A DNA stretch of 21,831 bases from a virus. Taxonomy: Duplodnaviria; Heunggongvirae; Uroviricota; Caudoviricetes. This document shows positions 1 to 21,831 of the stretch, piece after piece. A model generated the notes under the pieces. That model searched no databases, was not told the DNA's origin, and was given only the letters and a program-made list of their open reading frames with translations. A program made the translations under genes and the position numbers. How positions within the stretch are numbered: the stretch's first letter is position 1; each line of letters starts with the position of its first letter. Location of the stretch: IMG/VR virus record IMGVR_UViG_3300042259_000129. One strand, written 5' to 3'.

Positions 1-874
1 TTGCCTTATCTCGCGGCATATTACCTACATCGATATTGAATACAAATCTTTCTGGTGCTCTAACCAATCTATAAATGATTACAGATGTTTCAAGCATATT
101 CAATTGGTTAAATGGCTTTCTAGCTTTTTCAAGATAGCCAAATACTTTTGTTCTATCTACTGGGGAAAATTTTCCATAGTTCATATAAGAAATCTGGGAT
201 TTATTGAAAACTATAATATCTTTGTTATTTCTAGCATCTTCAATAGATCTAATTAATGAATTAGAAGTTCCCATTTTAAGATGTTGAATATATCCTTCAA
301 CCATGCTTTTTTCATAGTTGTAAATGAAGTCCATAGTCTCAGTGGGAAGTTTTTTCCAATATAGAATACCACGTTTAGAATTATTGACATCAATTACATT
401 TTCTAAATATAATTCTCCATCAATAAAATAATCTTCCATATAGTTTTGAATTTTAGTATTAAGTCTTAGTCTATTATAGATGAGCTCATTAAACTCATTC
501 ATAATATTCTTATTAGCATTTTTATTCTTCTCAAGTTTCTCATCTCTAAATACTAATTTAAAAATTTCATCACTATCATTAGGCATTGTTGATTCAATAA
601 CAGCATCCTCAATGACATCAGAAATTTCAGCATTAGCAGCTATTCTTCTATATTCTTCAATTTTCTTAAGTTTGGTATCAAGCTTCTGATATAGATATTT
701 GTCGTAAAACTGATTAGTTATTAGACCAGCTGCAGCAAATATTGGGTTCTCAAAACCTTCACCAAATTCAGATTCCTTTTTGTCTTTTTCCGTTCCAATG
801 TTTTTGAATTGTTTTAGCTCTTCATTAACATCATTGGAAAAGAAAAAATCCTTTAACCCTGTAAAAAACCCCAT
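1..874 (-). CDS. gp20: Portal protein, T4 gp20 family (5' part; runs off the left edge)
   Basis: Manual translation from ATG at 874: MGFFTGLKDFF...YLEKAKKPFNQLNMLETSVIIYRLVRAPERFVFNIDVGNMPRDKA, matching the gp20 motif YLH.A.KP.NQL..LED...IYR..RAP.RRVFYID.GN.P..KA. Absent from the ORF track because no stop codon lies in the window. Confidence 0.93.
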   Translation of the reverse strand, partial: MGFFTGLKDFFFSNDVNEELKQFKNIGTEKDKKESEFGEGFENPIFAAAGLITNQFYDKYLYQKLDTKLKKIEEYRRIAANAEISDVIEDAVIESTMPNDSDEIFKLVFRDEKLEKNKNANKNIMNEFNELIYNRLRLNTKIQNYMEDYFIDGELYLENVIDVNNSKRGILYWKKLPTETMDFIYNYEKSMVEGYIQHLKMGTSNSLIRSIEDARNNKDIIVFNKSQISYMNYGKFSPVDRTKVFGYLEKARKPFNQLNMLETSVIIYRLVRAPERFVFNIDVGNMPRDKA

Positions 875-875
875 A

Positions 876-1244
876 TTACTTTACCACCTTAATTCGTTTC
901 TTTAATTTTTCTAAATCTTCATCAGAATCCATTTCTGTTTCATCAACTACATAAGTCCATCTGGAATCTCGTTTTTGGATATATGAATTTTTTGATATCC
1001 CAATTGGCTTTTCAAAAGAAGCAATGTCTCCAGTAACAGTAGATTCACCAATAAAGTTATTTATTTTTATAACTAATTCAGATTCATTTTTTCGTTCTCA
1101 TTGTGAGAAACATACTGCAACTCGTTGATCATTATCCTTTCAACGTAAATTTCCCTTTTCATCTTTTTCATCAGCAATTGATGTTATACATCTACTTATA
1201 AAATCTTTTTTATTTTCATTTGATTTTGGTTCTGGAAGAGGCAT
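876..1244 (-). CDS. Small head-module protein, 122 aa, with 2 TGA read as Trp
   Basis: ATG at 1244 with AGGAG upstream: MPLPEPKSNENKKDFISRC...LR(W)KDNDQRVAVCFSQ(W)ERK...KRIKVVK, TAA at 876-878, one base before the portal ATG. The P.P...E...DFISRC...QR.AVC.SQW motif is a recurrent phage head-gene motif whose conserved W is here encoded by TGA. Confidence 0.8.
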
Positions 1245-1262
1245 TATTTTTTCTCCTATGAA

Positions 1263-1291
1263 TATAAATAACTATATATAAACTATTTATA
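1263..1291. promoter_or_regulatory. T4-type late promoter TATAAATA on the minus strand (1284-1291), plus an opposing copy on the plus strand (1263-1270)
   Basis: Exact match to the T4 gp55 late consensus about 40 nt upstream of the 1244 start. The 8-mer is AT-only, so chance hits are expected in this genome. Confidence 0.55.
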
Positions 1292-1386
1292 ATGAGAGAA
1301 GCTATGATTCTTTATTCTACCAATTGAAGTAAAAATTACAGAGCATAAGGTAAAAGACAAGAAAATTTCAAAGATTTTTGAATAAG

Positions 1387-1414
1387 AAAAAGGGAGCTAA
1401 ATGCTCCCTTTTTT
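1387..1414. terminator. Bidirectional intrinsic terminator downstream of the capsid paralogue
   Basis: AAAAA-GGGAGC-taaat-GCTCCC-TTTTTT, overlapping the capsid-gene stop codon. Confidence 0.85.
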
Positions 1415-2576
1415 ATGAATATAAAACGTCCATATTGGATACATCAACTTTTTGATAATAATTTTCTGCACCAAATATATTTTCGCCAATAGCATATCTT
1501 GAAAGTACTGAAACAGAATTCTGATATGAATTTTCATGCATAGACTGTAGCATCATAAAAATATAAGGAAGATAAAAAACTCCAGCATCTAGTTCAGTTG
1601 ATCCTTTATATCCTACAATATATTTATCTGTATCCCAGAAAATATTTCGATAAATCTTCATTCCATTAATTGTTCCAGCAAAACATACACGCTTATCTCA
1701 ATCATCCTGAAAATCGTTAAGCAGAGAAACAGCAAACTGTTGAGATGATTCTAAACAAGTACAAACATTTGCATTAGCAATTACAAAGTTTCCTACCCCG
1801 TGATTAGTAAGAGTTCCAATTCTATTGGCCAATGTAATAATATAGGAGACAAATGAATTGTACTTATCAGACTTATTATCGCCAGCAACAGTAGCAAAAT
1901 CTAGAGAGTTTGATGTAGCTACTGTGTCAAGTTTGTTAATAACTTCAAGATCAATTTCTGTAGCAATTTCTCTAGCAATAGCATCCCATGTTTGCTCTCT
2001 TAGATTAAGACTATGCATAGCAAAAACATCCTGAAAAAGCTCTTCAGAGAACGATGCTCTAAGCTTTCTTGAAACCGCTTCTGCTTGTTTTTTCTCAAGC
2101 TTGACATTCAACTCCTTAATAAGAGTATCATCACCAATTCCTAATCCTATATTTGTATTAGAACCTAAAGATTCCCCGGCAGATGTAGAATAGGAACCAG
2201 TATAGGTGCTATCTGCCTTATTGAATCCAACTTCAGTATCTGTTCCCCCAGCATAAGTTCCACTGGCGTAATATCTCAAAGCATAATATAGGCCAACAGG
2301 ACCAGACAAAGGCTGAACACCTACAATTTCTCTGGCAATCAATCTGTCCCAAGTTCTCTTTGATAACCCCAAAGAGAGTTTTTGGTAAATTCCATTTGTA
2401 TCATTATCTGCAATTGTACCTAGTGCCCCAGTAGTATAAGAAATTGCCTCTTCTAGTGTAAAGGAAGGATTAAATTTTCTTATAGTTTTAATTGTATTCT
2501 CTAACAAAGTAGAGATTTCATTAAAATGTTTTGATTTTTGTTCTTTCTCTGTAAATAATTTTAAGATTTCAGACAT
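1413..2576 (-). CDS. gp23/gp24-family capsid protein, 387 aa (probably a vertex or minor capsid paralogue); joins track ORFs 1698..2576 and 1413..1661 through one TGA
   Basis: Motifs IAREIVGVQPLSGPVGLYYALRY, SRKLRASFSEELFQD, AIAREIATEIDLEVI, then DD(W)DKRVCFAGTINGMKIYRN and GYKGSTELDAGVFYLPY are all gp23-family hallmarks. GGAGG lies upstream and the gene ends in TAA. Confidence 0.88.
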
Positions 2577-2621
2577 GAGTTAAATTCCTCCAGAATTTTA
2601 TGATTCACTTGATGTTTATAA

Positions 2622-2635
2622 TATTTATATAAATA
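2622..2635. promoter_or_regulatory. Overlapping divergent late promoters (perfect palindrome TATTTATATAAATA)
   Basis: TATAAATA on + at 2628-2635 points to terL. TATAAATA on - at 2622-2629 points to the capsid gene. Confidence 0.75.
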
Positions 2636-2661
2636 AATCAAACTATGAAAAGGCTTTTAAT

Positions 2662-4767
2662 ATGTCAATTAGATACGATGATAAATTTGTAAAGACCCCA
2701 GGAATGGAAAATGAATATACACCTGAGATGATATCAGATCTTGTTAGGTGTTCAGAAGATGTTTTGTATTTTCTTAATTTTGTTACTATTGTTACTATCG
2801 ATGGTGGCAGGAAAAAATTAGGGGATCTTCTTTACCCATTTCAGAAAAAAATGATTAAAATGTGTAAAGACAATCGTTATTTGGTTTTCTTGTTCTGCAG
2901 ACAATCGGGAAAGTGCGTTTCTTGGGACACAAAAATAAAAATTAGAAACAAAAAAACTGGAATAGAGGAAGAACTAACTATTGGAGAATTTTTTGATAAA
3001 TTAACAATATCTTCTTTTAATATAGATGATAAATTTGTTGAAAAGCGTTTCTGTGAAGATTATGAAATATGAACCCCAGAAGGGTGAAAAGATTTTTCTG
3101 GGGTTGGCAAAACTATTGAATATGATGAATATAAAGTATCATTATCAAATGGTATAGAATTAATATGTGCAGATAATCATATTTTATTTTCAAATAATAA
3201 AGAAATTTATGTCAAAGATTTAAGTGCAGGCAATTTTATAGAAACAGAAAATGGTGATATAGAAATTTCTAGTATTGAAAAACTAAACACATTTTCTAAT
3301 ATGTATGATTGTTTAGATGTTGATGGGGAATGTTATTATACTAATGGTATAAAGAGTCACAATTCAACTACAGTAGGGGCTTTTGCTCTTTGATATGCAA
3401 TTTTTAATTCTGATAAATTCATCGGAATTGCATCTAATAAAGCAAGTTCAGCAAAAGATCTTCTTAGACGTATTAAGATTATGTATGAGGAGCTGCCTTT
3501 TTGATTAAAACCTGGGGTTATAGAATATAACAAAAATTCCATTGAATTTGAAAATGGATCTAAAATTGAAACTGCTGGAACAACTGAAGACACATTCCGT
3601 GGGAGATCCTGTGTTCCCAAATATACAAAAGTTTGTGTGTGTGATGATAATGGAGATATTTTTTATACAACCATAGAAAAAACAAAAGCAATTTCATCTA
3701 ATATAAATAGATTTATGGGAGATGAAATGAATTTCAAAAATACTAAAAAATATTATATGGTGTATAAAACGACAAATTTAATTAATGGGAAATACTATAT
3801 AGGGTTCCATTCTACAAATGATTTGGATGATGGGTATTTGGGGTCTGGAAAATATATAAGAAGAGCTATTGAAAAATATGGACCAGAAAATTTTAAAAGA
3901 GAAATTATAATGGTGTTTGATAATAAAGAAGATGCAGAATTATTGGAAAGGGAACTTGTGAATGAAGAGTTTGTTAAAGATAACTCAAACTATAATTTAT
4001 CATTGGGTGGTAATGTGTGTATTTTATGTGGAGAAGCAAATGGCTTTTATGGCAGAAAACATTCTGATAAAACAAAAAAGCTCATTTCTGAAAAATCTAG
4101 AAATTATAAACATACTCCAAAAGCCAAAAAGTTAATTTCTATATCATCGAAAGAAAGATGAAAAAACAATGAATATAGGGAAAAACAAATAAAAGCTCTT
4201 AAAAATAGACCTCCAGTAAGTAAAGAAACAAGACAAAAATTATCAAATAAATTAAGAGGAAGAAGACTTTCTTTAGAACATAGAAAAAATATATCTACAA
4301 GTAGACTTTTAAAATTTACAAACATGAATTTAGAAGAATATAATACATGATATAATAAAACATTTACAGAAGAAAGAAATAAAAAATTAAGTAACTCTTT
4401 AAAGGGTCATAAAAAATCAGATGAATGAGTTGATAAAATAAATAGAAATCCTGAAAAAATTCGAAAAACAGCAGAAAAACATAGGGGTATGAAAAGAAGT
4501 GAAGTAACTCGAAAGCGTATATCAAATTCGCGAATAGGAAAGGATGCCCCAAATAAGGGTAAAATTCATATATATAATCCCCTAACATTAGAAACTATAC
4601 AAATCAGTAAAAATCATGAAATCCCAGATGGTTGATTGAAAGGAACAGGGAAAAAGAAAGAGTCCAGAAAAAATACTATTTGAATTCATAATGTAAAAAC
4701 AAAAGAAATAAAAATGTATGATAAAGATAAAAACTTACCAGAAGGATGATCAATAGGAAGAAAGTAA
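2662..4767 (+). CDS. terL: Terminase large subunit N-terminal precursor, 701 aa: extein 1, mini-intein, extein 2, N-fragment of a split intein, GIY-YIG endonuclease; 10 in-frame TGA
   Basis: Continuous frame once TGA=W: YPFQKKM, Walker A RQSGK|intein|STT, AL(W)YAIFN, ELPF(W)LKPG, TFRGRS|CVPKYTKV, then the endonuclease, ending in TAA at 4765-4767. Confidence 0.9.
2914..3363 (+). mobile_element. Cis mini-intein (150 aa, no endonuclease) in the TerL Walker A motif
   Basis: Starts CVSWDTKI after RQSGK, has block B ICADNHIL and block F MYDCLDV, and ends NGIKSHN followed by the +1 Ser. Confidence 0.92.
3610..3690 (+). mobile_element. N-fragment (about 27 aa) of an atypically split intein
   Basis: CVPKYTKVCVCDDNGDIFYTTIEK is an intein block A directly after extein RGRS. 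The rest of the Hint fold is missing from this ORF. The right boundary is approximate. Confidence 0.8.
3691..3729 (+). promoter_or_regulatory. Late promoter inside an RBS/ATG-sequestering hairpin of the GIY-YIG gene
   Basis: ATTTCATCT (3691-3699) pairs with AGATGAAAT (3720-3728). TATAAATA (3702-3709) is in the loop, and the GGAG site and ATG 3727 overlap the 3' arm. Confidence 0.7.
3727..4767 (+). mobile_element. GIY-YIG homing endonuclease (Seg-like) with NUMOD3-type repeats, 346 aa from its own ATG; 6 TGA
   Basis: YMVYKTTNLINGKYYIG, YLGSG, YNLSLGG; repeats such as GRKHSDKTKKLISE and GMKRSEVTRKRISNSRIG; C-terminal IPDG(W)LKG and LPEG(W)SIGR. Confidence 0.9.
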
Positions 4768-5069
4768 TGGAAATATTAACACACAAAGGATTTAAACCAT
4801 TTGATGGGTTTATAAATCAAGGAAAATCAACATTGATAAAATTTGATTTATCAACCAATGAAACTATAGATTGCACACATAATCACAAATTTCTTTTGTC
4901 TGATGGTATTACTTTTAAAGAAGCTAAAGATATTATTGTTGGTGATATTCTTTTTCCAAAAACAACAGTATTAGAAAAAGAATATCAATGGGATGATATA
5001 GAAGTTTTCGACGCATTGAATGTACAAGACACACAATCATATTGAACAAATGGTGTAATATCACACAAT
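4767..5069 (+). mobile_element. C-fragment of the split intein (blocks B, F and G; terminal HN; +1 Cys at 5070)
   Basis: TIDCTHNHKFL (TxxH), VFDALNV, TNGVISHN-C. Confidence 0.88.
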
Positions 5070-6131
5070 TGTTCAATGCTTCTCCTCGACGAGCTAGCCT
5101 TCGTCTCAGATAACATTGCTAGAGAATTTTATACTTCAGTCTATCCAGCAATTTCATCTTCTGATGAAGCAAAAATTATTATTATTTCTACTCCAAATGG
5201 TGTATTCAATCTCTTTCATGAAATTTATTCTGGAGCTGAAACAAGTAAAAACGAATACAAGCATATGAAAGTCACTTGGGACATGATACCTGGTAGAAAT
5301 AAAAAATGAAAAGAAAAACAAATTAAAAACATGGGAAACATACAGAAGTTCAACCAGGAATTTGAGGTCGAGTTTCTTGGGTCATCAAATACCGTTGTTT
5401 CCACTGAAGCCATTGGATATATTAACACTACTCTAGAAGACCCCATTGCTATGGATCTTAATGAAAGACTTAGGGTTTATCTTAAACCAAAAGATGGAGA
5501 AAAATATCTCATCGGTGTTGATCCGTCTAAAGGATCGGGAGCTCATGATGCTTGTATACAAATTTATAGAATAGATTCATTTAAACCAGTAAAATTAGTT
5601 AATGCAGCAACATTCCAGTCCAATGTTACTGACACCTATGAACTTTCTTCTATCATTAATAGATTATCAATTTACTATAATGATGCTATTATCGGTATTG
5701 AGAATAATGCTGAAGGATCCACAGTTTCACAGAATCTTTGGTGGGTCTTTGAAAACCCAAACCTTTATAATTCAGGAAACAAAGAAAACGAGATTGGCAT
5801 TAGAGCAACTTCTTCATCAAAGACAAAAGCTGTTATTACAATGAAGAAACTCATTGAAGATGGATCACTAATAGTTAAAGATAGGGAAACAGCTAAACAA
5901 ATTTCAACATTCATTGAAAAAAACGGAAAATTTTCTTCAAGCGCAGACACCGGGGATGACCTTGTCTCGGCTCTTTATTGGTTATGTTTCCTTATTGATA
6001 CTCAACTTTTTGAAGATGATGTTGACCTATTTAAAAACAAAGAAGAAGATGAGGATGTATGAGGGATTCTAGCAGACATTGATGATGATCACTATCTTGA
6101 AAATGCAGACTGATCTTGAATGAACACATAA
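4767..6131 (+). CDS. terL: Terminase large subunit C-terminal precursor, 454 aa: intein C-fragment (101 aa) plus Walker B and nuclease domain; 5 in-frame TGA
   Basis: ATG overlaps the upstream stop (TAATG). MEILTHKGFKPF...CTHNHKF...SY(W)TNGVISHN|CSMLLLDELAF, IIIISTPNG, FNQEFEVEFLGS, IGVDPSKG, DDLVSAL; TAA at 6129-6131. Confidence 0.9.
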
Positions 6132-6165
6132 ATAATTATAATTCAAATTAGAAAGGAATTATAAT

Positions 6166-6600
6166 ATGAAAACATGTCTTGTTCACAGGGGATCAATGGT
6201 TACTGTCAAAGCAGGAAAAAACAACATTTTCAAAATCAGAATTGATCTACTCAAAAATCTTGTTTATAAGAAAAAAGAACTAAACAAAAAATTTCTTGAA
6301 TTAACTACATTAAAAGGGTTTTCCCCTGTATTACTAATCGAAGAAGAAAAAGTACCATCATTAATCAAAATCACACTTGAAGATGGTTTTGCATTTCAAG
6401 TTTCCCATGACACCAAACTTATCCTAGTCAACAATACAGCAGTCAAAGCAAAAAAACTCAATATTTCAAGTATATTATTTGGAAGAAAAAAGATTAAGAA
6501 TATTGAAGAAATAGTTGCTGCAAATGGATTTGAAATGTATTCTATTCAAATGAAAACATCAAATTCAGTATTCGTAGATGATATTGCTATTGAGCTTTAG
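6166..6600 (+). CDS. Free-standing degenerate Hint/intein-like protein, 144 aa
   Basis: Collinear resemblance to intein blocks: (C)LVHRGSMV, ELTTLKGFSPV, IKITLEDGFAFQVSHDTKLI, VKAKKL, EMYSIQM, SVFVDDI. The block B His and terminal HN are absent. The CDS is secure and the fold is a by-eye assignment. Confidence 0.6.
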   Translation: MKTCLVHRGSMVTVKAGKNNIFKIRIDLLKNLVYKKKELNKKFLELTTLKGFSPVLLIEEEKVPSLIKITLEDGFAFQVSHDTKLILVNNTAVKAKKLNISSILFGRKKIKNIEEIVAANGFEMYSIQMKTSNSVFVDDIAIEL

Positions 6601-6687
6601 ATTTCAAATTTAGATTCTAATCCACCCATAATAAATTATAAAATAATAATATAGAAAATTTTTTATATATATTCTATCAATGCATTC

Positions 6688-6753
6688 GGCAGGAAATTGA
6701 ACGTGACTTACCTAGACTAATTTAATCTAAGAAGAAACATTCAATTTCCTGCC
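6688..6753. repeat. 14-bp perfect inverted repeat (hairpin) between the convergent terL-Hint operon and the ncRNA
   Basis: GGCAGGAAATTGAA (6688-6701) and TTCAATTTCCTGCC (6740-6753). Confidence 0.85.
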
Positions 6754-6759
6754 AAACAC

Positions 6760-7297
6760 ATCCCGTTCTCATTACCCCACAAAAGAGCTTTGAAACAGTA
6801 TGCATTGCGGCGAGGTTCCTTATGTTTTCCTACGTTCTGTTTGGTTGATTAAGCCAAGTTCAGGTATGGTCTAGTTTGATCTGAACTTCTTGGGCATTCA
6901 TATGCTCCCAATCTACAAAACGATCTTCCCTTTCCCGTTAATAAATTTTGATCACTAAGAACACTAGCAAAAATCAAAATCGTTACAAGAAACTAGTACA
7001 GTCGGATTCTATCCTCTCCAGCAGATGGCTTTAGGATAACGTCTGCTGGGCATTTATGCCGGTGGCTCATGAAGGGATTGGACCTAGCATGAGTCAAATT
7101 GACACAAAAGTCACTCGCGTGAAATTCATACATCCCCTTTGGTTGCTTCAGGGGCGGATCTTGCATTGTCATTGACAATGGGACAAACATTTTATGAAGA
7201 AGTCGTCCTCACTCGGAAATATTTTACCAAGCGCTCACTAATTAGCTCTTAACCAACTAGCAAGTCCAAACTCTTAATTCCACCTATTCAAATATCA
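6760..7297 (-). ncRNA. Candidate large structured non-coding RNA (about 540 nt, or about 610 nt with the 3' hairpin); family not assigned
   Basis: Higher GC than its flanks and no credible ORF. At least 7 local inverted repeats (6856-63/6881-88, 6945-52/6973-80, 7018-25/7042-49, 7065-70/7088-93, 7134-38/7150-54, 7164-70/7174-80, 7238-45/7253-60) and a possible end-closing helix 7265-75 with 6783-94. Early-type and late-type promoters on the minus strand point into it. Ends are approximate. Confidence 0.65.
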
Positions 7298-7305
7298 ATT
7301 AAACT

Positions 7306-7390
7306 TATTTATAAAATAATTTATCTACTTCGGTATCAATTGTAAACAAAGAATTTTTAAGGTTTACAAGTTAAATTTCTCATTTATAAT
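7306..7390. promoter_or_regulatory. Divergent promoter cluster: minus-strand late (7306-7313) and early (TTTGTTTACA 7350-7341, 17 nt, TAAATT); plus-strand early (TTTACA 7363-7368, 16 nt, TATAAT 7385-7390)
   Basis: Matches the T4 early GTTTAC...TAnnnT consensus and the late TATAAATA consensus. Confidence 0.6.
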
Positions 7391-7431
7391 AAAAACATCT
7401 GGAAAACTCTAAAAAAGAGGATAAAATAAAT

Positions 7432-7499
7432 TATCTAACTATTTCAATAACTTAGGAATCCACCAAGTTTTATGAATATCTAATGATTTCAATAACTTA
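7432..7499. repeat. Two 23-bp direct repeats TATCTAAnnATTTCAATAACTTA with a 45-bp period
   Basis: 7432-7454 and 7477-7499 are 21/23 identical, in a non-coding gap. Confidence 0.8.
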
Positions 7500-7618
7500 T
7501 ATGAAAAATCCAGAAATTATGAAAAAACTGTGTATATTATATTAGTATTTTGAGAGTTTTTCCTAGTTTTCAAGATTTTTAAATTTTAACTAATAATTTT
7601 AATATGTTAGGAGACCAT

Positions 7619-8347
7619 ATGATCACAATGGAATTTCTATATGTAGAATACCTCAAAATGAAAGGAATTATAAATAATAGACCATATAGACTACCAAAGA
7701 ACCCTGATCTTTCATTAGAAAAGCTAAGACAATCTAATCAAGCTAACTATGACAAGATTAAAACACTCTCAGATTATTTTAATACCAAATGGCAAAATAT
7801 TGATCCAATCAAGTATCTTGAAACGGGGTTCAAATTATTCCCAAAATTCACTTATACGAATTTCCTCAATGATAAAATTTTAAAGCAGTACATTCAAAAT
7901 GATAAGATTCAAAAATTTCATTGTGAAGCATGTAAAAAACAAATTTTAAAAAGTTTTAAATTCATGAAAGGAATTCTAAAGAAAGATCAAAGGAATTCAA
8001 TATTAGAATATTGTAAATCTAAAAATGAATTTTCATTAAATGTTGTTAATGATTATATTCGGGGTCATATTGACCCTTATACATTCCTTTATTTACTACT
8101 TAAAAAATATATAATATTATCTATAGATGAGAAAGAAAAAATTTCAGATTTCTTAAATAATATATCAAAATACAGATCTTATGTAAAAGACGAATGGGAG
8201 TTATTTACGAAAATGGAAAAAATTGTAAATGAAAGTTTATTGATCACCGACCCACCCTCTGGTAACTTGATCTTAGGTGATAAAACTTTAGAAGAGATTG
8301 AAGAGGAAAAGAAAAAGTTTAATAAGATGAAGTTGTTAGAGGAATAA
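7619..8347 (+). CDS. Hypothetical protein, possibly a T4 gp59-like helicase loader
   Basis: AGGAG at 7609-7613 favours ATG 7619. Weak by-eye similarity to gp59 in FLYVEYLKMK and VNDYIRGHIDPYTFLYL. The function is tentative. Confidence 0.5.
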   Translation: MITMEFLYVEYLKMKGIINNRPYRLPKNPDLSLEKLRQSNQANYDKIKTLSDYFNTKWQNIDPIKYLETGFKLFPKFTYTNFLNDKILKQYIQNDKIQKFHCEACKKQILKSFKFMKGILKKDQRNSILEYCKSKNEFSLNVVNDYIRGHIDPYTFLYLLLKKYIILSIDEKEKISDFLNNISKYRSYVKDEWELFTKMEKIVNESLLITDPPSGNLILGDKTLEEIEEEKKKFNKMKLLEE

Positions 8348-8350
8348 TCA

Positions 8351-9052
8351 ATGATTAAATATGAAGGTAAGTTGGATAGTTTTGGTTTAGAATTTTGTTC
8401 TGGTGGAGAAGAATCACAATATAGAAACTTTATAAGGTTAGGATCATATTATTTTAGTATTCCTGCTATCATTAAACCAAAAGAATATAAAATGCATTCA
8501 CCAGCCGGAAATTATAGTTATTATGCACGCAGAGAATATGGTTTCTATGTTTTTGATGGTCATGTAATGATTAAATGGGGGGATCAACCAGATTATTTTG
8601 GAGAGATTAAGAATAACAATTATAAATCATTCTTTCTTCCTTGGACCCAATATACATTCAGACATCATAAGATATTTGATTTAAATCATAATGAACTTGC
8701 TGTAGAATATGGTAAACACATTGATAGAGATTGTAAAATATATTCTAGATTACCAAAAGTTACATTTATTCTTGAAGATTATGATGGTGAAGAAATTGAA
8801 GCTACATGCTATATTGAAGAAAGAATGTGGACTAAAGGCGAGAAATGGTGTTCTTGGTTAAAATATTTTACTAAACCTATTGTTAGGAGAAATATAGATA
8901 TAGAATTCAACAAAGAGACTGGTCCAAAAAAAGGTTCTTGGAAGGGTGGTATTATTGGTACAAGTGAAGAAATTGCGCCTAATGAAGCTCCAATAGAAGC
9001 TATTAGAAGATATTGTTCTAAACATAATATGATATATAAAGGAGTAAAGTAA
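8351..9052 (+). CDS. Hypothetical phage protein, 233 aa
   Basis: Long open frame tightly packed with its neighbours, AGAGG upstream, six Trp all TGG. Confidence 0.8.
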   Translation: MIKYEGKLDSFGLEFCSGGEESQYRNFIRLGSYYFSIPAIIKPKEYKMHSPAGNYSYYARREYGFYVFDGHVMIKWGDQPDYFGEIKNNNYKSFFLPWTQYTFRHHKIFDLNHNELAVEYGKHIDRDCKIYSRLPKVTFILEDYDGEEIEATCYIEERMWTKGEKWCSWLKYFTKPIVRRNIDIEFNKETGPKKGSWKGGIIGTSEEIAPNEAPIEAIRRYCSKHNMIYKGVK

Positions 9053-9660
9053 TGAATGACCCATCTGTAGAAGGTTTTATGGAACCGAGCGAATTAGTGG
9101 AAAATGAAACAATGGAATCAAATGATAATTGGTCATTTAAACCGGAAAAATCTAGATTAGTACGTCATGCTATGGACGAGCTTGATTATATCGGAATGAC
9201 AGAAAATAGTCCAGATGATATGAATCGTATGATGAGAAGGCACTTGATTCATATGGTTACTGAGTTTGCTAAAGAAGGACATTCTGGATTCAGTGCTGGT
9301 TATGCTATCACCGCATTAAATAAATTATTTGATTTCAAACCTTTAGGTCCACTTACAGGTAAAGATGAAGAGTGGAATGAAGTATCTGAAGGTGTTTGCC
9401 AGAATAAAAGATGTAGTACTATATTTAAAGATGATACCGGAAGGGCTTGTAATATTGATGGTAGAGTGTTTTGGGAATGGTATACTGATGAAAAAACAGG
9501 TGAAACATATAAATCATATTTCACAAATTATTATAGCAGATTACCGGTAGAGTTTCCTTATGATGTTCCTAATAAACCAATATATGAAGAATGGACCGAC
9601 ACATGGGAAGATATTAGAGACAATAAAGTAGATTGGTGGGAGCTGAAAAATGATAGGTAA
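9052..9660 (+). CDS. Conserved hypothetical phage protein, 202 aa
   Basis: Motif FAKEGHSGFSA...FKPLGPLTGKDEEWNEV...QNKRCSTIFK is recalled as recurrent in phages. The start overlaps the upstream stop (TAATG). Confidence 0.8.
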   Translation: MNDPSVEGFMEPSELVENETMESNDNWSFKPEKSRLVRHAMDELDYIGMTENSPDDMNRMMRRHLIHMVTEFAKEGHSGFSAGYAITALNKLFDFKPLGPLTGKDEEWNEVSEGVCQNKRCSTIFKDDTGRACNIDGRVFWEWYTDEKTGETYKSYFTNYYSRLPVEFPYDVPNKPIYEEWTDTWEDIRDNKVDWWELKNDR

Positions 9661-10168
9661 AATGTTCAAGAACTACAAGGAGAGAACAGAAAATCATATC
9701 AAGAATGTTCAAGATGTTTTTGAGTTTATTTTTTCTAATGAAGCAACAAAGTCATATTTAGATGATATGTTTATTTCGAAAACTGAACTTGAAGAACGAA
9801 TCGAAGCACATGATGAATCCAAATTTTCTATTGAAGAAATGATGGGCTATATTTTGATGACTGAGAAATATAATAGAAAGGTTGGGTATAAGTTTACACC
9901 TGAAGATGATACTATTATGACTAAAGCATGGGATCATCATAAATTCGTAAATAGACACCATCCCGAATATTTTGAAGATATCAAACAAATGATGTTTATT
10001 GATCTTATTGAAATGGTTTGTGATTGGGGAGCTATGAGCTTTGAATTCAAAAATTCCTTGGTCGAATTTAAAGATCAAAAGGCATATCCAAAATATAATT
10101 TTACAGATGAGCAGACAGCATTTATTGATTTCCTTTGTAATGAAATCGAAAGAGGATTTTTGAATTAA
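9650..10168 (+). CDS. HD-like protein (DUF5662-like), 172 aa
   Basis: ENHIKNV, AHDESKFS, WDHHKFVNRHHPEYF, DLIEMVCDWGA. Confidence 0.7.
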   Translation: MIGKMFKNYKERTENHIKNVQDVFEFIFSNEATKSYLDDMFISKTELEERIEAHDESKFSIEEMMGYILMTEKYNRKVGYKFTPEDDTIMTKAWDHHKFVNRHHPEYFEDIKQMMFIDLIEMVCDWGAMSFEFKNSLVEFKDQKAYPKYNFTDEQTAFIDFLCNEIERGFLN

Positions 10169-10171
10169 AAA

Positions 10172-10681
10172 TTGAAATTAAGAGAGGTATTAATGGGACT
10201 ATTTTCATTAACAGAGTTTGAGCGTTTTCTCCAGTTATCTAATTCATTCTCAGATATTGATCAAGAATTTTCTACAACATTTCCAACATTGGAAGTAGTT
10301 AAAGAGGATTCCCCTATCTATGATTTTTGTACTTTGTTTACAATAGGTTCTAAGCAGTTTAATTTTATTGCATATATTGAAGAAGGGAATATTTGGAAAA
10401 TTTCTTTTCATAATGAAAATGAATACAATAACATAAAGAATCTTACTAAAGAGCAGCTATTTGAGTATTATTATGGATTTTTAACTTCATTAAGAATGCT
10501 ATTAAAAGAAAAAAAGGTAAAAGAAATTCAGTTTATTTTCTTTAATAAAATGAATTGTATTGAAAGACTATTAAATAATACTCAAGTATTTAAATTTATT
10601 ATGATAGATTCAGGATACAAATATAGTAGAAATATTAATAGAGGGTCTATAAATCAGATTTCATATACAAAAACAAATTAA
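10172..10681 (+). CDS. Hypothetical protein, 169 aa (TTG start)
   Basis: Open frame filling the gap between its neighbours. No recognisable motif. Confidence 0.65.
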   Translation: MKLREVLMGLFSLTEFERFLQLSNSFSDIDQEFSTTFPTLEVVKEDSPIYDFCTLFTIGSKQFNFIAYIEEGNIWKISFHNENEYNNIKNLTKEQLFEYYYGFLTSLRMLLKEKKVKEIQFIFFNKMNCIERLLNNTQVFKFIMIDSGYKYSRNINRGSINQISYTKTN

Positions 10682-10707
10682 TAAATTATATTTAAGGAAC
10701 ATTTAAA

Positions 10708-11226
10708 TTGGACTTAAAAGTTAATATTAGTGAAATTATTCAAGGAAGTTTTTTAGATTATCCTTCTAAAGAGGATATTTGTTTGTCATTATATTTTGCT
10801 GGATGCGATGGGATTTGTCCACAGTGTCAAAATAAAGAACTTCAAGATCCTTTATATGGAAAGATATTTACATTATCTGAATTGATAAATATAATTTCCA
10901 TAGAAACAAAACGATATAGAACAAATAAAATTACTCTTTTAGGTGGTGATCCATTATTTTATAAAAATAGAGAATTTGTTAAAGAATTATTAAACAGAAC
11001 ATATACCAAATATGATTATTGTATTTATACTGGGTACGATGTTGAATATGTCAGATATAATAGAATTGAAAATTTTAAATTTTTAAAAACAGGGAGATTT
11101 GATCATACACAAAAACAACAATCTCTAAAGACAGATGATTATTTTCAGTTAGCAAGTAAAAATCAAAAAATTTACAACAGTGATTTTAAATGTCTTACCC
11201 AAGACGGTATTTTATATTTTAACTAA
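10708..11226 (+). CDS. nrdG: Anaerobic ribonucleotide reductase activase (radical SAM)
   Basis: FAGCDGICPQC (CxxxCxxC), ITLLGGDP, CIYTG, LKTGRF, ASKNQ; directly upstream of nrdD. Confidence 0.9.
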   Translation: MDLKVNISEIIQGSFLDYPSKEDICLSLYFAGCDGICPQCQNKELQDPLYGKIFTLSELINIISIETKRYRTNKITLLGGDPLFYKNREFVKELLNRTYTKYDYCIYTGYDVEYVRYNRIENFKFLKTGRFDHTQKQQSLKTDDYFQLASKNQKIYNSDFKCLTQDGILYFN

Positions 11227-11240
11227 GGAGCGTTTATTAT

Positions 11241-13238
11241 ATGGAATTTAATTTTTCTCAAACATTTTATAACGAAGCAGATACTACAGTAACAATTAAA
11301 CAAATTGCTAAAGGACTTAAGGCAAATATCAAACGTAAGTTTCCAGATAAAGATAATGATTGATATAACGAAGTTACTGAGAAAATTCTTGAGAAAAATG
11401 GCATTGATTTTAACCATTTTAATTTCATTCATGTAATTGAAAAGGTTATTTCCGAACAACTAAATGATGTTTCTATTGATGATAACTCTAACAAAAATGA
11501 AAAAACAATTGCTGGTATTTATGCTGAAGCAATAGCACCAATTAAAAAGGTTGTGGGATTTGATTATCTATATAGAACAATGAAAGAAATGTATGGCAAG
11601 GCTCGAGCAAAACGTCTTGCTTCTAATATGTATGATTATTCTATTGGTCTATCTGATTCTACAAACATTCTTCTTCCCTATTGCTGGGCAATGGATTCAA
11701 GTAAGTTATTAACTATCGGTAGAGAATTTGGACAATTACCATCAGGCCCTGCAAAAAGAATTAGTTCATACATTTCTGCACTATGTGAGACAGTACATAA
11801 TTTTGCTACAAATTTGGCTGGCGCGTGCGCTATTGGGGATTTTTTTCTATGTGTATCTAAACTTGCATACTATAATATGGATTTAAAAATTGAAAACTTA
11901 TATGACCCCAAATGTAGAAAACATTTTGAAAATGAGTTTCAACAATTTGTACATTCTGTAAACCACCTTTCAAGGAATTCTTCAGAAAGTCCATTTACGA
12001 ATATTTCAATTTTTGATAAAGTTAAATTGAAATATTTTGTCTCACAAGAAGTTGAATGGATGTTTCCTATTCCTGATACTTGGGAAGGGAGTAAAGATGA
12101 TTTTTATTCATATATGACAGATTATATATATGAGATTCAAAACATCTTTCTTGATTTCTTTGATAAAGGAGATCCATTAAACAATGGTACTCCATATAGA
12201 TTCCCAGTTATTACATTAAATTTTAGTAAAGATGATGAAAAGATTAAAGATGTTGATTTTCTTGAAAATGTTACGTCTAGGGATATTTTTAGATATAATA
12301 TTTTTCTATCTGAGGGAACAAAAATAGCCAGTTGTTGCCGCCTTGTAAATGATAATGAATTATTTGATATGGGAACGCAATCAAACTCTTTTGGATCTGG
12401 CGCGCTATCTTCTTTAGGTTCTCATAGAGTTGCAACAATCAACTTTAATCGCATTGCATTGGAAGCCAAATCTGTTGAAGATTTTTGGAAGATATATAAC
12501 CAAAGAATTGAAGATAGTAGGGATATTTTGAAAGCCCATAAAACTCTTATTGTAATGTTGGCTAACAAGGGCCTACAAAAGTTTATATCTAATGGGTGGA
12601 TAAATGTAAAAAGGCTCTTTTCTACATTTGGAATTATGGGATTAGTAGAATGTCAAAAAACAATGGAGAGAAAATTTAATATAGAGTATGATATTATAGA
12701 ACAATCTTTAATACATCTAAATAAGAAGTCTAAAGAATTTTCTACAAATGGTGAGGGTTATGTATTCAACATTGAACAAATCCCTGGTGAATCATATGCA
12801 GTAAGACTATGTAATGTAGATAAATTACTTTTTGGCGAAGAGCTTGTTCCATGTAAACTATATGCTAATCAATTTTTACCATTGTGGGAAGATGCAACTG
12901 TTTGGGAAAAACTTGATATTGATGGTAAATATAATAAATTGATTACTGGTGGGTCTTTAGTACATGCACAGTTGGGCGAAAAAATAACAAAAACACAAGC
13001 CAAGGAGATAATTAACTACGCAGTAAAATCTGGATGTGAGCATTTTGCATTAAATTCTATCTATAGTAAATGTGAAAATGGGCATATGAGTTTTGGGGAT
13101 TTAGAAATATGTCCCATTTGTAATGGAGAAATTATTGATAAGTTTAGCAGAGTTGTCGGATTTTTTGTTCCAGTTTCTTCTATGAATAAAGTAAGAAGAG
13201 AATGGGAGTTTCCACGAAGAACTTTTGCTAAAGTATAA
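11241..13238 (+). CDS. nrdD: Class III anaerobic ribonucleotide reductase, 665 aa; extends the track ORF by 104 codons through one TGA (11361-11363)
   Basis: AAGGAG precedes ATG 11241. Motifs LLPYCWA, ESPFTNISIFD, YRFPVIT, IASCCRL, EQIPGES, CENGH...CPIC and the glycyl-radical loop FSRVVGF. Confidence 0.95.
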
Positions 13239-13341
13239 ATAGTTATATAATATTAGGGACAGCTCCGGCCAGAGTTGATGATTTAACCTCATCTAAATCA
13301 TCTAACCTAATATAAAATTTTAAGATGAGGTTGCTACTATG
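13234..13341 (+). promoter_or_regulatory. Late promoter and RBS-sequestering hairpin of the second endonuclease
   Basis: TATAAATA at 13234-13241. AACCTCATCT (13285-94) pairs with AGATGAGGTT (13323-32), covering the GAGGT site, and a near-consensus TATAAAAT lies in the loop. Confidence 0.6.
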
Positions 13342-14643
13342 TTTAAAGAAGAGCATTTACTATGTGTTATGTGTGGTAAACAACTATTAACAAAAGTTGG
13401 TCTTTTGCGCCATATTAAAAAGTGTCATAATATTACATTAAAAGAGTATTATGACACTTTTATTTTAAAAAATAATGAAAATGTTTGTTTAATGAGTAAT
13501 TGTGAAAATTTTACAGAATTTGATTCAAAGAAATTTGAATATAAAAAAATTTGTAAAATATGTAATAACACTAGAGTATCCACACTAGAGTTCTACGAAA
13601 TTAGATATGGTAAAGAAGAGGGAACTAGGTTATATTCTCAAAGGAAGAAAAATATTTCTAAATCTACTAAAGGAAGAAGTGGGGCGTCTTTAGAAAATTA
13701 TATTAAAAAATATGGAGAAGAAGAGGGAACTGAAAAGTTCAATTCATTCTCTAAAAAAGTATCTAAATCTCGTAAAGGGAAAGGCACTCTTGAATACCAC
13801 ATTGAAAAACTTGGTGAAGAAGAAGGGACTAAAAAATATATAGAAATTTGTAAAAAATCTTCAACCTCTAAGGAGTCCTTTATTGCCAGATATGGAGAAG
13901 AAGGGGAGAACTTATATAATAAAAGATGTGAAAATATATCCAAAAACACTAAAGGCAATGGGAATCTTGAGTACTATATTAACAAATATGGTGAAGATAA
14001 AGGAACAGAATTATACAATAAAAATTGTAAAAGTTATGGAAACACACAAGAGAATTTTATTAAAAGATATGGTGAGTTAGTAGGGAAAGAAAAATATAAA
14101 AAGTACTGTGATGGGTGTTCACATGATCTAAATTTTTTCATAGATAAGTATGGTGAGAAGGAAGGTAAAGAAAAATACTTTTTATGAATAGAAAAATCAC
14201 AAGTAAACTTTAATGATGCATCAAAGGAATCAATGAATGTGTTCTTTCCATTAATGGATTGGTTGTTAGAAGAAGAAATTTGTACATTTGATGAAATTTA
14301 TGTGGGAATAAAGGGAAGTACGGAGTGGTTTATACGGGATCAAGAAATATATTTTTACGATTTCACTATTCCAAAATTCAAAATCATTATAGAATATAAT
14401 GGGGAAGCCTTTCATCCAAACCCGAAGTGGTTAAAAGAAGACAAAGAAAAATGGGATATGTGGAAATCTCCGTTCTCAAAAGAAGATTCTAATACCGTGT
14501 ATCACAAAGATATGAAAAAGACTGCTCATGCTATAAATAGAGGATTTTATTTAATAAAAATTTGATCTTCAGACGGTGAGGACTACAATTTAAACTATTG
14601 TAAACAAAAAATTAAGGACCACATCTACTCCAAAACGAACTAA
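13339..14643 (+). mobile_element. Free-standing homing endonuclease, 434 aa: Zn-finger-like N-terminus, seven (K/R)YGxxxG-type repeats and a C-terminal EDxHD/Vsr-like nuclease; 2 TGA
   Basis: CVMCGK...HIKKCH; FYDFTIPKFKIIIEYNGEAFHPNP. Track ORFs 13339..14187 and 14233..14565 are one frame, with TAA at 14641-14643. Confidence 0.8.
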
Positions 14644-14667
14644 AGTAAAATTCTAAAAATAATAGTG

Positions 14668-14725
14668 TACATCCTTGGCTGAATTTGTTAATTTTGTTTT
14701 AACGAAACAATTAGCCAAGGATGTA
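14668..14725 (+). promoter_or_regulatory. 13-bp inverted repeat covering the GNAT ribosome-binding site, with an embedded sigma70-like promoter
   Basis: TACATCCTTGGCT (14668-80) and AGCCAAGGATGTA (14713-25). AAGGA is in the 3' arm. TGTACA (14666-71), 17 nt, TAATTT (14689-94) with an upstream TG. Confidence 0.6.
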
Positions 14726-14731
14726 TAATTT

Positions 14732-15283
14732 ATGAACATTTCTTACAAGACACTTACTGTTGATGATTTGTATGAACTTTTGGTTGATTATAATCTTGAT
14801 GACCCCTATGTTAAATTAGAAGAGTTATCGGAAGAGATTAAATATTTCAATTTAAACGGCGAGGCCCATTACGAAGGAACAAGATTTTTTTGTGCATATG
14901 ATGGCGATGATCTTGTTGGTGTTGCAAAATTGTTTGTTGGTGATAGAGGTTGTTATGCATATCCCGGTTGGAAAAATTGGATAAGTTTTTGTTCTGTTAG
15001 AAAAGGTTATTTTGGTTTTGGTATAGGAAAAAGACTTCTTGAAGAACTTTTTAAATATGCTGCGGTAATGGGTTTGGATGTTTTAACAAGTGGTTATTCC
15101 TTGAGGGGATGGCTACATTTAAGAAAATATGTACATATATATACCGCTAAATATGGTGTTGATCTGAATGATCCAGAAACTAAACCAAGTTTTTTGGATT
15201 GGGAAAAATTTGAAGGATTCGCAAATGCTGATGAATATGAAGATGTTTTGCAAACGGCTTTAAAAAATAAGGTCTTGACATAA
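14732..15283 (+). CDS. GNAT-family acetyltransferase, 183 aa
   Basis: FCAYDGDDLVGVAKL, ISFCSVRKGYFGFGIGKRLLEELFKYA (acetyl-CoA-binding motif A). Confidence 0.8.
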   Translation: MNISYKTLTVDDLYELLVDYNLDDPYVKLEELSEEIKYFNLNGEAHYEGTRFFCAYDGDDLVGVAKLFVGDRGCYAYPGWKNWISFCSVRKGYFGFGIGKRLLEELFKYAAVMGLDVLTSGYSLRGWLHLRKYVHIYTAKYGVDLNDPETKPSFLDWEKFEGFANADEYEDVLQTALKNKVLT

Positions 15284-15324
15284 ATTTTAATATTGTTTAT
15301 GTATTAATTGTCAAGGAGATAGAC

Positions 15325-16656
15325 ATGCACAAATATATTGTTCAAAAAATAATCAATACTGGATTTGAGTGTTACTATGTTGGTGGTTTTGTAAGAGACT
15401 CTATTATGGGTATCAAATCTGAAGACATTGATTTGGCAACTAACGCCAAGCCCCATGAATTAGCAATTATTTTTGCTGGAGATAAAATTGACTTTGTTGG
15501 CGAAACCTTCAAGGTTCTTATTGTTAATGGTATTGAGGTTGCTACTTATCGTAGGGATCATTACTTTGGTGGTTCAGACAAGAATTGTAAAATTGAATAT
15601 GCCGAAACTATTGAAGAAGACCTTTCACGTCGTGATCTTACTATAAATGCTTTGGCTCAATGTGCCAAAACCGGTAAGATTATTGATCCTTTTGGTGGGA
15701 TTGATGATATTAAAATGCGGCGAATTCGTTTTGTTGGTGATCCTTATAAACGTATTAATGAAGACCCAAATAGAATGATTAGAGCGGCTCGTTTTGCTGC
15801 AAAGCTTCAGGGGGCCATCCATAATAATACTTTAGAAGCAATTCGCAATTCACATGGGCTGTTCAATAACATTGCAAAAGAGAGGATTTCACAAGAAATC
15901 ATCAAAGCGATGAAGATTAAGAATGCTTCTAATTTTTTTATTGCTCTTCATGACATGAGGTTGCTTCAGTATATTTTTCCTACTTTAGATAAATGTTGGG
16001 AGCATGATGGTGGACCTCATCATGCTGAAGATCTGTTTACTCATATGATGACTGCCGGTGATTATCTATCTACTAGATGTTATATTCTTAAACTTGCTGG
16101 ATATCTTCATGATATTGGGAAAGTTAAAGCTTATGACCCTGTTGAAAGATCTTTTCACGGGCATGAAAAAACTGGGGAATATGGTGTAGAAAAGGAATTA
16201 AAATCCCTTAAATTCTCAAATGATGATATAAATAAAATTAAAGCATATATTCGTTATCATATGAGAAACAATTATGGTAAAGAGAAGAGTATTAGAAAGC
16301 TTGTTAGAGAGCTTAATGAAAGTGGTATAAATTACAGGTCTCATACCAGGTTAAAGTGTGCAGATAGAGCAGGTAATTTCAATAAACCAAATTTCAAGTA
16401 TTCTGAGATTAAGAATATTCTTTTGAAATATGAAAATCTTTTTACTGGGAAAGAGGATTCAGTTTTCTCTATTAAAGATCTTAAGATTAATGGTAATGAT
16501 TTAATTGAAACATTTGATCTTAAACCTGGAAAGATTATTGGGGATATTCTTAGGTTTACTTTGGAAATGGTATATGATAATAAAATTACAAATGATAAAG
16601 AAGATATTTTAAATTTTCTTAAGAATCATTTGGAGGAGATTAAAAATGAATATTAG
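15325..16656 (+). CDS. cca: tRNA nucleotidyltransferase (class II, CCA-adding or CC/A-adding) with HD domain, 443 aa
   Basis: YYVGGFVRD...DIDLAT, EDLSRRDLTINALA, EDPNRMIRAARF, HSG-like HHAEDLFTH, LHDIGK...HGHE, DLKINGNDLI. Confidence 0.92.
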   Translation: MHKYIVQKIINTGFECYYVGGFVRDSIMGIKSEDIDLATNAKPHELAIIFAGDKIDFVGETFKVLIVNGIEVATYRRDHYFGGSDKNCKIEYAETIEEDLSRRDLTINALAQCAKTGKIIDPFGGIDDIKMRRIRFVGDPYKRINEDPNRMIRAARFAAKLQGAIHNNTLEAIRNSHGLFNNIAKERISQEIIKAMKIKNASNFFIALHDMRLLQYIFPTLDKCWEHDGGPHHAEDLFTHMMTAGDYLSTRCYILKLAGYLHDIGKVKAYDPVERSFHGHEKTGEYGVEKELKSLKFSNDDINKIKAYIRYHMRNNYGKEKSIRKLVRELNESGINYRSHTRLKCADRAGNFNKPNFKYSEIKNILLKYENLFTGKEDSVFSIKDLKINGNDLIETFDLKPGKIIGDILRFTLEMVYDNKITNDKEDILNFLKNHLEEIKNEY

Positions 16657-17065
16657 GGATGCGGTATCTTTTGTAGGTAAAAGATTTCAGTATATGAAAG
16701 ATCCAAAGATTTACATTGCAGATTTATGGTATATTATGAAAAAATCAGATGTTATGGTCGGAGATTGTGAAGATTTTGCTCTTACATCTATTTGATATGC
16801 ATGTAACAAAAATATATTTACATTTATTTTAAATGTTTTTATATTACATAGATATAGAATATATTTTGCAAAAACTCGATCTGGCGGAGGCCACGCCGTA
16901 GGTTATGCTAATGGTTATTGATTTGATAATTTTACTAGGGAGGCCCTTTCAAAAGAAGAATTTTTAGAAAGAACAGGTCATAAAATTAAATTATTTTTTC
17001 CTTCACCATTAATTATGATTTACATGTTTTTTGGTTTGTTTTATAAATTTATTAAAAATAGATAA
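16646..17065 (+). CDS. Transglutaminase-like cysteine protease (BTLCP/C93-like), 139 aa; 2 TGA; absent from the ORF track
   Basis: GGAGGAG upstream. GDCEDFALTSI(W), GGHAVGY and Y(W)FDN give a Cys-His-Asp triad, and the C-terminus is hydrophobic. Confidence 0.75.
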
Positions 17066-17084
17066 AAAAATAAGGGGCTTGTTT

Positions 17085-17219
17085 ATGAAGATTTCTTTTA
17101 GAGCAAAATCCAATAAAGCTATTCTTTCTATTAAAGATAGAAAAGTGTCTTTTCCTTTGAATTATGTTCAATATATTTTTGGAAATAGAGATTTTAAACC
17201 TACCCCTAAAGTTAAATAG
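17085..17219 (+). CDS. Small hypothetical protein, 44 aa
   Basis: AAGGGG upstream of ATG 17085. MKISFRAKSNK...PKVK, TAG. Confidence 0.5.
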   Translation: MKISFRAKSNKAILSIKDRKVSFPLNYVQYIFGNRDFKPTPKVK

Positions 17220-17228
17220 GATTTAGAA

Positions 17229-17405
17229 ATGGGAAAAATTAATCCTGCACTCTTCGAAGAAATTTTTGAAAATGGTATTCTTGATGTAAAGGTTAAACAA
17301 AGACATTGTATGCGTAATCCCTCAGTTGCACATGAAGATAAGAAACGTGAAAAGGATCGTAGAAAGTGCCGCAAATTTAAACAAAAATTTTTTGAAGAGG
17401 AATAA
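17229..17405 (+). CDS. Small basic hypothetical protein, 58 aa
   Basis: MGKINPALFEEIFENG...HEDKKREKDRRKCRKFKQKFFEEE, TAA; packed between neighbours. Confidence 0.55.
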   Translation: MGKINPALFEEIFENGILDVKVKQRHCMRNPSVAHEDKKREKDRRKCRKFKQKFFEEE

Positions 17406-17407
17406 TC

Positions 17408-17554
17408 ATGTATAAGAAATGGCTAACAAGTGCAGAACAGGAAAAGAATGAATTTTTGGATGAAGACTATGAACCCACTGAATCTTTAGAGGAAAGAAGA
17501 AAGCGCGAAGAGGCAGAAGAGTGGGAGCATTATAATGGAAGTTGCGGTTATTAG
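17408..17554 (+). CDS. Small acidic hypothetical protein, 48 aa
   Basis: GAGG upstream. MYKKWLTSAEQEK...GSCGY, TAG. Confidence 0.55.
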   Translation: MYKKWLTSAEQEKNEFLDEDYEPTESLEERRKREEAEEWEHYNGSCGY

Positions 17555-17560
17555 AAATTT

Positions 17561-17593
17561 TTTGTTTACAATTAATTATGTTTATTATAAATA
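17561..17593 (+). promoter_or_regulatory. Composite early and late promoter (TTTGTTTACA plus TATAAATA)
   Basis: The exact 10-mer TTTGTTTACA recurs upstream of transcription units at 17561, 18441, 18681, 20362 and on the minus strand at 7350. TATAAATA is at 17586-17593. Confidence 0.65.
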
Positions 17594-17627
17594 TATTTTT
17601 ATTCAAACAAACTAAAGGATAGGCTTA

Positions 17628-17846
17628 ATGAACTTAAAAAGATATTTGCTTGAAGAAATCGACCCAGAAGTCAAAAAGATTAAGAAAGGTGATGAAGTAA
17701 AGTTTTACAAAGGCAAGCACAAAGGTGCATCTGACTTTCTCTATCACGGGATTGTTACTAAGGTATCAAAATCCCATATTACTATTAAATCTAAGTCTGG
17801 TGAGATCTATGTTACTGCAAAAACTGAAATGGTAATGGATCAGTAA
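17628..17846 (+). CDS. Hypothetical protein, 72 aa, possibly an SH3/KOW-like beta-barrel
   Basis: AAGGA upstream. IKKGDEVKF...GIVTKVSKSHITIK pattern. Confidence 0.7.
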   Translation: MNLKRYLLEEIDPEVKKIKKGDEVKFYKGKHKGASDFLYHGIVTKVSKSHITIKSKSGEIYVTAKTEMVMDQ

Positions 17847-17857
17847 GAGGAAAAAAT

Positions 17858-18265
17858 ATGTTGATATTGTATGTGGACGGTGTTAAAATTTTTCATACCG
17901 GCGTAATTGAAAAGACAGATGATACTAACCTAACAATATTTTTTGAGTATGTTGTAGATGAGAATGGTATATATAGAAAATTGAAAGCACATACTGTTCC
18001 AAAGTGGTTTTTATCTGGAACATATAGGGGATACTTAAAGTGTATGGGCCACATTTACGAATGGAGAAATGAGGGTATGACCACTATCAAATTGGAAGTC
18101 GAAAGTTGTCTTCAGTGTCCTAAAGTTAAAAAATCTGTAACAGTTAATGCTGGGTGTGCGTATGATTATACATGCACAGTTAATAATAAACTTATTACTG
18201 GTTATGTAGAATATGAAAGCGAAGAACCTAAAGAAGTACCTGAATGGTGCCCTTTAAAAATTTAA
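17858..18265 (+). CDS. Hypothetical protein, 135 aa, with a Cys-rich C-terminus
   Basis: AGAGG upstream. SCLQCP...CAYDYTC...PEWCPL. Confidence 0.7.
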   Translation: MLILYVDGVKIFHTGVIEKTDDTNLTIFFEYVVDENGIYRKLKAHTVPKWFLSGTYRGYLKCMGHIYEWRNEGMTTIKLEVESCLQCPKVKKSVTVNAGCAYDYTCTVNNKLITGYVEYESEEPKEVPEWCPLKI

Positions 18266-18275
18266 TATTGAATAT

Positions 18276-18347
18276 TCCGGGATAGCTCAGTGGCAGAGCA
18301 AGCGGCTGTTAACCGCTCGGTCGTAGGTTCAACCCCTACTCCCGGAG
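18276..18347 (+). tRNA. trnN: tRNA-Asn(GTT), CCA not encoded
   Basis: Acceptor TCCGGGA/TCCCGGA, anticodon stem GCGGC..., loop CTGTTAA, T-loop TTCAACC; followed by G-CAA. Confidence 0.93.
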
Positions 18348-18356
18348 CAAAAACAT

Positions 18357-18432
18357 GGGGCCATAGCTCAACTGGGAGAGCACCTGCCTTGCACGCAGGG
18401 GGTTAGGAGTTCAAGTCTCCCTGGCTCCACCA
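18357..18432 (+). tRNA. trnA: tRNA-Ala(TGC)
   Basis: GGGGCCA/TGGCTCC with G3:U70, loop TTTGCAC-type (CTTGCAC), CCA encoded. Confidence 0.95.
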
Positions 18433-18440
18433 AAAAGTTT

Positions 18441-18473
18441 TTTGTTTACAATCTGTTTAAAGGAGAGTATAAT
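18441..18473 (+). promoter_or_regulatory. Early/sigma70-like promoter TTTACA-17-TATAAT
   Basis: TTTACA at 18445-18450 and TATAAT at 18468-18473. Confidence 0.65.
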
Positions 18474-18678
18474 GTCTAAGAATACTGTTGATCTTTATCT
18501 CAAAAATGGTTACATTCTTACTGCAGAATATGATGAAGATACATATTTTGAACTTTATGATAATTGGTATTCTGGTAAAGCAAAGATTTTACAGTTTGAG
18601 AATTGCTCAGTAAGGGCTGAAGATATTTCAGCAATTGAATGGGAACAGATTCCATTCTGTGAAGAAGTTGGAGAATAG
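18472..18678 (+). CDS. Hypothetical protein, 68 aa
   Basis: AAGGAG precedes ATG 18472, a better start than the track's TTG at 18442. Confidence 0.65.
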   Translation: MSKNTVDLYLKNGYILTAEYDEDTYFELYDNWYSGKAKILQFENCSVRAEDISAIEWEQIPFCEEVGE

Positions 18679-18721
18679 TTTTTGTTTACAACATGGTTAA
18701 TCCTTGATAAGAAGTAGATAT

Positions 18722-18808
18722 GGCCTCGTGCTGGAATAGGAAGACAACGAAAACTCAAAATTTTCGGCAGGAAAAAACTGCGTGTAGGTTCGAACCCTAC
18801 CGGGGCCA
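18722..18808 (+). tRNA. trnL: tRNA-Leu(CAA), long variable arm, CCA not encoded
   Basis: GGCCTCG/CGGGGCC, stem GAAAA/TTTTC around CTCAAAA, T-loop TTCGAAC. Confidence 0.9.
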
Positions 18809-18843
18809 CATTTTAGTTGAAACGCAATTTACTTTTTTAAAAA

Positions 18844-18890
18844 TATAAATAGATATTTAGGTTCAAACAAAGGAGAATATATCTATTATG
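18844..18890 (+). promoter_or_regulatory. Late promoter and start-region hairpin of the third endonuclease
   Basis: TATAAATA at 18844-51. AATAGATAT (18848-56) pairs with ATATCTATT (18879-87) just before ATG 18888, and AGGAG is in the loop. Confidence 0.6.
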
Positions 18891-19883
18891 AAATGTGAAT
18901 ATGGGTGCGGCCAAGAAGCTAAATATAAATTTAAAAATGGAAAATGATGTTGCTCAAAAAAATTTTCACAATGTCCTAATTATAGAAAAAAGAAATCAAT
19001 CTCGTTAAAAAGAGAACACAGAGAAGGCAAAAGAAGTTATTCTCAACTTGATGGAAAAAGAGAATGAAATAAGGGTTTAACAAAAGAAACAGATGAAAGA
19101 GTTGCTAAAGGTGCAGAAACATATATAAAAAGATATAATGCGGGAGAAATAAAACACCCACTAAAAGGAAAACACCTCTCTAAAGAACATAGAGAATCTA
19201 TTTCAAAAGGTAGAATAAAAAATCTAGAAGAATCTTCAAATTCTGGATTTGTTAAAACAAAATATTATAAAATATATTGTCCCTATATAGAAGATTATGT
19301 TAATGTACAAGGTACATGGGAGTTTAAGTATGCAGAATATCTTAATAAACAAAATATAAAGTGGGTCCATTCAAGAAAATACATATTAAAATATTTTAAT
19401 AAAATAGAAAGACACTACTTTCCAGATTTTTATTTACCTGATTTGGATGAATACCATGAAGTTAAAGGATGATTCATGAATTCAGATAAAGAGAAAATGA
19501 AGTACGTTATACAATATAATAGAGATAAAAAAATACGCATTTTACAAAAGAAACAATTAGAAAGATTGGGAATAGATTTAAATAGTTGTGTTGAATCTGA
19601 CGTTCATAGAAATAGAAATATCAAAAAAGAAAAAATAAAAATTTTAAAACACACAATAACATGAATACATGATAAAGCTACAGTTCTAAAATTAGGGAAC
19701 TTTAATAATAATTTAATAATCGAAAGAAGAGAACTATTAGATAAATCTGGAATAGATTTGACGAAATATGGTTGGGTAGATAAAGTTTCCAAATTATGAA
19801 ATTGTTCCCATACACAAGTCAAAAGGTATATGAATAAGTATTTAAAAGAATACGAGGTATATAGAAGAAAAACACAAATCTAG
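18888..19883 (+). mobile_element. Free-standing PD-(D/E)xK homing-type endonuclease inside the tRNA cluster, 331 aa; 5 TGA
   Basis: MKCEYGCGQEAKYKFKNGK(W)CCSK...QCP, (W)NKGLTKETDERV, KGKHLSKEHRESIS, QGTWEFKYAEYL, YFPDFYLPDLDEYHEVKG(W); TAG at 19881-19883. Confidence 0.82.
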
Positions 19884-19948
19884 TAGAAATATAAGCGGTG
19901 GAAGTCTAAAACGCTACTGGACGTAGGCCAGTATTTTCTACTTATTAC

Positions 19949-20023
19949 GCCTCTATAGTTTAACTGGAAAAACGAGGGATTTGTAACCCCTAGTTCACGG
20001 GTCAGTTCCGTGTGGAGGCTCCA
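19949..20023 (+). tRNA. trnT: tRNA-Thr(TGT), atypical T-loop
   Basis: GCCTCTA/TGGAGGC, loop TTTGTAA, T-stem CACGG/CCGTG around GTCAGTT, CCA encoded. Confidence 0.75.
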
Positions 20024-20025
20024 AT

Positions 20026-20101
20026 GTATCTATAGCATAATGGTTAGTGCACCGGACTTTCAATCCGGATTATGTCAGTTCGACCCTGACTAGATACACC
20101 A
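20026..20101 (+). tRNA. trnE: tRNA-Glu(TTC)
   Basis: GTATCTA/TAGATAC, stem CCGGA/TCCGG around CTTTCAA, CCA encoded. Confidence 0.88.
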
Positions 20102-20105
20102 ATTT

Positions 20106-20183
20106 ACCCTTGTAGTCCAACTGGAAGGAGACAGCAGCCTTAGAAGCTGAACAGTGTAGGTTCGAATCCTACCGGGGGTACCA
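20106..20183 (+). tRNA. trnL: tRNA-Leu(TAG) with a short variable loop
   Basis: ACCCTTG/CGGGGGT, loop CTTAGAA, 5-nt variable region, T-loop TTCGAAT, CCA encoded. Confidence 0.82.
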
Positions 20184-20203
20184 AATTTTTATGGATGGTC
20201 AAT

Positions 20204-20277
20204 CAGAGTGTAATGTAGTGGTTGCATCCGTGCCTTGGACGCACGTAGTGGAAGTTCGATTCTTCCCACTCTGACCA
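20204..20277 (+). tRNA. trnP: tRNA-Pro(TGG)
   Basis: CAGAGTG/CACTCTG, stem CGTGC/GCACG around CTTGGAC, CCA encoded. Confidence 0.92.
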
Positions 20278-20280
20278 AAA

Positions 20281-20352
20281 GCGGTTATCATATAATGGTT
20301 ATTATCTCAGTCTTCCAAACTGGAGATGTCGGTTCAATTCCGACTAACCGCT
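20281..20352 (+). tRNA. trnG: tRNA-Gly(TCC), CCA not encoded
   Basis: GCGGTTA/TAACCGC, loop CTTCCAA, T-loop TTCAATT; followed by T-CAA. Confidence 0.9.
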
Positions 20353-20361
20353 CAAAAATAA

Positions 20362-20396
20362 TTTGTTTACATGTTCTTTGACCTAACTTATAAATA
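20362..20396 (+). promoter_or_regulatory. Composite early and late promoter of the small ORF, RNA array and large protein unit
   Basis: TTTACA (20366-71), 17 nt, TATAAA; overlapping TATAAATA at 20389-20396. Confidence 0.65.
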
Positions 20397-20430
20397 ATTT
20401 ATCAACAAACAATAAACCAGGAAAATAAAA

Positions 20431-20574
20431 ATGATCACTATGTGGATTGTTAGAACTGAAACAGAGAGTTTCCCCTATTATTCATATGAAAAAGCTCTTG
20501 AAAACATGGAAGAAAATGATTCTATTGAATGTGTAGTTCTTAATGACCCAGGTGAAATTGAAATTTATCTTTAA
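20431..20574 (+). CDS. Small acidic hypothetical protein, 47 aa
   Basis: AGGA upstream. MITMWIVRTETESFPYYSYEKALENMEENDSIECVVLNDPGEIEIYL, TAA. Confidence 0.55.
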   Translation: MITMWIVRTETESFPYYSYEKALENMEENDSIECVVLNDPGEIEIYL

Positions 20575-20575
20575 A

Positions 20576-20793
20576 TTTTAGGCTATGAATTTACTTCCTC
20601 CCAAAGGAACAAACCGTTAATTTGTAAATAGTAAATTCAATTTCCTAATGTCAGTAGGCTATAGTAAAACTTCCTTCTTATTAAGGATCACTACATAAAA
20701 ATAGTTTTGCTGCTTTCCTACATTTTATATGGCTATGGGTAAAGTTCCTTCTAATTAATTATGAAATAAAAAATACTTTACCCAATTTCCATT
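20576..20793 (+). ncRNA. Array of three tandem structured RNA units (GGCTA - 10-bp stem - TCCTYC - variable loop - stem' - N - TTTCC)
   Basis: Units start at 20581, 20657 and 20731. Each has a different 10-nt 5' arm matched by its own 3' arm in identical register. Confidence 0.75.
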
Positions 20794-20813
20794 CTTAATT
20801 TTGTGAGGTAAAA

Positions 20814-21831
20814 ATGTCTGATCTATTTCTTTCTGCTATTAAATACAAAATGGTAGTTTGCCCTGCAATCACAAATCTTCGCACTCAAAAACGAACATAT
20901 CTTTATAATCCAACAGATTTTCAAGTAGCTCATACATTTGCATCTATGATGATGGAATATGGTTATATTCCCTCTCGTCAGATGTTTGATGATCTAATGT
21001 CTATGGATGATTATCAAATTGCTCAGATTTTTGATAATCTTCAAACTGCTCTTGAAACTATCACTTCAAAGAAACTTATTCAAAATGCTAGGGTGTTTTA
21101 TGAGAATTTTCCTAATGTTCCATTTTCTCTTTTTGAGCAAAGACTATTAGCTATTTCTCATTATTATTCTAGAGGTTCTTTCTTCCCTGATGATATCAAA
21201 ATCACACAAAAACAAAAAAGGGAAATCCGAATCGATGAAAATTTCAAATTTACTGAGTTGTCATTTGCTTCTATAAATGATGTTAAAGAGCTTGTTTTTG
21301 ATAAGCTGCTTTGTTCCAAGAATTCACTACCTGTAGATGATATTGAATTTATTAAACTTTCTGTTCCTCTTCTTTTTGATGAGCATGATGTGGATCGTTT
21401 ACCTAATATTTTAGATAGTATTATCCATAAGGAACATCTAGCTATTTTTGTTTCTATAATCTTCAAGCATTTTGGAAGTTCAGTACATATCAAAAATGCT
21501 TTTATTTCTGGAAAGAGATATTCTGTAACAGATGTTCTTAGAATTGCTACTGCTCTTTCAGGGGGAGATATTTCTCTTGCAGAAAATACAAAATTTAAAT
21601 TAAATAGACCAGAAAGAAAATTTATTGTTGAGCTTTTGGACTCTACAAATCTTTCTTTTGATGATCTTCTTATTCATAAAAACAAATGGGTAAAACTTTT
21701 CCACTGTATCCATATTGGGGAATTCTCCCCAAAACTATTCAAATGGTCTAAAGTAGTTAGAGAAAAGTTCAAAGTTAGAACTTTTAATAATGTAACAGAA
21801 TCTTTGTTTAATTCATATATTGAGTATAAAG
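20814..21831 (+). CDS. Large, probably alpha-helical protein of unknown function (5' part; runs off the right edge)
   Basis: GAGGT precedes ATG 20814 and the frame is open to the window end (339 codons). Motifs FYENFP, KLLCSKNSL and TDVLRIATALSGGDISLAENTKFK...KWVKLFHCIHIGE. From memory this motif set occurs in large phages and near Ter stress loci, which is unverified. Confidence 0.8.
   Translation, partial: MSDLFLSAIKYKMVVCPAITNLRTQKRTYLYNPTDFQVAHTFASMMMEYGYIPSRQMFDDLMSMDDYQIAQIFDNLQTALETITSKKLIQNARVFYENFPNVPFSLFEQRLLAISHYYSRGSFFPDDIKITQKQKREIRIDENFKFTELSFASINDVKELVFDKLLCSKNSLPVDDIEFIKLSVPLLFDEHDVDRLPNILDSIIHKEHLAIFVSIIFKHFGSSVHIKNAFISGKRYSVTDVLRIATALSGGDISLAENTKFKLNRPERKFIVELLDSTNLSFDDLLIHKNKWVKLFHCIHIGEFSPKLFKWSKVVREKFKVRTFNNVTESLFNSYIEYK

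Follow-up and report, generated by a model that had tools for sequence, protein, structure and literature searches.

A split intein fused in frame to a GIY-YIG endonuclease in the terminase gene of a T4-like phage

Overview of the terminase locus

The phage of IMG/VR record IMGVR_UViG_3300042259_000129 is T4-like, reads TGA as Trp and carries two protein-level insertions in the gene of its terminase large subunit (TerL). Judged from its sequence, the second of them (3610-5069) is a mobile element of two components, a class 1 intein that is split atypically and a GIY-YIG/NUMOD3 endonuclease gene that breaks it between blocks A and B. We consider it likely that this split-intein/nuclease composite is removed from TerL by trans-splicing and that the nuclease is also made alone. 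All coordinates given below refer to the plus strand of the window, the whole stretch of 21,831 nt of the record that was analysed. An earlier, sequence-only reading had placed the element at 3610-5072; these limits are exact if counted from the start of the first Cys codon of the intein to the end of the +1 Cys codon.

Genetic code and organization of the TerL gene

With TGA translated as Trp (code 4), the first ORF of the locus (ORF1, 2662-4767) is open for 701 aa and the second (ORF2, 4746-6131) for 461 aa. The stop-to-stop ORF coverage of the 133-kb record increased from 78% to 89% with code 4, and TGA and TGG were found to swap at aligned Trp positions of TerL among the relatives L002-L004; both results support the use of code 4. 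Only one TerL copy was found in the 133-kb record, and therefore no backup is visible on this fragment.

A T4-type late promoter motif, TATAAATA, is located at 2628-2635, 27 nt upstream of the TerL start. [quoted passage not shown] The first TerL part (2662-2913) ends within Walker A (...RQSGK) and matches positions 102-169 of PHROG 5989 'terminase large subunit'; the second (3364-3609), ending in ...TFRGRS, matches positions 170-251 of the same profile and PHROG 2 up to position 363. [quoted passage not shown] This C-extein (5070-6131; 353 aa plus stop) consists of the +1 Cys, the Walker B motif LLLDE and an RNaseH-like nuclease domain, and was matched by Terminase_6C and by PHROG 2 from position 366. 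Summing the exteins (84 + 82 + 353) gives a mature TerL of 519 aa, in agreement with the length proposed earlier.

A contiguous mini-intein in the Walker A loop

The first insertion, intein 1, is a contiguous mini-intein of 150 aa (2914-3363) in the Walker A loop (GK/S), with Cys as its first residue, His-Asn as its last two and Ser at +1. Among the relatives, L004 has it whereas L002 and L003 lack it, and the PHROG 5989 alignment passes directly from profile position 169 to 170 across it. Our IntC profile matched intein 1 with an E value of 3.5e-11. The ORF1 sequence thus bears out the earlier claim of a cis intein in TerL. Intein 1 is an ordinary mini-intein, which would remove itself in cis.

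The split intein and its junctions

IntN of the second intein spans about 27 aa (3610-3690) and comprises block A (CVPKYTKV...FYTTIEK). Its Cys1, encoded by TGT at 3610, is invariant among 17 aligned homologues. IntC extends from ATG 4767 to the Asn codon at 5067-5069 (4767-5069), 101 aa counted from that ATG, and contains block B with its T..H motif, the block F Asp and the terminal His-Asn. In an alignment of 19 IntC homologues starting at the same Met, T37, H40, D82, N101 and C102 were invariant, the last being the +1 Cys encoded by TGT at 5070-5072. IntC matched PDB 6DSL_B 'CatC', the IntC of the engineered Cat-TerL derived as a consensus of AceL-TerL and GOS-TerL, over residues 4-110 with an E value of 4.9e-10. 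The hallmarks of a class 1 intein with the Hint fold are thus present: N-terminal Cys, blocks A, B and F, His-Asn and +1 Cys. The homology to CatC and the break between blocks A and B agree with the proposal of a second, atypically split intein of the AceL-TerL type, and the 101-aa IntC indeed begins at an overlapping ATG in another frame.

Comparison with related TerL loci, which the sequence-only reading had recommended, yielded both empty-site alleles and relatives with an unbroken intein. The intein-free or singly occupied alleles of close relatives read RGRAAAMLLLDE in L002, RGRSVALLLLDE in L004 and RGRSLSLLILDE in L003, and because of these empty sites both junctions are fixed to the residue (RGRS-CS). 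With the element removed, TerL is colinear with that of L002, L003 and L004 and aligns with them residue for residue, and the TerL profiles are continuous over both insertion points. In the contiguous relatives P0046 and P0069, block A is joined straight to IntC.

The GIY-YIG/NUMOD3 nuclease and its fusion to IntN

The homing endonuclease (3727-4767) comprises 346 aa from its own ATG, ends at the stop TAA at 4765-4767 and matched PHROG 314 'homing endonuclease' at 9.5e-48. NUMOD3 scored 40.8-46.8 bits against a cut-off of 20.4. Taken alone, the window nuclease fell below the Pfam cut-offs for PF19835 (19-20 bits versus 25) and PF01541 (14 bits versus 22.6); among 17 members of its family, SegE_GIY-YIG (PF19835) was matched in 14, GIY-YIG (PF01541) in 10 and NUMOD3 in 13. 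The I-TevI DNA-binding domain 1I3J gave a weak match to the window nuclease. Exact-peptide scans of IMG/VR with the window nuclease and IntC found no near-identical relatives. A further hit, LF82-1 (H12), was set aside as not being a TerL locus; its nuclease lies between two genes annotated 'major head protein'.

No stop interrupts the frame between 3610 and 4764, and IntN is followed by 358 further codons, 12 of linker and 346 of nuclease. The earlier claim of a 346-aa nuclease in frame, ending at TAA 4767, is therefore upheld by the lack of a stop after IntN. For the same reason, translation begun at the TerL ATG should give a single chain of the TerL N-half, intein 1, IntN and the nuclease.

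A GIY-YIG nuclease is a typical companion of group I introns in phages, and its presence speaks for removal of the 1.46-kb insert at the RNA level, as a group I or group II intron with its homing endonuclease. However, when both strands of 2400-7600 were scanned against Rfam at a permissive threshold (E<=1), no intron family was matched, group I included, in line with the failure of the sequence-only reading to see a group I core; the only matches were two weak microRNA-like ones at 6676-6763. In addition, the insert has canonical intein ends (Cys1 at one side, His-Asn before Cys at the other), and both of its flanks are homologous to a solved split intein. We thus regard an intron as extremely improbable, and return to a protein-level element.

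Internal promoter, hairpin and stop/start overlap

An RNA hairpin is predicted inside the reading frame at 3691-3728 (-12 kcal/mol, z -3.8), and only one of 200 shuffled sequences folded as well. Its loop region holds an exact T4-type late promoter motif, TATAAATA, at 3702-3709, and its 3' arm (3720-3728) takes in the final two bases of the RBS GGGAG (3717-3721) and the first two of ATG 3727. A promoter and RBS of the nuclease's own had been read within the frame before, and both are there. Twelve other fused loci could be parsed at this position, and 6 of them have the exact motif at the equivalent place; of 29 fused proteins, 25 have a Met no more than 15 aa from the first strand of GIY-YIG. 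The window contains 14 exact copies of TATAAATA, compared with 5.3 expected; by our own reading of their positions, several of them precede an ORF start by about 25-45 nt.

At the other end of the nuclease, its ORF and the IntC ORF (-1 frame) overlap by a TAATG stop/start at 4765-4769, as seen in the sequence and in fused relatives; the overlapping restart described earlier is thus in place. ATGA or TAATG was found at this C-junction in 15 of 17 fused loci, and mostly one or the other in fused relatives with the standard code. Since dozens of database homologues begin exactly at the Met of ATG 4767, this codon, rather than ATG 4746, is the most likely predicted start of the C-half.

The junction could alternatively be crossed by a programmed -1 ribosomal frameshift at A_AAG_TAA (4761-4767), which would produce an unbroken, cis-splicing intein with GIY-YIG nested inside it. 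By our reading, a single slip of tRNA-Lys from AAG to AAA before the stop would reach the IntC frame exactly, and in some natural contiguous relatives (P0023, P0014, P0095 and P0156) a remnant of GIY-YIG does separate block A from IntC. Nevertheless, A_AAG_TAA is not a canonical slippery heptamer, none having been seen at the nuclease/IntC junction in the earlier reading either; the pre-stop codons of relatives are non-slippery (for example GTA or TCA); and what is conserved is the ATGA/TAATG overlap together with the Met that opens IntC. A frameshift is therefore very unlikely, and we retain a restart at ATG 4767.

Conservation of the fusion

TerL-N, IntN and GIY-YIG were found in a single chain in at least 22 database protein clusters, at 40-80% identity, and a profile query found 16 IMG/VR loci with the same fusion. 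The linkers are of 27 distinct sequences and 16 different lengths, all in frame. As these clusters and loci share it, the fusion is, to judge by comparison, not due to chance. In a nuclease tree of 28 loci, the clade that holds the window (97/98 support) contains 17 fused loci out of 21, namely the 16 from IMG/VR and the window itself, a ratio taken from this tree only. Because the query that retrieved the fused loci spanned the junction, their proportion among all loci is biased upwards. Four members of the clade are unfused, and the existence of unfused relatives (L009, L012, L024, L037 and a whole sister clade) indicates that the fusion is not required. The earlier reading had counted the in-frame fusion among the less usual features; it is not peculiar to this window, and is conserved throughout most of a clade.

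Since the record was assembled from a metagenome, the true sequence could in principle be one continuous frame at 4765, or have a stop after IntN. What speaks against an error of assembly or sequencing is that both the two-ORF layout and its frame offset recur, in IMG/VR at 16 independent loci and elsewhere across many protein clusters. An indel at 4765 is excluded by this comparison with other loci only, and we judge an error of either kind to be highly improbable.

The conserved frame may have a simpler origin, in which the locus is an ordinary fractured gene, the missing stop has no function, active nuclease comes only from the internal ATG, and the precursor splices, perhaps poorly. This neutral read-through is consistent with the unfused relatives, which are evidently viable; all that sets them apart is a stop or a frame change of 1 nt within the 10-20 codons from the late promoter to the nuclease ATG. 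Conservation of the internal promoter, RBS and Met is also as expected if free-standing expression is what matters. On the other hand, the frame is open in 17 of the 21 clade members despite end branches of about 0.5-1 substitutions per site, and it has stayed open through many linker indels in AT-rich, stop-prone DNA. A random frame with no stop over about 15 codons would be expected in roughly 10-15% of cases, a rough estimate that is weakened as an argument by the ascertainment bias. On balance, neutral read-through seems to us less likely than not.

The in-frame fusion may instead have been kept by selection, as an extant intermediate stage in the origin of inteins with GIY-YIG. We put this forward tentatively and with more doubt than belief. 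The nuclease would stay tethered to IntN, and hence to IntC, as a non-covalent 'bifunctional intein' in two pieces; the open frame, together with the stop/start overlap, would couple translation, so that one ribosome passage gives both TerL halves. The next step would be represented by the contiguous P0023, P0014 and P0095, in which only the GIY-YIG catalytic domain would lie between block A and IntC. A structure prediction for P0023 (residues 160-425), run without an alignment, gave a mean pLDDT of 37, too low to inform on its fold.

Proposed mechanism of TerL maturation and nuclease expression

We propose that the approximately 27-aa IntN docks into the 101-aa IntC and that the two halves trans-splice. 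The reaction would yield the 519-aa TerL with the junction RGRS-CS, and as by-products the IntN-nuclease (385 aa) and IntC. An IntN with a 358-aa C-terminal extension would thus have to be splicing-competent. The open frame and TAATG suggest that termination and reinitiation carry ribosomes from the N-half to the C-half, coupling the synthesis of the two. The nuclease alone would be translated from ATG 3727 on transcripts from the internal late promoter, which lack the 5' arm of the hairpin; this would follow the published logic of Aeh1 mobE and of fractured genes.

Comparison with known systems

Dassa et al. (2009; Dassa, London, Stoddard, Schueler-Furman and Pietrokovski, PMC2677866) described 'fractured genes', with GIY-YIG as one of two nuclease families; the choice of this family, which the sequence-only reading had counted among the unusual features, is therefore already on record. 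As in those loci, the host gene of the window lies in two same-strand ORFs with a split intein and a nuclease gene between the halves, a hairpin with the late promoter TATAAATA precedes the nuclease start, and the 3' end of the nuclease overlaps the start of IntC, in the window by TAATG. Their terminase intein is likewise split after motif N1, with a long IntC of 122 aa. However, fractured genes have a stop and a non-coding spacer of 27-51 nt between IntN and the nuclease, whereas the window has neither, and its promoter, hairpin and RBS are read as protein. Dassa et al. also put forward a hypothetical step IIIa, the return to a contiguous intein by loss of the flanks of the nuclease gene, and the layout in the window amounts to half of this step.

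The AceL, GOS and Cat-TerL inteins (PDB 6DSL; review PMC11766414) are found in phage TerL, with an IntN of 25-37 aa and an IntC of 104-115 aa, and AceL and Cat have Cys1 and Cys+1 (PMC11766414). The window resembles them in its short IntN, its Met-started 101-aa IntC and its Cys1/Cys+1 pair. The characterised IntN of this group are free peptides (25 and 37 aa for AceL and GOS; PMC11766414), in contrast to the window IntN, which bears a 346-aa nuclease at its C-terminus.

Free-standing endonucleases such as those of Aeh1 nrdA/mobE and T4 seg/mob are cited in PMC2677866. According to the account given there, Aeh1 shares with the window a late promoter in a hairpin that masks the nuclease RBS and a host gene in two cistrons; unlike the window, it is described without an intein and with the nuclease as a separate cistron. 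For non-canonical intein architectures in actinobacteriophages, Gosselin, Arsenault and Gogarten (bioRxiv 10.1101/2025.01.02.630785) propose an invasion of inteins by free-standing nucleases, which small indels later bring into frame; their cases are out-of-frame or antisense nucleases in contiguous inteins, and differ from the window in that no half-fused split intein with GIY-YIG is among them.

The cultured coliphage Escherichia phage kaaroe (Krischvirus, RB49 group; MN850574) has a comparable 583-aa 'hypothetical protein' made of TerL-N, IntN and a fused C-terminal region, overlapped by IntC-TerL-C as in the window. Its insertion differs in lying after Walker B (IYIDE/C), and its fused region, taken for a putative nuclease, is not GIY-YIG-like.

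Significance of the fused state

Taken singly, the building blocks of the locus have all been described before, with precedents in Dassa et al. (2009): a TerL intein with an atypical split, a GIY-YIG homing endonuclease between its halves, a hairpin holding the late promoter, and a restart that overlaps the preceding stop. In the literature searched, we found no description of a nuclease fused to a short IntN as a conserved, clade-wide state. To our knowledge, GIY-YIG domains are not listed among the intein-embedded nucleases. The N-halves of such loci are now annotated as 'hypothetical protein', as in phage kaaroe. In the fused family, many atypical split inteins occur naturally with an IntN that appears to tolerate a large C-terminal cargo, and a cargo-bearing IntN is relevant to protein engineers who use AceL/Cat-type inteins. 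For the evolution of inteins, the family is accompanied by natural relatives that are fully contiguous and bear GIY-YIG, and its fused state fits the half-way stage, from free-standing nuclease to intein domain, of the models of Dassa et al. (2009) and Gosselin et al. (2025).

Genetic code and organization of the terminase gene

The window comes from a 133-kb viral record of IMG/VR, where it occupies bases 36754-58584; the record is 58% complete by CheckV and has a G + C content of 31%. Under the standard code the large terminase (TerL) region is fragmented into short ORFs, and reading TGA as Trp gives two long ORFs, ORF1 (2662-4767, 701 aa) and ORF2 (4746-6131, 461 aa). Across the record, stop-to-stop ORF coverage rose from 78% to 89% once TGA was read as Trp; and TGA and TGG are swapped at aligned Trp positions between the TerL of the window and that of three related loci (L002, L003 and L004), with TGA opposite TAT (Tyr) at two positions of the same comparison. 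The coverage gain and the TGA/TGG interchange both support the reading of TGA as Trp. Neither a suppressor tRNA nor any tRNA with a UCA anticodon was found on the 133-kb fragment. Eight tRNA genes (Asn, Ala, Leu-CAA, Thr, Glu, Leu-TAG, Pro and Gly) are clustered at 18276-20353.

Re-reading the ORFs with TGA as Trp confirmed all coordinates and counts of the sequence-only reading; the frames, motifs and exact junctions can be read directly. On the plus strand, ORF1 begins with TerL residues 1-84, ending in Walker A (...RQSGK), followed by a 150-aa cis mini-intein (intein 1, 2914-3363) with Cys first and His-Asn last, and then Ser. TerL residues 85-166, ending in ...TFRGRS, are followed by the Cys at 3610 that opens IntN, the N-terminal piece of split intein 2, whose block A takes up about 27 aa. 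A linker of 12 codons leads to a GIY-YIG/NUMOD3 protein of 346 aa (ATG 3727 to TAA 4765-4767). ORF2 most plausibly starts at ATG 4767, sharing its A with the nuclease TAA (TAATG), and encodes the 101-aa C-terminal piece, IntC (block B T..H, block F Asp, terminal His-Asn), and then TerL-C from Cys+1 at 5070 onward, with Walker B LLLDE and an RNaseH-like nuclease domain. The exteins sum to 519 aa. Only one TerL copy was found in the 133-kb record, and the gene therefore has no visible backup on this fragment.

Insertion sites and identity of the split intein

Using the C-extein as query, three related IMG/VR phages were found, and comparison of their TerL loci supplied the empty-site alleles: L002 (84% identity) and L003 (62%) lack both inteins, and L004 (85%) carries intein 1 only. 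The insertion site of intein 2 (RGRS|CS) reads RGRAAAMLLLDE, RGRSVALLLLDE and RGRSLSLLILDE in L002, L004 and L003, respectively, each equal in length to RGRS+CSMLLLDE of the window, and PHROG TerL profiles are uninterrupted at both intein sites (positions 169 to 170 and 363 to 366). No intron turned up when 2400-7600 was searched permissively against Rfam, in agreement with the earlier statement that no group I intron core is visible. The insertion is at the protein level, with exact borders.

IntC matches PDB 6DSL chain B ('Consensus engineered intein CatC', E 4.9e-10) and, more weakly, VidaL. Cat is a consensus of the atypically split inteins AceL-TerL and GOS-TerL, a type with an IntN of 25-37 aa and an IntC of 104-115 aa (review PMC11766414). 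An exhaustive HMMER search returned 748 matches to IntC, many of which start precisely at the residue equivalent to Met 4767, and the catalytic positions are invariant in 19 homologues starting at that Met. Other matches, P0046 and P0069 among them, are contiguous mini-inteins in which a short linker joins block A to IntC. Intein 2 is evidently homologous to a characterised split intein, the AceL-TerL type claimed previously being upheld by the homology of its IntC to CatC.

Expression signals within the reading frame

The promoter and RBS that had been assigned to the nuclease within the frame are both supported: 18 nt ahead of ATG 3727, at 3702-3709, is an exact copy of the T4-type late promoter motif TATAAATA, and between the motif and this ATG is the RBS GGGAG (3717-3721). 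The window contains 14 copies of the motif (5.3 expected), one of them 27 nt 5' of the TerL start and, by inspection, several others a short way 5' of ORF starts. The 3' arm of a hairpin at 3691-3728 (-12 kcal/mol, z -3.8) overlaps the RBS in part and takes in the first two bases of the nuclease ATG. Building on studies of Aeh1 mobE, Dassa et al. 2009 (PMC2677866) reported the same cassette in fractured genes, where a hairpin with TATAAATA masks the RBS of free-standing nucleases.

Among 12 other fused loci parsed (TerL-N, IntN and nuclease in one ORF), the motif is exact at the equivalent place in 6, with one mismatch in most others. The octamer accounts for the conserved linker peptide ..(I/F)-I-N-(K/N)-S.., which is the late promoter in translation. 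Of 29 fused proteins, 25 have a Met no more than 15 aa away from the first GIY-YIG strand; in P0014 this Met is lost and the nuclease is decayed.

Conservation of the IntN-nuclease fusion

A word-based protein search with ORF1 residues 290-440 (TerL end, IntN and nuclease start) matched 22 proteins of about 400-850 aa (91-100% coverage, 40-80% identity), all with the single-chain order ...RG.S, Cys-block A, linker, GIY-YIG and NUMOD3 modules. Scanning IMG/VR with a profile found 80 loci, 16 of which have TerL-N, IntN and nuclease in one ORF with the IntC-TerL-C ORF directly after it. In 15 of 17 fused loci, the window included, the two ORFs share a short -1-frame overlap such as ATGA or TAATG; relatives with the ATGA-type junction read TGA as stop, and the window, where TGA is Trp, has TAATG instead. 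Twenty-seven distinct fused linkers come in 16 lengths, all of them in frame; measured from Cys1 up to the first GIY-YIG strand, they span 38-58 aa.

Because the layout recurs in independent assemblies, the frame change is very unlikely to be an assembly indel at 4765. The recurrence also speaks against a programmed frameshift joining the nuclease and IntC frames, as do the pre-stop codons, which are neither conserved nor slippery (e.g. GTA, TCA), and the fact that the conserved element is the start/stop overlap itself. Fusion, restart overlap and internal promoter are all conserved.

A maximum likelihood tree of 28 nucleases places the window in a clade (97/98 support) of 17 fused and 4 unfused loci, a ratio that is not an unbiased frequency as the queries favoured fused forms; none of the 7 loci of the sister clade is fused. 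Unfused members of the clade, with a stop or frame change between IntN and nuclease, differ only slightly from fused ones: in L009 the TGA ending the IntN frame overlaps the nuclease ATG, and L037 has one in-frame TAA after the promoter motif.

Sequences downstream of TerL

Directly after TerL is a free-standing Hint-like ORF of 144 aa (6166-6600, plus strand). Its start resembles block A (Cys at residue 4), an SHDTKL motif resembles block B, and the end, ...IAIEL, lacks His-Asn and a C-extein. It matches the IntC profile (about 6e-10), has no Pfam or PHROGs match, and is kept in L002 (7048-7521) and L004 (8385-8852); possibly it is an intein that has decayed or been domesticated. The same profile matches intein 1 and the IntC of intein 2, suggesting that three Hint domains in a 4-kb span are related.

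The following 0.9 kb or so (~6640-7550) is ORF-poor in an otherwise dense genome and 72-74% identical at the nucleotide level in L002 and L004. It contains a strong hairpin (6688-6752, z -4.8) and TATAAATA on the minus strand (7306-7313); there was no Rfam match apart from two weak microRNA-like hits (6676-6763), and the minus strand as a whole gave no significant fold (z -1.2). An AT-rich element with an internal direct repeat (65-150 nt, at 7436-7585) has four or five further copies in the 133-kb record (74-80% identity) and lies upstream of ORFs 7604-11226; these lack the in-frame TGA codons that are present in TerL and several other ORFs. The element may be an early-gene regulatory repeat, with code-neutral early genes.

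Proposed maturation and evolutionary placement

Intein 1 would be excised by cis-splicing, and IntN would dock into IntC for trans-splicing to the 519-aa TerL, setting free IntC and a 385-aa IntN-nuclease. The 346-aa nuclease would also be made separately, late, and the two TerL halves would probably be translationally coupled. Whether the fusion is adaptive or merely tolerated is a matter of roughly even odds.

The 26 fractured loci of Dassa et al. 2009 (PMC2677866) have GIY-YIG or Vsr-like nucleases placed between the halves of the split intein. There, IntN is followed by a stop and a spacer of 27-51 nt, and overlaps of 6-69 bp occur at the IntC start; one is a terminase locus, split after motif N1. 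Because GIY-YIG nucleases were already reported there, the family is not unusual here, contrary to the sequence-only reading. The unusual feature is the missing stop: fractured genes have a stop and spacer after IntN, whereas the window has no stop. No description of the fused state was found in the literature searched, the original AceL/GOS/Cat papers being outside that search. The E. coli phage kaaroe has a 583-aa 'hypothetical protein' that comprises TerL-N, IntN and a C-terminal region taken for a putative nuclease, and is overlapped by IntC-TerL-C; its TerL site differs from that of the window.

The opposite half-fusion, with a nuclease C-terminus in frame into IntC, was seen in P0148 and P0170 (NUMOD-like) and P0133 (Vsr/DUF559-like). 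Five loci (L007, L017, L018, L023 and L057) have a further IntC-like match in the ORF after IntC-TerL-C, so that some related TerL genes seem to be divided among at least three pieces.

A hypothetical step of the model in PMC2677866 has the nuclease gene lose its flanks and come into frame, recreating a contiguous intein, and a 2025 preprint (Gosselin, Arsenault and Gogarten, bioRxiv 10.1101/2025.01.02.630785) proposes the same route via small indels. The window is this in-frame step completed on the N side only. In P0023 (an 807-aa whole TerL), P0014 and P0095, only the GIY-YIG catalytic domain lies between block A and IntC, and these proteins are natural forms completed on both sides.

Follow-up and report, generated by a model that had tools for sequence, protein, structure and literature searches.

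The question raised by this locus is what occupies the gap at positions 6601-7603 of the window (the 21,831-nt stretch of virus DNA analysed here), in which no coding frame was found under code 11 or with TGA read as Trp. A sequence-only reading had proposed a large structured non-coding RNA with early-type and late-type promoters of its own, and the comparative data support it. To judge from related phages, the gap holds a stand-alone RNA gene, about 600 nt long and intricate in its predicted fold, that occurs in a small set of uncultured T4-like phages from wastewater. It is by comparison of lineages, not by single-sequence folding, that the element is recognised as a structured non-coding RNA gene, and the patterns of change described below make it nearly certain that a structured RNA has been selected here at all.

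The conserved RNA body occupies 6680-7275 on the minus strand (596 nt, nt 1 being 7275) and is kept in seven lineages. The actual 5' end could be as much as about 25 nt upstream of 7275, behind the late promoter box. The 3' boundary had been placed at 6760, but conservation extends 80 nt further 3', to 6680, and these limits decide the outcome of the energy calculation. Taken alone, 6760-7300 folds no better than its shuffles (z = -1.0), whereas 6680-7275 reaches z = -4.2 and the homologues reach -6.1 to -8.7, so that the expected folding beyond shuffled controls was borne out for the corrected limits and failed for the original ones. The stronger value is largely due to the long 3' hairpin, which lies outside the stretch first considered. 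The minus strand folds better than the plus strand in every copy compared. The GC content was indeed elevated, 41.0% in 6760-7300 against 30.9% genome-wide and 14-20% in the two flanks, and only 2.3% of 596-nt genome windows have a GC content this high. The supposed density of short inverted repeats dissolved under the same kind of control: 14 perfect repeats of at least 5 bp were counted against 10.7 in shuffles, and 36 of 200 shuffles reached 14. A credible ORF is absent, as had been noted. Frameshifts or stops interrupt the 65-aa ORF at 6993-7190 in 6/6 homologues, no conserved open frame runs over the RNA body among the homologues, and it is the pairings that they keep.

Relatives with the same gap were retrieved with the capsid protein and the proteins of the two flanking genes as queries. 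A full copy was found in seven lineages, all belonging to one clade (the window, L001, L005, L006/L031, L012, L054 and L056; eight copies counted), with lengths of 517-597 nt. Identity across the seven is 55-83%; it is 72-83% for six of them and 55-56% for L056, whose copy is the shortest at 517 nt and whose alignment was adjusted by hand. The RNA body is 76-80% identical, compared with 60-66% for the upstream spacer. No second copy was detected in G000, the virus record to which the window belongs, or in the related genome G001, and none near more distant terminase loci, including that of the recoded relative L035. Scans for exact patterns in viral, metagenome and genome collections yielded two IMG/VR relatives and otherwise chance matches, with none outside the clade. 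Such patterns have low sensitivity and overlook members that have diverged, and absence from bacterial genomes does not follow. L017, L019, L021, L022, L024 and L065-L076 were rejected as members, being chance matches on which our two models of this RNA give no score. BLASTn against cultured phages likewise gave chance matches only, and no host is assignable, because the nearest cultured terminases are just 34-36% identical. The sequencing runs with the element are of wastewater and bioreactor DNA; four DNA runs yielded fragments only and no variants. The literature covered holds no description of this RNA, and the text of an IMG/VR screen (PMC10690425), as distinct from its tables, reports 29-151-nt motifs only.

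Alignment of the copies gives a conserved, strand-specific predicted fold of about 15 helices, in which a core is tied by three long-range helices and carries exchangeable peripheral arms. Over the full length, 38 of 149 pairs change on both sides among six lineages; the corresponding counts are 12/49 for the core and 23/39 for the 5' 155 nt, where 95% of cells pair, and in each case 0 of 500 shuffles did as well. Shuffled and slid alignments served as covariation controls; all three counts exceed both by a wide margin, and for the 5' 155 nt neither approaches the observed values. The 5' domain (7155-7268, minus strand, as are all parts of the RNA given below) is closed by a 4-bp helix, nt 8-11/118-121 (7265-7268/7155-7158), which encloses hairpins P2 to P5 in a predicted five-way junction. 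This helix is 100% paired and changes from G-C to A-U in L001 and L056, a pattern equalled in 29 of 500 shuffles. Both sides change in 10/12 pairs of P2 (7234-7264) and 5/8 pairs of P3 (7210-7233), which are followed by P4 (7181-7208) and P5 (7164-7180). An anticodon-like loop considered in P4 was dropped for want of conservation. P6 (7134-7154) has a conserved GAA...AA loop, and four of its five pairs are flipped in L056. An early candidate 'P1' (nt 6-10/432-436) was discarded, since nt 9-11 pair better with 118-120, as was a hairpin at nt 445-447/461-463, which is broken in L056.

Long-range pairings were sought by listing every helix of at least 4 bp compatible with the six close lineages and testing it in L056. 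Among 51 candidates testable there, four combine a double change with survival, and these are mutually compatible and free of overlap: nt 8-11/118-121 and three that we call PK-A, PK-B and PK-C. PK-A joins 6993-6999, with one bulged base, to 6869-6874 in the loop of P13; it is 100% paired in seven lineages and shows a single A-U to G-C change, in L056. PK-B (6916-6922 with 6833-6839) has 7 bp, is 100% paired, and changes in L056 from C-G to U-A and from U-G to U-A. PK-C pairs the loop of P9 (7032-7035) with 6829-6832, as CCUA/UAGG in six lineages and GCUA/UAGC in L056, and gains two extra A-U pairs in L012. The strand 6829-6839 thus pairs successively with its PK-B and PK-C partners. PK-A and PK-C are provisionally true pseudoknots and PK-B a long-range helix; the assignment is provisional because the helices are short, have one or two events each (mostly in L056) and depend on the hand-adjusted L056 alignment.

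Around these helices stand P9 (7018-7049), with 4/11 stem pairs changed on both sides, the long irregular P11 (6931-6992), with 7/22, and P12 and P13 (6856-6910), the former with a conserved GA bulge and the latter presenting the 3' strand of PK-A in its loop. Gain and loss affect P7 and P8, the 6762-6799 hairpin and also the tip of the 3' hairpin. P7 and P8 (7054-7122) are optional, P8 being shortened in L005 and both absent from L056, and they covary elsewhere. The hairpin at 6762-6799 varies freely in length and sequence; it contains the 3' arm (6783-6794) of the closing helix that had been proposed between the two ends, and none of the five homologues counted keeps that arm intact, each having it deleted or altered, so the proposal was abandoned. 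CCUCGCC and the palindrome AUGCAU (6800-6815) occur in all copies; the palindrome has three alternative pairings, no unique partner was found for either word within the RNA, and both may be contacts between molecules. The long 3'-terminal hairpin P16 (6680-6761), which has a 20-bp base, is 95% paired, with three double and five single changes.

RNase P and group I RNAs are also built as a conserved core with variable periphery. We therefore weighed a new class of ribozyme, acting for instance in trans in tRNA or mRNA processing with the pseudoknotted core as active site. The crossing short helices, the bulged base of PK-A, the GA bulge, the invariant joining strands and the variable periphery would suit such a function, and the phage encodes tRNAs as well as an enzyme of the CCA-adding type. 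ROOL and GOLLD, though, share the same build without known catalysis, the likeness to RNase P and to group I and II introns stops at the pseudoknotted core and variable periphery, and the specific marks are missing: the RNA has neither a P4 strand of the GAGGAAAGUCC type nor a P7 or domain 5 motif, and its gene is not flanked by exons. Together with the searches that follow, this makes a catalytic RNA of a new class unlikely.

Rfam covariance models were run at E ≤ 10 on two divergent copies, those of G000 and L056. Nothing in G000 reached gathering level, and irrelevant hairpins were the only matches at E up to 10. The earlier failure to recognise RNase P, tmRNA or group I and II introns by eye was upheld by the Rfam models and ARAGORN. 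Both RNase P models (RF00010 and RF00011, types A and B) are silent on G000 and G001 although their controls score, and the CR-I and CR-V motifs are absent by inspection; ACAGAAC, taken at one stage for an RNase P element, is fully paired in PK-B. Neither ARAGORN nor Rfam finds a tmRNA with its tRNA-like domain and tag frame, and a GGGGAUG look-alike is lost in L056. A group I intron, with its P3-P7 core and P/Q/R/S elements inside a host gene, has no Rfam match in G000 or L056, and the element has its own promoters and no exons. Group II introns, including circularly permuted forms (PMC8637638), give no RF00029 match at E ≤ 10, and the consensus fold contains no domain 5 hairpin with an AGC or CGC triad and AY bulge. 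Small ribozymes also had no match at E up to 10 in the two copies.

The size and complexity fall in the range of large ornate RNAs, as had been proposed, and match ROOL (PMC5737381). Like ROOL (Weinberg et al. 2017, PMC5737381; Kretsch et al. 2025, PMC12286853), this RNA is of about 580-600 nt, stand-alone, phage-associated, built of multistem junctions and pseudoknots, modestly conserved in sequence and apparently non-essential. The likeness in size, junctions and about three pseudoknots is generic only, here with 517-597 nt and three long-range helices. ROOL has a long helix joining its 5' and 3' ends, whereas this RNA lacks it and ends in a free long hairpin; it also lacks the long unstructured linker of ROOL and adjoins a terminase gene rather than a tRNA cluster. 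ROOL and GOLLD genes often stand next to tRNA genes, and here the nearest tRNA gene is at 18276, about 11 kb away; none is present in the L005, L054 and L056 loci. With GOLLD it shares the character of a large ornate phage RNA with a conserved core and variable parts. GOLLD is expressed in lytic growth, which for this RNA would follow from the late promoter box; GOLLD is usually of 800 nt, and this RNA is shorter and without a match to the model of the GOLLD 3' domain. OLE is likewise ornate and of about 600 nt, but it is encoded on the chromosomes of anaerobic Bacillota, is highly conserved and has protein partners, and its helix order differs.

Such resemblances, the phage location, and the fact that covariance models lose very remote members might favour a far-diverged ROOL, GOLLD or OLE. 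The models speak against it. At E ≤ 10 ROOL (RF03087) matches neither G000 nor L056 while its control pMP118 gives 130 bits, and OLE (RF01071) finds nothing in G000 and is silent on L056 while scoring 290-553 bits in 46 of the 101 genomes in a sample of Clostridia type; the model of the conserved 3' domain of GOLLD (RF02032) is silent too, with controls that scored only below the cut-off. In the reverse direction, our two models score neither ROOL nor OLE. We therefore hold a remote member of these families to be highly unlikely. Between the two options left by the sequence-only reading, a divergent member or a new class, the new class fits better. The best reading is of a family separate from ROOL and GOLLD, matching no described RNA family, with the comparison to GOLLD subject to its weak control; it would be a new family among large ornate phage RNAs, a kind already known.

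Both promoter classes lie just upstream on the minus strand where they had been reported, and they are kept in 8/8 copies. The early-type (host sigma70-like) promoter at 7318-7350 consists of TTTACA, 17 nt and TAAATT (TTTGTTTACA at 7350-7341 and TAAATT at 7323-7318), with TTTACA upstream in all eight. The T4-type late box TATAAATA (7313-7306) is found 16-46 nt upstream of the RNA in the eight copies. GTTTACA precedes 14 gene starts in G000 against 4.1 expected, and these genes have 4 TGA and 49 TGG; TATAAATA precedes 21 against 3.7 expected, and 16 of the 21 genes have in-frame TGA. These genome-wide counts and the TGA content of the marked genes make the early and late labels valid for G000, and the two classes correspond to promoter classes of T4. 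On the same strand no gene lies downstream and the next gene is convergent, so the RNA is a stand-alone unit and not a leader. A terminator scan found no canonical U-run terminator, and the 20-bp 3' hairpin probably marks the 3' end. Between the late box and the RNA body, an optional leader is present in L006, L031, L056 and the window (7300-7276) and absent from L001, L012 and L054; in L006, L031 and L056 it carries UUCGAAU, a T-loop-like word. A second sigma70-like promoter on the plus strand (7363-7390; TTTACA, 16 nt, TATAAT) stands back to back with the first and faces the 247-aa gene, with a similar one in L005 and L031 only.

The promoters also bear on whether the element works as DNA, for instance as an origin or packaging site, or is a mere two-way terminator. 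It does lie between convergent units, and the 3' hairpin could stop terminase transcripts. Consistent changes of the G-U type and the strand bias point instead to one RNA strand, the conserved promoters are directed into the element, and termination needs no ornate fold of 500 nt. To such a DNA-level role we give hardly any credence.

The sole constant neighbour in 7/7 lineages is the large terminase gene, which is convergent. L005 and L056 lack the intein-like ORF between them, and in L056 the 247-aa gene upstream gives way to a neck-protein gene; as neighbours vary in this way, no fixed partner gene exists besides the terminase. The constant terminase and conserved late promoter might suggest a packaging RNA or a regulator of that gene, and, like phi29 pRNA, this is a phage non-coding RNA encoded near packaging functions. 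It is, however, three to five times longer than phi29 pRNA, belongs to a T4-type phage and is replaceable by a mobile element. To our knowledge, T4-type packaging motors need no RNA. The RNA gene does not overlap the terminase gene, and the intein-like ORF or a TnpB gene may lie between; related terminase loci do without it. The RNA is no more complementary to the genome than expected by chance (six 13-mers), and antisense action was set aside. A packaging or regulatory role is thus very unlikely. The intein-like ORF (6166-6600, 144 aa) resembles by eye a stand-alone intein-type (Hint) domain, has no Pfam or PHROG match, and has close relatives only among those found. The 247-aa gene (7604-8347) is divergent from the RNA; P0012, to which it is distantly related, is encoded immediately upstream of gp32, which we take to be the place of the T4 gp59 helicase loader.

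G000 (133,051 bp, 58% complete, 31% GC) has T4-type major capsid, portal and large terminase proteins. Its capsid and terminase frames are open only with TGA=Trp, TGA standing at positions that are normally Trp, and the code applies to the window genes at 1413-2576 and 2662-6131. In-frame TGA clusters in late genes and homing nucleases, the pattern described for recoded phages of standard-code hosts (Borges et al., 10.1101/2021.08.26.457843). This suggests another possible role, namely that the RNA helps the infected cell switch to UGA=Trp, with release factor 2 or the ribosome as a conceivable binding partner. Every carrier has in-frame TGA in its terminase, no tRNA with anticodon UCA was found in G000 or G001 even by a loose non-canonical scan, the promoter boxes suggest both early and late production, and Borges et al. 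(10.1101/2021.08.26.457843) allow for novel RNAs in code change. Yet the tRNA may be absent from the assemblies only, both being incomplete (58% and 69%), and the association of RNA and recoding is not independent, because the carriers form one clade. L008 has lost the RNA, and its terminase shares 99.7% identity with a recoded one; the recoded L035 has no copy beside its terminase, and the RNA has neither a conserved anticodon-like loop nor a tRNA fold. A part in the code switch is therefore quite improbable. That the RNA is either the missing tRNA-independent part of that switch or a new catalytic class, instead of a passive ornate particle, we consider distinctly unlikely.

In L008, a low-coverage contig, a 1.3-kb TnpB element stands in place of 667 bp with the RNA and late box, in flanking DNA 99.7% identical to that of L006; the left junction recurs in L009, which comes from another sample. 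As this near-identical phage has the element instead, the RNA gene looks dispensable. ROOL, too, is dispensable in L. salivarius (PMC12286853). The 393-aa TnpB element is mobile within the clade (L008 1058-2384, the end of L009, G000 79705-81068, L001 3266-4590 and L054 3938-5279).

With a probability of roughly one half, we favour an accessory, trans-acting large non-coding RNA of TGA=Trp T4-like phages that would form an RNA particle like ROOL and GOLLD while belonging to a separate family. The host RNA polymerase would start it early and a phage late sigma factor would sustain its transcription, so that it would accumulate through infection. The compact core would fold without a dedicated phage partner protein and form a stable particle, probably a homo-oligomer by analogy with ROOL and GOLLD. 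Acting in trans as particle, decoy or scaffold, it might bind, shelter or decoy a host factor, such as a ribosomal or RNA-binding protein or an anti-phage nuclease, as proposed for ROOL and GOLLD (PMC12286853). It would benefit the phage in some hosts or conditions, and virions would be produced without need of it. Against the oligomer stands raiA RNA, which is large yet monomeric (PMC12286853). Only a handful of large ornate RNAs (ROOL, GOLLD, OLE) are known from bacteria and phages, and what they do is an open question. An unrelated 600-nt family offers an independent test of how common cages are among large RNAs in nature, which the cryo-EM papers leave undecided (PMC12286853). The natural 517-nt variant in L056 delimits the core, the near-identical phage without the RNA is a natural loss for comparison, and the RNA resides in TGA=Trp phages in which no suppressor tRNA has been found so far (two incomplete genomes). 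The reach of these points is that of a narrow single clade known from DNA alone.

Several genes of the window and of G000 deserve mention in their own right. Two anti-defence genes lie side by side, Acb3 at 8351-9052 (CBASS inhibitor, E 4e-51) and Tad3 at 9052-9660 (Thoeris inhibitor, E 2e-37), and neither was called at the corresponding place in the relatives fetched. A tRNA nucleotidyltransferase of the CCA-adding type with an HD domain is encoded at 15325-16656, close to the tRNA cluster. At 76217-76567 of G000 lies a 116-aa protein with a GGQ motif, by eye like a release factor or an ArfB-type ribosome-rescue factor, which would bear on the code switch. The phage also has a Ro60-like protein. 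The large terminase gene (2662-6131) carries inteins and a GIY-YIG nuclease and runs in two overlapping frames split near 4746-4767, and the same split occurs in L056.

What the first reader, a model, noticed from the sequence alone, without database searches (positions are those of the whole stretch)
20576..21831. Three tandem covarying RNA hairpin units leading into a large uncharacterised protein: candidate RNA-array/protein system
The 240-nt gap before the 20814 gene holds three units spaced 76 and 74 nt apart. Their fixed parts are GGCTA, TCCTYC and TTTCC. The 10 nt after GGCTA differ in each unit, yet each has its own complement in the same register: TGAATTTACT/AGTAAATTCA (20586-95/20630-39), TAGTAAAACT/AGTTTTGCTG (20662-71/20703-12, two G-U pairs) and TGGGTAAAGT/ACTTTACCCA (20736-45/20775-84). 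A lower stem also covaries (TTAGG/CCTAA, GTAGG/CCTAC, ATGG/CCAT). It is separated from the upper stem by a constant CUA / N-UUU internal loop, and the apical region (29-34 nt) begins with a pyrimidine run. Compensatory change between paralogous units indicates selection on RNA structure rather than a DNA repeat. It is not a CRISPR layout, because the variable sequence lies inside the stems. Inference: these are repeated binding sites or processed small RNAs for the downstream protein. The lower stem, internal loop, upper stem and pyrimidine-rich loop architecture recalls Y RNA with Ro60/TROVE ring proteins, but that is only an analogy.
Basis: partly seen in the sequence, partly recalled or inferred. 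Interest (0 to 1): 0.88.

Follow-up and report, generated by a model that had tools for sequence, protein, structure and literature searches.

The report
Small RNAs paired with Ro60-like protein
Three small folded RNAs in front of an unannotated phage gene belong to a widespread RNA family missing from Rfam that nearly always sits beside that same protein (a Ro60-like helical domain plus a TerD domain), which suggests an undescribed RNA-protein particle resembling Ro60 with its Y RNAs.

Summary
Three hairpin units lie at window 20577-20649, 20653-20722 and 20727-20794. Each has a 4-5 bp lower stem, a CUA / NUUU internal loop, a 10 bp upper stem, and a loop that opens with UCCUYC.

Six related phage loci keep the same three units. 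95.6% of cells are paired, 12 of 15 pairs change on both sides, and the G-U pairs fit only the + strand.

A covariance model built from these units finds the motif beside homologues of the downstream gene that are only 27-35% identical. It hit 56 of 63 phage loci and 4 of 4 bacterial loci, and gave three copies upstream of ORF396 in cultured Xanthomonas phage XacN1. It found nothing in 91 control loci that lack the gene. Rfam 15 and the searched papers do not hold it.

The 722-aa protein has a TerD fold (Z 16). Its helical region finds Ro60 as the best solved match (Z 9-13), but the Pfam TROVE and TerD models do not hit it.

Some family members carry tRNA T and D arms. Others stand alone in tRNA arrays 72-145 kb from the gene, which argues for trans-acting small RNAs rather than a mere leader. 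Binding and expression are untested.

Earlier notes of this scan report the same family on other DNA (at least 35 genomes).

The parts
18276..20353 (+). Context: array of 8 tRNA genes directly upstream (Asn, Ala, Leu, Thr, Glu, Leu, Pro, Gly)
   Evidence: ARAGORN and Rfam tRNA. All six close relatives also have tRNA arrays upstream. 35 of 67 viral loci with the gene have a tRNA within 2.5 kb, against 7 of 91 control loci.
20366..20396 (+). Promoter-like element: TTTACA (20366-71), 17 nt, TATAAATA (20389-96). It resembles a T4 early -35 box joined to the T4 late-promoter box. Inferred, not tested.
   Evidence: Read from the sequence. The same TTTAC(A/T)-spacer-ATAAATA/TATAAT element stands 94-181 nt before unit 1 in 6 of the 7 close loci. 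The generic sigma-70 scan did not list it.
20431..20574 (+). Conserved 47-aa ORF between the promoter-like element and unit 1, function unknown. In L004, L008 and L009 a tRNA-Pro gene occupies this place instead.
   Evidence: Translation and Pfam/PHROG scans gave no family. A similar small ORF was called in L005, L006 and L007. tRNA-Pro lies 5-13 nt before unit 1 in L004, L008 and L009.
20577..20649 (+). RNA unit 1: lower stem 20578-82/20644-48, CUA/AUUU internal loop, upper stem 20586-95/20630-39, 34-nt loop. The loop sequence AACAAACC(G/U)UUAAUUUG is kept in all 7 close loci while the stems vary.
   Evidence: Fold; model R1 72.5 bits, E 1e-15; alignment A2.
20653..20722 (+). RNA unit 2: lower stem GUAGG/CCUAC, upper stem 20662-71/20703-12 with two U-G pairs, which are valid only on the + strand; 31-nt loop
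   Evidence: 69.0 bits.
20727..20794 (+). RNA unit 3: lower stem AUGG/CCAU, upper stem 20736-45/20775-84, 29-nt loop. It ends 20 nt before the start codon; the spacing is 20-28 nt in all 7 close loci.
   Evidence: (68.2 bits).
20805..20808 (+). Shine-Dalgarno GAGG of the downstream gene, inside the conserved UUGUGAGGUAAAAAUG
   Evidence: Sequence; conserved in the seven leaders.
20814..21831 (+). 5' part (339 of 722 codons) of the partner gene. It encodes an N-terminal helical region that resembles the Ro60/TROVE ring (residues about 154-480). The TerD beta-sandwich (about 490-650) and C-terminal helices are encoded beyond the window.
   Evidence: ORF. AlphaFold model with pLDDT 91.3 and pTM 0.90. 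TerD Z 13-16 and Ro60 Z 10-13. Ro60 is top 2 of 48,161 chains for the N-terminal region alone. The family has about 2,100 representatives at 50% identity.

Best explanation
The three units are genes for small structured RNAs of a widespread family that I did not find in Rfam 15 or in the papers searched. Each RNA has a constant 'handle' and a variable apical part.

The handle is a terminal stem that ends in G-G/C-C, an asymmetric C(U/C)A / (A/C)UUU internal loop, a 9-10 bp helix of free sequence that closes with C-G and U-A, and then an invariant single-stranded UCCUUCU(A).

The variable apical part is 19-100 nt. It is short in this phage. Elsewhere it can carry tRNA-like T and D arms.

I infer that the handle is the binding site of the protein encoded next to it. 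That protein has a Ro60-like helical region followed by a TerD domain where Ro60 has its vWA domain. RNA and protein would then form a particle on the plan of Ro60 with Y RNA, acting on tRNAs or other structured RNAs during infection.

In this T4-like phage the three RNAs and the gene appear to be one transcription unit, starting at a conserved promoter-like element at the end of a tRNA array. Because unit 3 ends 20 nt before the start codon, protein bound there could also damp its own translation.

Shown here: the RNA structure, its conservation, its strand, and its tight genomic linkage to the gene. Inferred: binding, processing into free RNAs, the role in tRNA or RNA handling, and autoregulation.
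For: 1. Structure under selection. In a MAFFT alignment of 21 units from 7 loci, 95.6% of cells are paired, 12 of 15 pairs change on both sides, and 0 of 500 shuffles reach the covariation score. Sliding the partners drops pairing to 29-51%. RNAalifold predicts the same two helices on its own. The G-U pairs fit only the + strand.

2. Linkage to the gene. R1 finds 119 matches at E<1e-5 in 56 of 63 loci whose protein is 27-61% identical. 88 lie upstream, 31 downstream and none inside the gene, and all are on the gene's strand. All 4 bacterial loci tested have a match within about 200 nt of the gene: Niallia, Ferruginibacter, Hahella and Aliikangiella. Cultured phage XacN1 has three copies in the unannotated gap before ORF396.

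3. Specificity. In 903 kb of other viral DNA, R1 hits occur only in 7 loci, and all 7 carry the gene next to the hits. The 91 loci without the gene have no hit.

4. Trans-acting rather than leader. 31 of 119 copies lie downstream of the gene and one lies on the opposite strand. In two complete jumbo-phage genomes a full copy sits 72 kb and 145 kb from the gene, inside arrays of 13 and 12 tRNA genes, with no homologue nearby.

5. Likeness to Y RNA. Long-loop members in L170 and L207 contain GGUUCGAAUCC-type T arms, and one contains a canonical D arm, as YrlA does (PMC4201824).

6. Protein. The model has pLDDT 91. TerD gives Z 13-16. Seven Ro60 entries give Z 10-13 over 312-337 residues, and the next unrelated row is at 7.1. 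With the N-terminal region alone, phage phiLo Ro60 (Z 10.6) and Deinococcus Rsr (Z 9.2) are the only 2 of 48,161 chains with Z of 8 or more. Five complete jumbo phages that carry this gene have no Pfam TROVE protein.

7. tRNA context. 35 of 67 viral loci with the gene have tRNA genes within 2.5 kb, against 7 of 91 controls.
Against: The Pfam TROVE and TerD models do not hit the protein, and profile searches of PDB sequences find no Ro60. Foldseek with the N-terminal model alone lists no Ro60 in its first 50 rows. Z values of 9-13 are within the range that helical repeats can reach by arrangement alone (tool note). The best AlphaFold DB cluster matches are uncharacterised proteins labelled ZorC EH-domain, DUF4132, Prok-RING and TerD family, not Ro60.

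The handle lacks the Ro60-binding motif of known Y RNAs, GGUCCGA or GNCGAAN0-1G (PMC4201824).

In this window all three units lie in the 5' leader at a fixed distance from the start codon. That also fits a purely cis-regulatory role.
Confidence: 0.6

Rival explanations
1. Cis-acting leader only. The three hairpins are operators or stabilisers in the 5' untranslated region of the gene's mRNA. The protein, or another factor, binds them to control translation or decay, and no free small RNA is made.
For: In the window and its six close relatives all three units lie between a promoter-like element and the start codon, and unit 3 ends a fixed 20-28 nt before ATG, next to the Shine-Dalgarno site. 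88 of 119 family members lie upstream of the gene.
Against: 31 of 119 copies lie downstream of the gene, up to 1.8 kb away, and one bacterial copy is on the opposite strand. Complete copies stand in tRNA arrays 72 and 145 kb from the gene. Some members carry tRNA-like modules. In L004, L008 and L009 a tRNA gene lies 5-13 nt before unit 1, so tRNA processing would cut the transcript there.
Confidence: 0.12
2. Functionally linked but not a stable particle. The RNAs are substrates, decoys or sensors: for example tRNA-array small RNAs that soak up host anticodon nucleases or RNases, or that are modified or cleaved by the protein. The protein would not be a Ro60-type scaffold.
For: There is strong enrichment beside tRNA genes, and orphan copies lie inside tRNA arrays. 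The Ro60 likeness is only moderate, and the nearest predicted-structure clusters are labelled ZorC EH-domain, DUF4132 and Prok-RING. The family has an invariant Glu and an invariant His (E207, H300), while the EH motif of ZorC is needed for nucleic-acid binding (PMC11946911). Whether the two motifs correspond was not tested. The phage also encodes Rnl1- and Rnl2-type RNA ligases elsewhere.
Against: The invariant unpaired UCCUUCU and the fixed internal loop, kept across phages and several bacterial phyla, look like a protein-recognition site. The near one-to-one linkage with a single protein family is the pattern of obligate RNA-protein partners such as Ro60 with Y RNA. No nuclease or modifying-enzyme family was detected in the protein.
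Confidence: 0.17
3. Type III toxin-antitoxin-like array. Tandem RNA repeats upstream of a toxin gene are cut into units that neutralise the toxin, as in ToxIN.
For: The layout is similar on the surface: a tandem array of structured RNA units directly upstream of a protein gene on the same strand.
Against: The units are not near-identical repeats; the direct-repeat families are 71-82% identical and the stems differ through compensatory changes. Copy number ranges from 1 to 6 and copies can lie downstream or far away. There is no PADLOC or Pfam match to ToxN, AbiEii or any defence family. The fold is a helical repeat plus TerD, not an endoribonuclease.
Confidence: 0.03
4. DNA-level repeats, such as protein-binding sites, a mobile cassette or a recombination signal, with no RNA function.
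For: T4-type phages do carry repeated intergenic cassettes (earlier notes of this scan on this genome).
Against: The G-U pairs would be A-C mismatches on the other strand. Pairing is preserved through double changes while the sequence diverges. Orientation follows the gene in 119 of 119 viral matches. There are no other copies in the genome.
Confidence: 0.02

Closest known systems
Ro60 (Rsr, TROVE + vWA) with Y RNAs of bacteria and phages: YrlA/YrlB of Salmonella, Yrn1 of Deinococcus, and Yrl1/Yrl2 of Thermus phage phiLo (PMC4201824, PMC12135203)
   Same: Small RNAs are encoded right beside the gene of a helical-repeat protein, often in several copies. The 5' and 3' ends pair into a stem with a conserved irregular helix, the 'handle'. 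The apical module is variable and in some members mimics tRNA T and D arms. The system occurs in phages and bacteria. Ro60 is the best solved structural match of the protein. In phiLo the two Yrl RNAs also lie upstream of the gene.
   Different: The handle sequence (GGCYAU ... CUUCCUUCUA ... AG ... NUUUCC) is unrelated to GGUCCGA, GNCGAAN0-1G or the CGAA motif. No Rfam family, Y-RNA models included, matches. Pfam TROVE does not hit the protein. The C-terminal domain is TerD, not vWA/MIDAS. There is an extra N-terminal region of about 150 residues. No rtcB neighbour is present here.
TerD-family proteins of tellurite-resistance and stress operons (TerD, TerE, TerZ, SCP2, YceE)
   Same: Residues about 490-650 adopt the TerD beta-sandwich (Z 13-16, rmsd 2.4-3.7 A over about 150 residues). 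Some database records name homologues 'TerD family protein'.
   Different: Classical TerD proteins are about 190-aa single-domain proteins in ter operons with no known RNA partner. Here the domain is the C-terminal third of a roughly 700-aa protein, the Pfam TerD model does not reach it, and there are no ter genes nearby.
ZorC (EH-signature protein of type I Zorya) and related uncharacterised helical proteins (DUF4132, Prok-RING_4 fusions)
   Same: The best AlphaFold DB cluster match of the N-terminal region is a 498-aa protein labelled 'ZorC EH domain-containing' (E 6e-13, TM 0.64). ESM Atlas neighbours include SCO0854-type RING proteins that share the helical module. The family has an invariant Glu and an invariant His. 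ZorC binds nucleic acid through its EH motif (PMC11946911).
   Different: Pfam gives no EH_Signature hit in 74 members. No ZorC entry appears among the listed PDB matches. Zorya partners (ZorA, ZorB, ZorD) are absent, ZorC binds dsDNA, and no RNA partner is known for it.
T4 stable RNAs C and D (species 1 and 2) encoded in the T4 tRNA cluster (from my own knowledge, not checked here)
   Same: Small stable non-tRNA RNAs encoded at the end of a T4-type phage tRNA array, of unknown function.
   Different: I made no sequence or structure comparison. Those RNAs are not known to pair with a dedicated protein gene.

Membership tests
Y RNA / YrlA | Match to an Rfam covariance model for Y RNAs | tested here: not met
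   cmscan against all 4,227 Rfam 15 families gave nothing at gathering score in the window, only noise at E up to 10 on 20350-20900, and only tRNAs and one GOLLD in 18 other loci that hold the motif.
Y RNA / YrlA | Ro60-binding motif GGUCCGA (animals) or GNCGAAN0-1G (bacteria) in the terminal stem (PMC4201824) | tested here: not met
   The consensus of 119 members is GG-C(U/C)A-U ... (A/C)UUU-CC, with no CGAA.
Y RNA / YrlA | 5' and 3' ends pair into a stem, with a variable internal or apical module | tested here: met
   Two covarying helices enclose a loop of 19-100 nt.
Y RNA / YrlA | tRNA-like domain (T and D arms) | tested here: not met
   The three units of this window have 29-34 nt loops without T or D arms. 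Other family members (L170, L207) do have them.
Y RNA / YrlA | Encoded next to a Ro60 gene and bound by Ro60 | not testable with these tools
   Adjacency to a Ro60-like gene is shown. Binding needs an experiment.
Ro60 / TROVE protein | Pfam TROVE (PF05731) above its cut-off | tested here: not met
   No hit for P0001 at E up to 1, none in the whole record at E up to 10, and none in 74 family members.
Ro60 / TROVE protein | HEAT-repeat ring fold like Ro60 | tested here: inconclusive
   VIA-align gives seven Ro60 entries at Z 10.1-13.0 with 312-337 residues aligned, and the next row at 7.1. For the N-terminal region alone, phiLo Ro60 scores Z 10.6 and Rsr Z 9.2, the top 2 of 48,161 chains. Foldseek gives probability 1.00 with the full model, and telomerase p80 at probability 1.00. 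However, Ro60 is not among the first 50 Foldseek rows with the N-terminal model alone.
Ro60 / TROVE protein | C-terminal vWA domain with MIDAS site | tested here: not met
   The C-terminal domain is a TerD sandwich.
TerD domain | TerD beta-sandwich fold | tested here: met
   3ibz Z 16.3, 2qng Z 15.9, 2kxt Z 13.5. Foldseek E 4e-5. Swiss-Prot TerZ and TerD at E 5e-6 to 3e-5.
TerD domain | Pfam TerD (PF02342) above its cut-off | tested here: not met
   No hit for P0001. One listed homologue (P0112) carries PF02342.
Type III toxin-antitoxin (ToxIN-like) | Near-identical tandem RNA repeats upstream of an endoribonuclease toxin | tested here: not met
   The repeated parts of the units are 71-82% identical and the stems differ. 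There is no defence or toxin family in PADLOC or Pfam.
Cis-regulatory 5' leader / riboswitch | Always located in the 5' UTR of the regulated gene | tested here: not met
   31 of 119 copies lie downstream. Orphan copies lie in tRNA arrays 72 and 145 kb away. The feature is met for the three units of this window.
ZorC / EH-signature | Pfam EH_Signature match or structural match to solved ZorC | tested here: inconclusive
   No Pfam hit in 74 members, and no ZorC among the listed PDB rows. But the top AlphaFold DB cluster hit bears that label.

The most novel reading that the evidence does not exclude
This is a second Ro60-type RNA-protein particle that lacks every sequence signature of Ro60 and Y RNA. 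A TROVE-like ring is fused to a TerD domain, which may sense Ca2+ or a nucleotide-derived signal. The ring grips a universal RNA handle (GGCYAU / UCCUUCU / UUUCC). The exchangeable apical module, which is a tRNA mimic in some members, directs the particle to tRNAs or tRNA-processing enzymes. Phages would place these RNAs in or beside their tRNA arrays to guard or triage tRNAs against host tRNA-cleaving defences.
Probability: 0.35. Interest if true: 0.9.

Novelty: new variant of a known kind. Interest (0 to 1): 0.78.

Why it matters
Ro60 with Y RNA is the model for RNA-guided RNA quality control, and its bacterial and phage roles are still poorly understood. This protein family has about 2,100 clusters at 50% identity. 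It occurs in large phages and in bacteria assigned by their sources to several phyla, and it is annotated only as 'hypothetical' or 'TerD family'.

The family turns out to travel with its own structured RNA, which Rfam does not hold. If the pair forms a particle, three things follow:
- thousands of orphan genes get a function;
- the Ter/TerD world becomes linked to RNA biology;
- phage tRNA arrays gain a new component.

The constant handle with an exchangeable module would also be a natural scaffold for RNA engineering. Cultured systems exist for direct tests: Xanthomonas phage XacN1 ORF396 and Niallia taxi.

Tried and rejected
- Rfam at gathering score and at E up to 10 gave only tRNAs and noise.
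- Pfam, PHROGs and PADLOC on the protein gave only PHROG 33734, of unknown function.
- Sequence and profile searches of PDB chains found no Ro60, and only a marginal TerD hit at E 0.5.
- blastn of the region against GenBank phages found no match.
- A 14-base pattern scan of viral contigs returned mostly chance hits. I reused those loci as a control set.
I used four bacterial contigs from the look-up of encoding contigs instead. One look-up (P0011) returned no DNA.
- Foldseek against PDB with the N-terminal model alone gave no significant match, and no Ro60 among its first 50 rows.
- I looked in the phage genome for an antisense target of the conserved unit-1 loop. I found only the locus itself and one 3-mismatch chance match.
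- The generic sigma-70 and terminator scan found nothing useful in 20200-21000, and no intrinsic terminator after any unit.
- RtcB is absent from the record. The Rnl1- and Rnl2-type ligases are present but lie 15-29 kb away, so there is no operon link to RNA repair here.
- Complex prediction was not used, because it does not take RNA.
- I considered and rejected CRISPR array, intrinsic terminators, DNA repeats and a type III toxin-antitoxin system (see rivals).
Full report
**Setting.** The window is bases 36754-58584 of a 133-kb IMG/VR virus record with 31% G+C. The phage is T4-like: a gp32 gene follows the gene of interest. Eight tRNA genes lie at window 18276-20353. After them comes a promoter-like element (TTTACA at 20366-71, TATAAATA at 20389-96), then a 47-aa ORF (20431-20574), the 240-nt region in question, and an ORF that starts at 20814 and runs off the window. 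In the full record that ORF encodes 722 aa (P0001).

**The observation.**
- The three units are 20577-20649, 20653-20722 and 20727-20794.
- Each has a 4-5 bp lower stem, CUA opposite (A/C)UUU, a 10-bp upper stem with 10 of 10 positions paired, and a loop of 34, 31 or 29 nt that begins with UCCUYC.
- GGCTA-N10-TCCTYC occurs three times in the window, against 0.00 expected from shuffles.
- The region folds into exactly these hairpins, with a z-score of -3.3.
- No other place in the 133-kb record matches the model.

**Conservation and covariation.** Six other uncultivated T4-like phages encode a protein 53-61% identical to P0001. All six have the same three units in the same place.
- In a MAFFT alignment of the 21 units (A2), 95.6% of cells are paired and 12 of 15 pairs show changes on both sides.
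- The covariation score is 0.76 against 0.21 in shuffles (0 of 500 reach it). Sliding the partners by 1-3 columns drops pairing to 29-51%.
- RNAalifold predicts the same helices without guidance.
- The U-G and G-U pairs would be mismatches on the other strand, so the + strand is the functional one and the molecule is RNA.
- Orthologous units keep their own identity. The unit-1 loop AACAAACC(G/U)UUAAUUUG is constant while its stem varies.

**A widespread family tied to one protein.** I built a covariance model (R1) from A2 and searched around more distant homologues of P0001 in viral contigs, where the proteins are 27-35% identical.
- It gave 191 matches at E up to 10. Nearly all are on the gene's strand; the only two reverse-strand matches have E 0.33 and 2.2.
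- At E<1e-5 there are 119 matches in 56 of 63 loci, 1 to 6 per locus. 88 are upstream, 31 downstream and none inside the gene.
- On these 119 sequences, with G+C from 0.21 to 0.63, 94.4% of cells are paired and 13 of 15 pairs change on both sides. That alignment is fitted to the model, so A2 remains the cleaner test.
- The consensus is NNNGG-C(U/C)A-U-N8-9-CU-UCCUUCUA...(19-100 nt)...AG-N8-(G/A)-(A/C)UUU-CCNNN. The heptamer UCCUUCU is nearly invariant: each of its positions is constant in at least 117 of 119 sequences.

**Controls.**
- In 100 viral loci (903 kb) picked only because they matched a 14-base partial pattern, R1 hits at E<1e-3 occur in 7 loci. All 7 carry the homologous gene next to the hits. 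The 91 loci without the gene have none.
- Four bacterial contigs all have the motif within about 200 nt of the gene: Niallia taxi, Ferruginibacter, Hahella and Aliikangiella. In Hahella it lies on the opposite strand.
- In the cultured jumbo phage XacN1, three copies fill the unannotated gap before ORF396. Rhodococcus phage Weasels2 has a weak copy after gp266.

**Leader or free RNA?** In this window the units form the 5' leader, and unit 3 ends 20 nt before the start codon. That spacing is 20-28 nt in all seven close loci, so autoregulation by a bound protein is plausible. The family as a whole does not behave like a leader:
- A quarter of the copies lie downstream of the gene.
- In five complete jumbo-phage genomes (2.26 Mb), 9 of 12 hits flank the gene. 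Two strong hits lie 72 and 145 kb away, inside arrays of 13 and 12 tRNA genes, with no homologue nearby. The twelfth hit is weak (E 5.5e-4) and also lies far from the gene.
- In L004, L008 and L009 a tRNA-Pro gene ends 5-13 nt before unit 1, so tRNA processing would free the 5' side of the array.
- Long-loop members carry GGUUCGAAUCC-type T arms, and in one case a canonical D arm. This is the hallmark of YrlA-type bacterial Y RNAs (PMC4201824).
- The module is enriched beside tRNA genes: 35 of 67 viral loci against 7 of 91 controls.

**The protein.** P0001 belongs to a large family: about 2,100 representatives at 50% identity with E up to 1e-3. It has no Pfam, PADLOC or informative PHROG match.
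- An AlphaFold model built with 114 homologues is confident, with pLDDT 91.3 and pTM 0.90.
- Residues about 490-650 are a TerD sandwich (Z 13-16).
- The helical region aligns to Ro60 from human, Xenopus, Deinococcus and Thermus phage phiLo at Z 10-13 over 312-337 residues. The next unrelated row is at 7.1.
- In an exhaustive comparison of the N-terminal region alone with 48,161 chains, the two Ro60 representatives are the only ones with Z of 8 or more.
- Foldseek also lists Tetrahymena p80, another TROVE protein, at probability 1.00.

There are caveats:
- Pfam TROVE does not hit the protein.
- Foldseek with the N-terminal model alone lists no Ro60 in its first 50 rows.
- Such Z values are not decisive for helical repeats.
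- The nearest predicted-structure clusters are uncharacterised proteins labelled ZorC EH-domain, DUF4132, Prok-RING and TerD family.

I therefore treat 'Ro60-like fold' as supported and 'TROVE homologue' as open. Five complete jumbo phages that carry this gene lack any Pfam TROVE protein, which is compatible with this protein standing in for Ro60.

**What is known.** Rfam 15 has no matching family. Full-text searches for TROVE with TerD, for TerD with Y RNA, and for TerD domain with noncoding RNA and phage found nothing relevant. The jumbo-phage survey PMC7824862 treats TROVE and TerD separately. The closest described system is phage and bacterial Ro60 with Y RNAs, including phiLo Ro60 with two Yrl RNAs upstream of its gene (PMC12135203). 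This system differs in the handle sequence, in the C-terminal domain and in all sequence signatures.

Earlier notes of this scan describe the same protein-RNA pair on other DNA. The word search returned 37 findings in at least 35 genomes. The eight I read reach the same reading. I re-derived the main points independently here.

**Verdict.** The RNA family is real and its linkage to the gene is firmly shown. My best reading is that the RNAs are partners of a Ro60-like/TerD protein in a Y-RNA-like particle, with a tRNA-related role (confidence about 0.6). Binding, processing and function remain to be tested.

Noticed in passing
L146:5232-5698 (+): A GOLLD RNA (Rfam RF02032, 184.7 bits) with tRNA genes inside and beside it lies about 700 nt downstream of the Ro60-like/TerD gene of another phage contig. 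That locus therefore holds three kinds of structured RNA side by side.
   Followed up: no
L007:1079-1153 (+): ARAGORN calls a tRNA with anticodon UCA (reported as tRNA-SeC) in the tRNA array of a close relative. P0001 itself has no in-frame TGA.
   Followed up: no
window 20431-20574 (+): A 47-aa ORF between the promoter-like element and unit 1 is conserved in L005, L006 and L007 but is replaced by tRNA-Pro in L004, L008 and L009. It has no family match.
   Followed up: partly
L007:6616-7602 (+): An IS605 OrfB/TnpB-type gene (Pfam OrfB_IS605, Cas12f1-like_TNB) is inserted after gp32 in one relative. Homing endonuclease genes (SegE GIY-YIG, HNH, DUF559) are scattered through the related loci.
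   Followed up: no
L217 (G002:C1:128600-136600) and L218 (G003:C1:299500-307500): Jumbo-phage tRNA arrays of 13 and 12 tRNA genes in 8 kb each contain one stand-alone copy of the handle RNA, far from the partner gene.
   Followed up: partly
G000:C1:72463-72972 and G000:C1:86339-86959 (outside the window): The phage encodes both an Rnl2-type (PF09414) and a T4 Rnl1-type (PF09511) RNA ligase but no RtcB. This is the usual T4 tRNA-repair kit, and it is not linked to the module.
   Followed up: no
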